DNA of 64,000 nucleotides, from assembly GCA_040767195.1 (NCBI GenBank), contig JAXGPA010000001.1, positions 544,001 to 608,000 of the forward strand, written 5' to 3'. Within the stretch, counting starts at the first letter, position 1; the number at the start of each line of letters is the position of its first letter. Both the position numbers and the translations under genes were made by a program. Under the pieces are notes generated by a model. It ran no database searches and was not told where the DNA came from. It worked only from the letters and a program-made list of their open reading frames with translations. Origin of the DNA: Syntrophales bacterium (lineage in GTDB: Bacteria > Desulfobacterota > Syntrophia > Syntrophales > UBA6807). Positions 1-64,000 of the stretch are shown piece after piece.

Positions 1-247
1 CGAGGACGTCACCTGACGCTCTCGTAAAACCCTTGTTTACGGCGTCTGTCTGCCCACGGTCGGGTTCGGATATCCATAAAAGAGACCCGTCGAACTTTTC
101 AAGAGTTCTCAATGTTCCATCGTTTGATCCGCCATCTATCACTAAGTATTCGAGTTCGAAGTCCCCTTTCTGGCATAATACACTCTGTATGGTTTTCTCG
201 ATAAAAACGTTCTGATTCAGGGAGGGTGTAACTATCGAAATTTTCAT
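1..247 (-). CDS. Glycosyltransferase family 2 (N-terminal part, runs off window)
   Basis: Not in ORF track. Manual translation: MKISIVTPSLNQNVFIEKTIQSVLCQKGDFELEYLVIDGGSNDGT...WISEPDRGQTDAVNKG. The ATG overlaps the upstream gene's stop (ATGA). Confidence 0.9.
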   Translation of the reverse strand, partial: MKISIVTPSLNQNVFIEKTIQSVLCQKGDFELEYLVIDGGSNDGTLRTLEKFDGSLLWISEPDRGQTDAVNKGFTRASGDVL

Positions 248-1170
248 TTCTTAAGGTTTTCAAGTTGTGTGATCAAGGCTCCAATCTCCGAAATAGGAAA
301 TCTCAGAGAATAATACAACCTCCTCTTAAAAGGCATGATACGGGGATTCATGAATTGCATCAGACCGACAGCCATAGCCCCTGACAACCTGAACAGGCGG
401 ATTAACAGGCCAAAGCTACGATTCATTGTTTTATCATAGGTTCTGCCAATTTTATAAAAAGATCGCAGATTCCATTTAAGAGACAGCTTGTACTCCAAAA
501 TCAGATGGTCGACTTTTAAATCATGAAGATAATATACAGGGTAACCAGCCCTCTGGATCGTAAGGAGCAAATTCGTTTCCTCACCATAGCCGATCTCCGT
601 GCCCGACATGCCGAGCTGTACATTAAAGCCCCCGAATGCCTTAAGGATATCCTTTCGAAATACCATATTGCATCCTGTATATATTTCGTCGGGTAAATGA
701 ATGATTCTTTCCAGGCCTCTTCCTGGATCCAACTCAATCTGCATATATTCAACAGGTAACCATTCTGGACGACCTGAAAGAACATATCCATAATCTGGAC
801 CGCCGAACGCGACAGCTTCCGGCTTACGGCGAATAAAATCAAGCATTATAGATATCCAGTTATTGCGGGCCTTCGCATCATCATCAATATACGCTACATA
901 AACGCCAGTTGCCTCTTCAAATCCGCGGTTCCGCGCTCTGCTGAGACCAATTTCAGATTCCAATACAATCTTGTAATTGCTATGCTTTTTTAAATATTTC
1001 TCGCACATTTTTTGAGTGTCATCGGTTGAATTGTTATCCACAACGATGACTTCCCACATATCTTTTTCCGCATCCTGTTCGGACAAAGCTTCCAAACATA
1101 ATTCCAATACTCCGCTTCTGTTATACGTACAGACAATCACTGAAACTAAGACCTTATTTTCTTTTACCAT
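244..1170 (-). CDS. Glycosyltransferase family 2
   Basis: VSVIVCTYNR, VVDNNSTD, GLSRARNRG, YIDDD (DxD) and GCNM motifs. Confidence 0.92.
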   Translation of the reverse strand: MVKENKVLVSVIVCTYNRSGVLELCLEALSEQDAEKDMWEVIVVDNNSTDDTQKMCEKYLKKHSNYKIVLESEIGLSRARNRGFEEATGVYVAYIDDDAKARNNWISIMLDFIRRKPEAVAFGGPDYGYVLSGRPEWLPVEYMQIELDPGRGLERIIHLPDEIYTGCNMVFRKDILKAFGGFNVQLGMSGTEIGYGEETNLLLTIQRAGYPVYYLHDLKVDHLILEYKLSLKWNLRSFYKIGRTYDKTMNRSFGLLIRLFRLSGAMAVGLMQFMNPRIMPFKRRLYYSLRFPISEIGALITQLENLKK

Positions 1171-1272
1171 ATTAATTTTCCTTCTGCCATATTACTTTCC
1201 TTTGCGGCTTCTACCTCATTATTTTTCGATGGGTGGATTTGTGATCTGGAATTACCTTGAACAGCAATGCGA

Positions 1273-2059
1273 TTACATATATTCTTGGTATTTCCTTCTT
1301 AAAATTCCAATAAGCGACCTATCGGAATATTCTTTATTTATTTCAAAGTCTTTTTCACGTTTTCTCATTTCGTTCCATAGGTGTATCGAATACGTCGCTC
1401 CAAATAAAAAATTTGATCGAAAAATGTATCGTCAAATACACTTTTCCAACAGCTGTAATGAATTGGATAAAAAAAGGTAAATGGTTTTGCTTTATGAAAT
1501 AGATTATATTTATTGAGTTCTCTTGTAAGGGCGTGTGGTCCTACTTCCCCCACATTACACGATATCTCCTATTCCCCAGCAGATACTTTCTAATGGCTTT
1601 AATGATTTTTGTTTTCGAACTGTCGTCTCTTAATATTACATTCGGCGCCTTACAAAGATGTATTAAGTTTTTAAGAATAACGTGTCCAACAGGAAATCTC
1701 AATACTCCGCTAGCTACCGTGTATGAGTCTTCTTTTCCGAAAACAAAATCCTCCTGAAAGATATAGGGTTTAAGACATATATTGTCCATGTCAACCCAAA
1801 AGTGCCCCTTTTTAAACAATAATTCGTATCTAAACCAGTCAGAAAAGAGTGCATACTTTCTTCTATATGCGTGTAGTTGTGCTTCAGGAATTATTTCATT
1901 TGCATCCACTATCTTTACACCGCTGGGAACATCCTTTATATCATCATAAACATACAAATGAAATTTATGGCCATTCGCCAAAAAAGACGCAGCTGCAATA
2001 CGTTCTATAATAGACAATTTATTTCCGATCCATAACGATTGTATTATATTTTTCTCCAT
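1273..2059 (-). pseudogene. GT32-like (alpha-1,4-glycosyltransferase/capsular synthesis) gene split by two homopolymer frameshifts
   Basis: Three frames join: IIQSLWIG...FSDWFRY...WVDMD (1541-2059), GEVGPHALT...FYPIH (1365-1553), then YSIHLWNEM...EYM* (stop 1273-1275). The span is 787 nt; adding 2 nt gives 263 codons. Confidence 0.82.
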
Positions 2060-2208
2060 ATCTCCTCTCTTCCTTATTTATAGCCCTACTTTAAACCTGA
2101 TGTCCCTTGTCCAGACTCAAGACCAAAGTTGATCAGTCGTCGTAAAATAGAATATATTTTGAAAGTTGGGCTCCCCTGAACTTTACGGGGAGAGCCTGAC
2201 TTTTACAT

Positions 2209-3582
2209 CTAATCTTTGAACAGCAGTTGTTTTTTTAAGAAAAAGAAGGGTGCGACCAGAGAGGCGTGATGAAAACGGTACAGATCTATAGTTCTATTCC
2301 AAAATATAAAGACAATATGTGCAATCACAATCTGCGTCAGCACGGTTGTATATGCAGCACCAATGTTTCCGTATTTCGGAATAAAAATTAAATTTAATGC
2401 AACATTTAAAAACATTCCAATCGGATTAATTATCAACCATATTCTCTGAAGATTTTCAGCAACAATCCATTTACCATTTACTATACCAATGAAAATAGGA
2501 ACAGATGACCATATGAGAACTGCCAATACTTCACTACTGTTTGAATATGAATCGCCAAAAAGATAGAAGATGATAGGCTTGGAAAATAGTGAAATCGGCA
2601 CCGATATAAATATGGAAATCCATACCAATAAAGTAAAAAGTCTTTGCATTCTGAATTTATAGAGGCTCTCTCCTCTACGTTTTGCATATATGATGGCAGG
2701 AAAAAACGAAGCCGTTATTACTGCCGGAAGAACGGTCCACGCCTCCGTCATCGACACAGCTACAGCATAATAGCCAAGCTCTTGATTGCCCAGCAAGTAT
2801 TTGATCATGATTTGATCTACTCTTGTATAAGCCATGGCAAAAAGCCAAGCTACTGCAAGCGGCCAAGAGTCACTTAAAAGTGAAATGGCTCTTCCCCTCA
2901 AAAATTTCCAATCAAGGACACTGTTTCCATCGGCATGATAAAAAGCGACCAGACAAATTGAGAGAATCATAGATTCTACCAACATTGAAAATGCAAAGCA
3001 TACAACAGTAGCGCTAATCATAACCAAAATGATTTTAAATACAGATGAACCTAATAAAGCTATCAAAAGGGACCTCGAAGAAATACGAGCTTTAACTTTT
3101 GATTCAAAAAAACTTTCAATGACGTTAAATGACAAAAAAATATGACTCGAAGCCACTATCATAACCATTGTTATCGAAGATTTATCAGGGAAAACCATCA
3201 GTGATATAATTGCTACAGTTAGCAGGAGGAGACAGGCACCCGCAAGGCGTAGCAGAAATGTAGTTCCAAGGAGTTCCTCTCTTTTATCACCTTCCTTTAT
3301 GAGTTCTCTAATCAGCACATCTTGAAAACCGAGACTGCTCATCACACCAAAGATCGATACAAAACTTATCGCGTAGGCTAAAAGACCATAGTCCCGTGGT
3401 CCTAGGTATCTGGCTATTATAATTCCGATTATTAAGTTGATACCCAAACGGATGGATTTCTCTCCCATCATCCAAGAGGTATTAGCAAGATATTTCCTGA
3501 ATCCAGAAGATTTCATAAGATCTGTCAGTCTGAGCTCTCCAGACGGCAAATAGGCCCGGTCAAGCAGACGTTTTTTCTTCAC
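2209..3582 (-). CDS. wzx: Polysaccharide flippase (Wzx/MATE-like)
   Basis: Many hydrophobic helices; ARYLGPRDYG, RVDQIMI, LGYYAVA and IPKYGNIGAAY motifs. Confidence 0.88.
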   Translation of the reverse strand: MKKKRLLDRAYLPSGELRLTDLMKSSGFRKYLANTSWMMGEKSIRLGINLIIGIIIARYLGPRDYGLLAYAISFVSIFGVMSSLGFQDVLIRELIKEGDKREELLGTTFLLRLAGACLLLLTVAIISLMVFPDKSSITMVMIVASSHIFLSFNVIESFFESKVKARISSRSLLIALLGSSVFKIILVMISATVVCFAFSMLVESMILSICLVAFYHADGNSVLDWKFLRGRAISLLSDSWPLAVAWLFAMAYTRVDQIMIKYLLGNQELGYYAVAVSMTEAWTVLPAVITASFFPAIIYAKRRGESLYKFRMQRLFTLLVWISIFISVPISLFSKPIIFYLFGDSYSNSSEVLAVLIWSSVPIFIGIVNGKWIVAENLQRIWLIINPIGMFLNVALNLIFIPKYGNIGAAYTTVLTQIVIAHIVFIFWNRTIDLYRFHHASLVAPFFFLKKQLLFKD

Positions 3583-3868
3583 TTTTCCTTTGCCTCTCTT
3601 TGAACCGGATATCTAGAAGTGCAATCTGCTGGGCAAGTTGTTTTTGCTTATCTTTCATTTTAGATATGACAAGTGAAAAATGGATGAGAATCGTAATTAC
3701 AGCAAGAATAAGAATGAGAAAAAGTGCCGCCGGCGGATAGGCAATGCCGAGAAGAGACGAGATGAATTTCAGTCTTCTGATTCGTATGAGATAGATCATG
3801 AAGATGAGGAACGCCAAGCTGAAGAAGATAGAGATGAACTGAATGGTGTGCGGATTGAAATCTTTCAT
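3560..3868 (-). CDS. DUF2304-family membrane protein, apparently with an internal in-frame deletion
   Basis: IRxRRLK...LGIAYPPAALF...HFSLVISK...LAQQIALL pattern; follows a DPM1-like GT2, as is usual for this family. Confidence 0.75.
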   Translation of the reverse strand: MKDFNPHTIQFISIFFSLAFLIFMIYLIRIRRLKFISSLLGIAYPPAALFLILILAVITILIHFSLVISKMKDKQKQLAQQIALLDIRFKERQRKSEEKTSA

Positions 3869-3982
3869 GGTTATCAGCCGTCTTTTTCCAGTCGTCTGCT
3901 TTGATCCATACTTTTTTCCCCTCCATGGAGAAAAGAATATGCAGCCATGACAAGGTCTCCGGTCACGCGGAGGAACGGGACA

Positions 3983-4690
3983 TCAGGGGGTTCGACCGGG
4001 TCGCATCGCCGTCACGAAGATGGCGAGAAGCACCTTGACCATGTAGTAGAGGGAACGGAAAGCCGTGATGGAGGACCGCCCACTGGTTCTTTCCTGCATC
4101 TCGACAGGAACCTCCTTCAGCCGGAAACCATTCCGGCCCAGGAGGATGACCGCCTCCGGCTCTGGGTAATCGGAAGGGTAATATCGGGACAGGAAGATGA
4201 GGGCCTTCCTGTTGTAGGCCCGGAATCCCGATGTGTTGTCGGTGATCCGCTGTCCTGTGAGGAGGGAATTCACCCACTGGAAAAGCCTGATCCCCGCCCG
4301 GCGGGTGAAAGTTGACCGGAAGCCTTCGTTCCCCTGGAGAAAGCGGGACCCGATGACCACGTCGGCCTCTCCTGCGAGGATCGGGGCCAGAATCTTGTCC
4401 ACTTCGGAGGCCAGGTGCTGGCCGTCGCCGTCGAACTGAAAGGCGGCCTCATAGCCCTCTCTCACAGCGTAGAGAAATCCCGTCTGGACGGCGCCGCCGA
4501 TGCCCAGGTTGCAGGGAAGGTCGACGACCAGGGCCCTTTTTGTCGCGGCGGCTTTTTCCGAGGTCCCGTCGGTGGAACCGTCGTTGACGACGATGATATC
4601 CAGGGCGGGTAACCGTTCTTTGAGGGAAAGAATGACCGCCCCGACGGTCTCCTCCTCGTTGTAGGCGGGGACAATGGCCAGAGTCTTCAC
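3983..4690 (-). CDS. DPM1-like GT2 (polyprenol-phosphate glycosyltransferase)
   Basis: IVPAYNEE, VVNDGSTD, NLGIGGAVQTG, QFDGDGQH, VIGSRF, TDNTSGFR. Confidence 0.92.
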   Translation of the reverse strand: MKTLAIVPAYNEEETVGAVILSLKERLPALDIIVVNDGSTDGTSEKAAATKRALVVDLPCNLGIGGAVQTGFLYAVREGYEAAFQFDGDGQHLASEVDKILAPILAGEADVVIGSRFLQGNEGFRSTFTRRAGIRLFQWVNSLLTGQRITDNTSGFRAYNRKALIFLSRYYPSDYPEPEAVILLGRNGFRLKEVPVEMQERTSGRSSITAFRSLYYMVKVLLAIFVTAMRPGRTP

Positions 4691-4694
4691 GGCC

Positions 4695-6788
4695 TCACCA
4701 GCGGTATCTCAATGTCACAATGGCCGTGATGGGATTCCCCTCGATAGTGCTGTAGGTTCCCGGTGTTTCATACTTCCGGTCGGCCAGGTTTCTGACGGAG
4801 AGATCCAGTTCGAGGCCCTTGTGGAAAATGTCCTTGAACCGGGCGTTCGCGTCGATGAGCCAGACATCGGAACTGGATTCGAAGGTCTGGACGCGGGGAT
4901 AGATGAGATCCCGGGAGGAGAAATACCGGAGCCTCAGGGACGTCCGAATCCAGTCCAGTGGTTTCCAAGTTCCCATGAGGTTCACCATCGTGTGGGGGCC
5001 CTTGTTGTAGGGGTATTGGATGTCGACGTAGTGCTTCACCCACTTCTCGCCGTCCCAGTATGTGTAGTCGTTGTAGTGGTAGGTCTCGTCGGGGCCCTTG
5101 TTGTTCACGAGGGTCACGTTGCCGGAAAGGTCGATGCTGTCGATGGGCGAGTAGCGTCCTTCCACCTCGAGCCCCAGCATCTCCTGATGGTTGGGGTTGG
5201 AAAGCCCGGCGTAGGGGTCTTCCATGAGATGGTTGTCGATCCGGCTGTAGAAGCCGCAGACGCTCATGCCGAAACGCTTCGACGGTTTCCAGGACACCTG
5301 GGTGCTCACCGTCTCAATTTTCTCCAGGTCCGGTTCCTCGCCGTCGAGAAGCTGCCGGGCGTAAGGTGTCCGATAGGCCGTGCCGTAAAGGAGTTTCCAG
5401 GCCCACTGGGAGGAGACGGACCAGACGACGCCGGTGTTGAAGCTCAGGTGATCGGCATACTCGTCGTGCCGGTCTCCCCGAAGGCCGAGAAGAAAATCGA
5501 AATTTCCTACCTTGTGGGTGTACTGGCCGAAAAGTGACAGGAGCCTCGTCCGATAGTCCTCCTCGGTGACCCGGGGCAGGAAAAAGAGATTACTGGGATC
5601 CAGATAATCGGGGAAATAGCTGTCCCAGATCGGGGCGTCATCGATGGATTTTTCCCGGTAGGACAGACCCCCGGTGAAGAGCCCCTTCCCTGAAAAGAGA
5701 GAGCGGTCGTAAACGAGTTCACCGTAGATAACATTTTCCTTCTGTTCCAGGGTCTTGTCGATGATCTCGTACTCGGGCCGGAGGGTGCTGAATAAGCCCT
5801 CGAAACGAAGGGTTGAACCGGGGTCCAGCTCTTTCCTCGCCTCGATCTTGACAAAACCGAAGGGCGCGCTGCGGCTCTCCTTCCAGGTATAACGCTTGTC
5901 GGGCGTGGACATGGCGTAGGGTCTCTCGTAATCGGAAAGGAGAAAAGAGACACTCAACCAGTCACGGAACTGCAGGCGGCCCGAAGCCTCGAAATAATGA
6001 GATTCTCCCGTATCCGTCTCCCCGAAACGGGAGTCCGGCGGAACGGGCCGGGTTCCCTCTCCCCAGAACCGGACCACGTTGCAGGACTTGTCGTCCTCCG
6101 TTCCCATCCAACCGCTGATAGAAAGGAAGGCGTCCCAGGGGCCTTCGTCATGGCCCATGTTGAGGTAGACGCCCGTCTGGTTCCCCGGCCCCTCGTAGGA
6201 GACGCCCGTCTCGACGCCTTCAAAATCCTTGCCCGTCATGGGAACCACGTTGACGATGCCGGCGAAGGCATCGGGCCCCCAGAGGACCGACCCCGGCCCC
6301 CGGATGATCTCCACCCGCTTCACCGGCGCCAGAGACAGCTCCCGGTCCAGGGGATGAAGGAACTTGGAAACGTCCGATCCCAGGGGAACGGTGTCATAGA
6401 GGAAGAGAACCGAATCGGGGATTCCTCTCAGGTAGGGCTGGGTTCCCCATTCCTTCTGCGCCATGTAAAAACCGGGAACGGTGTCAAGGGCGTCGGCGAG
6501 GGTCCGCGCCCCCCGGGTTTCCAGATCTTCCCGGGTCAGCACCTCGGCGACCGCCGGCGCCTGCCAGGCGCTTTCCTGCCTTTTCGATGCGATGGAGAGA
6601 ACTTCAAGATCCTCGCCCACAAAAAGAAGAAGGGTGTCATCCTCCACCGGCGGGTTCTCCGCTGCGGCGATGGCGACCGCCCCCACCGGCGCGAAAGCGA
6701 TGAGGAGCAGCCAGACCGCCAGTGTCTTGATTGAGTCCGAAATCACTTCTTTCAGCCGCCCGATCATTGAATCATCCCCACGGATCAT
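4695..6788 (-). CDS. TonB-dependent outer-membrane receptor
   Basis: Signal peptide; plug motifs (ASKRQESAWQAPA, RVEIIRGPGSVLWG); C-terminal NLADRKY...LRYRW. Confidence 0.9.
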   Translation of the reverse strand: MIRGDDSMIGRLKEVISDSIKTLAVWLLLIAFAPVGAVAIAAAENPPVEDDTLLLFVGEDLEVLSIASKRQESAWQAPAVAEVLTREDLETRGARTLADALDTVPGFYMAQKEWGTQPYLRGIPDSVLFLYDTVPLGSDVSKFLHPLDRELSLAPVKRVEIIRGPGSVLWGPDAFAGIVNVVPMTGKDFEGVETGVSYEGPGNQTGVYLNMGHDEGPWDAFLSISGWMGTEDDKSCNVVRFWGEGTRPVPPDSRFGETDTGESHYFEASGRLQFRDWLSVSFLLSDYERPYAMSTPDKRYTWKESRSAPFGFVKIEARKELDPGSTLRFEGLFSTLRPEYEIIDKTLEQKENVIYGELVYDRSLFSGKGLFTGGLSYREKSIDDAPIWDSYFPDYLDPSNLFFLPRVTEEDYRTRLLSLFGQYTHKVGNFDFLLGLRGDRHDEYADHLSFNTGVVWSVSSQWAWKLLYGTAYRTPYARQLLDGEEPDLEKIETVSTQVSWKPSKRFGMSVCGFYSRIDNHLMEDPYAGLSNPNHQEMLGLEVEGRYSPIDSIDLSGNVTLVNNKGPDETYHYNDYTYWDGEKWVKHYVDIQYPYNKGPHTMVNLMGTWKPLDWIRTSLRLRYFSSRDLIYPRVQTFESSSDVWLIDANARFKDIFHKGLELDLSVRNLADRKYETPGTYSTIEGNPITAIVTLRYRW

Positions 6789-8155
6789 ATATCGGCATTT
6801 TCGCTGTTCTCTTCGATGGACTGCCTGAGAAGAACCCTGAATTTCGCCCGTGTCAGACCCAGGAGCTTGGCCGCCGCCGTCTGGTTGTTTCCGGTCATGT
6901 CAAGGGCCTGCCGGACCAGGGAATGTTCCAGGTATTCCAGGGACACCCCCTCGGGGGGCAGCCGGAAGGCGCCCCGGCCATTGGCGGCGGCCGATGCCGT
7001 CTTCAGGAAAGACAGGGTCTCCGAGGTGATGGCCCCCCGGTCGTGGGCCAGGATGACGGACCGTTCCATCACGTTGGCCAGCTCGCGGACGTTTCCCGGC
7101 CAGGGGTATTCCATGAGCACCCGGACAGCCCCGTCGCTGAGCTGGATGCCCTGCCCACGGTCGAACCGCTCCAGGAAATGGCGGGCCAGGGTCGGAATGT
7201 CTTCCTTTCTCTCCCGGAGCGGCGGCGTCAGCAGGGGAAAGACGTTGATCCGGAAATAGAGATCCTGGCGGAAAAGCCCCTTTTCCACCCTCTCCTGGAG
7301 GTTCTGGTTCGTAGCGCAGATGAAACGGGCATCCACGGGGATTTCCTCGTTGCCTCCCACCCGCTGGACCTTGCGCTCCTGGAGGGCCCGAAGCAGCTTC
7401 GCCTGGGCGTCCGGGGAGAGGTCGCCGATCTCGTCGAGGAACAGGGTCCCCCCCGTGGCGTACTCGAACTTTCCGATAACCCGCTTGATGGCCCCGGTAA
7501 AAGAGCCTTTCTCGTGTCCGAAAAGCTCCGATTCCACGAGATTCGGTGAAATAGCGGCACAGTTCACGGGCACGAAGCGGTTTGTTCCCCGGGGGCTCAC
7601 GCGGTGGATGTACCGGGCGATGAGCTCCTTCCCCGTTCCCGATTCCCCCGTGACAAGAACGGCCGACTCGCTCTCGGCGACCCGGGTGGCGAGTTTCATG
7701 AGGTCGCTCATTTTCCGGGAGGAAAAAACGATGTCCTCCTCCCCTTCCCGCTTCCTGAGTTCTCGTTTCAGCTCCCGGTTTTCTGACAGGATCCGCGAGA
7801 AATTGAGAGTCCGCTCCACGGTGAGGAGAATCCGTTCCTCCTCGAAAGGCTTGGTGACGTAGTCCACCGCTCCCTGCCTCATGGCGTCAACGGCCGAGTC
7901 GATGGTGGCGAAGGCGGTGATGAAGACGACGGGGCAGGTGAGATTCTCCTCGGTCATCCGTTCCAGGAGCTCCATGCCGTCCATGCGGGGCATCTTGATG
8001 TCCGAGATGACCATGTCGAAAGGTTCCGCCTTGATTTTCTCTAGCCCCTCCAACCCGTCGGCAGCCTGAGAGACGCGATAGCCCCGCCTTCCCAGCATGA
8101 TGGAAAGAAGGTGGCGCATCCTTTCTTCGTCGTCGATGATCAGAATGTGGGCCAT
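6785..8155 (-). CDS. Sigma54-dependent response regulator (NtrC family)
   Basis: REC (ILIIDDE, SDIKMP), AAA+ (GESGTGKE, GSFTGA, LFLDEIG, WPGNVREL) and Fis-type HTH. Start reassigned to ATG at 8155. Confidence 0.93.
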   Translation of the reverse strand: MAHILIIDDEERMRHLLSIMLGRRGYRVSQAADGLEGLEKIKAEPFDMVISDIKMPRMDGMELLERMTEENLTCPVVFITAFATIDSAVDAMRQGAVDYVTKPFEEERILLTVERTLNFSRILSENRELKRELRKREGEEDIVFSSRKMSDLMKLATRVAESESAVLVTGESGTGKELIARYIHRVSPRGTNRFVPVNCAAISPNLVESELFGHEKGSFTGAIKRVIGKFEYATGGTLFLDEIGDLSPDAQAKLLRALQERKVQRVGGNEEIPVDARFICATNQNLQERVEKGLFRQDLYFRINVFPLLTPPLRERKEDIPTLARHFLERFDRGQGIQLSDGAVRVLMEYPWPGNVRELANVMERSVILAHDRGAITSETLSFLKTASAAANGRGAFRLPPEGVSLEYLEHSLVRQALDMTGNNQTAAAKLLGLTRAKFRVLLRQSIEENSENADI

Positions 8156-8202
8156 AATGTGTGTTTCACCTGTGTCAGCAATTAGCCATCCGTTACGCCC
8201 GC

Positions 8203-9609
8203 TCAGGCGGGCCGCGAAGGCCGGGCCGCGGAAAGTTCGATGCGAAAAACCGCCCCGCCTTCGGGATGGTTGCCTTCCTTCATGTGGCCTCCGTGGGCTT
8301 CCACAACCTGGAGAACGTAGGCGAGACCGAGGCCTGTTCCCCTCGACCGGGTCGTGAAAAAAGGCTCGTAAAGCTTCTCCCGGGCGTCTGCGGAAATGCC
8401 GCCGCCATTGTCTTTCACTTCCACGGAGACCCGGTCTCCGCTCCGGTCGAGGGTAACGGCGATGCGTCCCTTCTCCCCGTTCGCCTCGAAGGCGTTCTTG
8501 AGAATGTTGTCCACCGCCCGCGTCAGGAGGTCGGGGTCTCCCTCGATAAGACAGTCCTCCTCGAGGCATTTGAGGGAAACGTCGAGAGGGACGTTTCCGT
8601 GCTGCATTTGAAACCGCGCGACGATCCCTCGAAGGAGATCGTTTATCTCCAGCTCCCGGAAGACGGGCCGTGACGGTCGGGCGAAGGCGAGAAAATCCTC
8701 GATGAGTCGGTTCATCCGCCGGACCTCTTCTTCCATGTACAGGATCATGGTGTTTTCCGCCAGCCCCTCCTCTTTTTTCAGAAGATCCAGCGACGTCTTG
8801 ATGACGCTGAGAGGATTCTTCACCTCGTGGGCGATCATGAGGGAGAATTTCCCCATCTCCGCCAGGGTGTTCCGGCGCATCATCTCCTCCTGGACTTTTT
8901 CGAAGGCTCTCCGGCTCTGTTCCAGGGAATCGAGCATGGTGTTGAAGGCCAGGGCCAGTTCCCGGGTCTCGGGCAGTCTCCCGGGATCGGCCCGGAACTT
9001 CATGTCTCCCTTGGCCACCCGCCTGGCCGCGGCGGCCAGATTGGTCACCGGGGCGACAAGGGAATGGGAAAGAAAATAAAACACGACGCCGACAAGAACG
9101 ACGAGGGCGATGGAAAGGAGAACAAAGCGGCTTCGCAGTGTGACGATAAGCTGGTCAATCCCCCGGGTGCTGTATGCGACGAGGACCCGGCCGATGACGT
9201 TCTCCCCCGTGGGGATGCCGTGGACCTGCTCTGCGAAGGCCCGGATTTCCTCCTCCGTTTCCCTGAGGATGACAGGATATTCCTTGAAGAGAATCGATCC
9301 GGCCGTTTCCCGGGTCGACTCGGCCAGTTTTTGACCCGAACGGTCGTAAACGGAAACGGCGGCGAGGTCTTTTTCCGAAAGGAGGTTGACGGTCAGCCTT
9401 TTCAGCATGTCCCGGTCATCGATGAGGATGCCCAGCTCAGCGTTCAGCGCGAGCTGCTGGGTGAGAAAGGCGATTCGGTCGTCGAACCGGGTCTGGACGA
9501 ACTGCCGCGAGATCCGGGCCCCCATGATTCCGAGGATCAGCGTCGTTACGACGATGATGGCGAAACCCGCCGCCAGGAGCCGGAAGTGAATGCCGAAACG
9601 GACTTTCAT
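8203..9609 (-). CDS. HAMP-domain sensor histidine kinase
   Basis: Two TM segments, HAMP, H-box AHEVKNPL, N-box NILKNA, DNGGG, PFFTT, GTGLGL. Confidence 0.93.
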   Translation of the reverse strand: MKVRFGIHFRLLAAGFAIIVVTTLILGIMGARISRQFVQTRFDDRIAFLTQQLALNAELGILIDDRDMLKRLTVNLLSEKDLAAVSVYDRSGQKLAESTRETAGSILFKEYPVILRETEEEIRAFAEQVHGIPTGENVIGRVLVAYSTRGIDQLIVTLRSRFVLLSIALVVLVGVVFYFLSHSLVAPVTNLAAAARRVAKGDMKFRADPGRLPETRELALAFNTMLDSLEQSRRAFEKVQEEMMRRNTLAEMGKFSLMIAHEVKNPLSVIKTSLDLLKKEEGLAENTMILYMEEEVRRMNRLIEDFLAFARPSRPVFRELEINDLLRGIVARFQMQHGNVPLDVSLKCLEEDCLIEGDPDLLTRAVDNILKNAFEANGEKGRIAVTLDRSGDRVSVEVKDNGGGISADAREKLYEPFFTTRSRGTGLGLAYVLQVVEAHGGHMKEGNHPEGGAVFRIELSAARPSRPA

Positions 9610-10583
9610 GGGCCCACCTCGACAGGATTTTCCGAAAGGGGCGCCAGGGACACGGCCATGCTTTTCGCCACCTTCTCGTTAAGCCACAACCGGTAGAAGG
9701 GTGAGCGCCTGTCACAGGGACCGCCCGCGAGGACCCGGAGGACCTCCTCGCCGCACTGGCCTCCGATCTCCCGGTAGTCGAAAACGAAGGACAGGACGGC
9801 CCCGCTTTCGTAAAAAAAGCGGTTGTAACCGATGGCAGGCACCCGGTTGTATATGGCTTCCCGGAGGATGTAGCGGATGAGGCTTTCCGTGGTGACGGTC
9901 CGGTCCGGAATGAGCCACAGGGCGTCGATTTTCTCCCAGTGATCTTTCAGGACCGCCGGGATGTCCTTCCGGGATGAGACGGGAACGGGGACGACGGACA
10001 GGCCGGGCTCGTCCCAGGCCCTTGCCTCGTCATAGAAATCGCTGTTGTTCTCCGGGTCGAAGAGAAGGCCGATTTTTTCGACACCGGGAAGAGTCCTTCG
10101 GACGGCCCGAAGCTGCTCCGCCACGGGCAGGTTCAGGGAAACCCCACAGGCCCCGTCACCGGGGACCATCTTTTCCGGGTTGAGAACCATGGAATAGAAA
10201 CGGGCCCCTGTTTCCGGCTCCAGGTCGTCCCAGAGAAAGCGCACCGCCAAGGGTCCGATGGCAACATAGACCCGGTATTCTTTCCGTGAGAGCCGGTCCA
10301 CAAGCGCCTTTTGCTCATCGGCGGGCAGTTTCTCCAGGTGAAAAGTGTCGAGAAATACGCCAGGATCGGAGTCGAGAACAGCTGCGAGGCCTTCCAGGGC
10401 CGCGATGTAGGGGCTGATCTCCTGGGAAACGAAAACGGCGACGGTTTTTTTCCCCGGTTCTTCCGCCCGAACGGGAGTCCCGCCGGAAAGAAAACACCAC
10501 GAGAGAAGAAGAGACAAAAGGGTCGCCTGAACCACCGCGGAGCGCTGGCAGGAATTACGTCGAAAAGAATCGGGACAACGCAC
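9606..10583 (-). CDS. ABC-type substrate-binding-like periplasmic protein (no permease nearby)
   Basis: Signal peptide; LPGVEKIGLLFDP and DALWLIPDRTV motifs; ATGA overlap with the kinase. Start position uncertain. Confidence 0.75.
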   Translation of the reverse strand: MRCPDSFRRNSCQRSAVVQATLLSLLLSWCFLSGGTPVRAEEPGKKTVAVFVSQEISPYIAALEGLAAVLDSDPGVFLDTFHLEKLPADEQKALVDRLSRKEYRVYVAIGPLAVRFLWDDLEPETGARFYSMVLNPEKMVPGDGACGVSLNLPVAEQLRAVRRTLPGVEKIGLLFDPENNSDFYDEARAWDEPGLSVVPVPVSSRKDIPAVLKDHWEKIDALWLIPDRTVTTESLIRYILREAIYNRVPAIGYNRFFYESGAVLSFVFDYREIGGQCGEEVLRVLAGGPCDRRSPFYRLWLNEKVAKSMAVSLAPLSENPVEVGP

Positions 10584-10631
10584 TTGGAACCTGGATACTC
10601 TCCGTTCAAAGACGACCCTGAAAGGGTCGGG

Positions 10632-12974
10632 CTATTTGCTCTCCAGCCTTTTCCGATGCTCCTCGAACTGCCTGGTAACCGATTTCACCTTTTTCTTGAA
10701 TTCATCCGTCACCGCGTCCACGTCCTCCAGGCTCACGATGACCCGGGGTGTGATCATGATGATCAGCTCCTTCTTATTAGATACCTTTTTCTCACTGCCC
10801 GCCAGGAACCTCAGGACAGGAACGTCGATGAGACACGGAACGCCTCCGGCGGAATCGGATTTCGTCTCCTTGATGAGCCCCCCGATAACCAGGGTCTGAC
10901 CGTGCTTCACCGACAGGGTCGTGTTTACCGCCCGCTTCGTGAAAGCAGGATAGTCCTTGCCGGCCACCTTGACACTCCCCGCGGGATCGCTGACTTCCTG
11001 GCTGATGTCCATGGTGACCATCCCCGTGTCATTGATATGGGGTGTCACGGTGAGAAGAATACCCGTGTCCCGGTACTGAATCGTGGTCTCGAAAACGGGG
11101 GTCGTCGTCGATGACGTGGTTTCGTAGGACGTGCTCGCCACGGGGATTTCGTCGGAAACATCGATCTTCGCTTCCTTGTTGTCCGAGGCCAGGATGTGGG
11201 GAGAGGAAAGGACGTTGACCTTGTTGTCCGTGGCCAGGGCATAGAGGGCCGCCTTCCATCTTTCCGTCAGCTGAACGGCATACCTGAGTCCCCCCGTCGT
11301 CGCCCCGATGCCCGCTGACAACCCTCCCGTGAAGGAGGCCACCGGGTTTACATTGTCAAAAGTCCATTCCACGCCCAGATCCGTCGTCTTATCCAGGGTG
11401 ATCTCGGCGATGGTTGCCTCGATGAGGACCTGGCGGGGCATGATGTCCAGTTGCAGGAGCACCTTTTCAATGATCCGGTAGTCCCTCGGCAGGGCTTTGA
11501 TGATGAGGGCGTTCCGCACCTCGTCCGTGGTGATGCTCACCTCACCCCGGATAGCGCCGGACTCGCTTTCCGCCCCTCCCGCCGCCGACGGTCCCGGTGG
11601 CGGCGAGGCCGCTGCCGGTTTCGCCGCTTCCTCCGTCTTTTGAGCAACGGCGGCCATGGACAGGGGGTTGGTCGGTGTACGGACCCGGCTTGGAAGCTCC
11701 TCCTTCTTGTCCGTCTTCTTCTCCGTGAAGATGCTCTGGAGGAGTTCTCCAATCTGTTTCGCTTCCCCGTTTTTCACGAAATAGACGTATATCTGCGGTT
11801 CCGCCGCATCACTGGGGATATCCAGTTCCCGCAGGAACGAATCCATCTCATCGAGGACTCGTTTCTGCATCGAAATCAAGAGAATGGCGTTCAGCCTCTC
11901 GATGGGGACGATGCTCACGTCGTCCTTCTTGCCTATAGTATAGGAAGAGAGCACTTCCTTCAGAATTTTGGCCAGATCCTCGGCCCTGGTGTTCTGGAGA
12001 AAGTAAAACCGGTGGCTCACCCGCTCGAACAGATCGGCATCGAAAACCTCCACCAGCTTCAGGCACTTCAAGACGTTTATCCCCTTGTCCACCAGGAGGA
12101 GCAGGTTCGAGCCGTCATGGGCCAGGATCGTCCCGTCCGCTGAAACAAAAGGTGTCAGGATCTTGGTCATTTCCTGGACGGAAATGAACCGGAGGGGCAC
12201 GATCTGCATGATGACCCTCTGGTCCGGCGAAAGGTCTTCCTGATCCTCGCTATCCCGTATCAGGAGAGGCAGCCGCGTGCTTTCCTTCATTTTGATAATC
12301 CGGTAAAGACTCCCCTCCTTCACGGCGGTGAGGCCGTTGGCTTCGAGAATCTGGTAGAAAACGGGAAACAGGTCCGCCTTCCCCAGCATCCCCGCTGTGT
12401 GAACGGTCACCCGGCCTCCCACGCCGGGATCCATGATGTAGTTGAACGCCAGTATTTCGGAAAATGTCCGGATGACTTCATAGATGTCGGCATCATCAAA
12501 ATTGAGGGTCACGCCTCCCTCGGCCTCTTGTTTTTCCTCTTTCGAGGTCTCTTCCGCCACCGGCGGGACGGCCGCGGCGGCGGGTCTCTTTTCATCGGGA
12601 ACAGCCGTTGTCTTTTCTTCCGGTACCGGCTCTTTTTCCGGAACCTTTTCGCCGGGAGAAGAACCCCACGGAAAATAGGGCGTCTTTCCTTTCTCCTCCG
12701 GAGGGGCCGCCTGGGCTCCGGGCCGTGACACCTTCAGCTTCATGAACCCGAAGGGCGTGTTCACGTACTCGTATTCTCCCGATTCGTCCACGACCCTGTC
12801 AGGTGCAATGTCGGGAAGGGATTCCTTCGAAGCCTCCTGTTCGGTCGCTGCCGGACGGTCGCCGCCGGACGGGCCGTCGGGCAGCGCCTGTGATCTTTCC
12901 GCGGCGCATCCAGCGGATGCCATCATCAGAAGAAGACAGGCTATCACCCTTATCATTACCGATCCTTTGCTCAT
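10632..12974 (-). CDS. gspD: Type II secretion secretin
   Basis: Lipobox-like SAGC, LNFDDADI N0 domain, QVLIEATIAEI, YRDTGILLTVTPHI, ELIIMITPRVI. Confidence 0.93.
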   Translation of the reverse strand: MSKGSVMIRVIACLLLMMASAGCAAERSQALPDGPSGGDRPAATEQEASKESLPDIAPDRVVDESGEYEYVNTPFGFMKLKVSRPGAQAAPPEEKGKTPYFPWGSSPGEKVPEKEPVPEEKTTAVPDEKRPAAAAVPPVAEETSKEEKQEAEGGVTLNFDDADIYEVIRTFSEILAFNYIMDPGVGGRVTVHTAGMLGKADLFPVFYQILEANGLTAVKEGSLYRIIKMKESTRLPLLIRDSEDQEDLSPDQRVIMQIVPLRFISVQEMTKILTPFVSADGTILAHDGSNLLLLVDKGINVLKCLKLVEVFDADLFERVSHRFYFLQNTRAEDLAKILKEVLSSYTIGKKDDVSIVPIERLNAILLISMQKRVLDEMDSFLRELDIPSDAAEPQIYVYFVKNGEAKQIGELLQSIFTEKKTDKKEELPSRVRTPTNPLSMAAVAQKTEEAAKPAAASPPPGPSAAGGAESESGAIRGEVSITTDEVRNALIIKALPRDYRIIEKVLLQLDIMPRQVLIEATIAEITLDKTTDLGVEWTFDNVNPVASFTGGLSAGIGATTGGLRYAVQLTERWKAALYALATDNKVNVLSSPHILASDNKEAKIDVSDEIPVASTSYETTSSTTTPVFETTIQYRDTGILLTVTPHINDTGMVTMDISQEVSDPAGSVKVAGKDYPAFTKRAVNTTLSVKHGQTLVIGGLIKETKSDSAGGVPCLIDVPVLRFLAGSEKKVSNKKELIIMITPRVIVSLEDVDAVTDEFKKKVKSVTRQFEEHRKRLESK

Positions 12975-13028
12975 TTCCTGTTCTTACCTTTCACCGGGAT
13001 CCATCATTCCAAACCCGGTTTACCGTTC

Positions 13029-13757
13029 TCACTTCTTTCTTATTTTCATCTTTCCGAAGGGGGTGTCGATGGTTTCGAATTCCTCTTCCGCCTTCCCTTT
13101 CTTGCCCGGGGCGGTACCGGAAGCCGGCGGGGTGCCGCCTGTCTTCTCCCCCGCCGTGGAAGCGGAGGCCGTTCCCCTTTTCTCATCGCCAGCCGGCGCG
13201 ATCACCGTCGGTTTGTCATCAGGAACGGAAACGGCCTTCCGGGGCTTGTCTTCCCCATACAGGGCGATCTCGTATTCCTGGCCGTTTCCCTCGAGGAAAA
13301 CCTTGTCTTTCTCGATCCGGGACACCTTGAAGGCTCCATAGGCCTCCCCTTCCCGGATCCAGAGAACGTCACGCTCACGGCCTTTTTTCTCCAGGTTGGT
13401 GACAAGGGCTTTCCGGTATCCTTCCATGAGGACGATGCCGTACAGAACCACTTTCTTGCCTGGAATTTTGAGTTCCTCCACCTCGGGCTTGTCTTCCCCG
13501 GAAGGTTCCGGGGGCGGCAGGTATTCTTTCCGGTTCGGGGAGAAAATGTTTTTTTCGAGGACCGCCTCGTAGGTCGTTTCGGGCGGCATGGTCTCCCGGC
13601 TGATTTTTTTCTCCGGAGCCCGTTCCGCTGGTCTTTCCGAGACTTTGCTGTCCAGAACTGACCGGTCGTCGTCGAACCAGACGTCGGCCGCCTTGATCCC
13701 GGAAAAAACAACGAGGACAGCCAGGGCCAGATTGATGAGCCATATCTTGGGGATCAT
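13029..13757 (-). CDS. GspC-like T2SS protein
   Basis: N-terminal TM, NIFSP motif and VLYGIV...GE.YG.FKV.RIEKD HR-like domain; lies between gspM and gspD. Confidence 0.6.
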   Translation of the reverse strand: MIPKIWLINLALAVLVVFSGIKAADVWFDDDRSVLDSKVSERPAERAPEKKISRETMPPETTYEAVLEKNIFSPNRKEYLPPPEPSGEDKPEVEELKIPGKKVVLYGIVLMEGYRKALVTNLEKKGRERDVLWIREGEAYGAFKVSRIEKDKVFLEGNGQEYEIALYGEDKPRKAVSVPDDKPTVIAPAGDEKRGTASASTAGEKTGGTPPASGTAPGKKGKAEEEFETIDTPFGKMKIRKK

Positions 13758-14320
13758 GATGCCGCCTTTCTCATGTATCCCGATACGATGATGTCCCCCT
13801 GCACCTGTTCGCCCTCCTTCCCCATGGCGCTTATCCGGACCCGTTCGAAAACGAGGAGCTTGGGCGACGATTCGATACCGTAGAGAACATCCCGGAGCTG
13901 ACGGGGGGAGCAGGTCACCAGGAACTGGACGGGAATGCGCAGGTAACTCTGTTCCTCCAGGTCCTCAGGTCGGAGGACCCGGACCGTCCTTATGTCCACA
14001 CTGGCTCTTCCCGTGATGTCCGCCAGGATATTCTGTATGTCCACCGCCGCCAGGGAGGGCGTGTCCCCGTTCAGAAGCCGGGAGTCGAACCGCTCCACCG
14101 TCCGGGTCAGGGCGAGGAGGCGGCCCTCCAGGTCCCCCGCGTTTTGGACCGTCTCGCGGTACTTGGAAATCTGTTTTGCCTTGACGAGGATCTCCTCGTC
14201 TCCCGGCCACAGCCCCGAAAGGGCGGGGTAAAAACGGTACACGAGGCCCATAAGCAGCAGGACCGCCCCGATGCCGAGAAGCCATTTTCGCTCTTTTGTC
14301 AGTTCTATTTTCCGGATCAT
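13754..14320 (-). CDS. gspM: GspM/PilO-like T2SS protein
   Basis: Single TM, coiled coil, LYGIESSPKLL motif; operon position. Confidence 0.7.
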   Translation of the reverse strand: MIRKIELTKERKWLLGIGAVLLLMGLVYRFYPALSGLWPGDEEILVKAKQISKYRETVQNAGDLEGRLLALTRTVERFDSRLLNGDTPSLAAVDIQNILADITGRASVDIRTVRVLRPEDLEEQSYLRIPVQFLVTCSPRQLRDVLYGIESSPKLLVFERVRISAMGKEGEQVQGDIIVSGYMRKAAS

Positions 14321-14325
14321 GAGGG

Positions 14326-15708
14326 CTACTGTACCTTGAGGCCGATGCGGAATCTTTCTTTGCCGTCCCGCCCCTTGGTGATCGGGGACAGGAAGGCGAC
14401 ATCCCGGAACCGGGGCGCAGACTCGAGAAGGGGAATCAGGTTTGACGTGGTGTCGGCATATCCCTCGATTTCAACGGACCCCGCCGAGAGGGAAAAACGC
14501 TGTACCCAGGCTGTCTCGGGGAGGATCGCCGTTATTTCCTTCAGGATTTCAAGCAGCGGCAACCGGTTTGCGGAGATCCCATTGAGGAAATCGATCTCAT
14601 CCTCGAGGGTCCGGACCTGTCCCTGGAGACGCTCGATCCTCCGGACGTCCTTGGTGAGGCTCTCCAGTTCCCCGTTCAGCCGGTCCATGAGGACTTTCTG
14701 GTGAAGGACGGCGCTTCCCAGCCAGCCCGCCGTGGCCAGAATCGCCAGGAAAGCCAGGATGAAAAGGGCGTAATATCCCGCCCGGCTCGCCTTCTTCCGG
14801 AGTTCCGGGGGCAGGAGGTTAACGTTCAGGGGAACCTTTCGCACCCCCTTGAGGGCCAGGCCGTAGGCAGGGATGAGGGATGGCGACTTCAGGCCCCGGG
14901 CGGCGGCGTTGACGCCGTCGACCCGGATGTTCCCCGCTTCCGCCAGGTCCCGGAGGATTTCCTCGCCGAAGGGCTCACCGGCGCAAAGAACCGGCGGAAG
15001 GGACCCGTCAGGGCTCTTCCCCCGGAGTTCCGAAATAATGGACGCCGCCTTTTCCAGTGTCGCCTCCCGCCCGCCGTCTCCCCCATGGACCGCCTTGGAG
15101 AAAACCACCTGGTTTTTGCGCAGCAGGCTCCCTTCCAGGTAACCGTCGCCGGCGAAGAGGATGGCCCTCTCCGGGGCCTCGGGCACATCCCTGTCCGTGG
15201 CGATGTAGTTGACCAGGGCCGAGGAGAGGGTTTCCACGCCCGAGAGGCCCGGGCCGATGGTCTTCATGAGATCGATGTAAGGTTCCGCCGCTTTCTTCCG
15301 GACGACGGTCAGAAAAGCGCGAAGCTGGCCGTCTTCCCGCTCCTCCTGAATGACCCGGGCGTCGAAATGGACGGTGTCGGCGGCGAAAGGCGTAAATTTT
15401 TCCATCTCGTAGCCCACCGTCTCCCGGAGATTCTCCCGGGCGGCCGATGGAAGCTCGATAAGCCGGGAAAGGATTTCCCGCCGGGGGAGGGCCATGTAGA
15501 CCTCGGCGGACGGAGGAACATGGTTCGTCTCCAGGAAGGTCTTGATGTGTCCGCACAGGGCCTGCATCCGCTCTTCCGGGGAAGAGGATTCCGCGAGGGA
15601 AAGGGCGAGCTGGTCCGCCAGGACAATGCCCCGGAACGAGCTTTTGAGAAAAACCAGGCCGAGGCGGTCCTCCTCGATATGTATTCCAAGACTGGATTGA
15701 AAAAGCAA
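14326..15708 (-). CDS. gspL: GspL-like (PilM/PilN-domain) protein
   Basis: Actin-like N-terminus (LGIHI..., ELPSAARENL), NLLP motif, TM, PilN-like C-terminus. Confidence 0.72.
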   Translation of the reverse strand: MLFQSSLGIHIEEDRLGLVFLKSSFRGIVLADQLALSLAESSSPEERMQALCGHIKTFLETNHVPPSAEVYMALPRREILSRLIELPSAARENLRETVGYEMEKFTPFAADTVHFDARVIQEEREDGQLRAFLTVVRKKAAEPYIDLMKTIGPGLSGVETLSSALVNYIATDRDVPEAPERAILFAGDGYLEGSLLRKNQVVFSKAVHGGDGGREATLEKAASIISELRGKSPDGSLPPVLCAGEPFGEEILRDLAEAGNIRVDGVNAAARGLKSPSLIPAYGLALKGVRKVPLNVNLLPPELRKKASRAGYYALFILAFLAILATAGWLGSAVLHQKVLMDRLNGELESLTKDVRRIERLQGQVRTLEDEIDFLNGISANRLPLLEILKEITAILPETAWVQRFSLSAGSVEIEGYADTTSNLIPLLESAPRFRDVAFLSPITKGRDGKERFRIGLKVQ

Positions 15709-15735
15709 CCGTTCCTCCCCGTTATTCCGACGCCG

Positions 15736-16725
15736 TCATTCTTCCCGCCAGGACAGGAACCTGTACCCTGTCGGGCTTCTCCGGTCCAGTTCCACGGTCA
15801 CGGAAAGACTGTCTCTGACGCCGCCCTGGCCAGCCTGTCCGGTGGACCTCACGGTGTAGAAGGAAGACAAGGCGAAGGTTAGATAAGGCGTCACCGCGGC
15901 GTAAACGTCCGGCCCCAGGATATCCGCCAGTTCGGAAGTCACCTTGAAATCCTTTTCCTTGCGGTACTCCAGGATCTGTGACACCAGGTCCTCCGTCATG
16001 AGGGGCAATGCAAGAAGCACTTCCGGTGAAGCGGCATTGATGTTGACTCGCTGGGTCACCTTCCGTCTCGCCGATTTCTTGGCCGCGGAATCGGGTTTTC
16101 GTTCCTGGAAAACGGTGAGCCTTTCACTCAGGCCACCGAAGAAAATCTCCGGCGTCATTCCCCTCACGAGAAGCAACTCGTCCACCGAATCGAAATCGCC
16201 GTCCTTGCAGTCATAGGGATCGCTAAGGTTCCTGTAATAGTCATCCTCCGCCCCGTTGACCCGGTGAAAGCCGTCCACATCCCGCCAGTCCTGGATGGAA
16301 TCCACGATGATGTTTTTTTCCTCATCGGTCAGGTCAAAACCGTTCAGCATGACCCGGAGAAGTTTTTCATCCGCCAGATTCAGATTGATCTTCCCCATTT
16401 CATTGCCCAGCATGACGACATAGTGCCCTGTTCCATACGGGATGGGGGGCTGCTCCACATTCACCCGCCATCGCTGCTCCTCTGTCGGCAAGAGGTCTTC
16501 CTCCCCCTCCTTCAACGGTATGAGGTCGTTCCTGAGGAGCTCCACAACGGCGTGGTTGATTCCCGCCAGGGCGATGTAGTACGCCTCGGTTTCTTCCTTG
16601 AAGTTGCGGGTGACGTTCACCTCCGTGCGCATGGCGTGGCAGAACTCACCGACGATGACCATGAGAAGAGCCAACACCCAGAGAACGAGAAAGAGCGCGA
16701 TGCCGCGGTCGTTTCCTTTTATCAT
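15736..16725 (-). CDS. gspK: Minor pseudopilin K
   Basis: G|IALFLVLW class III signal lacking Glu5; GKINLN, IQDWRD, VNINAA. Confidence 0.9.
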   Translation of the reverse strand: MIKGNDRGIALFLVLWVLALLMVIVGEFCHAMRTEVNVTRNFKEETEAYYIALAGINHAVVELLRNDLIPLKEGEEDLLPTEEQRWRVNVEQPPIPYGTGHYVVMLGNEMGKINLNLADEKLLRVMLNGFDLTDEEKNIIVDSIQDWRDVDGFHRVNGAEDDYYRNLSDPYDCKDGDFDSVDELLLVRGMTPEIFFGGLSERLTVFQERKPDSAAKKSARRKVTQRVNINAASPEVLLALPLMTEDLVSQILEYRKEKDFKVTSELADILGPDVYAAVTPYLTFALSSFYTVRSTGQAGQGGVRDSLSVTVELDRRSPTGYRFLSWREE

Positions 16726-16730
16726 GACCC

Positions 16731-17378
16731 TTACCCGGTATCCACGGTGACGCGCGCCACCACCGTCACGGGGGGTAACGATTCCTCCTCCGTCAGCGAA
16801 ACCCGGACGGCCAGAGGCGCCTTGCCGTCCATCTCGGGGTCCCACGCACTCTGCCATTGGGGCTCCGCGCCTTCCTCCCCCTGTTTCAGGTAAGCGAAGG
16901 AAATGCGATAAAAACCCGGGAGGAGCTCATGAAAATCCTCCTCGGCCACGGCGGCGGGATTTGCCGGGTCGGGAAGAAACACCCGATTTTTTTCGAAGAG
17001 AAAAAGGGACTCCCGGTCCCCTTCCTCCTCTTCACGAACCTCATATTTTGCATAAACCATGCCATATTCGTTTCCTGGGACCAGGGCCACCGAGGAAAGA
17101 AAGGACAGGGATTTTTCGTCTCCCCGGAAAGCGAAGGCGCCGCCGGGATCCTTCACCATGACGGGCCAGGCCATGGAAGCCATCTGCCGCTGGAGAAGAT
17201 CCATGACGATCCGCTCCCGCTGCCTCGTCTCGATGGTGGCTTCCCCTTTTTCCCAGGCCCGGACGCCCAGCCTCAGGGCGCCGAAGACGAGAACGGCGAT
17301 GACGCTGAGGAGAGTGAGCGAGATGAGAAGTTCGAGGAGGGTGAATCCCCGGTTTCCAGGGTTCTCATAGCCTGTCAT
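16731..17378 (-). CDS. gspJ: Minor pseudopilin J-like
   Basis: G|FTLLELLISL prepilin signal; position in cluster. Start could lie as far up as 17474. Confidence 0.72.
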   Translation of the reverse strand: MTGYENPGNRGFTLLELLISLTLLSVIAVLVFGALRLGVRAWEKGEATIETRQRERIVMDLLQRQMASMAWPVMVKDPGGAFAFRGDEKSLSFLSSVALVPGNEYGMVYAKYEVREEEEGDRESLFLFEKNRVFLPDPANPAAVAEEDFHELLPGFYRISFAYLKQGEEGAEPQWQSAWDPEMDGKAPLAVRVSLTEEESLPPVTVVARVTVDTG

Positions 17379-17473
17379 GGCGATTTTTGAAGCAGACTCC
17401 ATTTTGCTGCCGTACGGTCGGAGAGGCTTCATTTTCGCCATTGTCCCCGCTCCGGAATCGCGACGCCGGTCCA

Positions 17474-17911
17474 TCAGGCCGCCGCGGGTTCCTTCTCCAG
17501 GATACGGTTTGTCAGGAGTTCGAGAGATTTTTCCCGGAACCCCTGGCTCCAGAACACCCGGACGGTGATTTCAACGACCCGGAAGGGGAGCCTCTCGGCC
17601 TCCTCCTCCGGCAGAGGCACCGGGACGACCGAGGTTTCCCACCGGTAGGCCTTGTCGCACTCACCGGCCAGGAGGCCTTCCTCGAGGGGTGTTTTGAGAA
17701 GCATCTCCTCCATGATCTCCCGGGCGTAGAACACCCCCCGGGTATAGTCCTCCGCGGCTTTTCCCGCTTTCAGCCCTCCGGAAAAAAGCTGAAAGACAAC
17801 GACGAGGGCGATGGCCAGGACGGAAATCGCCACGAGGGTTTCCATGAGGGTGAATCCCGGGGAAAGGCCCTTTCGGGTCCCCTGTGGCAGCGCCTGGTCA
17901 GAACGTTTCAT
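17474..17911 (-). CDS. gspI: Minor pseudopilin I-like
   Basis: G|FTLMETLVAISV prepilin signal, short length, position. Confidence 0.72.
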   Translation of the reverse strand: MKRSDQALPQGTRKGLSPGFTLMETLVAISVLAIALVVVFQLFSGGLKAGKAAEDYTRGVFYAREIMEEMLLKTPLEEGLLAGECDKAYRWETSVVPVPLPEEEAERLPFRVVEITVRVFWSQGFREKSLELLTNRILEKEPAAA

Positions 17912-18485
17912 CGGTGATGTCCTCGATCCGCACCGTGCCGGTTATGAAATCGATGTTTATGCCGTAAGCCCGCTCCCTGTCGTTAACCATCTCCAGGGTC
18001 CCGCCGCTGCATCCGCCGGTAGGCAGGAAAAGGATTTCCACCGTCCCGTCCTCCCACGACTCTTCTCCCTGGTGCACCCGTTTCCACCGGACTCCGGAGG
18101 GGAGAACATATTCCCGCCTCTCCGATCTCTTGCCGTCATCACGTTCCCCTTCCGCCAGAATGTCGTCCTCCCGCCTTTCCTCTTCGGGAAAGAGAACCAT
18201 CCGATTTTTCTCGAAATCGACCTGGACAACCCAGGTCGCTTTCTTCGCCGTTGCCTGGTTCCGGGCATACCGGAGGGACCCCGCCGCCTTCTTCACCGCC
18301 GATGTCAGCTCCAGGTTGGCCAGGGAATCAGACACCCGGGGAACGACAAGAAGAAAGGAAAGGCCGATAAGGGTCAGGACGATGAGAAGCTCGAGAAGGG
18401 TGAACCCCGCCGGCCCCTTTCGGCCGGTCCAAAGAGCCAGGACGGACCCCCGGGCTTCCGGGCCCGGCGTTTCCGAAGGTTTCAA
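17898..18485 (-). CDS. gspH: Minor pseudopilin H (GspH/FimT-like)
   Basis: G|FTLLELLIVL, LRYARNQA, FLPTGGCSGG. Confidence 0.8.
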   Translation of the reverse strand: MKPSETPGPEARGSVLALWTGRKGPAGFTLLELLIVLTLIGLSFLLVVPRVSDSLANLELTSAVKKAAGSLRYARNQATAKKATWVVQVDFEKNRMVLFPEEERREDDILAEGERDDGKRSERREYVLPSGVRWKRVHQGEESWEDGTVEILFLPTGGCSGGTLEMVNDRERAYGINIDFITGTVRIEDITDETF

Positions 18486-18497
18486 GGCGTTCCTCGG

Positions 18498-18929
18498 TTA
18501 ATCGGACAGACCCTTCCAGTTCACCACGTCCTCATCTTCCCCTTCGCCGCCCTCTTTCCCGTCGCCGCCGAGGGAAATGATGTCAATTTCCCCGTTTTCC
18601 CCCGGTGACTGGTACACATAGGCGTGCCCCCAGGGATCCACGGGGATTTCCTTGGGAAGGTACGGGCCGTCCCAGCGCTCGGCATCTTCCGGCTTTTCCC
18701 GGAGGGCCTCCAGGCCCTGCTCCGTGGTGGGGTATTTCCCCACGTCGAGCCGATACGTGTCGAGGGCCGTCTCGAAGAGGGCGATCTGGGCCTTTGCGGC
18801 CTTCTGCCTGGACTTGCCCACTTTCCCGAACATCCGGGGGGCCACCAGGGCGGCCAGGAGGCCCAGGATGACCATGACGATCAGAACCTCGATGAGCGTG
18901 AACCCTTTTTCGCCTCTTTTGATTTTCAC
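18498..18929 (-). CDS. gspG: Major pseudopilin
   Basis: G|FTLIEVLIV, ALDTYRLDVGKYPTTEQGL, GPYL, DPWG. Confidence 0.96.
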   Translation of the reverse strand: MKIKRGEKGFTLIEVLIVMVILGLLAALVAPRMFGKVGKSRQKAAKAQIALFETALDTYRLDVGKYPTTEQGLEALREKPEDAERWDGPYLPKEIPVDPWGHAYVYQSPGENGEIDIISLGGDGKEGGEGEDEDVVNWKGLSD

Positions 18930-18942
18930 TGTTTCTCACCTC

Positions 18943-20172
18943 TCAGAATGGCATTTCGTTCATGCTGAAGATGGCCGTCAGCATGGAAATAACGATGAGC
19001 CCCACGATGACCCCCATAACGAGGATCATGGCCGGCTCGAGAAGATTGATGAACCGCTTTACCGCGTCTCTCACGATTTTCTCATAATTTTCGGCGACCC
19101 GGAGGAGCATGGCGTCGAGCCTGCCCGTTTCCTCGCCCACGGTGATCATCTGAACGGCCAGGGACGGAAAGAGGTTCAGGTCGTTCAGGGCCTTGGAAAG
19201 GCGGTCCCCCTCCTTGACCCGGTTGTTGACCCGCTCCAGGGACCGGGCGATCTCCCGGTTGCCGATAATGTCCCGGACGAGGGTCAGGGCCTGGAGGATG
19301 GGAACGCCGCTTTTCGTGAGGGTGCCCAAAGTCCGGGAAAAGCGGGCCACCTCGATCTTCCGGACCAGGTCGCCGCTTACGGGAAGCCGGAGCTTCATCC
19401 GGTCGAAACGCTGCCGTCCCGGGGGGGTGGCGATATAGCGCTTCGCCAGGTAAACGAGCCCGATGACGCAAAGAAGAAGGAGCCAACCGTAATCGCGGAG
19501 GAAGTAACTGAATCCGAGAAGAAGCCGCGTGGTCAGGGGAATGGCCTGGCCCATGTCGGCGAAGATGACGGAGAACTTGGGAATCACGTACGTCATGAGG
19601 ATGATGATGGACACCCCCCCCACGGCGACGAGAAAGAGGGGGTAGACCATGGCGGACCGTACGAAATCGCGGAGTTCCTGGGCGCTTTCCAGAAAAAGGG
19701 CCAGCCGTTCGAGGACGGGGCCGATGACGCCCCCCGTCTCCCCCGCCCGGATCATGTTGACGTAAAAAGGGGAAAACACCCGGGGATACCGGGCCAGGGC
19801 GTCGGAGAGATAGGACCCCCCCTGGACGGCCTTCAGGATCTCGCCGATCACCTCCCGGAAGCGCTCCTTCTCCGTCACGTCGATCTGGATGGCCAGGGCC
19901 CGGTCCACGGGAAGCCCCGCGTTGAGAAGGACGGAAAGGTCCTGGGTGAAGATCATCACGTCCCGGGAGGAAACGACGTTGAAAAACCCCTGGAGGCGTT
20001 CCATGATCTTCCCCTCCAGGTTCTTTCCCGCCCCCCGGGAGAGATCGATCTGAATGGGAACGCACCCCATGGCGTGGATCTTCTCCACGGCCCCCTTCTT
20101 GTCAGCCGCTTCCAGGACGCCGCGGACGACCCGGCCCGACGAATCGGCGGCTTTGTAGGAATACACCGTCAT
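18943..20172 (-). CDS. gspF: T2SS inner-membrane platform protein
   Basis: Duplicated T2SSF domains (MIRAGETGG, MITVGEETG, LLEPAMI). Confidence 0.94.
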   Translation of the reverse strand: MTVYSYKAADSSGRVVRGVLEAADKKGAVEKIHAMGCVPIQIDLSRGAGKNLEGKIMERLQGFFNVVSSRDVMIFTQDLSVLLNAGLPVDRALAIQIDVTEKERFREVIGEILKAVQGGSYLSDALARYPRVFSPFYVNMIRAGETGGVIGPVLERLALFLESAQELRDFVRSAMVYPLFLVAVGGVSIIILMTYVIPKFSVIFADMGQAIPLTTRLLLGFSYFLRDYGWLLLLCVIGLVYLAKRYIATPPGRQRFDRMKLRLPVSGDLVRKIEVARFSRTLGTLTKSGVPILQALTLVRDIIGNREIARSLERVNNRVKEGDRLSKALNDLNLFPSLAVQMITVGEETGRLDAMLLRVAENYEKIVRDAVKRFINLLEPAMILVMGVIVGLIVISMLTAIFSMNEMPF

Positions 20173-20190
20173 TTCAATATCTTAAAAAGG

Positions 20191-21747
20191 TCACTGTTCG
20201 AGGGTCACCCGGAGAACCTCGGGAATCGTCGTGATGCCCTGGCGTATCTTGCGCCACCCGTCCTGGCGGAGGGTCACCATGCCGCGGTTTATGGCCACCT
20301 CCCGGATCCGGTCGGTGCTCGAGGACTGTATGATCTCCTTTCGAATGGCGTCGTCCACGGGAAGGTATTCGAAAATGGCCGTCCGTCCCCTGAAGCCCGT
20401 GTTCCGGCAGGCGTCACATCCTTCCCCGATGTAGAAGGTGACATCCCTCAGTTCCTCGGGGCTCACGTTCATGGACCGGATGAGCCGCTCTTCCGGTTCG
20501 TAAGGCTTCCGGCACTGCGGGCAGATGACCCGGACGAGCCGTTGGGCAAGGACCCCGAGCAGGGTGGAGCTGAGAAGAAAACTTTCGACCTCCATGTCGA
20601 GAAGCCGCGTGATCGCCCCCGGGGCGTCGTTCGTGTGGAGGGTGCTGAAGAGAAGGTGACCGGTCAGGGCGGACTGAACGGCGATCTGGGCCGTCTCCCG
20701 GTCCCGAATCTCTCCGACAAGGATGATGTCCGGGTCCTGCCGCACGATGGACCGGAGGCCGTTGGCGAAGGTCAGCCCGATCTTGGCGTTCACGTGAATC
20801 TGGTTGATGCCCCGAAGCTGGTATTCAACGGGGTCTTCCAGGGTGATGATCTTGTTTTCCGAAGAATTGATCTTGTTCAAGGTCGTGTAAAGGGTGGAGG
20901 TCTTCCCGCTTCCCGTGGGGCCCGTCACCAGGATCATGCCGTAGGGCTGGGAAATGAGCTTCAGGTATTCGGGGAGAATCTCCCGGGGAAACCCGATTTT
21001 TTCCAGGTCGAGGATGAGGGTTTCCCGGTCCAGGATCCGCATGACCAGGCTCTCGCCGTAAATCGTCGGGATCGTCGACACCCGGAAATCGATTTCCTTG
21101 TCCAGGACCTTGAGCTTGATCCGCCCGTCCTGGGGAAGGCGCCTTTCGGCGATGTCCAGCTTGGCCATGATCTTGGCCCGGGAGATGATGGCCGCCTGGA
21201 GCCTCGTGGGGGGCGACTCGATTTCGTGGAGGACCCCGTCCACCCGGTAGCGGACCTTGAACTCGTTCTCGAAGGGCTCGAAGTGAATGTCGCTCGCCCT
21301 CATTTCCACGGCGTTCAGGATGAGCCGGTTCACGAGCCGGATGATGGGGGCCTCGGAGGCCAGGTCCCGAAGGTAGTTGGCGTCCTCCTCGGTCCCCGTG
21401 GTGATGTCGAAGACCCCTTTTCCGGCCTCCTCGATGATGGTCTCGATGGACTGGCGGCCCATGCCGTAGAGACGCTCGATGGCCTCGAAAATGTCGTCCT
21501 CCCGGCCCGGCACGACATCAACGGCCAGGCCGTAGGCCATTTTCAGGGCTTCCACGGTGGAAAAATCGGACGGATCCGCCATGGCGATCCGGAGGGTGTT
21601 TTCCTCGAGCTTCAGGGGAACGAACCGGGACTGTTTCATGAACTTGACGGACAGGTTGTCCACGACCACCGGTTCCCTCGGGTAGTCGTGATAGGAGAGG
21701 GTTTTTCCCTGATCCCTGCCCTTGTCCACCTTTATTGAATGCGCCAT
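20191..21747 (-). CDS. gspE: T2SS ATPase
   Basis: ASDIHFEP, RRLPQDG, Walker A GPTGSGKT, RQDPDIILVGEIRD, CPQC...CDAC. Confidence 0.95.
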   Translation of the reverse strand: MAHSIKVDKGRDQGKTLSYHDYPREPVVVDNLSVKFMKQSRFVPLKLEENTLRIAMADPSDFSTVEALKMAYGLAVDVVPGREDDIFEAIERLYGMGRQSIETIIEEAGKGVFDITTGTEEDANYLRDLASEAPIIRLVNRLILNAVEMRASDIHFEPFENEFKVRYRVDGVLHEIESPPTRLQAAIISRAKIMAKLDIAERRLPQDGRIKLKVLDKEIDFRVSTIPTIYGESLVMRILDRETLILDLEKIGFPREILPEYLKLISQPYGMILVTGPTGSGKTSTLYTTLNKINSSENKIITLEDPVEYQLRGINQIHVNAKIGLTFANGLRSIVRQDPDIILVGEIRDRETAQIAVQSALTGHLLFSTLHTNDAPGAITRLLDMEVESFLLSSTLLGVLAQRLVRVICPQCRKPYEPEERLIRSMNVSPEELRDVTFYIGEGCDACRNTGFRGRTAIFEYLPVDDAIRKEIIQSSSTDRIREVAINRGMVTLRQDGWRKIRQGITTIPEVLRVTLEQ

Positions 21748-21890
21748 TTATGACACCATCTTGTGATGAATGACCGCCCTGAGGGGTTCGCCCGACGGGC
21801 GGGTCTTTCGGCAGGATCCGGCAGGACCGGGCCGCCCCTTCAGGATTATCGGTACCCGCCGGGACTCTGACCCCGCAGAAAAATTATGTA

Positions 21891-21907
21891 TGCAACAATC
21901 GAGCCGG
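21891..21907 (-). promoter_or_regulatory. Putative sigma54 (-24/-12) promoter for the gsp operon
   Basis: Minus strand CCGGCTCGATTGTTGCA = GG-N10-GC, close to consensus TGGCACG-N4-TTGC; about 145 nt upstream of gspE. Confidence 0.6.
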
Positions 21908-21957
21908 ACCTGTTCTCCTTCCGATCTTCCGGCCCCGCATTTCCTCAGGACAGCCTT

Positions 21958-23649
21958 TCATGTCTTCCGGTTTCGAACGTCGTCCTTGATTCGCTTTACG
22001 TGTCCCCGGCCGAGCCCCTTGACCTCGCAGCCCAGCTCGAAATACCGGCGGATCCTGGCATCGTCGAGGATGCCGAAACAGTCCACGATGGCGGCGGGAC
22101 GACCCGTCATCTCGACGATCCGGTCCGGGTCCAGGTCCCTGTACGACTCGTGGCGAACCGCCAGGACCACGGCGTCGGCCTCTTTCAGGCAAGCGGCCAG
22201 GTCCTTGTGGACCCGGAGCTCCTTCAGCTTGTCCTGGTTGCGGAAAAACCGCGACCACGAATGACCCGGCGCGGGGTAGGTGTCCTGCTTTTCGAATTCC
22301 CACCAGTGTTTCACGTAGGGGTCGTGGACGGTGACCTCGGCCCCCATCTCGGTAAGCTTCCGGACCACGATCTCCGAACCGCTGTACCGGGTGTCCCCCA
22401 CGTCCTCCCGGTAGGAAGCCCCGAGGACGGCGATCTTCGAGGCCGCCACGATCCTCCCCATGTTCCGCAGGGCGTCCCGGACGAGCTGGGCCGCGTGGAG
22501 TGACCGGGTGTCGTTGATGTCGATGGCCAGAGGGGTCACCCGGAAAATGTCGTCGTCGAAGCCCATGAGCGTGTTGTAGGCCCACACCCCGAGCCCCCCG
22601 TCCTTGGGCAGGCAGTAGCCGCCGATTCCCGGGCCGGGGAAGATCATGTTGGAATGGGTGGGCCGGACCCTGATCGCCTCGATCACCTTGATGAGATCCA
22701 CGCCGTTTCGCTCGGCGAAGAGACTCCATTCGTGAAGGTAGGCGAGAATCGTCGCCCGGTACGAGTTCTCCACGATTTTGCAGGTCTCGCTCTCCAGGGG
22801 CCGGTCGAGGACGGTGAGGGGGAATTTTTCCACGTTCAGAACTTCCGAGAGAAATCGAACCACCCGCTTCTTCGATTCCTCGTTAATGCCGCTGCACACC
22901 CGCCAGAAGTCCCGGATGGAAGAAACGTAATCCCGGCCGGGCATGACCCGCTCAAAGGAGTGGGCGATGAGGGGCTCCCCGGTGATTCCCCGCCTTTCGA
23001 AGGCTTTCTTGATGATCGGGTAGGCCACGTACTCCGTCGTCCCCGGGGGGACCGTCGTTTCGATGAGGACAAGACAGCCCGGTTCGATCTTTTCCCCGAT
23101 GACCCGGAGAGCTTCTTCCAGGGCCCCGATCTCGGCACGTCCCTCCACCACGTTCCCCAGGGCCTCTTTCAGGTAGTCGCACTGGACATCCACCACGACG
23201 ACGTCAGCCAGTTTCAGGACATCGTAGACGAAGGTGGCCGTGAGGGTCTTCTTTTCCGTAACGCACCGCCGGATCATGGGAGCCACCTCGGGGTCCTCCG
23301 CCTCCACCGGGGCGATCCCCTTTTTGATCCACGGGATCTTCCAGTACGACCGAGGGGAGGGCCGCTGCATTCCGATAACGAATTTCTTCGGTTCCCCCGA
23401 ATGCCTGTCCGCCGAATCGGCCACCACCGCCGCCATGACGGCACCGACGAAGCCGATACCCATGACGACGACGATCTCCCGGCCCCGGGCTTTCTCTTCG
23501 TCGACCATCTCCCTGAGACGGTCGAATTCTGTTTCGTAGTCTTCCGGCCCGGGAAGGGTGAACACTTCGCCGTCAGGTGCTATGGAGAGTTCGACACCGT
23601 TTTCCTTCATGTAGCCGATGAGGGCTTCTCTGTTTTCCAGTATGGCCAC
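21958..23649 (-). CDS. Nucleotide-sugar (UDP-glucose/GDP-mannose family) dehydrogenase
   Basis: GIGFVG Rossmann motif, ETTVPPGTT, KIVENSYR, GPGIGGYCLPKD. Confidence 0.92.
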   Translation of the reverse strand: MAILENREALIGYMKENGVELSIAPDGEVFTLPGPEDYETEFDRLREMVDEEKARGREIVVVMGIGFVGAVMAAVVADSADRHSGEPKKFVIGMQRPSPRSYWKIPWIKKGIAPVEAEDPEVAPMIRRCVTEKKTLTATFVYDVLKLADVVVVDVQCDYLKEALGNVVEGRAEIGALEEALRVIGEKIEPGCLVLIETTVPPGTTEYVAYPIIKKAFERRGITGEPLIAHSFERVMPGRDYVSSIRDFWRVCSGINEESKKRVVRFLSEVLNVEKFPLTVLDRPLESETCKIVENSYRATILAYLHEWSLFAERNGVDLIKVIEAIRVRPTHSNMIFPGPGIGGYCLPKDGGLGVWAYNTLMGFDDDIFRVTPLAIDINDTRSLHAAQLVRDALRNMGRIVAASKIAVLGASYREDVGDTRYSGSEIVVRKLTEMGAEVTVHDPYVKHWWEFEKQDTYPAPGHSWSRFFRNQDKLKELRVHKDLAACLKEADAVVLAVRHESYRDLDPDRIVEMTGRPAAIVDCFGILDDARIRRYFELGCEVKGLGRGHVKRIKDDVRNRKT

Positions 23650-23946
23650 GACGAGTTTCCTTTCTGCATTGTTTTTTTCAATTCCGGCCGGCGGATGCTC
23701 CTGAAAAGGCGGTGACGGGAAAGGAGGCGCGGCGGGGCAAAGATGCTTTCGGGCACAGCTCCGCTTTCTCGGTTACATCCCGCCTGCTGGAACCCCACTC
23801 CGGTTCTCTTTTTCAGGAGTTTCTCCGACCGTCCGCCAATCGTATTGTGCCCGTTCCCGGCCCCTGCAAAACCGCCGGGCCGAGGACGGGTTGTTCAGAC
23901 ATATATATCAATTCCACCGTGCTGTCAAAGCCATGAAGCGCCCCCG

Positions 23947-25227
23947 CTACAAGGTTTTAACGGCCCGCCGGCACGCCTCCAGGGTCCGGTCCGTCTCCTC
24001 TGTCCCATGGGCAGTGGAAAGGAACGCCGCCTCGAACTGGGAGGGCGGGAAGAGGACGCCGTTTGCCGCCATGGCCCGAAAAAATCTTGAAAAGCGGGCC
24101 GTGTCGCTTTGGGAAGCCGTGGCAAAATCGCGGACGTCACCGGGCTGAAAGAAAATGGTGAACATGGAGCCCACCCGGTTGACCGCCACGGGAATCCCGC
24201 CTTCCTCGAAGATCCGGGACAGGTCACCGCACAGGCCCGCCGTTTTCCTTTCCAGGTCTTCATAGGGATTCTTTTCTTTCAGGATCTTCAGGACGGCAAG
24301 ACCGGCGGCGACGGCCAGGGGGTTTCCCGACAGGGTCCCCGCCTGGTAGACCGGGCCCGCCGGGGCGAGCATTTCCATGATTTCCCTTTTTCCTCCGAAG
24401 GCGCCCACGGGAAGCCCGCCGCCCACGATCTTGCCCAGGCAGGTCAGGTCGGGGGCAATGCCCGAAAGGGTCTGGCAGCCCCCGAAGGCCAGCCGGAACC
24501 CGGTGATCACCTCGTCAAATATGAGGACGATGCCCTTTGCCGCCGTGAGGTCCCTCAGGGATTCCAGAAATCCCGGCGCCGGGGGAACGACGCCCATGTT
24601 CCCCGCCACGGGCTCGACGATGACGGCGGCCACGGTGTCGCCCCGGCTTTCCAGGAAAGCCCGCACAGCCTCTTCGTCATTGTACGGCAGGGTGGCCGTC
24701 AACTCGGCGAACACCCGGGGAACCCCGGGGCTCCCGGGAATCCCGAAGGTGGCGAGCCCTGAGCCCGCCTTCGCCAGGAGGGCGTCGCCGTGGCCGTGAT
24801 AGCCTCCCTCGAACTTGACGATCCCGTCTCTCCCGGTGAAGGCCCGGGCCAGGCGGAGCGCCGACATGGTCGCCTCCGTCCCCGAACTGACGAGCCGCAC
24901 CTGGTCCATGGCCGGGAAGGCCGAAACGAGGATTTCCGCCATCTCCACCTCCCTTTCCGTGGGAAGGCCGTAGCTCGTCCCGTCGGCGGCGGCCCTCGTG
25001 ATCGCCTCGACCACCGCCGGGTGGGCATGGCCGAGAATGAGGGGACCCCACGAAGAAAGATAGTCCACGTAGGAATTCCCATCGCAATCGTACACCCGGG
25101 CCCCGCCGGCGCGGCGGATGAAGACGGGGTCGCCCCCGACGGCCCGGAAAGCCCGCACGGGGCTGTTCACCCCGCCGGGAATGACTTTTTCCGCCCTTTC
25201 AAACAGGGAAGCGCTCCGTTCTCTCAT
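23947..25227 (-). CDS. hemL: Glutamate-1-semialdehyde 2,1-aminomutase
   Basis: PGGVNSPVRAF, SGTEATMSA, FEGGYHGH, FDEVITGFR, GKIVGGG, QAGTLSGNP. True start is ATG 25227. Confidence 0.96.
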   Translation of the reverse strand: MRERSASLFERAEKVIPGGVNSPVRAFRAVGGDPVFIRRAGGARVYDCDGNSYVDYLSSWGPLILGHAHPAVVEAITRAAADGTSYGLPTEREVEMAEILVSAFPAMDQVRLVSSGTEATMSALRLARAFTGRDGIVKFEGGYHGHGDALLAKAGSGLATFGIPGSPGVPRVFAELTATLPYNDEEAVRAFLESRGDTVAAVIVEPVAGNMGVVPPAPGFLESLRDLTAAKGIVLIFDEVITGFRLAFGGCQTLSGIAPDLTCLGKIVGGGLPVGAFGGKREIMEMLAPAGPVYQAGTLSGNPLAVAAGLAVLKILKEKNPYEDLERKTAGLCGDLSRIFEEGGIPVAVNRVGSMFTIFFQPGDVRDFATASQSDTARFSRFFRAMAANGVLFPPSQFEAAFLSTAHGTEETDRTLEACRRAVKTL

Positions 25228-25685
25228 GGAAAATACCTCATGCTCGTTTTTTTGAATTCTCTCACCGTTTCCAGAATCCGGCAGTCTGCGACGCCGGTTC
25301 GGCGGGACATGGACGACACGATGTCCTTCACCGCCCTCCCCCGGCCGTGAACCATCGTGTAAAGGACATACCGTCCCTCGAAAGCGGGTGTTCTCTCGTA
25401 GCAGTGGCTCACCTCGGGAAAAGAGGCGAAGAGCCGCCCCACCTCTTCCCGCCTCTCCGGGGGGACCGCCCAGACGACCATGGCGTTTTCGCCGTACCCC
25501 GCCCGGCGGTGGCGCAGGACCGCCCCGAACTTTCGAAGGGTCCCCTCGTCCAGCCATTGGCGGACCGCCTCGAGGGCCTCCTTTTCCGAAAGCCCGGCCT
25601 CCGCCGCCAGGCGCTCGAAGGGTCTCTTGACGAGGGGGATGTCCCCCTGGATGCTCCCGGCCAGTTTTTTCCTCTTGACGTCCAT
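25224..25685 (-). CDS. ahbB: Siroheme decarboxylase beta subunit (AhbB/NirH, Lrp/AsnC-like)
   Basis: QGDIPLVKRPF, HRRAGY, NAMVVW, VSHCYER, LYTMVH, EFKKTSMRYF. Confidence 0.85.
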   Translation of the reverse strand: MDVKRKKLAGSIQGDIPLVKRPFERLAAEAGLSEKEALEAVRQWLDEGTLRKFGAVLRHRRAGYGENAMVVWAVPPERREEVGRLFASFPEVSHCYERTPAFEGRYVLYTMVHGRGRAVKDIVSSMSRRTGVADCRILETVREFKKTSMRYFP

Positions 25686-25884
25686 TCCCTTCTTCCCGTT
25701 TTCGGCCGCCCCCGGTTCGCGGGCTCCGGTCCGCCTGCGACCTCCCAGGCCGAGTTGTTTTGACGAAGGGAATAACACGGGAAATAACTCTTGACAAATT
25801 CTTTTCGAATCGATAGATAGGGCACGCCGAAAGGAGGGCCGCGAAAAAGGCCCTCCCCGGGAAATTCAAGGAAAGGAGAGTAAA

Positions 25885-26259
25885 ATGAGAAAGTCTTTGA
25901 AAACCATTTCCATGGGGCTCCTCGTACTGGGCGTCCTCTTCCTCACCGCCTCGTTCGCCCTGGCCAGTGAAGGCGCGTCGGCAGACACGGCCGCCTACAC
26001 AAAGGCCATCGTCGTCGGCTGCGCCCTCATCGGTGCCGGTCTCGGCGTGGGTCTCGGCGCCATCGGTTCCGGTATGGGAATCGGGAACGCCGCCAGCGGT
26101 GGTTCGAGCGCCGTGGGCCGGAACCCCGACGCCCAGGGGAAAATCATGCTGACCATGCTCGTCGGTATGGCCATGGCCGAGTCCTGCGTTATCTACGCCC
26201 TCGTTATCGGTCTCGTCATCCTCTACGCCAACCCGCTTCTCAGCATCGTGACGGGCTAA
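25885..26259 (+). CDS. atpE: F0 ATP synthase subunit c with signal-peptide-like extension (orphan)
   Basis: GxGxG inner helix, RNPD loop, [10 protein letters not shown] carboxylate helix; AGGAG RBS; TTGACA-17-TAGATA at 25791-25819. Confidence 0.92.
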
Positions 26260-26282
26260 ACAGAACAACCGGACTCATAAGG

Positions 26283-26326
26283 AAAAAGAGGGAAAGCGAA
26301 TAAACCGTGTCTTTCCCTCTTTTTTT
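26283..26326 (+). terminator. Intrinsic terminator after atpE
   Basis: AAAAAGAGGGAAAG ... CTTTCCCTCTTTTT inverted repeat ending in a T-run. Confidence 0.75.
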
Positions 26327-26429
26327 GTGCCTGCCGCCCGCCGTCCGTCCCCTTACGAAGCCGCGCCGCGAAAGACGGCCCTGAAGGGACCTCCCGCTGA
26401 AGGCGGTACCGAAACAGGAAGGGGCCGGC

Positions 26430-26855
26430 CTAAGGCTCGGGGGCCCGGTTTTTCGACCGCATGGCCTTTTTCTCCGACTGCCTTTCCTTGAAGTCCCGGA
26501 CCTTTGCCTGGGCCCGCCTCGACCGCCGTCTCTTTTGCCGGCGGATCTTTTCCCGCTTCTCTTTTTCCGCCGCCACGGCACCGGCCTCACGGGCCTCCAG
26601 CCGGTCCAGGAGCAGCCGCCGGGCCAGAAACCGGTTCATGGCCTGAGACCGGGTTTCCTGGCACTTGACGGAAAGGCCCGTCGGCTCGTGGACGAGAAAA
26701 ACGCAGGTGGCCGACCGATTGACCTTCTGGCCCCCGGGGCCGGATGACCGGACAAAGGTTTCCCTGAAATCCTCCTCCCGGACACCCAGGGCGGCCATCC
26801 GGTTTTTCAGTTCCTCCTGTTTCCCCGGGGAAACGCTGAACTTGAAAGTCTTCAC
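26430..26855 (-). CDS. arfB: Peptidyl-tRNA hydrolase / ribosome rescue factor (ArfB/YaeJ-like)
   Basis: RSSGPGGQKVN, RSQAMNR, basic C-terminal tail. Confidence 0.85.
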   Translation of the reverse strand: MKTFKFSVSPGKQEELKNRMAALGVREEDFRETFVRSSGPGGQKVNRSATCVFLVHEPTGLSVKCQETRSQAMNRFLARRLLLDRLEAREAGAVAAEKEKREKIRRQKRRRSRRAQAKVRDFKERQSEKKAMRSKNRAPEP

Positions 26856-26963
26856 GGGGCCGCACCTCTTGACAGAAACGGGGAAATACCCCTATGAAAA
26901 AACGAGGCCCCCAAAGGACCCCAAAAACGCCCTTGATGGATCACTTCCGCGCCGCGGTGGAAA

Positions 26964-27968
26964 ATGCTCGTCCCTCAGCTCATAAACGACCCTTTCGGAG
27001 ACCCCGGTGTTTACCTGGAGCTGAAGCACCGCCGGGAGGCCTTTCTCCTCGACATGGGGGACCTCTCCCGGCTGTCCCCGAGAAAACTCCTGAAAGTGAG
27101 CCATGGTTTCATCAGCCACGCCCACATGGATCATTTCATCGGTTTCGACCATTTTCTGCGCATCTGCCTGGGCCGGGACCAGGACATTTCCCTTTTCGGC
27201 CCTCCCGGCTTCATGGCCCACGTGGAAAGCAAGTTCGGGGCCTATACCTGGAATCTCGTTGAAAATTACACGAACCGGCTCCGGTTCGCGGTCACCGAGG
27301 TGGGCGAATCCTACCGAAAATCAGCGCGGTACGAGTGCGGCCGCTCCTTTCGAAGAGAGAACTACAAGGAAAAGAAGCAGGGTCCTGGCTGTCTTGTCGA
27401 CAGGGACGACCTGTTCGTCCAAGGCGTCCTCCTGGACCACCAGGTCCCTTCCCTGGCCGTCTCCGTGGCGGAGAAACAGCACCTTCACATCAAAAAGAAC
27501 GTCCTCGACGCCATGAATCTTCCCGTGGGCCCCTGGCTCACGGAATTGAAGAAAAGCCTCCTCCGGAATGACCCCGATGACACGGAAATCACCGTCCGGG
27601 GGAAAAAGTCGGATCCCGCCGCCCCGAAGGTCCGCCTGTCCCTCGGCTATCTCCGGGACAGCGTCGTAGGGGTCTCGCCGGGCAAAAAAATCGCCTACGT
27701 GGCCGATGCCCTTTACAGCGAGGAAAACCGGAGAAAGATCGTCGAACTCGCTTCCGGCGCCACCGTTCTCATCATCGAGGCGCCTTTCCTCCAGGAAGAT
27801 CGGGAGCGCGCCTTCCAGAAATACCATCTCACGGCGGCCCAGGCGGGAAGCCTGGCCCGGGAGGCGGGGGCGGGACATCTCACGGTCTTTCACTTCTCCC
27901 CCATGTACCGCTCCCGGGAGGAGGAGCTGGTCCGGGAAGCCCGGGAAGCCTTCCGACATCCCGGATAG
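26964..27968 (+). CDS. Ribonuclease Z-like metallo-beta-lactamase
   Basis: SHAHMDHF, AYVAD, HLTAAQAG, FHFSPMY. Confidence 0.82.
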   Translation: MLVPQLINDPFGDPGVYLELKHRREAFLLDMGDLSRLSPRKLLKVSHGFISHAHMDHFIGFDHFLRICLGRDQDISLFGPPGFMAHVESKFGAYTWNLVENYTNRLRFAVTEVGESYRKSARYECGRSFRRENYKEKKQGPGCLVDRDDLFVQGVLLDHQVPSLAVSVAEKQHLHIKKNVLDAMNLPVGPWLTELKKSLLRNDPDDTEITVRGKKSDPAAPKVRLSLGYLRDSVVGVSPGKKIAYVADALYSEENRRKIVELASGATVLIIEAPFLQEDRERAFQKYHLTAAQAGSLAREAGAGHLTVFHFSPMYRSREEELVREAREAFRHPG

Positions 27969-28104
27969 GCCTCCCGCCACCCCTCTTTCCTTCACCGGAA
28001 CAGACCGATTCTTGAAAATTCATGTCCCGGCCACCCTGAAATCCAGGCCGATTCTCCGGGATAGTCCATAAGCAGGGCTCATCCCCGGCCCCGGTCCCCT
28101 TTGC

Positions 28105-28617
28105 CTATGCCCGTTCGACCTGGAACCCCTCGAGCTTAATGGCGACGGAGCGCTGAAGGAGATCGATGGACACGACAAAGAGGTTTTTTTTGTAATCCGT
28201 CGCCCGGACAACCCCCTCGATGCCCCGGAAGGGCCCGTCGATGATCCGGGCCCGTTCCCCCAGACGGGGATAGTGATGGGGAACGATTTCCACTTTTGAG
28301 TCGAGAATTCTCCGGATGGCGTCGATCTGGGCCTCCGGGACGGGGGACGGGACGGGGCTGCTTGGCTTGCCGAGGATCCGGACGACGCCGTGGGTTTTCA
28401 GGATGTCCACCTTGACGTCGTTTGTCAGGTCGTCCACGTACGTGAAAAGATACCCGGCAAAAAGGGGAATCAAGATCTTCTTTTTTCGGTCCCTGCGCCG
28501 GCTCCAGACCTCGATTTTCGGAAGATAAGTGGTATATTCCTTGAGCCGGAGGCCCTGGTCGGCCTTGTCCTCGTGGCGGCTTTTCGTGTAAAGGGCGTAC
28601 CAGGGCATGGCCGTCAC
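28105..28617 (-). CDS. UpxY/RfaH/LoaP-type NusG paralog (transcription antiterminator)
   Basis: NGN domain (WYALYTKSRHE, PLFAGYLF) and KOW (GERARIIDGPFRGIEG). Confidence 0.88.
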   Translation of the reverse strand: MTAMPWYALYTKSRHEDKADQGLRLKEYTTYLPKIEVWSRRRDRKKKILIPLFAGYLFTYVDDLTNDVKVDILKTHGVVRILGKPSSPVPSPVPEAQIDAIRRILDSKVEIVPHHYPRLGERARIIDGPFRGIEGVVRATDYKKNLFVVSIDLLQRSVAIKLEGFQVERA

Positions 28618-29723
28618 GCCGGGCGTTCCAGGGGCCGGGCGTCCAGGACGACATCGTCCCCGTATCGGCGGACGGTCCGAAACCTTAAACGGACGGCGTC
28701 GTCCATGGTGAGAACCCCCAGGTCTCCCAAGGCCTCGATCCCCTTCCCCGCCAGTTTCGGGGCGACAATGACGAGGTACCTGTCGGCCTTTCCTTCCCGG
28801 ACAAAAGAGGTAATCACGGAACTTCCGCCCTCCACGAGAAGGGAACTGATCCCCCGCCCGGCGAGGACCGGCAGGGCGGCGGCCAGGTCGACGCCCCCCT
28901 GCCGGCCTTCGGGAAGGACCTCCACGGCCACTCCCCGATTCCGAAATTTCTCAAGTTTTTCCTCATCGTGCCCCGACGTGGTAAATAAAAGCGATTTCGC
29001 CTGTTCCTGATTCTGAAAAACATTTGCCGCGGGGGAAACGGACAGGGACGCGTCGAGAACGACCCGCAGGGGGTTTCGCCCCCGGACCAGGCGAACCCGC
29101 AGATCGGGGTCGTCCTTCAGGACCGTCCCCGCCCCGACGAGGATCCCGTCGTGAAGGCTCCGAAGCCGGTGGGCGTATTTCAGGGATGGCCCGGAGCTGA
29201 TCCACCGGGAGTGGCCCGTCGCCGTGGCGATCCGGCCATCCAGGGTCTGGGCGTATTTCACCGTGACAAAGGGCAGGCCCGTTTCCATGAATTTGAAGAA
29301 GGTTTCATTCAGGTCCCGGCATTCCCGTTCCAGGACGCCGACGGTGACGGAAACGCCCGCCTCCCGGAGCCGCCCGACGCTTCGCCCCGACACCCGGGGA
29401 TTGGGGTCGGCGGTACCGATGACGACCCTGGCCGGCTTCTCCCGGAGCACCCGGTCCACGCAGGGCGGTGTTTTCCCGTGGTGGAAACAGGGCTCCAGGG
29501 TTACATACAGGGTTGCCCCCGCCGGTGATTCGGTCGCCCTGTCGAAGGCGTTAATCTCCCCATGAGGCCCCCCGAACCGCTCATGGTATCCTTCGCCTAT
29601 AATCCGGTCTCCCTTCACGAGAATTGCCCCCACCATGGGGTTTGGGCTCACCTGTCCCGCGCCCCTGCGGGCCAGGCGAAGGGCTCTCTTCATAAAGGCA
29701 ATATCTTTATCGGTCATTTCCAT
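28614..29723 (-). CDS. ribD: Riboflavin biosynthesis deaminase/reductase
   Basis: PNPMVG, HGE, TLEPCFHHGKTPPC, TLDGRIA, LLVEGG. Confidence 0.96.
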   Translation of the reverse strand: MEMTDKDIAFMKRALRLARRGAGQVSPNPMVGAILVKGDRIIGEGYHERFGGPHGEINAFDRATESPAGATLYVTLEPCFHHGKTPPCVDRVLREKPARVVIGTADPNPRVSGRSVGRLREAGVSVTVGVLERECRDLNETFFKFMETGLPFVTVKYAQTLDGRIATATGHSRWISSGPSLKYAHRLRSLHDGILVGAGTVLKDDPDLRVRLVRGRNPLRVVLDASLSVSPAANVFQNQEQAKSLLFTTSGHDEEKLEKFRNRGVAVEVLPEGRQGGVDLAAALPVLAGRGISSLLVEGGSSVITSFVREGKADRYLVIVAPKLAGKGIEALGDLGVLTMDDAVRLRFRTVRRYGDDVVLDARPLERPA

Positions 29724-29956
29724 TTCTTCGAAAATTCAGGAGAAGGCCATGTTCCCTCTATAACATAGAAAAGCTTATCCATGTATTTTTCTCTTGTCCC
29801 TCAGGTATTTGAATTCTAACAGCTCCACGGGAAAGGGAAAACCTTAATCGGCGGGCATCAACCTGCGCCGGCACTCTCAGAGACGAAAATATCCAGGACG
29901 TCTCATCTTACGTTCGAATCGGTGTTCCAAGATCTGTCGACGCAAGCCCAATGCTT

Positions 29957-31456
29957 TCATGTTGAAAAATCATATAGATAGACCGATGCACCGGGGGCCT
30001 TGTAGACATCTCTCAAGGTTGCCCTGTCACTTAGATTATGAATAATGAATTTTTCTTCATTCACGGGACACCAGAAGCAATTGTGAGAGATAATCACCCA
30101 GATCCGACCCTTGCCGGCATGTTTTTCAATATCAAGTATGTATTTTCCAGGGGCTTCTCTTGATCTTATTCCACCTACAGCCTCGTTCTCATCAAAACCG
30201 TATTTCCCGGCGTAAAAGGAAAAGGCCGGCCATGAACTGTAGTAAACATAGACCACATCACTCTGCGATCGTTCTTTCTGAACATGAGCAAGAACCGGTT
30301 TTATATGCTCTCTCATTTCGGGATTTTCAACACGTTGAGCGGCTAGCGCAACAGGATGCATGAATAGATAGATTACCAAAGGAACAAGGCACACCCACGA
30401 GGCCCACGGGTGTATTCTCTTCAGGAGAATCCTCACAGTCTCCAGGGCTTCCGCAATGAGAAGGTATATGACAGGCCCCAGGAAAAGAAGTAACCGTCCG
30501 CTGGCAGGATATTTACGAAAGGCTGAGGCAATGAGGACGGCAGCAAAGGGCACCACGAGAACCAGTCCAGCCGACTTTCTGCGATAGAAGAATGAGACAA
30601 CTCCAGCCGCAACAAGGAGGAAAATGAAAAAGGGCGGATTTGTCAGTCCGGCAGGATCTCTCAGAAAACCACAAAACACATTTATGAACCAGGAGAGATC
30701 CTCCCAGGGAGGCCAGGGCATAAAGGCATTTTTCCAGTAATTTAAAAGGCTTGAATTTGACGCCAGGGTTCTTAGAGACACAATATAAAGAAAAATGTAG
30801 CAAATGAACCATATCAGAAACGTCCACCCTGTCCACACCCATTGCTCTCTTTTTTTTGCAACGAAATCATTTACGATCAGTCCGATCCCGACGCCGGACA
30901 GGATGAACAAAGCCGGATGGGAAAAGAAAATGGACACGGTGCCGAAAGCACACAAAAACATATAATCAATTCGTCCTGCATCCTTTTCAAGACATTTTCC
31001 AGCAAGGAAAAGAAGCAGCAGGGTGAAGAAAACATCCGTGGAATACTGCTTGTTTTCAGATGCGTAATAAATCATTGGGCCGGACAGACTGAACAATCCG
31101 AGCGCAATGAGACCGCCGATACTGCCGACATATCGAAATGACACCCGGTACATCAGATACAGTGCCGCCAGTGACGCCATCACGGGAAAGATTCTCAGAA
31201 CAAAATCCTCGCCGCCGAAAGCTGTCACCATCGTTTTCTGAGCCAATAGAAAACCGATAGGGGCTCCCTGACTGTAATCCAGCGGACCAAGGAGATTCCC
31301 GAAAGACCGGTTAACGATGTTCAGGGCCAGCATTGCTTCATCGAGCCACAGAGACCGATTCGCCGCATACTGATTCAACCTGAGAAAAGCCCCTGCTATC
31401 ATAATTGCAAGAGCGGCGTATCGAGTGGCCTGATCTTTTATTCTCTCTCCTGTCAT
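29957..31456 (-). CDS. GT39/PMT-like (GT-C fold) membrane glycosyltransferase
   Basis: SLWLDEA after the first TM, ENKQYSTD, many TM helices; AT-richer than its flanks. Confidence 0.75.
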   Translation of the reverse strand: MTGERIKDQATRYAALAIMIAGAFLRLNQYAANRSLWLDEAMLALNIVNRSFGNLLGPLDYSQGAPIGFLLAQKTMVTAFGGEDFVLRIFPVMASLAALYLMYRVSFRYVGSIGGLIALGLFSLSGPMIYYASENKQYSTDVFFTLLLLFLAGKCLEKDAGRIDYMFLCAFGTVSIFFSHPALFILSGVGIGLIVNDFVAKKREQWVWTGWTFLIWFICYIFLYIVSLRTLASNSSLLNYWKNAFMPWPPWEDLSWFINVFCGFLRDPAGLTNPPFFIFLLVAAGVVSFFYRRKSAGLVLVVPFAAVLIASAFRKYPASGRLLLFLGPVIYLLIAEALETVRILLKRIHPWASWVCLVPLVIYLFMHPVALAAQRVENPEMREHIKPVLAHVQKERSQSDVVYVYYSSWPAFSFYAGKYGFDENEAVGGIRSREAPGKYILDIEKHAGKGRIWVIISHNCFWCPVNEEKFIIHNLSDRATLRDVYKAPGASVYLYDFST

Positions 31457-31979
31457 AAGTACCTTTCCTCGTTAAATAAATATGCGAACATCAGATTGTA
31501 ACACGTGTGGGAATAGCGACCGGCGGAACGCGGAAAAAAGCAACATAAAGGCACTCAGAGTTCTCATTTTTAAAAACAAAAAAGATCAAATTTTGAGGAC
31601 GAAGAACCGGAAATCACATTTTTCCATTTTACGACATGACCAGCATAATCAGAATGTTTGCTCTTTCAAGAAATCATTACTCTCAAGGTCGTGGCTTCAT
31701 GGTGGTACTGAAAAATATATTAATCGAACAATTGGCCGCCCTTGTTCTTCCTGCAGTCACAATACCGGCTGTGGCTTGTAAAAAGAGAGGGTCCGAGAAG
31801 ACCAGCAGCATCTTAAACCGGATTCTACGGAAAATCGAAAACAATGCCTTCAATAAAGCCCGTCTCCCAGGAACTATATGAGAGATCGAGGGATCACAAG
31901 TGTTTTTTTTCTATTGAATGTGATAATGGGGCAGTTGGTTGTGGGCAGTTGCAGCCAATGCCAGTTCAGTGGAGGACAG

Positions 31980-32435
31980 ATGATCGAAGGTGTTGTAGTA
32001 AAAAAACTTCGGGTCATCCCCGACGAGCGGGGGCGGCTGATGGAAATTCTGCGGGCGGACGACGCCCTTTTCAAAAAATTCGGCCAGGTCTACATGACCA
32101 CGGCCTATCCCGGCGTCGTCAAGGGGTGGCACTATCACAAGAAACAGTTCGATGCCATGGCGGTGGTCCGGGGAATGATGAAGATCGTCCTTTACGATTC
32201 GAGGGAGGACTCCCCCACCCGGGGGGAGGTGAACCAGTTCTTCGCCGGGGAGCACAACCCCGTTCTCATCCAGATCCCGCCTTATGTCTACCACGGGTTC
32301 AAGTGCGTTTCCGAGACGGAGGCCATCGTGGTGAACATCCCCACGGAAGTCTACGCTTACGACGACCCCGACGAGTACCGGGTGGACCCCCACGACAACG
32401 ACATTCCCTACGACTGGAGCCGGAAAGACGGCTGA
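31980..32435 (+). CDS. rmlC: dTDP-4-dehydrorhamnose 3,5-epimerase family (cupin)
   Basis: GGAGG RBS; DERGRLME, VKGWHYH, YHGF. Confidence 0.82.
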   Translation: MIEGVVVKKLRVIPDERGRLMEILRADDALFKKFGQVYMTTAYPGVVKGWHYHKKQFDAMAVVRGMMKIVLYDSREDSPTRGEVNQFFAGEHNPVLIQIPPYVYHGFKCVSETEAIVVNIPTEVYAYDDPDEYRVDPHDNDIPYDWSRKDG

Positions 32436-32441
32436 TTGATC

Positions 32442-32562
32442 AAAGAAGGGGGACTTAAAAAGAAGGGGGACACCCTTAAATAATTCAAAGTAGAGCAGGA
32501 GGGGGGACACCCTTAAATACAATAACTTTTTTTAAAAGTTATTGTATTTAAGAGTGTCCCCC
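32442..32562. repeat. GGGGAC-tagged REP-like palindrome with truncated direct copies
   Basis: 29-nt arms at 32502-32530 and 32534-32562 with one mismatch; partial copies at 32442-32454 and 32457-32482; between convergent genes. Confidence 0.85.
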
Positions 32563-32585
32563 TTTTTATCAATTTTCTACGTTTT

Positions 32586-34001
32586 CTATTTCGAAAGATA
32601 GTCGTGAATGGCCCGGGCGGCCTTCTTTCCCGCCCCCATGGCGAGGATGACCGTCGCCGAGCCGGTGACGATGTCCCCACCGGCGTAAACGCCGGGGCGG
32701 CTCGTTTCCCCCGTTTCCTCGTTGGTCATGATGTAGCCCCAGCGGTTCGTCTCGAGCCCCGGGGTGGTCGCCGGGATGACCGGGTTGGCCGTCGTCCCCA
32801 CGGCCACGACGACCATGTCCACGGGGATGAGGTACTCCGACCCCTCGACGGGAACGGGCCTTCTCCGGCCCGATTCGTCGGGCTCCCCCAGTTCCATGCG
32901 GAGGCAGCGCATGCCCGTCACCCAGCCGTCCTCGTTCCCCTCGTATGCCACGGGGGTGGTGAGATACCGGAACTGGACACCCTCTTCCTCGGCGTGGTGG
33001 ATTTCCTCCGCCCGGGCGGGCATCTCGGCCCGGGACCGGCGGTAGATGATGTAGGCGTTTTCAGCCCCCAGGCGCAGGGCCGTCCGGACCGAGTCCATGG
33101 CCACGTTGCCGCCGCCGATGACGGCCACGTTCTTTCCCCGGGCGATGGGCGTGTCGTATTCGGGGAACAGGTAGGCTTTCATGAGGTTTGACCGGGTCAG
33201 GTACTCGTTGGCCGAATAGATCCCTCCCAGGTTTTCGCCGGGTACGTTCATGAAGACGGGAGCACCGGCTCCGACGCCCAGGAAAACGGCGTCGTAGCCC
33301 TCGGCAAAGAGGTCGTCCACCGTCTTCAGCCTCCCGATGACGGCGCTCGTGACAATCTTCACCCCCATCTTCTCGAGGTAGGCGACTTCCGCCTCGACGA
33401 TGGCCTTGGGAAGGCGGAACTCGGGAATGCCGTAGACGAGGACGCCGCCGGCCCTGTGGAGGCCCTCGAAGATGGTCACGTCGTGGCCCAATTTCACGAG
33501 ATCCCCCGCCGCGGTGAGCCCCGCCGGGCCGGCCCCGGCGATGGCCACCCGCTTGCCCGTGGGGGCGGCGCACTCGGGGACATCGACCTCCCCCTGGGCG
33601 CGCTCGTAATCCGCCACGAACCGCTCGAGTCGCCCGATGGCCACGGGATCGCCCTTCTTCCCCAGGATGCAGACCTGTTCGCACTGGATCTCCTGGGGAC
33701 AGACCCTTCCGCAGACGGCGGGAAGGCTGTTCGTTTCCTTGATCTTCCGGGCGGCCCCGGAAAAGTCCCCCTCGGCGATTTTCTGAATGAAACCCGGGAT
33801 GTCCACATCCACGGGACAGCCGGCAATGCAGGTGGGCTTCTTGCACTGGATGCAGCGCTTCGCTTCCAGGACCGCCCGTTCCGCTTCGTAGCCCAGGGGA
33901 ACCTCGAGAAAATTCCGGACCCGGACCGCCGGTTCCTGCTCCGGCATGGACTGCCTCGGGATTTTTTCCTTCTTCGCCGGTTTTTCCCTGTTATTTTCCA
34001 T
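32586..34001 (-). CDS. nfnB: NfnB (GltD/SudA-like large subunit of bifurcating transhydrogenase)
   Basis: CIQC...CPV, CGRVCPQEIQCE, GAGPAG, GGGNVAMD, YRR; paired with nfnA, and no gltB present. Confidence 0.85.
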   Translation of the reverse strand: MENNREKPAKKEKIPRQSMPEQEPAVRVRNFLEVPLGYEAERAVLEAKRCIQCKKPTCIAGCPVDVDIPGFIQKIAEGDFSGAARKIKETNSLPAVCGRVCPQEIQCEQVCILGKKGDPVAIGRLERFVADYERAQGEVDVPECAAPTGKRVAIAGAGPAGLTAAGDLVKLGHDVTIFEGLHRAGGVLVYGIPEFRLPKAIVEAEVAYLEKMGVKIVTSAVIGRLKTVDDLFAEGYDAVFLGVGAGAPVFMNVPGENLGGIYSANEYLTRSNLMKAYLFPEYDTPIARGKNVAVIGGGNVAMDSVRTALRLGAENAYIIYRRSRAEMPARAEEIHHAEEEGVQFRYLTTPVAYEGNEDGWVTGMRCLRMELGEPDESGRRRPVPVEGSEYLIPVDMVVVAVGTTANPVIPATTPGLETNRWGYIMTNEETGETSRPGVYAGGDIVTGSATVILAMGAGKKAARAIHDYLSK

Positions 34002-34830
34002 CGCGGCACCCGCACAGGTAGCTTTCCATGGCTTTTTCCTCCTCGTCACAGTACATCCGAAGGCGCTTCATGAGGAGATCGAAATCCACCTCGTGACCGT
34101 CGAACTCGGGACCGTCGACACAGCCCAGTTTCGTTTTCCCGCCCACGTTCACCCGGCAGGCGCCGCACATGCCCGTGGCATCGACCATGATGGGGTTGAG
34201 GCTCACGATGGTTTTCACGCCGTAAGCCCGGGTGACATTGCAAACGGCCCGCATCATGGGCACGGGACCGATGGCGAAGACCCGGTCCACCTTCTCTTTC
34301 GAATCGAGGACATCTTTGAGGACGGACGTGACGAAGCCCGGTATGCCGTAGCTGCCGTCGTCCGTGGCCACGTAAAGAACGTCGCTTGCCGCCTTCATCT
34401 CGTCTTCCAGGATCAGGAGGTCCTTCGTCCGTGCCCCGATGATGGAGATCACCCGGTTCCCCGCTTCCTTGAGAGCCCTGGAAATGGGGTAGACCACCCC
34501 GATTCCCACACCGCCGCCGACGCAAAGCGCCGTCCCGAAATTCTCGATCTCCGTGGCGTGCCCCAGGGGGCCGAGGATGGCGTGCAGGCTGTCGCCCGTT
34601 TTCATGTCCGCCAGGTACCGGGTCGTTTTGCCTACCACCTGGAAGACGATGGTGACCGTTCCCTTCGCTTCGTCCGAATCCACCATGGTGAGGGGAATGC
34701 GCTCCCCCCTGTCATGGGTCATGAGGACGATGAACTGGCCGGCCTTTCGTTTCCGGGCGATCTCCGGCGCTTCAAGCACCATTTTCCAGATGCTTTCTGA
34801 AAGTTCTTTTTTATCGATGATCCTGTTCAA
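33991..34830 (-). CDS. nfnA: NfnA (PyrK/SudB-like FAD/[2Fe-2S] subunit)
   Basis: ERIPLT, GPLG, GGGVG, MVDATGMCGACRV, CVDGPEF. Confidence 0.88.
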   Translation of the reverse strand: MNRIIDKKELSESIWKMVLEAPEIARKRKAGQFIVLMTHDRGERIPLTMVDSDEAKGTVTIVFQVVGKTTRYLADMKTGDSLHAILGPLGHATEIENFGTALCVGGGVGIGVVYPISRALKEAGNRVISIIGARTKDLLILEDEMKAASDVLYVATDDGSYGIPGFVTSVLKDVLDSKEKVDRVFAIGPVPMMRAVCNVTRAYGVKTIVSLNPIMVDATGMCGACRVNVGGKTKLGCVDGPEFDGHEVDFDLLMKRLRMYCDEEEKAMESYLCGCRDGK

Positions 34831-34922
34831 GGCTTGGCCTCCCGTTGGCGGTCCTCAAAAACAGACCGCCGTGAAAATATCTCCGTATCCGGCGGGGGTG
34901 GATTTTCCCTTCCGCGAATGCA

Positions 34923-34939
34923 AGCAAAATCCGTGCCGA
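34923..34939 (-). promoter_or_regulatory. Putative sigma54 promoter for nfnAB
   Basis: Minus strand TCGGCACGGATTTTGCT, a near-consensus GG-N10-GC. Confidence 0.75.
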
Positions 34940-35006
34940 AATGGGATGACAGGCGTGATGCTTTCATCGGGCGGCCCGGCAACACGGGGCGGTGTGTGGG
35001 CCGCTC

Positions 35007-35034
35007 AAGAAACAGGGAGCCCGAAGGCTCCCTG
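35007..35034 (-). terminator. Intrinsic terminator after flxA
   Basis: CAGGGAGCC-TTCG-GGCTCCCTG followed by TTTCTT. Confidence 0.75.
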
Positions 35035-35091
35035 CGGAAAAACACGTTTTTCCCCTTTGACGGAACAAAAAGCGCCGTCCCGGGATATCGA

Positions 35092-35937
35092 TCAGTACTC
35101 CTTGGTCAGCTTGTCCAGTTCCGCCAGAGAGAAAACGGGACCATCCTTGCAGACGTACTTGCTTCCCACGTTGCATCGGCCGCACTTCCCGATGCCGCAT
35201 TTCATCCTCATTTCCAGGGAGGTGTAGATGTTTTCCTTGGAAAAACCGAGGTCGAAAAAGACGGGGAGGGTGAAGCGGATCATGATGGGGGGGCCGCAGA
35301 TGACCGTCACGGCGTTTTCCGAACTCGGGGCGATCTCCTTGCAGACCGTGGGCACAAAACCCTCCCGGCCCGTCCAGCCCTCGTCCCCCTTGTCCACGGT
35401 GACATTCAGGTTCAGGTCCTTTCGTTTCGCCCACTCGGCGAGCTCGTCCTTGTAGATGAGGAGGCCGGGAGACCGGGCGCCGTAAACCACGGTGATGTCG
35501 CCGAAGCGGGCACGATTCTCCTCGTAAAGCATGTAGTTCAGGAGGGACCGGAGGGTCGTGAAAGCGAATCCGCCCCCGACGATGACGACGTTCTTCCCTT
35601 CCAGGTATTCCAGGGGCCAGCAGTTTCCCAGGGGGCCGCGGACACCCATGACGGTGCCTTCTTCCATGTTGTGCAGGGCCGTCGTGACGACCCCGGCCCG
35701 CTGGACGGTGAATTCCAGGAAGCCCTTCTGGGTCGGGGATGAGGCGATTCCGATGGGGGACTCTCCTTTTCCATAAATGGAAAGTTCCCCGAACTGTCCC
35801 GGCAGGTACTTGAAGCTCTCTTCGTCTTCCTTGTTCACGAAGGCAAGCCGGAACGTTTTGATGTCTTTGGTATCCACTTCCGTCGTAATTTTTACGACTT
35901 CAACAGGAATGGGCAAATAAGGGTTCCTCTCCATCAC
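35092..35937 (-). CDS. flxA: FlxA (FAD/NAD-binding, [2Fe-2S]; AsrB-like)
   Basis: PGQF, RGPLGN, GGG, CGPPIM, MKCGIGKCGRC, CKDGPVF. Confidence 0.82.
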   Translation of the reverse strand: MMERNPYLPIPVEVVKITTEVDTKDIKTFRLAFVNKEDEESFKYLPGQFGELSIYGKGESPIGIASSPTQKGFLEFTVQRAGVVTTALHNMEEGTVMGVRGPLGNCWPLEYLEGKNVVIVGGGFAFTTLRSLLNYMLYEENRARFGDITVVYGARSPGLLIYKDELAEWAKRKDLNLNVTVDKGDEGWTGREGFVPTVCKEIAPSSENAVTVICGPPIMIRFTLPVFFDLGFSKENIYTSLEMRMKCGIGKCGRCNVGSKYVCKDGPVFSLAELDKLTKEY

Positions 35938-35949
35938 CTTCTCCCGAAA

Positions 35950-36978
35950 CTATAATTTCGAAATATCCGTCACGATCTTCCGAATGTCGATATTCACCGG
36001 GCAGTACATGACGCACCTTCCGCATCCCACGCACGCGATGGCGTCGAAGTTGTCCACGAAATACTTGAACTTGTGCATGAGCCGCTGCCGCCACCGCTGC
36101 TTCTGGGAGGTCCGGGGGTTGTGTCCCGACGTCTCCTGGGTGAAGAGCCAGTACATGCACGAATCCCAGGACCGGACCCGCTTGCCTTCTCCCTTCTTGA
36201 CCTCGTCGGTGATGTCGAAACAGTGACAGGTGGGGCAAAGGTAGGTGCAGGTCCCGCAGGCCAGGCAGCTCTTGTGGATGGTGTCCCAGAACGGGTGTTC
36301 AAAGTTCTCGTCCAGCCAGGCCTTGATTTCCTTTCCCGGAATCCTGGACTGGATCTCGCTTTCCGACTGTTTCACGAGGGCCGCTTTTTTCTTGTCGGCC
36401 TCTTCGTCCGCCTTCGGCAGATCCCCCCATTTCGCCAGGAGGGCTTCGCCCTTGGCCGTCAGGAATTCCGCCAGGTACGAATCACCGAGATCGGTCAAAA
36501 GAACGTCCGCCCCCTCCGTCGAAAGGGGATGGCCGCCCACGGACGTGCAAAAACAGGTGGTATAGGGGGGATGGACGCACCCGAGGGAAACGACCGTCGC
36601 TTTCTCCCGCCGTTCGATGTAGTAGGGGTCTTTCCACTGATCCTGGTTGAAAAGGGCGTCCAGAAGGACGAAGCTTCGGGCGTCGCAGGGCCGTACCCCG
36701 AAGAGAACCACCTCTTTCGCCTTCCCCGCTTCGTCTTCCTCCAGTTCCATCCCCCGGGGGGTCCTCATGAAACGAAGGAGCGTCTCCGCCTGGGGGAAGA
36801 AAAGGTTCTTCGGCGCGTCTTTCGTGTTCTTGTACGGGAGAAACGGCTCCTTCCCTTCCTCGAGAACGGCATAGACGATGTTGTCTTCCTCTTTAACGGG
36901 AGCGTAGACGGTCATGTCGGCGGTGAGCTTCTTCACCAGGTCGGCCAGGCTTTCTTTTTTGATGATTCTCTTTTCCAT
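35950..36978 (-). CDS. flxB: FlxB (4Fe-4S dicluster; AsrA-like)
   Basis: GVRPCD, CFCTSVG, CLACGTCTYLCPTCHCF, CVGCGRCVMYCP. Confidence 0.8.
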   Translation of the reverse strand: MEKRIIKKESLADLVKKLTADMTVYAPVKEEDNIVYAVLEEGKEPFLPYKNTKDAPKNLFFPQAETLLRFMRTPRGMELEEDEAGKAKEVVLFGVRPCDARSFVLLDALFNQDQWKDPYYIERREKATVVSLGCVHPPYTTCFCTSVGGHPLSTEGADVLLTDLGDSYLAEFLTAKGEALLAKWGDLPKADEEADKKKAALVKQSESEIQSRIPGKEIKAWLDENFEHPFWDTIHKSCLACGTCTYLCPTCHCFDITDEVKKGEGKRVRSWDSCMYWLFTQETSGHNPRTSQKQRWRQRLMHKFKYFVDNFDAIACVGCGRCVMYCPVNIDIRKIVTDISKL

Positions 36979-37050
36979 ATCTTCCCTTAGATCTTCATTG
37001 ATATGTCAGGTTCCGTTGACCTTCCGATACCTTCTTCTTTTTGCCCCCCG

Positions 37051-37899
37051 TTACAGGAGCCCCAGGGATTTGAGGAGGGGCGACGGGTCCGTGCTGTGAA
37101 GACGGAACCACCCCTCGGGGCCCGGAAGGCCCAGGGCCAGGGCGATGAGCTCGGTGAAGTAGAAGACGGGAAGCCGGAGTTCCGGGGTGGGCCTCATGTC
37201 CACGTTGGCCATGCACACGGGGCAGGCCGTCACCAGGCAGTTCGCCCCCGCTTCCCTCGCCATGGTCATGAGCTTGTCCACGAGGCGAACCACGATTTCC
37301 GTTTTCCCCAGGGTGAGGCTCCCGCCGCAGCAGTCGGTCTTGCAGGACCAGTTCTTCGGCTCCGCCCCGAGGGCGGTCATCATCTTGTCGAGCATGACGG
37401 GATTTTCGTAGTTGTCGAACTCGCAGACCTCGGGAGGCCTGAGGAGCAGACACCCATAGTAGGAAACGGGCTTCAGGCCTTCGAGCTTCCGGGTCACCCT
37501 GGCCGCCAGTTCGTCGAGACCGATGTCATTGAAGAAAATGTCAATGGGGTTCCGTACCGACAGGTCACCCCGGTAAGGCGCCCCGATGATCTCCTCGATC
37601 TCCTTTTTCAGGGCCTCGTTGCCCTTGAGATGGTGCTGGGCCATCTTGAACCGGTTGAAGCAGGCCGCGCAGGGAACCATGACATCGAGGCCGGCTTTCT
37701 CTGCCGCGGCGAGGTTTCTCGCCGGCAGGGCCACGGAAAGCTTGAAGTTGGTCATGTGGGCCGAAGAGGCGCCGCAGCACGACCAGTCGTTCACCTCGGC
37801 CAGCTCGATCCCCAGGGCCTGGCTCACGGCCTTGACGGACTGGTCGTATTCCTTCCCCGTGGCATGGAGCGAACATCCCGGATAATATGAAACCTTCAA
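37051..37899 (-). CDS. hdrB: Heterodisulfide reductase subunit B
   Basis: YYPGCS, two CCG motifs, PCAAC, YYGCL, ACPVC. Confidence 0.92.
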   Translation of the reverse strand: MKVSYYPGCSLHATGKEYDQSVKAVSQALGIELAEVNDWSCCGASSAHMTNFKLSVALPARNLAAAEKAGLDVMVPCAACFNRFKMAQHHLKGNEALKKEIEEIIGAPYRGDLSVRNPIDIFFNDIGLDELAARVTRKLEGLKPVSYYGCLLLRPPEVCEFDNYENPVMLDKMMTALGAEPKNWSCKTDCCGGSLTLGKTEIVVRLVDKLMTMAREAGANCLVTACPVCMANVDMRPTPELRLPVFYFTELIALALGLPGPEGWFRLHSTDPSPLLKSLGLL

Positions 37900-37928
37900 A
37901 GACCGCCTCCTTAGAATCTATTGACGCG

Positions 37929-38471
37929 TCACTTGTTTTTCGTTCTGTCGAATATTCTGCGAACGGACGCCACGTCCTTCGTTTTCGGGGACACGAGGGC
38001 CAGCTTGCCCTTCATGAACATGTCGAGACCCAGCTTGAGGTCGGAAAAGAGATCCCCCGTGGTCATCTTGTACCGGGCGATCATCATGGGCTCGTTGATC
38101 CGGCCGCCGGATTTCACGCCGGAGAGAAACGCCTCGTGGAACTTGAGGATATTTGCCTCCCGGGCGCCCGTCCCTTCCTCGATGGCCATTTCCCGGAGGA
38201 CGTCCATCATCCGGGCGATGTCCACGTCGTTGGGACAGCGGGTCACGCAGGTTTCGCAGGAAGCGCAGAGCCAGATGGTCGAGCTGTTCAGCACCTCCTG
38301 GCGTTTCCCCATCTGGATCATCTTGATGACCTTGTTGGGGTTGTACTCCATGGCGAAGGCCACGGGACAGCCGGCGGAACATTTCCGGCAGTGGTAGCAC
38401 CGCTGGATGGGTACGCCGTCGATTCGCCTGTTGACTTCTTCCAAGAACGCTCCCATATCGTCTCCGTTCAT
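37929..38471 (-). CDS. hdrC: Heterodisulfide reductase subunit C
   Basis: CYHCRKCSAGCP and WLCASCETCVTRCP. Confidence 0.9.
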   Translation of the reverse strand: MNGDDMGAFLEEVNRRIDGVPIQRCYHCRKCSAGCPVAFAMEYNPNKVIKMIQMGKRQEVLNSSTIWLCASCETCVTRCPNDVDIARMMDVLREMAIEEGTGAREANILKFHEAFLSGVKSGGRINEPMMIARYKMTTGDLFSDLKLGLDMFMKGKLALVSPKTKDVASVRRIFDRTKNK

Positions 38472-38475
38472 CCTG

Positions 38476-39486
38476 CTATTCAGGGTTGTAAATGAATTCT
38501 TCCTTGTCCTCGTTTGAAAAGGTGCTGAGCGGCGGCGGGCTGTCCATGTCGGCGCCCACCCGGTTGTCGTAAAGATCGAACCCGTCCTTGTCGAGTTTCT
38601 TCAGGAACGTGCGGAGATCCACCCCCATGGGGCAGACCTCGACGCAGGACCCGCAGTCGACGCACCGGCCCGCCATGTGAAAGATCCTCATGAGCTGGAA
38701 CATCTGGGTGTCCGAGGGGTCCACGGAAACCCCGATCCACGCGGGCTGGTTCTGCTCGGCGAAGCAGACCTTGCAGTAACAGGAGGGACAGGTGTTCCGG
38801 CAGGCGAAGCAACGGATGCACTTGGCCATTTCCTTCGTGAAGTAGGCCCATCTTTCCTCAATGGGAAGATTCTCGAAGGCGTCCACCTTGTCGTACTCCC
38901 CGCCGGCGTTCATGGGCGGGGCCGGTTCGCCGATGGTGATGTCGGAAATCACGGGATTGTTGAACGGGCAGGTCAGGCAGCTGTCGGAAAGGACCGACTC
39001 GAGGGGAACCGTCTTCGGCCCCGCCGACGTTTCGAGAACCAGGTCTTTCCCCTTCACTTCGGCGCCGGTAATCTCTTCACCCCCGACCGCCTCCGCCGCC
39101 TTCTTCTTCGAGACATATCCCGTGCAGGGAACACCGAGAACGACCACTTCGTCTCGGCCGTACTGCCTTTCCTGAAGATGAAGGACGATGGACCGGGTCG
39201 TGCACCCCCGGGCCACGATGCCCACCACTTTCTTCGTCCTCTCTTCCGGTTTCACCCGGACCTGGGAGGCCCGATGCTGGTGAATCAGGTCATGGGCGAA
39301 TTTCGCCAGGTTCTGGCTGCAGAAGGCATCCCAGACCAGCCGATGGACATCCTCCGGTTTTTCGATGAAGCAGGGAACGGACTGTAGGGGCAGGGTCCCT
39401 TTCTCGTAGCCGACGATGACGTCGACCTTTTTCGCCTCCAACAGCTTCTTCGCCTCTTCCCGAAGTTGATTTGCTACGTTTTCCAC
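38476..39486 (-). CDS. flxC: FlxC (4Fe-4S dicluster)
   Basis: CIRCFACRNTCPSCYC, HMAGRCVDCGSCVEVCP. Confidence 0.8.
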   Translation of the reverse strand: MENVANQLREEAKKLLEAKKVDVIVGYEKGTLPLQSVPCFIEKPEDVHRLVWDAFCSQNLAKFAHDLIHQHRASQVRVKPEERTKKVVGIVARGCTTRSIVLHLQERQYGRDEVVVLGVPCTGYVSKKKAAEAVGGEEITGAEVKGKDLVLETSAGPKTVPLESVLSDSCLTCPFNNPVISDITIGEPAPPMNAGGEYDKVDAFENLPIEERWAYFTKEMAKCIRCFACRNTCPSCYCKVCFAEQNQPAWIGVSVDPSDTQMFQLMRIFHMAGRCVDCGSCVEVCPMGVDLRTFLKKLDKDGFDLYDNRVGADMDSPPPLSTFSNEDKEEFIYNPE

Positions 39487-39612
39487 GGTCTATAATTCCT
39501 CGCTCCCGTTATTTGACACGCATTCTGGAATCCAGTGAGAACCCGCTCCCCGCCGGGAAGCGCTGAAAAACCTTTCCCCCGCCGGCCCGCAGGCCTGCCC
39601 CGGGCGGATTTT

Positions 39613-40050
39613 CTAAAAGGCCTTGACGAGCTTCTTCGCCGGCCCCTGGGCCTTCACCCGCTCGGTGACCCCTTTCACAACCTGGGCGAACCGGTCCCCC
39701 TCGGAGGCGGAACACCAGGTGAAGGTCACCCGCTCCGGCTCGATCCCCACGTAAGTGAGGAAGTTTTTAAGCATGTTGAACTTCCGCCGGGCGGACAGGT
39801 TTCCCGTAAGATAATGGCACTCCCCGGGGTGGCACCCCGACACGAGGACCCCGTCGGCCCCTTCCTGAAGGGCCTTCATGACGTAAAAGGGATTGATCCT
39901 GCCTGTGCAGGGAACCCGGATGAGCCGGACATTGGGTGGGTACTGGATCCGGCTGATTCCCGCCAGGTCGGCACCGGCATAGGTGCACCAGTTGCAGACG
40001 ATTCCGACGATTTTCGGTTCCCAGTCTTCCTGTGGTTTGTTTTCCGCCAT
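39613..40050 (-). CDS. mvhD: FlxD/MvhD-like [2Fe-2S] subunit
   Basis: CNWCTYAGAD, RVPCTGR, GCHPGECHY, WCSASEG. Confidence 0.92.
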   Translation of the reverse strand: MAENKPQEDWEPKIVGIVCNWCTYAGADLAGISRIQYPPNVRLIRVPCTGRINPFYVMKALQEGADGVLVSGCHPGECHYLTGNLSARRKFNMLKNFLTYVGIEPERVTFTWCSASEGDRFAQVVKGVTERVKAQGPAKKLVKAF

Positions 40051-40120
40051 ATGATCCCCGTTTCTCCTTCGTGTTGACGAACCCCTGTGGGTCTCGAGAT
40101 AGTCTTTTTTCGCGTCACCC

Positions 40121-43100
40121 CTACATGACCCGTATCTGCGACAGCACCTGCTCGTTCGTAAACCCGTTCAGATCGACGGCGTTCATCCGGCAGGAGGCCG
40201 TGCAGACCCCGCAGCCCTTGCAAAGGACGGCGTTGACCACCGCCGCGCCTTCCTTCAGATCCACGGCGATGGCCCCGAAGGGACAGTTCACTTCGCAGAG
40301 CCCGCAGGCCATGCAGCGCTCCTTGATGACATAGGCCGTTTTGCCCTCCGCCTCGATGAAGTCCTTCGTCAGGATCGTCAAGGCCCTGGAAACGGCGGCG
40401 TTCGCCTGGGTGATGGACTCGTCGCTGAACTTGGGCGCGTGGGCGAGACCGCACATGAAGACGCCGTCGGTGGCGAAATCCACGGGCCGGAGCTTCACGT
40501 GGGCTTCCAGGAAGAAGCCGTCCTGGTTCGTCGAGACCTTGAGCATCTTGGAAATGGCGTCGTTGTCCGGGTTGGGCGCCGTACCGACGCTGAGGGCGAG
40601 AAGACCCGCCTCGAGATTCACCGGCTCGTTCAGGATGGGGTCGAAGACGGCGATGTTGAGCTTCCCGCCGTTTTGCGTCACCACCGGCGGCCGGTCCTCG
40701 TCGTACCGGATGAACTGAACGTTCGCCTCCCGGGCCGCCTTGTAGTAGTCCTCCTTGAAACCGTAAGTCCGGATGTCCCGGTACAGGATGGTCACGTCCC
40801 GTTCCGGGTCCGCTTCCTTGAGCTTCAGGGCGTTCTTCACCGCCTCGCCGCAGCAGTAGCGGCTGCAGTAGGGCCGTTCCTTGTTCCGGGAACCGACGCA
40901 CTGGATCATGACGACGCTCCCCGACTCACCGGCCCGGGGGTCCTTCTCGGCGAGCATCTTCTCCAGCTCCCGCTGGGTGACCACCCGGTCGCTCTCGCCG
41001 TAGAGATACTCCTTCGTCTCCAGCTCATAGGCCCCCGTGGCGACGATGACCACGCCGTGCTCGAAGGTGGTTTCCTTGCCGCTCTGGTCGACGGTGGTCT
41101 TGTAGTTCCCGATGAAGCCCTCGAGGTTCTTGATGCCCGCGCCGACGAAGACGTGGATCTTGTCGTTCTTTTCCACCTTGTCGAGGAGATCCGCCAGGTG
41201 CTTCCGGGTGTCGAGCCCCTCCAGGGTGAAGAAGAGCTTGCGGTAATTCCCGCCCAGCTGGTCTTCCTTCTCCACGATGTAGGACTCGAACCCCTGGTCC
41301 GCCAGGGACAGGGCGGCGGTGATCCCCGCCAGGCCCCCGCCGATGATGAGGGCGTTGTGGTTCACGGCGAGCTGGCCCGCCTTGAGGGGTTTCAGGAACT
41401 GGGCCTTGGAAATGGCCATGCGGACGAGGTCCTTCGCCTTTTCCGTGGCCTTTTCCGGTTCGTTCATGTGGACCCACGAATCCTGGTCCCGGATATTGGC
41501 CATCTCGAAGAGATACCGGTTCAGGCCGCCCTTTTCGCAGTTCTCCTGGAAGAGCCCCTCGTGGGTCCGGGGCGAGCAGGAGGCGACCACGACCCGGGTG
41601 AGGTTCTCGTCCCGGATCACCTCGGTCATCTTGTCCGCCGTGTCCTGGGAGCAGGTGAAAAGGTTCTCGGCGACGTAGACCACGTTGGGGAGCGACTTGG
41701 CGTATTCCACCACCGCCGGGACGTCGACGACACCGCCGATGTTGATGCCGCAATGGCAGACGAATACGCCGACCCTCGGCCCCACGCCCCGGAGATCCTT
41801 TTCCATGGGAAGCTCTTCCTCCGCCACCATGGTTCCCCGGCGGGACGCCAGGAGACTCGAGGCGCAGGCGGCGGCGCCGCTCGCTTCCATGACCGTCTCG
41901 GGAATATCCTTGGGGCCGCCGAAGGCGCCGCAGACGTAAATTCCCTCTTTCGAGGTCTGGACAGGGTTGTCGAGCCGGGTCCGGCAGAACCCGTGCTCCT
42001 CCAGATCGATTCCCAGGGCGGCGGCCAGTTTCTCCGACTCCGGCGGGGGGGTTAGCCCCACGGAGAGGATGACCATGTCGAATTCCTCTTCCTTCAGGCT
42101 GCCGTCTTCCTGGACGTAGGTGAGAAGGAGGTTCTTCGTCTGCTGGAGTTCCTTGATGGACGACGGCATGGAGCGGATGTACCGGATGCCGTACTCGTCC
42201 TTCGCCCGGTTGACGAAGCGGTCGAAGTCCTTCCCGTGGGCCCGGATGTCCATGAAGAAGATGGTGGGCTCCAGGGTCTTCAGGTGTTCCTTCCCGATGA
42301 TGGCTTCCTTGGTGGCGTACATGCAGCAGACGGAGGAGCACCACGTGTTCCCGCAGTTCGTGTCCCGGGAGCCGACGCACTGGATGAAGGCCACCTTGCG
42401 GGGCTCTTTCCCGTCGGATATCCGCTGGACATGGCCGAAGTGGGGGCCCGAGGCCGACAGGATCCGCTCGAACTGGATGCTCGTCACCACGTTGTCGTAG
42501 ATCCCGAAACCGTATTCCCCCCGGAGGGTGGAATCGAAGACCTTGAAACCGGGGGCGGCGATGATGGAGCCGACCGCGATGGTCTCCTCTTCCTCTTTCA
42601 TGTCGTGATTGATGCAGCCGGCCAGGCAGGCGTCCACGCACATGTAGCACTCGGAACAGATGCCGCAGCTCAGGCACCGGCTGGCTTCCCGGACGGCCTC
42701 TTCCTCCGTCATGGGGAGAATCACTTCCTTGAAGTGGGTCCGCCGCTCTTCGGCGTCCAGGGCGGGCATGACCACCCTCTCCTCCTTGGGCACCTCTGAA
42801 ACATCCGCCTTGTCGGCCAGGTTCTCTTTCCAGTTCTTCTCCCGCCCGGCCCGGACATCCTCGCCCTTCAGGTACCGGTCGATGGAGACGGCCGCTTCCT
42901 TTCCCGCGTTGATGGCCTTGACCACCGTGGCCGGTCCGGTGACGTCGTCGCCGCCGGCGAAAACGCCCTCGACATTCGTGGCGAAGGTGACTTCATCGAC
43001 ATCGAAAGTGTTCCACTTGTTGACGGAAATGCCGCTTTCCCCGGGGATGAAGGACAGGTCGCCGGTCTGGCCGATGGCGGGGACGACGGCGTCGAGATCG

Positions 43101-44560
43101 ATGGTGAATTCGGAGCCTTTGATGGGTACCGGTCTCCGGCGGCCGCTGGCGTCGGGTTCGCCCAGCTCCATGCGGAGGCACTCGATCCCCGCAACCTTGC
43201 CGTCCTTGCCGATAATCCGGACAGGGGCGACGAGAAATTCCATGCGGATGCCCTCTTCCTCCGCCTCGTGGATCTCCTCGGGGGAGGCGGGCATTTCCGC
43301 CCTGGACCGCCGGTAGAGGATGAAGACGTCCTTCGAGCCCGTCCGGACGGCCGTCCGGACGGCGTCCATGGCCACGTTCCCGCCGCCGATGACGGCGACG
43401 CGGTCCCCCAGGAAGACCTTCTCGCCCAGGTTGACCCGCTTCAGGTAATCGATGCCGTGATAGACCCCTTCCAGGTCCTCGCCGGGGACGTCGAGCTTGC
43501 TGCTCACGTGGGAGCCCACGCCGATGAAGACGGCGTCGAAGTTCTTCCTGATCTCGTCGAAGGAGATGTCCTTCCCGACTTTCGTGTTGAGAACGATCTT
43601 GACGCCCAGGTCCTCCTCGATGATCTTTATTTCCGCATTGAGGACGTCCTTGGGAAGGCGGTACTCGGGGATGCCCACGGAAAGCCAGCCGCCCGCCACG
43701 GGCAGGGCTTCGTAGACCGTCACGTCATAACCCTCGACGGCCAGGTAATAGGCCGCCGTGAGCCCCGCGGGGCCCGCACCGATGATGCCGACCTTCTTGT
43801 TCTTCTTTTCCTTGATCTCGGGGACGTACTTCGTCTCGTCCTTGAGGTCCAGGTCGGCGACGAAGCGCTTGAGGTGCATGATGTCGATGGGGGTGTCCAC
43901 TTCCGCCCGCTTGCAGGCCTCCTCGCAGGGGTGGTTGCACACCCGGCCGCAAACGGAGGGGAAGGGGTTGTCCTTCTTGATGAGTTTCAGGGCGTCCTTG
44001 AACTTGCCCTTGGCGATGAGGGCCACGTAACCCTGGACGCTGATGTGGGTGGGACAGGCGGCCTTGCAGGGCGAGGTGCCCAGCTTGTCGATGGCGTAAC
44101 CGCTGGGAATGGCCTGGGGGAATTTCCGGTAGATGGCTTTCCGCGCGTCGAGCCCCTCGTTGAAGTCCGACGGGACGTCGACGGGACAGACGGCGGCGCA
44201 GTCCCCGCACCCCGTGCACTTGTCCAGGTCGATGAACCGGGGGGCCTTTTTCAGCTTCACGGTGAAGCGGCCCGGCTCGCCCTCCACGGCCTCAACGGTC
44301 CTCCGGGTCAGGATGTCCACGTTGGGATGGCGGCCCACTTCGACGAGCTTCGGGGACAGAATGCAGGCAGAACAGTCATTGGTGGGAAAGGTCTTGTCGA
44401 GCTGAGCCATGACACCGCCGATGCTGATGTCATTCTCGACGAGGTAAACCTTCATCCCCGAGTTGGCCAGGTCCAAAGAGGCCTGAATTCCGGCGATCCC
44501 GGAACCGACCACCATCACGGCGCCTATTTTTTCCTCTTCCCTGATCACGCTTTTATGCAC
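40121..44560 (-). CDS. hdrA: Large HdrA-like flavoprotein (HdrL type) with inserted GltD/NfnB-like module
   Basis: GSGIAG, LDKTFPTNDC, GAGPAG/GGGNVAMD insert, QCVGSR twice, CSSVCC, CHCG, second GGGLAG, terminal ferredoxin motifs. Confidence 0.9.
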   Translation of the reverse strand: MHKSVIREEEKIGAVMVVGSGIAGIQASLDLANSGMKVYLVENDISIGGVMAQLDKTFPTNDCSACILSPKLVEVGRHPNVDILTRRTVEAVEGEPGRFTVKLKKAPRFIDLDKCTGCGDCAAVCPVDVPSDFNEGLDARKAIYRKFPQAIPSGYAIDKLGTSPCKAACPTHISVQGYVALIAKGKFKDALKLIKKDNPFPSVCGRVCNHPCEEACKRAEVDTPIDIMHLKRFVADLDLKDETKYVPEIKEKKNKKVGIIGAGPAGLTAAYYLAVEGYDVTVYEALPVAGGWLSVGIPEYRLPKDVLNAEIKIIEEDLGVKIVLNTKVGKDISFDEIRKNFDAVFIGVGSHVSSKLDVPGEDLEGVYHGIDYLKRVNLGEKVFLGDRVAVIGGGNVAMDAVRTAVRTGSKDVFILYRRSRAEMPASPEEIHEAEEEGIRMEFLVAPVRIIGKDGKVAGIECLRMELGEPDASGRRRPVPIKGSEFTIDLDAVVPAIGQTGDLSFIPGESGISVNKWNTFDVDEVTFATNVEGVFAGGDDVTGPATVVKAINAGKEAAVSIDRYLKGEDVRAGREKNWKENLADKADVSEVPKEERVVMPALDAEERRTHFKEVILPMTEEEAVREASRCLSCGICSECYMCVDACLAGCINHDMKEEEETIAVGSIIAAPGFKVFDSTLRGEYGFGIYDNVVTSIQFERILSASGPHFGHVQRISDGKEPRKVAFIQCVGSRDTNCGNTWCSSVCCMYATKEAIIGKEHLKTLEPTIFFMDIRAHGKDFDRFVNRAKDEYGIRYIRSMPSSIKELQQTKNLLLTYVQEDGSLKEEEFDMVILSVGLTPPPESEKLAAALGIDLEEHGFCRTRLDNPVQTSKEGIYVCGAFGGPKDIPETVMEASGAAACASSLLASRRGTMVAEEELPMEKDLRGVGPRVGVFVCHCGINIGGVVDVPAVVEYAKSLPNVVYVAENLFTCSQDTADKMTEVIRDENLTRVVVASCSPRTHEGLFQENCEKGGLNRYLFEMANIRDQDSWVHMNEPEKATEKAKDLVRMAISKAQFLKPLKAGQLAVNHNALIIGGGLAGITAALSLADQGFESYIVEKEDQLGGNYRKLFFTLEGLDTRKHLADLLDKVEKNDKIHVFVGAGIKNLEGFIGNYKTTVDQSGKETTFEHGVVIVATGAYELETKEYLYGESDRVVTQRELEKMLAEKDPRAGESGSVVMIQCVGSRNKERPYCSRYCCGEAVKNALKLKEADPERDVTILYRDIRTYGFKEDYYKAAREANVQFIRYDEDRPPVVTQNGGKLNIAVFDPILNEPVNLEAGLLALSVGTAPNPDNDAISKMLKVSTNQDGFFLEAHVKLRPVDFATDGVFMCGLAHAPKFSDESITQANAAVSRALTILTKDFIEAEGKTAYVIKERCMACGLCEVNCPFGAIAVDLKEGAAVVNAVLCKGCGVCTASCRMNAVDLNGFTNEQVLSQIRVM

Positions 44561-44654
44561 CTCTGTTAGTGATTTTACCTACGTATAATTTAAGAATCCT
44601 GTCAAGTTCCTGCCAAAGATCACACGCTGTCAAAGGTCGTGAAAGAAACATTCA

Positions 44655-44785
44655 GGCAGCTTCGTAAAAAGATTCGGAGGCCGGGCGCCCGACTCCCAGG
44701 GAATGAGGCGTACGCATCTCAACGATACGCCGCAAAGGCGAGGGATGCAGGGAAACGCGGCACAGGGGCTTTCCGCGGAGCTGTC
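44655..44785. mobile_element. MITE-like short element with imperfect terminal inverted repeats
   Basis: GGCAGCTTCGTAAAAAG ... CTTTCCGCGGAGCTGTC, with internal GGCGTA...TACGCC palindrome. Confidence 0.55.
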
Positions 44786-44836
44786 AAAGACTGCAAACGG
44801 GGTCGGGTTAACAGATATTGGAAGGCCTGTCAAGGT

Positions 44837-45469
44837 CTATTTCGGGTCCTCTCCAGGACCGGCGGGAACCTCTTGAAGACCCGCCTCGGCCAGGGTTTTT
44901 CGGATCAGTCCCCACAGGGCGTCCTTACCCTCCCCGGTCCGGGCGGAGAATGGAACGACCGTCTCGTCGGAATCAAGTTCCAGGGCGGCCCGGATCTCCC
45001 CGGCCCGGCGCCGGCGGACGCCCCGGGAGAGCTTGTCCGCCTTCGACAGGGCGATAACGTGGGCACGGTTGTAAAAACGGAGCCACGCCAGGAGGGAAAG
45101 GTCCTGCTCCGACGGGTCCCGCCGGATGTCGAGGATGAGAACCACGAGCCGAAGGAGTTTCCTCTCCATGAGGTAGGCCTCCACCATGGGACCCCAGGAT
45201 GCCCGGACGGCCTCGGGCACCCGGGCGTACCCGTACCCGGGCAGGTCGACGAAGACCCAGGTGTCGTTGATGAGAAAAAAATTGAGCATCTGGGTCTTGC
45301 CGGGGGTGGCGCTCGTGCGGGCCAGTTTCTTCCGGTTCACCAGGGTGTTGATGAGGGAGGATTTCCCCACGTTGGACCGGCCGGCGAAAGCGATCTCCGG
45401 AAGAGAGAGGTCGGGATAGTGGCGGGCGGATGCCCCGCTTTTGAGGAACCGGGCCGTATTTATTTTCAA
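44837..45469 (-). CDS. engB: Ribosome biogenesis GTPase YihA/YsxC
   Basis: GRSNVGKSS, PGKT, DLPGYG, SKADK. Confidence 0.95.
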   Translation of the reverse strand: MKINTARFLKSGASARHYPDLSLPEIAFAGRSNVGKSSLINTLVNRKKLARTSATPGKTQMLNFFLINDTWVFVDLPGYGYARVPEAVRASWGPMVEAYLMERKLLRLVVLILDIRRDPSEQDLSLLAWLRFYNRAHVIALSKADKLSRGVRRRRAGEIRAALELDSDETVVPFSARTGEGKDALWGLIRKTLAEAGLQEVPAGPGEDPK

Positions 45470-45667
45470 GGTTCGCCTCCCTTTGCCGGACCTCGCGGCG
45501 GTCCCGCTGGTTCTCCCGCCGTCAGGCCGTCACAATTTCACAATTTTCGCTCCATGGCAAGCGGTTTTGAAATCTCCCCGCACCGTTCTTTCCCTCTTTC
45601 ATGTTGACTTGCCGGATCAAAGTTGATAGTAGTTTTTCGGTTGTACATCACGCTCCAGGAGGGCCCC

Positions 45668-48073
45668 ATGAAAGGCGAAAAATATGTCCTGTGGTTTGAC
45701 GAACTCGAACTCGACGATATCCCGGAAGTGGGCGGGAAAAACGCATCCCTCGGTGAAATGAGAAGGGAACTGACCGCCAAGGGGGTCAGCATTCCCGACG
45801 GCTTCGCCGTCACCGCTTTCGCCTATCGGCACCTTCTCGAAACATCGGGAATCGAGGAAGAAATCGAGAAGGCCCTGTCGGATCTCGATACCCACGACAT
45901 TCAGAACCTGAGCGACCGGGGCGCCAGGATACGCTCCCTCATCTACAACGCCGAGCTCCCCGGCGATCTTCGGGACGCCATCGCCGAGGCCTACGGGAAA
46001 CTCTGCGAGGAATACGGGGAAAACACCGACGTGGCCGTCAGGAGTTCCGCCACGGCGGAAGACCTTCCCGACGCCAGCTTCGCCGGACAGCAGGAGACCT
46101 TCCTGAACATACGGGGAACCGACGGCGTCATCGACGCCTGCAAGAAATGTTTCGCTTCCCTCTTTACGAACCGTGCCATTTCCTACCGGGAGGACAAGGG
46201 TTTCGACCACATGTCCGTCTACCTGTCCATCGGTGTCCAGAAAATGGTCCGGTCGGACATCGACGCCTCGGGAGTCATCTTTTCCATTGACACGGAATCG
46301 GGATTCAAGGACGCCATTCTCGTCACCGCTTCCTACGGCCTCGGCGAAATGGTCGTCCAGGGAACGGTCAATCCCGACGAGTTCTACGTTTTCAAGCCGA
46401 CCCTCCTCAAGGGGTTCCGGCCCATCGTCCAGAAAAAACTCGGCTCCAAGGAAGTCAAGATGATCTACGCCGAAGAGGGGGAGAAATCGACGGCCATCGT
46501 CCCCGTTCCCCCGGAAGACCGCCAGCGTTTCTGCGTCAGCGACGACGACATCCTGACACTGGCCCGCTGGACCGCCATCATCGAGGACCACTATTCGGAA
46601 AAAGCGGGTTATTTCAAACCCATGGATATCGAGTGGGGGAAGGATGGGAAAACCGGCGAGCTTTTCATCCTCCAGGCCCGGCCGGAAACGGTCCAGTCCC
46701 AGAAGGACGTGACGGTCCTTGAAACCTACGCGCTGAAGGAAACGAAACCTCCTCTCGTGACGGGAACGGCGGTGGGATCCAAGATCGGCGCCGGTCCCGT
46801 ACGGACCATCGAGAGCGTGGTCAACATCAAGGAATTCAAGAAGGGCGAGGTCCTCGTTACGGACATGACCGACCCCGACTGGGAGCCCATCATGAAAATC
46901 GCCGCGGCCATCGTGACGAACAAGGGCGGCCGGACCTGCCACGCCGCCATCGTGAGCCGCGAGCTCGGCGTCCCCTGCATCGTCGGGACCGGAGACGGGA
47001 CGGAGAAACTGAAAGGCGTTAAGGAGGCCACCGTGTCCTGCGCCGAGGGGGAGATCGGCAACGTTTACGAAGGCATCCTGAAATACGACATCGACCGGGT
47101 CAACCTGACGGACATGAAGCGGCCGCGAACCGCCATCATGATGAACGTGGGAAACCCGGAAAACGCCTTCAACATCGCCCACATCCCCAACGACGGCGTC
47201 GGTCTCGCCCGGCTGGAGTTCATCATCAACAATTTCATCCGGATCCACCCCATGGCGCTGGTCCACTTCGACAAGGTCACCGATCCGGAAATCGGGAAGG
47301 AAATCGAAGAACTTACCCGGGGATACGCCAACAAGACGGACTTCTTCGTGGACAAGCTCGCCCAAGGCGTGGCCAAGATCGGAGCGGCCTTCTACCCCAA
47401 TGACGTCATCGTCCGGATGAGCGACTTCAAGAGCAACGAATACAAGAACCTCATCGGCGGCATTTACTTCGAGGAAGACGAAGAAAATCCCATGATCGGC
47501 TTCCGGGGCGCCTCCCGTTACTACGATGAGCGATACCGGGAAGGCTTCGCCCTGGAGTGCAAGGCCATGAAAATCGTCCGGAACGACATGGGCCTGTCCA
47601 ACGTGAAGCTCATGATCCCCTTCTGCCGAACCGTAGAAGAAGGAAAGCGGGTCATTCAGGTCATGAAGGACAACGGCATCGTCCAGGGGGAAAACGGCCT
47701 GGAGCTCTACATGATGGTGGAGATCCCCAGCAACGTGGTCCTCATCGAAGAGTTCGGCAAGGTCTTCGACGGTTTCTCCATCGGTTCGAACGACCTCACC
47801 CAGCTCACCCTGGGCCTCGACCGCGACTCGGCCATGGTGTCCCACATCTTCGACGAGCGGAACGGCGCCGTCATGGATCTCGTGAAGATCGCCATATCGA
47901 AAGCCAACAAAATGGGCAAGAAAATCGGGATCTGCGGCCAGGCCCCGAGCGACTATCCCGAGTTCGCACGCTTCCTCGTGGAGTGCGGGATCAACAGCAT
48001 GTCCCTCAACTCGGACACGGTTATCAAGACGACCCTGGATATCCTGGAAACGGAAAAGAGTCTGGGGGTCTAA
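45668..48073 (+). CDS. ppsA: Phosphoenolpyruvate synthase
   Basis: VGGKNASLGEM, RSSATAED, GGRTCHAAIVSRE, SIGSNDL, ICGQAPSD; AGGAGG RBS before ATG 45668. Confidence 0.96.
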   Translation: MKGEKYVLWFDELELDDIPEVGGKNASLGEMRRELTAKGVSIPDGFAVTAFAYRHLLETSGIEEEIEKALSDLDTHDIQNLSDRGARIRSLIYNAELPGDLRDAIAEAYGKLCEEYGENTDVAVRSSATAEDLPDASFAGQQETFLNIRGTDGVIDACKKCFASLFTNRAISYREDKGFDHMSVYLSIGVQKMVRSDIDASGVIFSIDTESGFKDAILVTASYGLGEMVVQGTVNPDEFYVFKPTLLKGFRPIVQKKLGSKEVKMIYAEEGEKSTAIVPVPPEDRQRFCVSDDDILTLARWTAIIEDHYSEKAGYFKPMDIEWGKDGKTGELFILQARPETVQSQKDVTVLETYALKETKPPLVTGTAVGSKIGAGPVRTIESVVNIKEFKKGEVLVTDMTDPDWEPIMKIAAAIVTNKGGRTCHAAIVSRELGVPCIVGTGDGTEKLKGVKEATVSCAEGEIGNVYEGILKYDIDRVNLTDMKRPRTAIMMNVGNPENAFNIAHIPNDGVGLARLEFIINNFIRIHPMALVHFDKVTDPEIGKEIEELTRGYANKTDFFVDKLAQGVAKIGAAFYPNDVIVRMSDFKSNEYKNLIGGIYFEEDEENPMIGFRGASRYYDERYREGFALECKAMKIVRNDMGLSNVKLMIPFCRTVEEGKRVIQVMKDNGIVQGENGLELYMMVEIPSNVVLIEEFGKVFDGFSIGSNDLTQLTLGLDRDSAMVSHIFDERNGAVMDLVKIAISKANKMGKKIGICGQAPSDYPEFARFLVECGINSMSLNSDTVIKTTLDILETEKSLGV

Positions 48074-48100
48074 GAAGACAACAACAGCAAGACGAGCAAG

Positions 48101-48243
48101 ACGGGGACAGATTTGAAATCTGTCCCCGTTCCTTTTTGTTAAATCTGCCCACCTCTTGTCCTTGTCCCCGTTCCTTTGTTTTTACCTTCCACGAACTAAA
48201 AACAAGAAAGGGGGGACGGATTTAAATCAGTCCCCCCTTTCTT
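48101..48243. repeat. Cluster of GGGGAC-tagged REP-like palindromes
   Basis: ACGGGGACAGATTT-G-AAATCTGTCCCCGT (48101-48129) and AAGAAAGGGGGGAC...GTCCCCCCTTTCTT (48204-48243), with partial copies between. Confidence 0.85.
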
Positions 48244-48251
48244 TTCTTATT

Positions 48252-49841
48252 TTAATCGCCGAGCTCCCCCAGCTCAACGCCGCTATAATAATGTTTCAAA
48301 ATCACTTCGTGGGTGTGCCCCTTTTCCGCCATTCCCCGGGCCCCCCACTGGCTCATTCCCACGCCGTGGCCGTACCCTTTTCCCTCAAAGTGGATTTCCC
48401 GCCCCCGCTTCACCATGGAAAAGAGGGTGCTCTTGATGTCCCTGGGAAACGTCTTCACCCGGAAGTGGTTCCCCGTCAGCACAGTCTCCCCGCCGTCGTG
48501 GACGATCCGGACCTTCCGGACCCGTCCCGAAGGACTCTTTTCAAGGGGTTCGATTTTCTGAATGCGTCCGACCGGTTCCCCCTTTTTCTTCAGGGCGTCG
48601 GCGATATCCGCCAGGGAGACCGCGGCGGACCACTGGTAGCTGGGGCCGATGGCGCTGTATTCGTCGCGGATGCCCTTCAGGTAAGGCACTTCGGCGGTCC
48701 AGACCTCCCGGGCGTCCTCCGTCCGCCCGCCGCTGTTGGAGTGAAAGTAGGCCAGGACGAGTTCGCCGTTGTGGAAAAGCACTTTCCCGGCCGTTTCGGC
48801 CACGGCCCGGTCGGTCTCTTCCTTCTCCGCGGCGACCCCGCCGTACACCTGGGAACTGGTGGTGCTGTAAACATCATATGCCCGGTCGCCACCGCGGGAT
48901 TTCTGGTAGATGGCATAGGTTCTCGCCGCCACCGCCTGTGCCTTGAGGGCCTCCGGGGGCCAGCTCCAGGACATTTCCCTGGGCAGGACACCCCGGAGAT
49001 ACGATTCGAGGCCGAGGACATTGATCACATCGATCCCTTTGCCGGACAGGGCGACAATGAATTTTCCCCGGCAGGGCGTCCCCTCCACGGCCAGAGGGGC
49101 CGACCCCGTAGGCATGATAACGACCCGACTCTCCGAAAACTGCCTGCCGCCGATGGCGATCCCCCCACCGGACGCAGAAACGGCATGGACGCCCCCCTCC
49201 GGGAAAGTCGACAGCGTCGATTTTTCTTCTTCGCCCTTGACGACGAAGGCACCGGAAGAGCGGATCTCGACCTTCGCCGCCTCCTCGGCCAGAAGCACCC
49301 GGATGGTCGGCTCCACGGGGGGGCGTTCGGGCACATTTTTCACTGGAACCGGCTCTGGCGCCGGTTCCGGCGGGGCGGGCGGATTCATGCAGGTTTCGAT
49401 CATGAACTCGGCGGTGAAGCGGCGTTCCGACGACGGGTAAAGGGACACAAAACGCCGAAAAAGAGCGAGGGCCTCGGAAAACCGGTTCTTTTCGAACAGG
49501 ATCATCCCCGAGTTAAACAGGGCATTGGCCGCCTCCGGGGTTTCGCCATAGCGCTCCCCGACTTCCCTGTACTTTTCCAGGGCGGGGTCGGGCTCGTTAA
49601 GAAATATGCTGTAGATGTCTCCGATTCGGAGAAGGGACCGGGCAACGGTCTCCCGGTCCCCCGACTGGTCGGCGCTTTCCTGATAGGCGCCGATGGCTTC
49701 CAGGTACATCCCCTTCCGCAGGTAGGCGTCTCCCGTGGACAGGGGCCCGTCATCCGCCGCAAGGGCATTCGGGGAAGAAAAATAAATGAAGAGGGATGTC
49801 AGAACGGAGAAAAGGACAAAAACCGTTACACGGTTTCCCAT
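48252..49841 (-). CDS. TPR + SpoIID/LytB-domain protein
   Basis: TPR/BamD-like N-terminus; YLRGVLPREM, EALKAQAVAARTY, GYGHGVGMSQWGA. Confidence 0.9.
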   Translation of the reverse strand: MGNRVTVFVLFSVLTSLFIYFSSPNALAADDGPLSTGDAYLRKGMYLEAIGAYQESADQSGDRETVARSLLRIGDIYSIFLNEPDPALEKYREVGERYGETPEAANALFNSGMILFEKNRFSEALALFRRFVSLYPSSERRFTAEFMIETCMNPPAPPEPAPEPVPVKNVPERPPVEPTIRVLLAEEAAKVEIRSSGAFVVKGEEEKSTLSTFPEGGVHAVSASGGGIAIGGRQFSESRVVIMPTGSAPLAVEGTPCRGKFIVALSGKGIDVINVLGLESYLRGVLPREMSWSWPPEALKAQAVAARTYAIYQKSRGGDRAYDVYSTTSSQVYGGVAAEKEETDRAVAETAGKVLFHNGELVLAYFHSNSGGRTEDAREVWTAEVPYLKGIRDEYSAIGPSYQWSAAVSLADIADALKKKGEPVGRIQKIEPLEKSPSGRVRKVRIVHDGGETVLTGNHFRVKTFPRDIKSTLFSMVKRGREIHFEGKGYGHGVGMSQWGARGMAEKGHTHEVILKHYYSGVELGELGD

Positions 49842-49905
49842 GAAAACCCTCCCCCGGGAAAAGGATGGCGGAAAGAAAGAAGCTTTTAAGGAAGAAAGGC
49901 CACGC

Positions 49906-50276
49906 TGAAGTCGGTCTGTAAGCCGAGTTCTGTTCTCCCGGAAGGGAGCGGTGATCATTCCTCTGGGACGGCAGTTGCCTGCCGCCTCAAGCGACACTAC
50001 CCGAGAACTTCAGGCGGGCCACCTTCAGGCGTTCTCCTATTTGGTCTTGCTCCGGATGGGGTTTACCGAGCTTTTCCGGTCACCCGGAAAACTGGTGAGC
50101 TCTTACCTCACCGTTTCACCCTTACCCCGGCCGGCGAGCCGGACGGGGCGGTTTATTTTCTGTGGCACTTTCCTTAGGGTCTCCCCCAGTCGCCGTTAGC
50201 GACCATCCTGCCCTGCGGAGCTCGGACTTTCCTCCCCCCCGCTCATGGCGGGGGAGCGACCACCCGACAGACTCCA
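49906..50276 (-). ncRNA. rnpB: RNase P RNA (type A)
   Basis: GAGGAAAGTCCGAGCTC, AGTGCCACAGAAA, GGTGAAACGG, GGTAAACCCC, ACAGAACTCGGCTTA. Confidence 0.96.
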
Positions 50277-50301
50277 GTGCGGCGCTTTCTTCCTGTTAAT
50301 T

Positions 50302-50727
50302 TTAACGGATTGAGAGCCCCCCGTCAATGGCTTCATTGACGAGACGGTCCGCTTCCTTGTTTTCCTCCCGGCCCACATGGGCGATTGTCCAGGAGTCAAG
50401 GGCATCGAGAAGGGACCTTGCTTCGTCGTAAAGCCTTTTCAGGCGCTCGTTTTTGACCCGGTAACGGCCCATCAGCTGGCGGACGACGAGTTCCGAGTCC
50501 AGAAAAATGGCGAGGTCCCGGTAGCCTTTTTCGAGGCATTCCGTGAGACCCAGGATGAGACCCCGGTATTCCGCCTCGTTGTTGGTCCCCGTTCCCAGAT
50601 AGGCGTTCCACCGGTGAAGAATTTTACCGTCCCGGCCGTAAAGGACCGCGCCGGCCCCCGCCGGGCCCGGGTTTCCGCGGCTTCCGCCGTCGGCGTGAAG
50701 TCGGAGCCTCTCAGACCCCTTCTTCAT
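50302..50727 (-). CDS. Ribonuclease HI family protein
   Basis: DGGSRGNPG, TNNEAEY, DSELVV, REENKEAD. Confidence 0.92.
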   Translation of the reverse strand: MKKGSERLRLHADGGSRGNPGPAGAGAVLYGRDGKILHRWNAYLGTGTNNEAEYRGLILGLTECLEKGYRDLAIFLDSELVVRQLMGRYRVKNERLKRLYDEARSLLDALDSWTIAHVGREENKEADRLVNEAIDGGLSIR

Positions 50728-51439
50728 CCCGATTTTCCCAGTAAATGATCCGGTTGCAGTGAGGGCAGGAAATGATGTCCTCGTGTTTCCGGAGGTTGTT
50801 GTAAAGCTGCGGGGGGATGTTCATGTGGCATCCCGCGCAGATTTCCTTCCAGGCGGCGACGACGGCTTTTCCGTTTCTTTTCTGGCAGATGAGGTCATAC
50901 CGGCGGATCAATTCGGGACGAATTTTTCCCCGGACTTCGGCATACTTCTCCCGTGTCTCTTCAAGGACACGATCGATCATGGCGATCTCATCTTCGATCT
51001 TTCCGATTTCTCCCTCATGGACCCGCCTGTGGGCTTCGTATTCCCGCTTCGCCTCGTCGAGTGCCCCGAGAGCCTCTTCGACCTGGTCGTAGTATTGAAG
51101 GATCCGGTCTTCCACGGCGTCGCTCGCCTCGGTGATGGTGTCCATCTCCTTCAACATGGCCTGGTATTCCTTGTTCGTCTTGACTTCAAAAAGGCGGCCC
51201 TTTACCTTACGGTGCGTTTCACCCAATCGTTTGAGCTCGTTTTCATTTTCCTTGAGGCTCCGCTGGAGGGATTCCGCCATGTCCTGCTTTTCCGCAACCC
51301 GGGCCTCCCGCTGCCGGATTTCTTCTTTCAGAATCCGGATCCTCTCGGGCAATTCGGTTTTCTTCACCGCCTCCCGTCGCATCCGGTCATCTATTTTCTG
51401 GAGTTCAATTAGAAATGATACCTGTTCTTTCAAAACCAT
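50711..51439 (-). CDS. Coiled-coil C4 zinc-ribbon protein (DUF164-like)
   Basis: LQKID, long coiled coil, KTNKEY, CAGC...CPHCNRI. Confidence 0.88.
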   Translation of the reverse strand: MVLKEQVSFLIELQKIDDRMRREAVKKTELPERIRILKEEIRQREARVAEKQDMAESLQRSLKENENELKRLGETHRKVKGRLFEVKTNKEYQAMLKEMDTITEASDAVEDRILQYYDQVEEALGALDEAKREYEAHRRVHEGEIGKIEDEIAMIDRVLEETREKYAEVRGKIRPELIRRYDLICQKRNGKAVVAAWKEICAGCHMNIPPQLYNNLRKHEDIISCPHCNRIIYWENRDEEGV

Positions 51440-51566
51440 TCCCTCTGTCGTATTAAAAAAAAATGCACCAGAATCTGGTGCATTTGTAGGTCCCCGTTCG
51501 CCGACGAGCATCCGGTCTTGCTTATTTTTGCTTGATGACTCATAATAAGGAACCGGTCCGATTTGC

Positions 51567-51642
51567 TGGTGGGCCCACCTGGGTTCGAACCAGGGACCTA
51601 CCGGTTATGAGCCGGTGGCTCTTCCAGCTGAGCTATGGGCCC
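51567..51642 (-). tRNA. tRNA with CAT anticodon, most likely tRNA-Ile2 (lysidine)
   Basis: GGGCCCATAGCTCAG...CCGG-CTCATAA-CCGG...GGTTCGAACC...GGGCCCACCA; 76 nt with encoded CCA. Confidence 0.92.
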
Positions 51643-51734
51643 CGGGAAAATGTTTATCCGCTTTACTTATCGCTCTTCACACCATATGTCAAGATTATTT
51701 GAAAAAGAGAAAAGGGGGGATATGAAAATCTCTA

Positions 51735-51762
51735 TTGACAAAAGCGGTTTTATTTTTATAAT
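51735..51762 (+). promoter_or_regulatory. Sigma70 promoter of rplU operon
   Basis: TTGACA-16 nt-TATAAT. Confidence 0.8.
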
Positions 51763-51795
51763 AGCGGATTCAATTTACTTGTAAAGGATCGAATC

Positions 51796-52107
51796 ATGTT
51801 CGCAGTCATCAAAACGGGTGGGAAGCAGTACCGGGTCGCACCGGGTCAGATCGTCCAGGTCGAGAAAATAGAAGCGGAAAAAGGTGCCGTCATCTCTTTC
51901 GACGAGGTGCTCATGGTCGGGAAGGAAGAAGGGACCGACGTGGGACGGCCCGCCCTGACATCGGCCACGGTGACGGGGGAGGTCCTGGGGCAGATCCGAG
52001 GGCCCAAGATCATCGTTTTCAAGAAAAAGAGACGGAAGGGCTACCGGAAGAAAACAGGCCACCGCCAGTCTCTCACCGTTGTCAGAATCAAGGAAATCGC
52101 CCCTTAA
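51796..52107 (+). CDS. rplU: 50S ribosomal protein L21
   Basis: [12 protein letters not shown]...KKRRKGY...GHRQ. Confidence 0.97.
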
Positions 52108-52118
52108 CGGAGGATATC

Positions 52119-52373
52119 ATGGCACACAAGAAAGGACAGGGAAGCTCCCGGAACGGGCGGGACAGCCACGGTCAGCGGCGAGGCGTCAAGGTCTTCGGCG
52201 GGCAGAGCGTTTCCGCGGGAACCATCATCGTCCGCCAGCTCGGAACGAAAATCCATCCCGGGAAGAACGTCGGCCTGGGAAAGGATTACACGATCTTCTC
52301 GAAAATCGACGGGGTCGTCACGTTCGAGCGGTTCGACAAGACGCGAAAGAAAGTCAGCGTTTACCCCAACTGA
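52119..52373 (+). CDS. rpmA: 50S ribosomal protein L27
   Basis: [16 protein letters not shown]. Confidence 0.97.
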
Positions 52374-52465
52374 TTCCGTCGGAATTCGTTTCGCAGGGAA
52401 ACGTCTGGAAGAAACGAAGGTGTTTGCAGGCCCAGGGCCCGTCAAGCACCTTTTTTCTTTGATGA

Positions 52466-54633
<2,168 letters not shown>

Positions 54634-54716
54634 CCGGCGTGCGGGACACCCCGCGGGCCGTTCTGACGGGACGTGCCCTCTCGAAACTTAGAGGCAGCCG
54701 AGGGGACTCGTGGGCT

Positions 54717-55169
54717 TCAGGAGCCGAAGCCGACGGCTCGGAGCACCCGAAGGGTGTTGGGTGATACGGGAAGGCATTCTATTTCCTTCCAGGTGAGCCA
54801 TTTCGCGTCGGCGGCGTCGTCGGCGGCCCGCACCTCACCGCCGGCGTAGCGGGCCATGAGATCGACGATGACATAGTGAAATCGGATTTCCCCGTCTTCA
54901 TCCCGCTCGATGAAGTCAAAGGAATAGACGGGACGGTCCGCCTCGATCCGAACCCCCGTTTCCTCCAGAATCTCCCGTTCCGCCGCTTCCTTCAGCGTCT
55001 CCCCGATTTCCACACTGCCGCCGGGAATGGCCCACAGGCCGAGGCTCGGGGGAATTCCCCGCCGGACGAGGAGAACCCGTTCCTTTTCGATGACGATGGC
55101 CCCTACACCCACTCTCGGGTAATCGGGGTATTCCCGTTTTCCAGGCCTGCCTTTATGTCGGGATTTCAT
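54717..55169 (-). CDS. NUDIX hydrolase (ADP-ribose pyrophosphatase-like)
   Basis: Nudix box [23 protein letters not shown]. Confidence 0.9.
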
Positions 55170-55945
55170 GGCCTTTCCCCGGATATGTTGAAATCGAACC
55201 GCCGTTCCCCAAAAGCGTCGGGACCGCTCTTGAAAGACCGTTCGACGAATGTCACCGTCCCGTTCTCACGGACGATCAGGACGGTGGAGGACCGCGTCCC
55301 GTACACGGGGCTCTGAATGAAGATGGACGAGAGGATGCGCTCCCACTCCAGGCCGATTCCCGTGTCCGGCAGGAGGGTGTCATCGCAGCGGGTCGTATCG
55401 GCAAGCACCCGGAACAAGGCCCCGGGATCCGGTTCGGACCGGCTCTCCAGGATCTCTCGGAGCGCCCTTTTCCCTTTTTCCACTTTCGGCCAGGGCGTGT
55501 CGATGAGATGGTTGCTTAACCCGTGAATCCCCGGACCCACGGGTACCCAGCCTCCCCCGAAATTCGAAAAACAGTCCAGGCTGCCGGTATCCATCACCAG
55601 GAGGCTGAAACCGTTATAAAGCTCCCCCTGGTCCAGGACCCGTTTCCTGAAAGAAGGAAGGTCCTCCCCGTCGGCCAGAAAGGACTTGACGAGATCGCCC
55701 CGGGAAGGGGCGCCGATCTTGACGAAAAGAGGGGCCCGGTAATTGGTGACAGCGGCGAAACGGCCGTCTTTGCGGACGCCGATCCAGGTACCCCCGCTTC
55801 GGAGATCTCTTCCCGCCAGGACTTCCGGGGCGTCCTCCCAGAAATGGGCCGCTTCGGTGGGCCTTTCGTAAAACTCGTCCCGGTTGGCCGCCAGGATGAG
55901 CGGAAAGCCGGGGTGGCATCGCCAGGCAAAAAGGATGAGGCACAC
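55166..55945 (-). CDS. NRDE/TANGO2 family protein
   Basis: GTG-Cys start (MCLILFAW), ANRDEF, GGTW, SRG, YGTRSST. Confidence 0.92.
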
Positions 55946-55959
55946 AGTCGTTCCGTCTC

Positions 55960-56757
55960 TCAAAGGGGGTCGGACATCTCGATTTTTTCGACGACCCGGG
56001 ACATGATCTTTTCCATGACCTCCCCCGCCTTTCCATGGATGACCACGTGGGAATTGATGTCATAGGTGGTGGCGGTGAGATTGACGATGACCAGCCTGGC
56101 ACCTCCTTCGAGGGCATAGGCGGGCATGTAGGCCGCGGGGTACACGACCAGCGAGGATCCTATGACGAGAAAAAGATCACACTGCGAGGCCTCGCGGATA
56201 GCCGCCGACAGGACCGTGCCGGGAAGCTGCTCGCCGAAGAGGACGACATCGGGCTTCAGGATGCCGAAGCAGTCCGCACAGTACGGTGACTCATCCCCGC
56301 CGGCTACCCGTTCCATGATTTCCGCCAGGGGGGAACGCCGGTTGCAGTTGAGGCATCGGACATGGCTCATGGTCCCGTGCAGCTCGAAAACCCTTTCCGG
56401 ATCGTTTCCGGCCTTCTGATGAAGATTGTCGATATTCTGGGTGATGATTCCCCGGAGCCTGCCCCATTTTTCAAGACGGGCGAGGGCGTGGTGGGCCCTG
56501 TTCGGCTCGGCCCGGGTGAAGTGTCCCCCCTCGAGGAGAAATTTCCACTGCTTTTTTCTCGATTCCTCATCGTTGAGAAATTTTTCGATGGTGAAATCGG
56601 AGGGGTCGAACCGGGACCAGAGGCCCCCGGGGCTCCGGAAATCGGGAATTCCCGACTCGGTGCTGATTCCAGCGCCGGTAAACGCCACGATCTTTCTCGA
56701 TTGGACGATCAGGTCCGCCGCCTGATCGATCTCCCTGTCCGGTGTGATATCCGTCAT
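55960..56757 (-). CDS. cobB: Sir2-family NAD-dependent deacylase
   Basis: GAGISTESGIPDFR, TQNID, ELHG, CxxC..CxxC, GSSLVVYPAA. Confidence 0.94.
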   Translation of the reverse strand: MTDITPDREIDQAADLIVQSRKIVAFTGAGISTESGIPDFRSPGGLWSRFDPSDFTIEKFLNDEESRKKQWKFLLEGGHFTRAEPNRAHHALARLEKWGRLRGIITQNIDNLHQKAGNDPERVFELHGTMSHVRCLNCNRRSPLAEIMERVAGGDESPYCADCFGILKPDVVLFGEQLPGTVLSAAIREASQCDLFLVIGSSLVVYPAAYMPAYALEGGARLVIVNLTATTYDINSHVVIHGKAGEVMEKIMSRVVEKIEMSDPL

Positions 56758-56832
56758 GCCACCTGTCTCTTTTCCCGGATCCTGCCCTGCCGAAACACCG
56801 GGTGTCGAAAGAGGCGCCCCCGAAAGGCCGGC

Positions 56833-56994
56833 CTACTTTCCACTTTCCTCTTCCGCCGCGGCGGAAACTTTCTCTTTACGGCCCGCCACCCGGCAGGCAT
56901 TTCCCGCTCACGTCGAAATCCCCATTTTGGGGAGGATGACCCCCTGGACGACAATCCAGAGAATGAGAACGCCGATGAAAATGAGCCATTCCAT
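56833..56994 (-). CDS. Putative 53-aa membrane-anchored selenoprotein (UGA29 read as Sec)
   Basis: MEWLIFIGVLILWIVVQGVILPKMGIST-U-AGNACRVAGRKEKVSAAAEEESGK*; purine-rich RBS, TM helix, SECIS-like hairpin at 56881-56898. Confidence 0.68.
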
Positions 56995-57111
56995 TTTTGT
57001 CGTTTCCCTTCTTTTCGTTGCGCAAAAAGAAAAACATGGGCATAAAAGAAGACCCGGAAGGGCCGGCCCGCCGTGGCGGTCACAGTCGCCCGGGCCCACG
57101 CTTCTTTTGTA

Positions 57112-57120
57112 ATTATAACA
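57112..57120 (-). promoter_or_regulatory. Extended -10 promoter for the microprotein (and possibly the cobB operon)
   Basis: Minus strand TGTTATAAT (TGn-TATAAT). Confidence 0.55.
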
Positions 57121-57159
57121 TAGGCACGGCGGAAAGGAAACGCAAACCCTGTCCAGCCG

Positions 57160-57188
57160 TTGACATGAGGGCCCGATTTCTCTATACT
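57160..57188 (+). promoter_or_regulatory. Sigma70 promoter for the GGDEF gene
   Basis: TTGACA-17 nt-TATACT. Confidence 0.75.
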
Positions 57189-57303
57189 TTGCACCTCCGA
57201 AAAGGATTTCGCCGTGCCCGGAAATGCCCGGGAGGCCGGTTTTATCTCTCATTGAAAAACCCTTTCAGGATTGTCCGGCACCCTTGACCCGGAAGGACAG
57301 GAG

Positions 57304-58155
57304 ATGAAGAAGAAAGACCGTCGTGTCCCATCGACCCTGTCAAGGTTGAGTACCCTGGCCAAGGCTATCGCGTCGGGCCACTACCGGGACATGGACGCGG
57401 ATGATCTCTTTGCCATGACCGAGGAGAAGTACCCTCCGGAACTCCGCGAACTGGCGGAGGCCTTTGGCATGATGATGGTCAAGGTGGAGGCCCGGGAGTT
57501 CCGGCTCGAAGAAACCGTCGCCGAACTGGAAAAGGCCAACCGGAAACTCAAGGAGTACTCGGAGCACCTGAAAGATATGGTGGCGAAAAGAACGAAAGAA
57601 CTGGAGGAGGCCAACCGGAAACTCGAGAGAAGGGCCAACATCGACGGGCTGACCCACATCGCCAACCGGCGCTACATGGACGAATACCTTCAGAAGCACT
57701 GGAACCGTCTCAAGAACCAAAGAAAGCCCCTTGCCCTCATCATGGCCGATATCGATCATTTCAAGGGGTTCAACGACACGTACGGACACCAGGAGGGGGA
57801 TGAATGCCTGAAGACCATCGCCCGGATCCTTGACGAAAAGATGCGCCGTTCCGAAGACCTGGCGGCCCGCTACGGTGGGGAGGAGTTTGCCGTTCTTCTT
57901 CCGGGGACCGGCATCGAGGCCGCCATGGATATGGCCGAGGATATCCGACGGGAAGTGGAATCCCTCAAAATCCCCAATGAAAAAAATACCGCCAGCCCTT
58001 TCGTCACCATCAGCCTCGGGGTGACCGCCGGGATCCCTGGGGAAACAGGGACACCCGACGAACTCATCGAACGCGCCGACGAGGCCCTCTACGTGGCCAA
58101 AAAGGAACGGGGCCGGAACTGCACCGTGAAAGGGCGAACCCTCGGAAGCGCCTGA
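57304..58155 (+). CDS. Diguanylate cyclase (HAMP-like/coiled coil + GGEEF)
   Basis: DGLT, DIDHFK, YGH, RSED I-site, RYGGEEF; no TM segment. Confidence 0.92.
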   Translation: MKKKDRRVPSTLSRLSTLAKAIASGHYRDMDADDLFAMTEEKYPPELRELAEAFGMMMVKVEAREFRLEETVAELEKANRKLKEYSEHLKDMVAKRTKELEEANRKLERRANIDGLTHIANRRYMDEYLQKHWNRLKNQRKPLALIMADIDHFKGFNDTYGHQEGDECLKTIARILDEKMRRSEDLAARYGGEEFAVLLPGTGIEAAMDMAEDIRREVESLKIPNEKNTASPFVTISLGVTAGIPGETGTPDELIERADEALYVAKKERGRNCTVKGRTLGSA

Positions 58156-58210
58156 TAAGGAGGGGCTCCCTTCCCCTCCCGGGGAGAGAGGTCATGAGCC
58201 CCTTTTTACG

Positions 58211-58645
58211 CTACCGTTTGACCACCAGGACGGGTTTCTTGGACTTACGGATGACTTTTTCCGAAACGGAGCCGAGAAACATCTCCGCCAAGTTGCTTTT
58301 TCCATGGGAACCGAGAACGATGACGGACGCGTTTTCCTCTTCCGCCACCCGCAGGATCTCACTGAAGGGGACTCCCGATTCCAGGCGCTCCTTGACCTCA
58401 TAACCCTGGCCTCGCAGTTCCCCGGCGATGGCCTTGAGTTCCTCGACCGCCTTCTCCTCCCAGGCCTTCTGGATCTGGACGAAGTCCGTGGGCATGTGGC
58501 TTGGGAGGGCATCGAAGTTCCGGCTGTCGATGACGTGAAGGACAACCACTTCCCTGGCGCCGGCCTCTCTCAGGCGGGCGGTGAAGGCGAGGGCCTTCCG
58601 GGCGACTTCGGAAAAATCCGTGGGATAAAGAACCTTATCGAACAT
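58211..58645 (-). CDS. Universal stress protein
   Basis: VLYPTDFS, LGSHG, LGSVSEKV, PVLVV. Confidence 0.93.
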   Translation of the reverse strand: MFDKVLYPTDFSEVARKALAFTARLREAGAREVVVLHVIDSRNFDALPSHMPTDFVQIQKAWEEKAVEELKAIAGELRGQGYEVKERLESGVPFSEILRVAEEENASVIVLGSHGKSNLAEMFLGSVSEKVIRKSKKPVLVVKR

Positions 58646-58932
58646 GATGAACACCCCCTTCCGGTTTAGTCTGAAGCGTTCTCGTCGCTGGAACCGTTTC
58701 CATGACAGCGGTTCCCCTTCCAAAGCGGATTACGGGTCCGAAACCTTTACGAACGCCACCGGGACGAAAACCGTGATCGGTCCAGAATGACTCCCCGGCC
58801 GAAGCGGGCACGCGGAGAGAAAGACAGCGGAAATTGTAAAATCTTTATTTATATTTTAACTTAAGAAAAAGACACTGTCAATTCCAAGGGATGACTCCAC
58901 GGGATGACTCTGTCCGGGGAAGGAGAAAAACC

Positions 58933-59484
58933 ATGGACCTGTCCGTCTTCAAGAACATGACCGAAAGGGACCTGAGGCACTATATCGAATTTCTTCTGTG
59001 GCACTACCGGGTCATGGACGCCTTCTGGTTTATCAACGTTACCGATATGTTCGACCAGAAAACGGCCGAGGAAATCAACCGGCGGGTCTGGGGACGGGTC
59101 CCGTCGATGGCTGCCAAAGACCTGATCAACCGTTTTTCCATCGAGGAGAAGGGCCTGAAAGGCTTTGTAAAAGCCCTCCGATATTTTCCCTGGACCATCC
59201 TCATCGAATACGACATCGAGGAAAAACCGGAGGAGGTCATCATCCGGGTACCTCTCTGCGCCACCCAGGCGGCCCGCAGGAAACGGGGATTGCCCGAATT
59301 CGACTGCCGGGACATGCACCGGGGGGAATTCGAAAGCTTCGCCCGCATCATCGACCCCCGGATCGAGGTGATCTGCGATTTCGCACCGCCGGACCCCCAC
59401 CCCGAGGACCTCTATTGCCGCTGGCGGTTCCGGCTCAAGAATCCTGAAGAAACGAGCGATACGGCGACTCCTCCCGGGGAGTAG
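58933..59484 (+). CDS. Conserved hypothetical protein (DUF6125-like, V4R/H-NOX-like fold suspected)
   Basis: [16 protein letters not shown]...FDC, FARIIDP, C..APPD.HP...C.W.F. Confidence 0.65.
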
Positions 59485-59574
59485 TCAAATTCTCAAAGAG
59501 CCTGAAGGGGACTTCCTTGATGCAGACCCGATTTAAGAACCAAACAAAGATCGGGCGGCCGGGCGATTCATCGA

Positions 59575-60018
59575 TTACTCCACTGCCTGTGCTTTCAGGA
59601 ACATGGCTTTTTCAAGGGAGGTGAAAAAACTCACGTAAGGCTGCGGGTCGATCACCGGCTCGATATTGAACTGGGCGTTCGCCCGGACCACGAGGCGCGA
59701 TTCCCCTCTCGGGCAGACGGTCACGGTCATCCTCAGGGCGTAGGTGTTCAATTTCGTCCCCGTCACCGAACCCAGGTCCAGATCGGCCTTGTCTATGATG
59801 AATCCCAGATCCTGGAGGGTCGCGATGACCGTTCGCATCGTCTTTTCCTTTTCCGCCGTCTCGAACACACGGCTTTGCATGTTTCTCAGCTGAACCGGGC
59901 TCATGCCCGCGTCCATCAATCTCTCATGGGTTGTCGCGCAGGCCAGGAAAAGAAACAGGGACAGGAAAACAGCCAGCTTCAACCCCTTTAATATAACCGT
60001 TTCGAAAAAACCTTTCAT
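59575..60018 (-). CDS. Hypothetical lipoprotein (paralog A)
   Basis: Lipobox FLAC; LQDLGF motif. Confidence 0.75.
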   Translation of the reverse strand: MKGFFETVILKGLKLAVFLSLFLFLACATTHERLMDAGMSPVQLRNMQSRVFETAEKEKTMRTVIATLQDLGFIIDKADLDLGSVTGTKLNTYALRMTVTVCPRGESRLVVRANAQFNIEPVIDPQPYVSFFTSLEKAMFLKAQAVE

Positions 60019-60554
60019 ACGCCCTGGGCCTCCAGAAAGACGGACTTGGACAGCCGTTCAAAAAAATCTTCGTATATCTTGACATCGCTGATCATTTCCC
60101 TTCGGCAAACCTGGCCCATGGTATTGAACACAATCCGCTGAAAGGTCACGCGAACGATGTGATGACCGGGGTCCGCGGGCCGGGTCACCACGCTGGCCCG
60201 CATGATCTGGTCCTTGTCCACCGACATGATAATGCCGGTCATCACGGCGAAAAGAACGGCGCCGACAACCTGCGCGGCCTTGACGGCGCTTCGGGTCTTG
60301 CAGCCCAGAAGGACGCCCAGTTCCGTCTCCGATTCCTCGATGGTGAACCCCAGGTCCTGGAGCAGGGCCGCGCTGGCCGAGAGGATTCTTTTTTCGTCGG
60401 CCGTGTCGAACCGCCGTGTCTGCAGTTGCCGGTGCTTCAGTGACTCCGGTGTCAGCATGAGAGCTTCCCGGGGAATCTTGGGCTGGCAGGCCGAAAGCAG
60501 AAGGATGGAAAGAATCGCCGACAGGATCCTGAGTCGATTTCCATGACGTTTCAC
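60015..60554 (-). CDS. Hypothetical lipoprotein (paralog B)
   Basis: GAGG RBS and GTG start; lipobox LSAC; LQDLGF motif. Confidence 0.75.
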   Translation of the reverse strand: MKRHGNRLRILSAILSILLLSACQPKIPREALMLTPESLKHRQLQTRRFDTADEKRILSASAALLQDLGFTIEESETELGVLLGCKTRSAVKAAQVVGAVLFAVMTGIIMSVDKDQIMRASVVTRPADPGHHIVRVTFQRIVFNTMGQVCRREMISDVKIYEDFFERLSKSVFLEAQGV

Positions 60555-60564
60555 GGCCGTAACC

Positions 60565-61026
60565 TCAGAAGCGGGAAGCGTGATAGGCAAAATCCCGCAC
60601 CTTTTTCCCCTCGTCGAACTTGATGATCACCGTCAGGGTCCGCTGGCTTGTGGATTCAGCCCCGGCCTCCTTGGAATACCCCGGCGCCGCGCCGCCTCCC
60701 AAGGCGCCCGACCCGCCCGTCAAAAGGCCCAGGATGAGCGCCGAAACACCGCCCCGGCTGGCCGAATAGGCCCGATCGGTAGCGATCCTGTCATAGATCC
60801 AGACCTCGCGGCCCATTTCGTCCGTCGACACGATATTCGGCGATCCCAGGACCTGGGCCACCTCGGTGCCCGACATCCCCACCCGGATTTCCTTCTGAAC
60901 CGTCCCTACGGTCAGCCGGTCACCGGGAAGGGCTTTTCCCACGTCACCGGCGTGGTCGACGGCACTGACGCAGCCACTAAGAAAAAAAAGGAGGAAAAAT
61001 AGAACGGCAAATTCAGTATTTTTCAT
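60565..61026 (-). CDS. SmpA/OmlA(BamE)-like lipoprotein
   Basis: GGAGG RBS; lipobox LSGC; IRVGMS..EV..VLGSP, WIY, L.VIIKFD. Confidence 0.7.
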   Translation of the reverse strand: MKNTEFAVLFFLLFFLSGCVSAVDHAGDVGKALPGDRLTVGTVQKEIRVGMSGTEVAQVLGSPNIVSTDEMGREVWIYDRIATDRAYSASRGGVSALILGLLTGGSGALGGGAAPGYSKEAGAESTSQRTLTVIIKFDEGKKVRDFAYHASRF

Positions 61027-61102
61027 ATGACCTCCCTGGAAATAATGGTTTCTTTTGCGAGTCACGCCTGCCTCACGGGAAGGCCCCATTCAGCAGCATC
61101 CT

Positions 61103-61432
61103 TTAGTGACAGCGATCACCCTCCAAGCGATAACCTACGATAATCCCATCTCGATTTACCTCGAAATGGACAAAGCATCCTTTCCAATTCGGTAAAACAT
61201 ATACCCAATTCCCATTTTCCATCCCGTATGTTTTCTCCTCCCAATTGATTTTATGTTTATAGGTTCGAGGATCGGATGTGTCTCTGGTAACAATTTCTCT
61301 CAATTCATCGATATGCTTTCCAATACAAGATTTCGCCCAATAATTCGTTGGCGGAACAGACACACACCCGACAAAAAGAATACAGAAAATGAGTATCTCA
61401 AAGTTGAGCTTGAACAGGATGTTTTCTTTCAT
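61103..61432 (-). CDS. Hypothetical lipoprotein, candidate immunity protein
   Basis: Lipobox FVGC; AT-rich; downstream of Rhs. Confidence 0.6.
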   Translation of the reverse strand: MKENILFKLNFEILIFCILFVGCVSVPPTNYWAKSCIGKHIDELREIVTRDTSDPRTYKHKINWEEKTYGMENGNWVYVLPNWKGCFVHFEVNRDGIIVGYRLEGDRCH

Positions 61433-61474
61433 GAAGTTGAATTACTTACTTTTGTTTAGTCAGAACATACATCA

Positions 61475-62089
61475 TTACTTTGCTTTCCATCTTTGAATCC
61501 AATCATCTGCTAATTCTCTGGCTTTTTCCCTCTGGTCAGCGGTCATTCGTGATTCCAGTTTTTCTCTCACTTTCTTGGAATCTTTCATAATATATTGACA
61601 CTCCACTATATACTTTGGGCTGTTGGTTACAAAGTTGGTAACAATATTTAGCCACTTTAATCCCTCAATATCATTCGATATTATTGTTAGCCTCTCCGAA
61701 TACATTTCAGCAAGATCATAAATGGCACAACGATGCCCTTTTTCTGCACCCTTTAAAAAGTATTCTTCAGCCAATAAGCAATTTTTTGAAACATTTCCTT
61801 TTCCATGGCGATAAATTGTGCCAACGAACCAATATGACTGAATATCGCCAAGTTGAATGGCTTTCTTGTACCAAAAGAGTGCTTTTTCATGATTTTCAGG
61901 TAAACCAGGTTTATAATTATAGAGATGCGCCAACTTTTGCGCAGCTATTGGGTCACCCTGTTCGGCACCGGCTTCATAAAGATCGGCTGCCTGTAAGTAA
62001 TGACCTGCTCTTCGTGCAGCATCACCAGGTGTAATACTGCAAGCTGAAGTTATTATAATCATGAGCAACATAATCACGAGATGCCGCAT
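61475..62089 (-). CDS. Sel1-repeat lipoprotein, candidate Rhs immunity protein
   Basis: GGAG RBS; lipobox TSAC; GAEQGD..A, A.FWY.KA...G, Y..GKGNV.KN repeats. Confidence 0.8.
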   Translation of the reverse strand: MRHLVIMLLMIIITSACSITPGDAARRAGHYLQAADLYEAGAEQGDPIAAQKLAHLYNYKPGLPENHEKALFWYKKAIQLGDIQSYWFVGTIYRHGKGNVSKNCLLAEEYFLKGAEKGHRCAIYDLAEMYSERLTIISNDIEGLKWLNIVTNFVTNSPKYIVECQYIMKDSKKVREKLESRMTADQREKARELADDWIQRWKAK

Positions 62090-62154
62090 ATTTAATACTC
62101 CATAAATGAAAATAATCTGGAAATTGATATCGATACATCTAATTGATATATTTA

Positions 62155-64000
62155 TCAATATTTCTTCTGAAGAATGTGCATCATGACTAAGCTTTCTATG
62201 TCCGATGCCATTAGAGCGGGATAAGTAATCACTGCAGCCGGAATCATTCCCGGCCAGCAAAATACCTCTCTTAAACCCCACTGTCCCAGCCATATTTGAA
62301 AATTATCATGAACCCCTGCAATTGCATTAATTCCAGGTATCTGATTAGCGGCAAGTGAAACGGGACCGCCTTCATCTAAAAATCTTTCCCCTGGTATCCT
62401 TGTGGCATAGCCGACATTATTATTTTCTTTACATGGTGCAGTATTTAGGTTCTTACATACAGCCTCATCGCCAGATTCCCATGTTGCGCTATAATTCGTT
62501 ATTTTGTAATAGGTATAAGCTGCTGATGCCATCGCGAGAGCGACAAGAACTCCCTTATCCACGCTTCCCCCTGACAATGCAGCTACAGCACCGCCTGCCA
62601 CCGAGTGAAGAGCCACGCGCCCCAACGTCCACAAATCTCCATAATAACCGGCTATGGCACCAAAAGCCGCTCCACTTATGGCCCCCATGCCGGCCCCGCT
62701 CATGATGCCCTGCCAGATATTCCCGGAGGTAAACATGGCGTTTAGTCCCCCGGCAGTCGCTCCTGCCGCAATACCACCGACAGCGCTGGAAACAATCGTT
62801 CCACCGACAGTTTTACCTATTGCCCCGGCGACATAGCCGCTTACATCGGCGAAGACACCGCCTGAGATTCCTCCAATAGTGACTCCAAGCATCGTGGCGC
62901 CAAAATCCCAATTACTCTGAACCGCAGCAAAAATGCCTCCAAGAATAGCCCCTACTATGAATCCCGTTCCAAAAAAATGTCCGCTCGGGTCGATATAAAT
63001 GAGGGGATTGTTCCGGCAGTAAGCATACCGGTTGAGGATCTGGGGGTCATAGGGATCCTGGACAATGGGATCCGGGGAGACGAACCTTCCCAGGGCGGGG
63101 TCGTAGAGCCGGGCGTTGAAGTTGTAGAGCCCCGATTCGGTGTCCATCTCCTGGTCGGTGAACTTGTAGTCGGTGGTCCAGGTGCCCCCGTGCTCCCGGA
63201 TTTCCCCGAAGGGGAGGTATTCCGCCGACTCGACGACCCGGCCCTGGCTGTCCGTCAGGACCGCCGAGCTCCCCAGGTGGTCCTTGTGGTAATAGCTCGT
63301 GACGCCGTTTCTGATCTCGGCGACCCGGATGGTCCCGGCGAAGATATAGGTGACCGCCCGGCCGTTTGTGATGTGACAGGCGTCGTCGACGTAGAGGGTC
63401 TCCGAGACCACCGCCGGGTCGATGGAGGTCCCCCTCGTAAGCTTCAGGGAAAGGACCGTCTTTTTCGTCCTTTTCCCTTCCCCGTCGTAGGTAAACCGGA
63501 CCCTGACGGGGGCGGTCCTGTCCTTGTAGGTGATCTCTTCGGGCCTGCCCTCCGCCGTCCAGGAAAGGGCCCGCCAGCCCGGATTAGACGGGTCGGAAAG
63601 ATCGGGGCCGTAGACGAGGTTGCCGTTTCCGTCGTAGCTCAGGTAGTGGACCTTCCCGTTCACCGAAACGGATCTCAGGGCGTGGGGGCGGCTTTTGTCG
63701 TAGCCGAAGGTGAAGGAAACGCCGCCCGCCCGTTTGGATGTCATGTTCCCGATCCCATCGTAGGACCAGGTGTCCGTCGATACGGCGCTCCCTTTTATCC
63801 TTCTTTCCGAGGTGAGCCGGTGGAGGCCGTCATAGGTATAATCATAGGTGATGCTTTTCAGGCCGTCCGTTATCCGCTTCAGGTCCCCCGCCCTGGTGTA
63901 TCGATAGCTCTTCTCCTGGAGGACCTCCCCCGTCCTGCCCGTCGTCGTGAGGGACAAAAGCCGGGTGGACTTCGGGTCGTACCCGTAGATCGTCGCCGTC
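62155..64000 (-). CDS. Rhs/YD-repeat protein, 3' part with C-terminal toxin domain (5' end outside window)
   Basis: YTYDGLHRL, DHLGS, Y.PFG, ESGLY...ARLYDP.LGRF.SPDP, NPLIYIDPSG; frame stays open to the window end. Confidence 0.93.
   Translation of the reverse strand, partial: TATIYGYDPKSTRLLSLTTTGRTGEVLQEKSYRYTRAGDLKRITDGLKSITYDYTYDGLHRLTSERRIKGSAVSTDTWSYDGIGNMTSKRAGGVSFTFGYDKSRPHALRSVSVNGKVHYLSYDGNGNLVYGPDLSDPSNPGWRALSWTAEGRPEEITYKDRTAPVRVRFTYDGEGKRTKKTVLSLKLTRGTSIDPAVVSETLYVDDACHITNGRAVTYIFAGTIRVAEIRNGVTSYYHKDHLGSSAVLTDSQGRVVESAEYLPFGEIREHGGTWTTDYKFTDQEMDTESGLYNFNARLYDPALGRFVSPDPIVQDPYDPQILNRYAYCRNNPLIYIDPSGHFFGTGFIVGAILGGIFAAVQSNWDFGATMLGVTIGGISGGVFADVSGYVAGAIGKTVGGTIVSSAVGGIAAGATAGGLNAMFTSGNIWQGIMSGAGMGAISGAAFGAIAGYYGDLWTLGRVALHSVAGGAVAALSGGSVDKGVLVALAMASAAYTYYKITNYSATWESGDEAVCKNLNTAPCKENNNVGYATRIPGERFLDEGGPVSLAANQIPGINAIAGVHDNFQIWLGQWGLREVFCWPGMIPAAVITYPALMASDIESLVMMHILQKKY

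Follow-up and report, generated by a model that had tools for sequence, protein, structure and literature searches.

A 53-codon gene with an in-frame UGA in a Syntrophales genome belongs to an already predicted selenoprotein family

Selenocysteine (Sec) is inserted in bacteria at an in-frame UGA codon when the complex of SelB, GTP and Sec-tRNA binds the loop of a hairpin lying 3′ of that codon. In elements of the fdhF/FdhA type (bSECIS), the hairpin is located within the open reading frame just 3′ of the UGA, with its loop at 16 nt and a G early in the loop. Among eukaryotic selenoproteins, SELENOK and SELENOS have one membrane helix and, on the cytosolic side, a disordered tail with Sec near the C-terminus; their SECIS element lies in the 3′-UTR. 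A current model of the bacterial element calls for a hairpin with a stem of 4–16 bp and a minimum free energy of −7.5 kcal/mol or lower, whose loop lies 16–37 nt downstream of the UGA and has G in its first two positions (PMC13188914, section 5). Closest to the gene described here is a family that stands among the known selenoproteins of deep-Sep Data S1, where it carries a label only; the accessible portion of that source offers neither a model nor a function for it, and describes no Cys branch and no gene context.

In this study, we analysed a 64,000-nucleotide stretch of DNA from a Syntrophales bacterium (the window), in which the first-pass annotation had singled out an unannotated minus-strand gene as a candidate new selenoprotein. 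By its sequence, matched by eye to the available part of Data S1, the gene is a member of this already predicted family without a described function, so that novelty does not hold at the family level. The six Data S1 sequences share with it a helix, the motif LPxxGxxT-U-xxxxC and a charged tail; 16 of the 24 residues from W13 to V36 are identical, with no gap, to those of the second entry (counted by eye, with no score), and no essential difference was seen, an Ala following U in the present member. 'Unknown (Geobacter lovleyi)' is listed for five organisms in Table S3 of PMC5029168 (2016), which in its accessible part gives no sequence, and the link to the present family is therefore by name alone. 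There is no 'lovleyi' entry in the available part of deep-Sep Table S1 or of a 2026 review (PMC13188914), whose Table 1 of 119 families holds no matchable entry; a term search of the accessible text of PMC9312934 and PMC2398784 did not find this family, and the portion of the BSepDB main text consulted has no matching entry. Full-text literature searches for the Cys motif, and for Geobacter lovleyi together with selenoprotein and selenocysteine, gave no match, and a looser search led to one listing, on a porin. In Pfam and NCBIfam the 53-residue protein has no score over a curated cut-off and the family has no model: none of 29 Sec members matches NCBIfam, and none of 55 Cys members has a convincing match in either collection (best E value 0.002, arabinan synthesis).

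The present work adds the range of the family, its Cys branch, the contrast in hairpins between TGA and Cys genes, a link to thioredoxin and a set of sulfur-handling neighbours. Most database entries for the family protein are 29-residue stubs that stop at the UGA; with such stubs and no Pfam or NCBIfam model, a very common member is probably overlooked when selenoproteomes are counted in syntrophic bacteria and in anaerobic bacteria of the sulfur cycle. We tentatively suggest, as a possibility of somewhat less than even weight, that few selenoproteins are commoner than this family in sulfate reducers and syntrophs (it occurs in 181 of the 401 genomes sampled, where the 2016 table has five organisms), and that the protein forms a minimal Sec/Cys relay, tethered to the membrane, through which thioredoxin of the cytoplasm is coupled to stress and sulfane-sulfur chemistry at the inner membrane. 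In design it would be a bacterial counterpart of SELENOK/S. With 53 residues, natural Cys versions and natural thioredoxin fusions, the protein is accessible by peptide synthesis and directly testable, and gives a minimal system in which to compare Sec with Cys at the surface of a membrane.

Layout and surroundings of the gene

The features of the locus are as follows.

56833..56994, minus strand: predicted selenoprotein gene of 53 codons, ATG to TAG, with an in-frame TGA at codon 29 (sequence, relatives and the deep-Sep Data S1 family)
57005..57011, minus strand: Shine–Dalgarno-like GAAGGGA, 10 nt 5′ of the start (sequence)
57112..57120, minus strand: putative extended −10 promoter-like element TG-n-TATAAT, with a poor −35 (from sequence; no entry in the consensus scan)
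56932..56988, minus strand: predicted single transmembrane helix, residues 3–21 (hydropathy; AlphaFold helix 3–23, pLDDT about 86 over residues 1–20)
56908..56910, minus strand: UGA, predicted Sec codon (U29), aligned with Cys in homologues (sequence comparison; same in contigs of three runs)
56893..56895, minus strand: C34 codon, which gives the second Cys of UxxxxC and lies on the 5′ side of the hairpin stem (97 of 107 TGA genes and all 31 Cys genes have Cys at +5)
56881..56898, minus strand: predicted bSECIS hairpin, 7-bp stem, GGGU loop from 16 nt after the UGA (sequence and folding; G at +18, position 56890)

This layout agrees with the first-pass annotation: behind GAAGGGA, the ATG at 56994 opens 28 codons, the TGA occupies 56910–56908 and 24 further codons lead to the TAG at 56833. 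When the TGA is read as U, the 53-residue product is a hydrophobic helix (mean hydropathy 2.7 over residues 3–21) followed by U29, C34 and a charged tail, as had been described for the read-through UxxxxC protein with one transmembrane helix. Apart from the helix, its AlphaFold model is of low confidence (pTM 0.39), and a comparison with solved structures found no structural relative (best E value 0.13). RNA-library contigs from three runs of one study cross the TGA with no alternative letter, and the TGA is therefore not a sequencing error; these contigs span the gene but cannot demonstrate transcription, and a further run (X5) gave it no coverage. The 53-codon gene is real. The promoter of its own that had been proposed for it is plausible: the extended −10 element (57120–57112) speaks for it, the poor −35 and its absence from the consensus promoter scan against it.

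Two further hairpins were seen in the leader, a predicted 12-bp A/U-rich one over the Shine–Dalgarno sequence (57035–57002, minus strand) and a terminator-like one (57064–57051, minus strand). Neither is conserved in L019, the closest named locus (a Syntrophaceae bacterium, 58% identity), or folds better than shuffles. A riboswitch in the leader was considered and rejected, there being no Rfam match at 56600–57400, no conserved leader in the closest named relative and a fold z-score of −0.98 against shuffles. The neighbours in the window, a gene for a Sir2-family deacylase 75 nt downstream, TANGO2 and Nudix genes and a divergent GGDEF gene, are not common to L019 and say nothing about a redox role. 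A near-consensus sigma-70 promoter (11/12; 57160–57188, plus strand) precedes this divergent HAMP-GGDEF gene (57271–58155). Elsewhere in the window, an RHS-repeat frame, then a Sel1-repeat frame and small lipoprotein-like frames (62155–63957 and 59575–62293, both minus strand) resemble a polymorphic toxin–immunity array.

The predicted hairpin (56898–56881) begins 9 nt past the UGA, its seven pairs including one G–U pair, and its energy is about −13 kcal/mol; with G in the first two loop positions it agrees with all four properties of the bSECIS model in the available text of PMC13188914. It is like the fdhF/FdhA-type elements in position, loop distance and early loop G, and differs from them in that its stem holds the codon of the second Cys, so that RNA and protein constraints overlap. 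Taken alone, the hairpin is not significant (z-score −1.06 against shuffles), although an equally stable one follows only 10 of 4000 random TGAs of the same genome; the case for a selenoprotein is built on the relatives.

Relatives and conservation across the UGA

Profile A1, made from 29 relatives of the protein, is the source of the phylum count given above (181 of 401 genomes) and also matches 81 of 201 genomes of the order. An in-frame TGA is present in all 150 of the phylum matches listed, 37 further matches lying outside that list, and in 87 of 88 order matches, the exception spanning only profile positions 1–21. Protein searches returned 788 and 1217 matches, among them one named database stub of the family, the 29-residue DENIS_2149 of Desulfonema ishimotonii. 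Of 262 proteins fetched, 153 stop at the residue before the site, 41 have W, 34 have C (query included) and five have another residue there; the remaining 29 fall outside the search pattern and are, by eye, mostly Cys forms. The Cys branch amounts to 55 proteins in which P, G, T, C and C are invariant (55/55), and it aligns with A1 at an HHalign probability of 99.8%. The best 80 of 504 metagenome loci reduce to 66 distinct ones with 35 TGA, 24 TGC and seven TGT codons at the site, none having TGG, TAA or TAG; Cys versions thus make up 31 of these 66. Cys homologues with a conserved downstream Cys, for which the first-pass annotation had advised a search, do align at position 29 and keep that residue, and TAA or TAG occurs at the Sec site in none of the loci examined.

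Conservation continues past the UGA. In the 107 distinct TGA genes analysed, two others truncated at contig ends being left out, the frame of the gene is open over 11 codons past the TGA in all 107, against 39 and 77 for the other two frames; the matches came from profiles that cover the post-TGA region, which favours both an open frame and the Cys at +5. The residue after U is M, L, V or I in 105 of them, the Ala of the present member being matched in two of the 107. True stops vary (43 TGA, 34 TAA and 30 TAG), with tails of 11–70 residues. Before the site, L-P-x-x-G-x-x-T is invariant in 107 of 107 with full synonymous variation, a conservation that comes partly from the selection of matches, the motif having belonged to the search profile. 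No Cys is found within the next eight residues in eight of the 107, and the Sec/Cys pair is therefore not obligatory; in the loci L117–L124, which lack it there, the UGA is kept and the hairpin mostly kept, and L119, L120 and L123 have a Cys further along the tail.

When the requirements were a perfect stem of 4 bp or more, a G-led loop 16–20 nt downstream and an energy of at most −3 kcal/mol, a hairpin was found in 84 of 107 TGA genes, in one of 31 Cys genes and after 466 of 4000 random TGAs; at −7.5 kcal/mol the counts were 36 of 107, 0 of 31 and 86 of 4000. These counts include kin, so that the genes are not independent, but the contrast between TGA and Cys genes is large all the same. The test accepts perfect stems only, and 23 of the 107 TGA genes fail it, as do two of the four FdhA-type genes of the same genome. 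Among 29 close relatives, the G at +18 (56890) is kept in all 29, and three of the seven stem pairs have changes on both sides. Together, the conserved TGA, the sequence kept after it, the Cys homologues, the TGA-specific hairpin, and the selA, selB and TGA-containing FdhA-type genes described below support the selenoprotein reading of the first-pass annotation; none of the three refuting outcomes that it had named was decisively observed. SelB would bind the hairpin 3′ of the UGA and insert Sec at residue 29, and we consider it very probable that codon 29 is read in this way.

A tree of 138 cores over 37 columns requires seven changes between Sec and Cys; it is a quick tree, compatible with a single origin. 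No members were found in viral contigs or in plasmids. One unnamed ESM Atlas cluster (score 0.91, 123 members, most commonly Planctomycetota, with the phylum known for five) is a lead only. A repeat protein among the matches (P0201) was set aside as spurious. Membership in YgaP-like_TM/DUF2892 (PF11127), a family with two helices and a C-P motif, was rejected on the single helix, the lack of C-P before the site and the 0 of 55 Cys members that match; HHalign against the YgaP-like family gave a probability of 45% with a nine-residue gap. Proteins of this kind are frequent neighbours (six loci), and some end in a similar L-x-x-x-G-I-x-x-C.

Possible role at the inner membrane

The helix probably has its short N-terminus outside and its Lys/Arg-rich tail in the cytoplasm. 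In 130 of 140 sequences, the C-terminal side has more Lys and Arg than the six residues at the N-terminus (unequal windows, 23 versus 6 residues), which by the positive-inside rule points to this N-out/C-in topology. U29 and C34 would then lie at the cytoplasmic face of the inner membrane, where the pair would most likely cycle between selenol/thiol and selenenyl-sulfide or persulfide, the oxidized form being re-reduced by cytoplasmic thioredoxin; such a relay may act in the handling of reactive sulfur and of oxidative and nitrosative stress, as gene fusion and neighbours suggest. The likeness to SELENOK and SELENOS is one of architecture, a comparison of design and not of homology, and in the present protein Sec is only about eight residues from the helix, with the hairpin inside the reading frame. 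The reading as a whole, Sec insertion together with a membrane-tethered, cytoplasm-facing Sec/Cys relay served by thioredoxin, draws its functional part from comparison of genes, and we give it about an even chance.

The link to thioredoxin comes from fusions and from gene order. In L177, L208, P0264 and P0265 a single reading frame joins the module to a WCGPC thioredoxin, and P0263 looks like a frameshifted join of the two genes; every fusion observed is a Cys form from a metagenome assembly. Of 140 loci, 18 (nine Sec and nine Cys, two fusions included) have a thioredoxin domain no more than 1 kb away, in each case on the same strand, against three of 1079 windows of this genome; some of the 18 are close kin, and the DNA examined at the other 122 loci has no thioredoxin. 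A complex prediction for the natural Cys-form/thioredoxin neighbour pair of L140 gave no answer (score 0.00, controls not folded) and is neutral on binding.

The other neighbours include what we take to be sulfane-sulfur, thiol-redox and stress genes. Among 95 metagenome neighbours scanned, from 121 frames picked, there are ten DUF302, six zf-HC2, five rhodanese (four with a metallo-beta-lactamase domain), four YgaP-like, two TauE, two CoA-disulfide-reductase-like and two desulfoferrodoxin proteins, and one each of YeeE/YedE, DsrE and OsmC. The 149 neighbours at genome loci include eight YgbA, six thioredoxin, three FmdB-type zinc-ribbon, two ArsP-HMA and two YgaP-like proteins, and four that are the upstream 4Fe-4S protein of a hybrid-cluster-protein cluster; many others are unrelated or unannotated. 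A conserved protein of 142 residues with no Pfam hit is encoded 2–16 nt after the family gene in nine related loci (L084–L094 and L104; about 200–650 nt from the start of the family gene, same strand).

The first-pass annotation had left the role as redox or metal-binding. This is plausible, and the fusions and neighbours narrow the choice, by inference, towards the thioredoxin-linked role. Binding of a soft metal or metalloid (Cu, Hg, As or Zn) by U29 and C34, as a membrane buffer or as an accessory of an efflux permease, is an unlikely alternative. In its favour, the gene follows directly on that of an ArsP-type permease with an HMA domain in L024 and L031 (three related loci in the clustering), genes for a MerR regulator (L126) and for a DUF364/DUF4213 protein (L114) are adjacent, some members have extra Cys residues (e.g. 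CC), and zf-HC2 anti-sigma genes are adjacent in six loci. Metal-resistance neighbours are fewer than those for thioredoxin and sulfur transfer, however, and among the four longer matches from 8000 scored candidates there is no fusion to a metal-binding domain, the sole zf-HC2 match looking like read-through from the upstream gene.

A little less likely again is that the selenoprotein is an accessory subunit or regulator of a membrane complex (e.g. DsbD/CcdA, YeeE/YedE or YgaP-like) in which Sec serves as a redox switch and not as a relay. The invariant LPxxGxxT suggests a binding surface, but part of that invariance reflects how the matches were selected. L133 and L138 place the gene directly upstream of a DsbD-thioredoxin gene, and by HHalign the protein weakly resembles YgaP-like proteins in their C-terminal half; against this, no single partner gene is common to more than ten clustered genome loci.

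Sec machinery and other decodings of the UGA

The first-pass suggestion to look for the sel genes had a divided outcome. selA and selB score over their cut-offs, and four of nine molybdopterin-oxidoreductase matches have one in-frame TGA each, in the U-H motif of FdhA-type proteins; searches of this assembly for selC (tRNA-Sec) and selD found neither, and a relaxed tRNA scan gave only noise. The assembly is rated 98.8% complete and contains 39 tRNAs, with none for Ser or Asn. In a genome of the same genus (G079), a block matches this one up to the end of contig C1; beyond that point it carries two tRNA-Ser genes and dnaX/recR-like genes without a close match here, and the G079 regions around selC and selD, with uvrA-, nadA-, alr- and ddl-like genes (named from reading the translations), are likewise unmatched. 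The missing selC and selD are therefore probably due to an assembly gap, a sizeable block having remained unassembled. Elsewhere, tRNA-Sec is over the cut-off in five of five family genomes and selD in 15 of 21 genomes; selB is present in 174 of 181 carrier genomes, the other seven being drafts of 85–95% completeness, but this co-occurrence is a weak test since 372 of the 401 sampled genomes have selB.

That codon 29 is not read as Sec at all is very improbable. Within that small remainder, the UGA could be an ordinary stop that ends a 28-residue membrane peptide, with an incidental hairpin. The many fetched proteins that end before the site, the absence of selC and selD from the assembly and the insignificance of the hairpin when taken alone fit such a stop, and a short form is probably also made under Se limitation. 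Gene callers, however, end at TGA by rule; no TAA or TAG replaces it, the motif downstream recurs in the Cys homologues, the frame stays open with its Cys at +5 (profiles that include the post-TGA part favouring open frames), and the hairpin is confined almost wholly to TGA genes, so that we regard an ordinary stop as highly improbable. Least credible is read-through as Trp (code 4) or Cys, suggested by the W in 41 fetched proteins and by the additional tRNA with anticodon TCA that the same-genus genome has next to another selB-like gene, since none of the 66 metagenome loci has TGG, from which the W forms are probably code-4 gene calls, and TGA is the terminal stop of many reading frames in this genome.

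The second TCA-anticodon tRNA of G079 (contig C15; L070:7918–9994) lies directly before the second, divergent selB-like gene, which has 43% identity to SelB of the present genome and stands behind 2-hydroxyacyl-CoA-dehydratase-like genes; the pair presumably recalls the selC*/SelB* systems with Cys-inserting selC* tRNAs. About two dozen genomes of the phylum have at least two selB matches. A dispersed repeat of about 100–130 bp occurs in at least 15 places in the present genome (C1:27198–27321, C1:233130–233255 and C6:91558–91686 among them) and is also found in G079.
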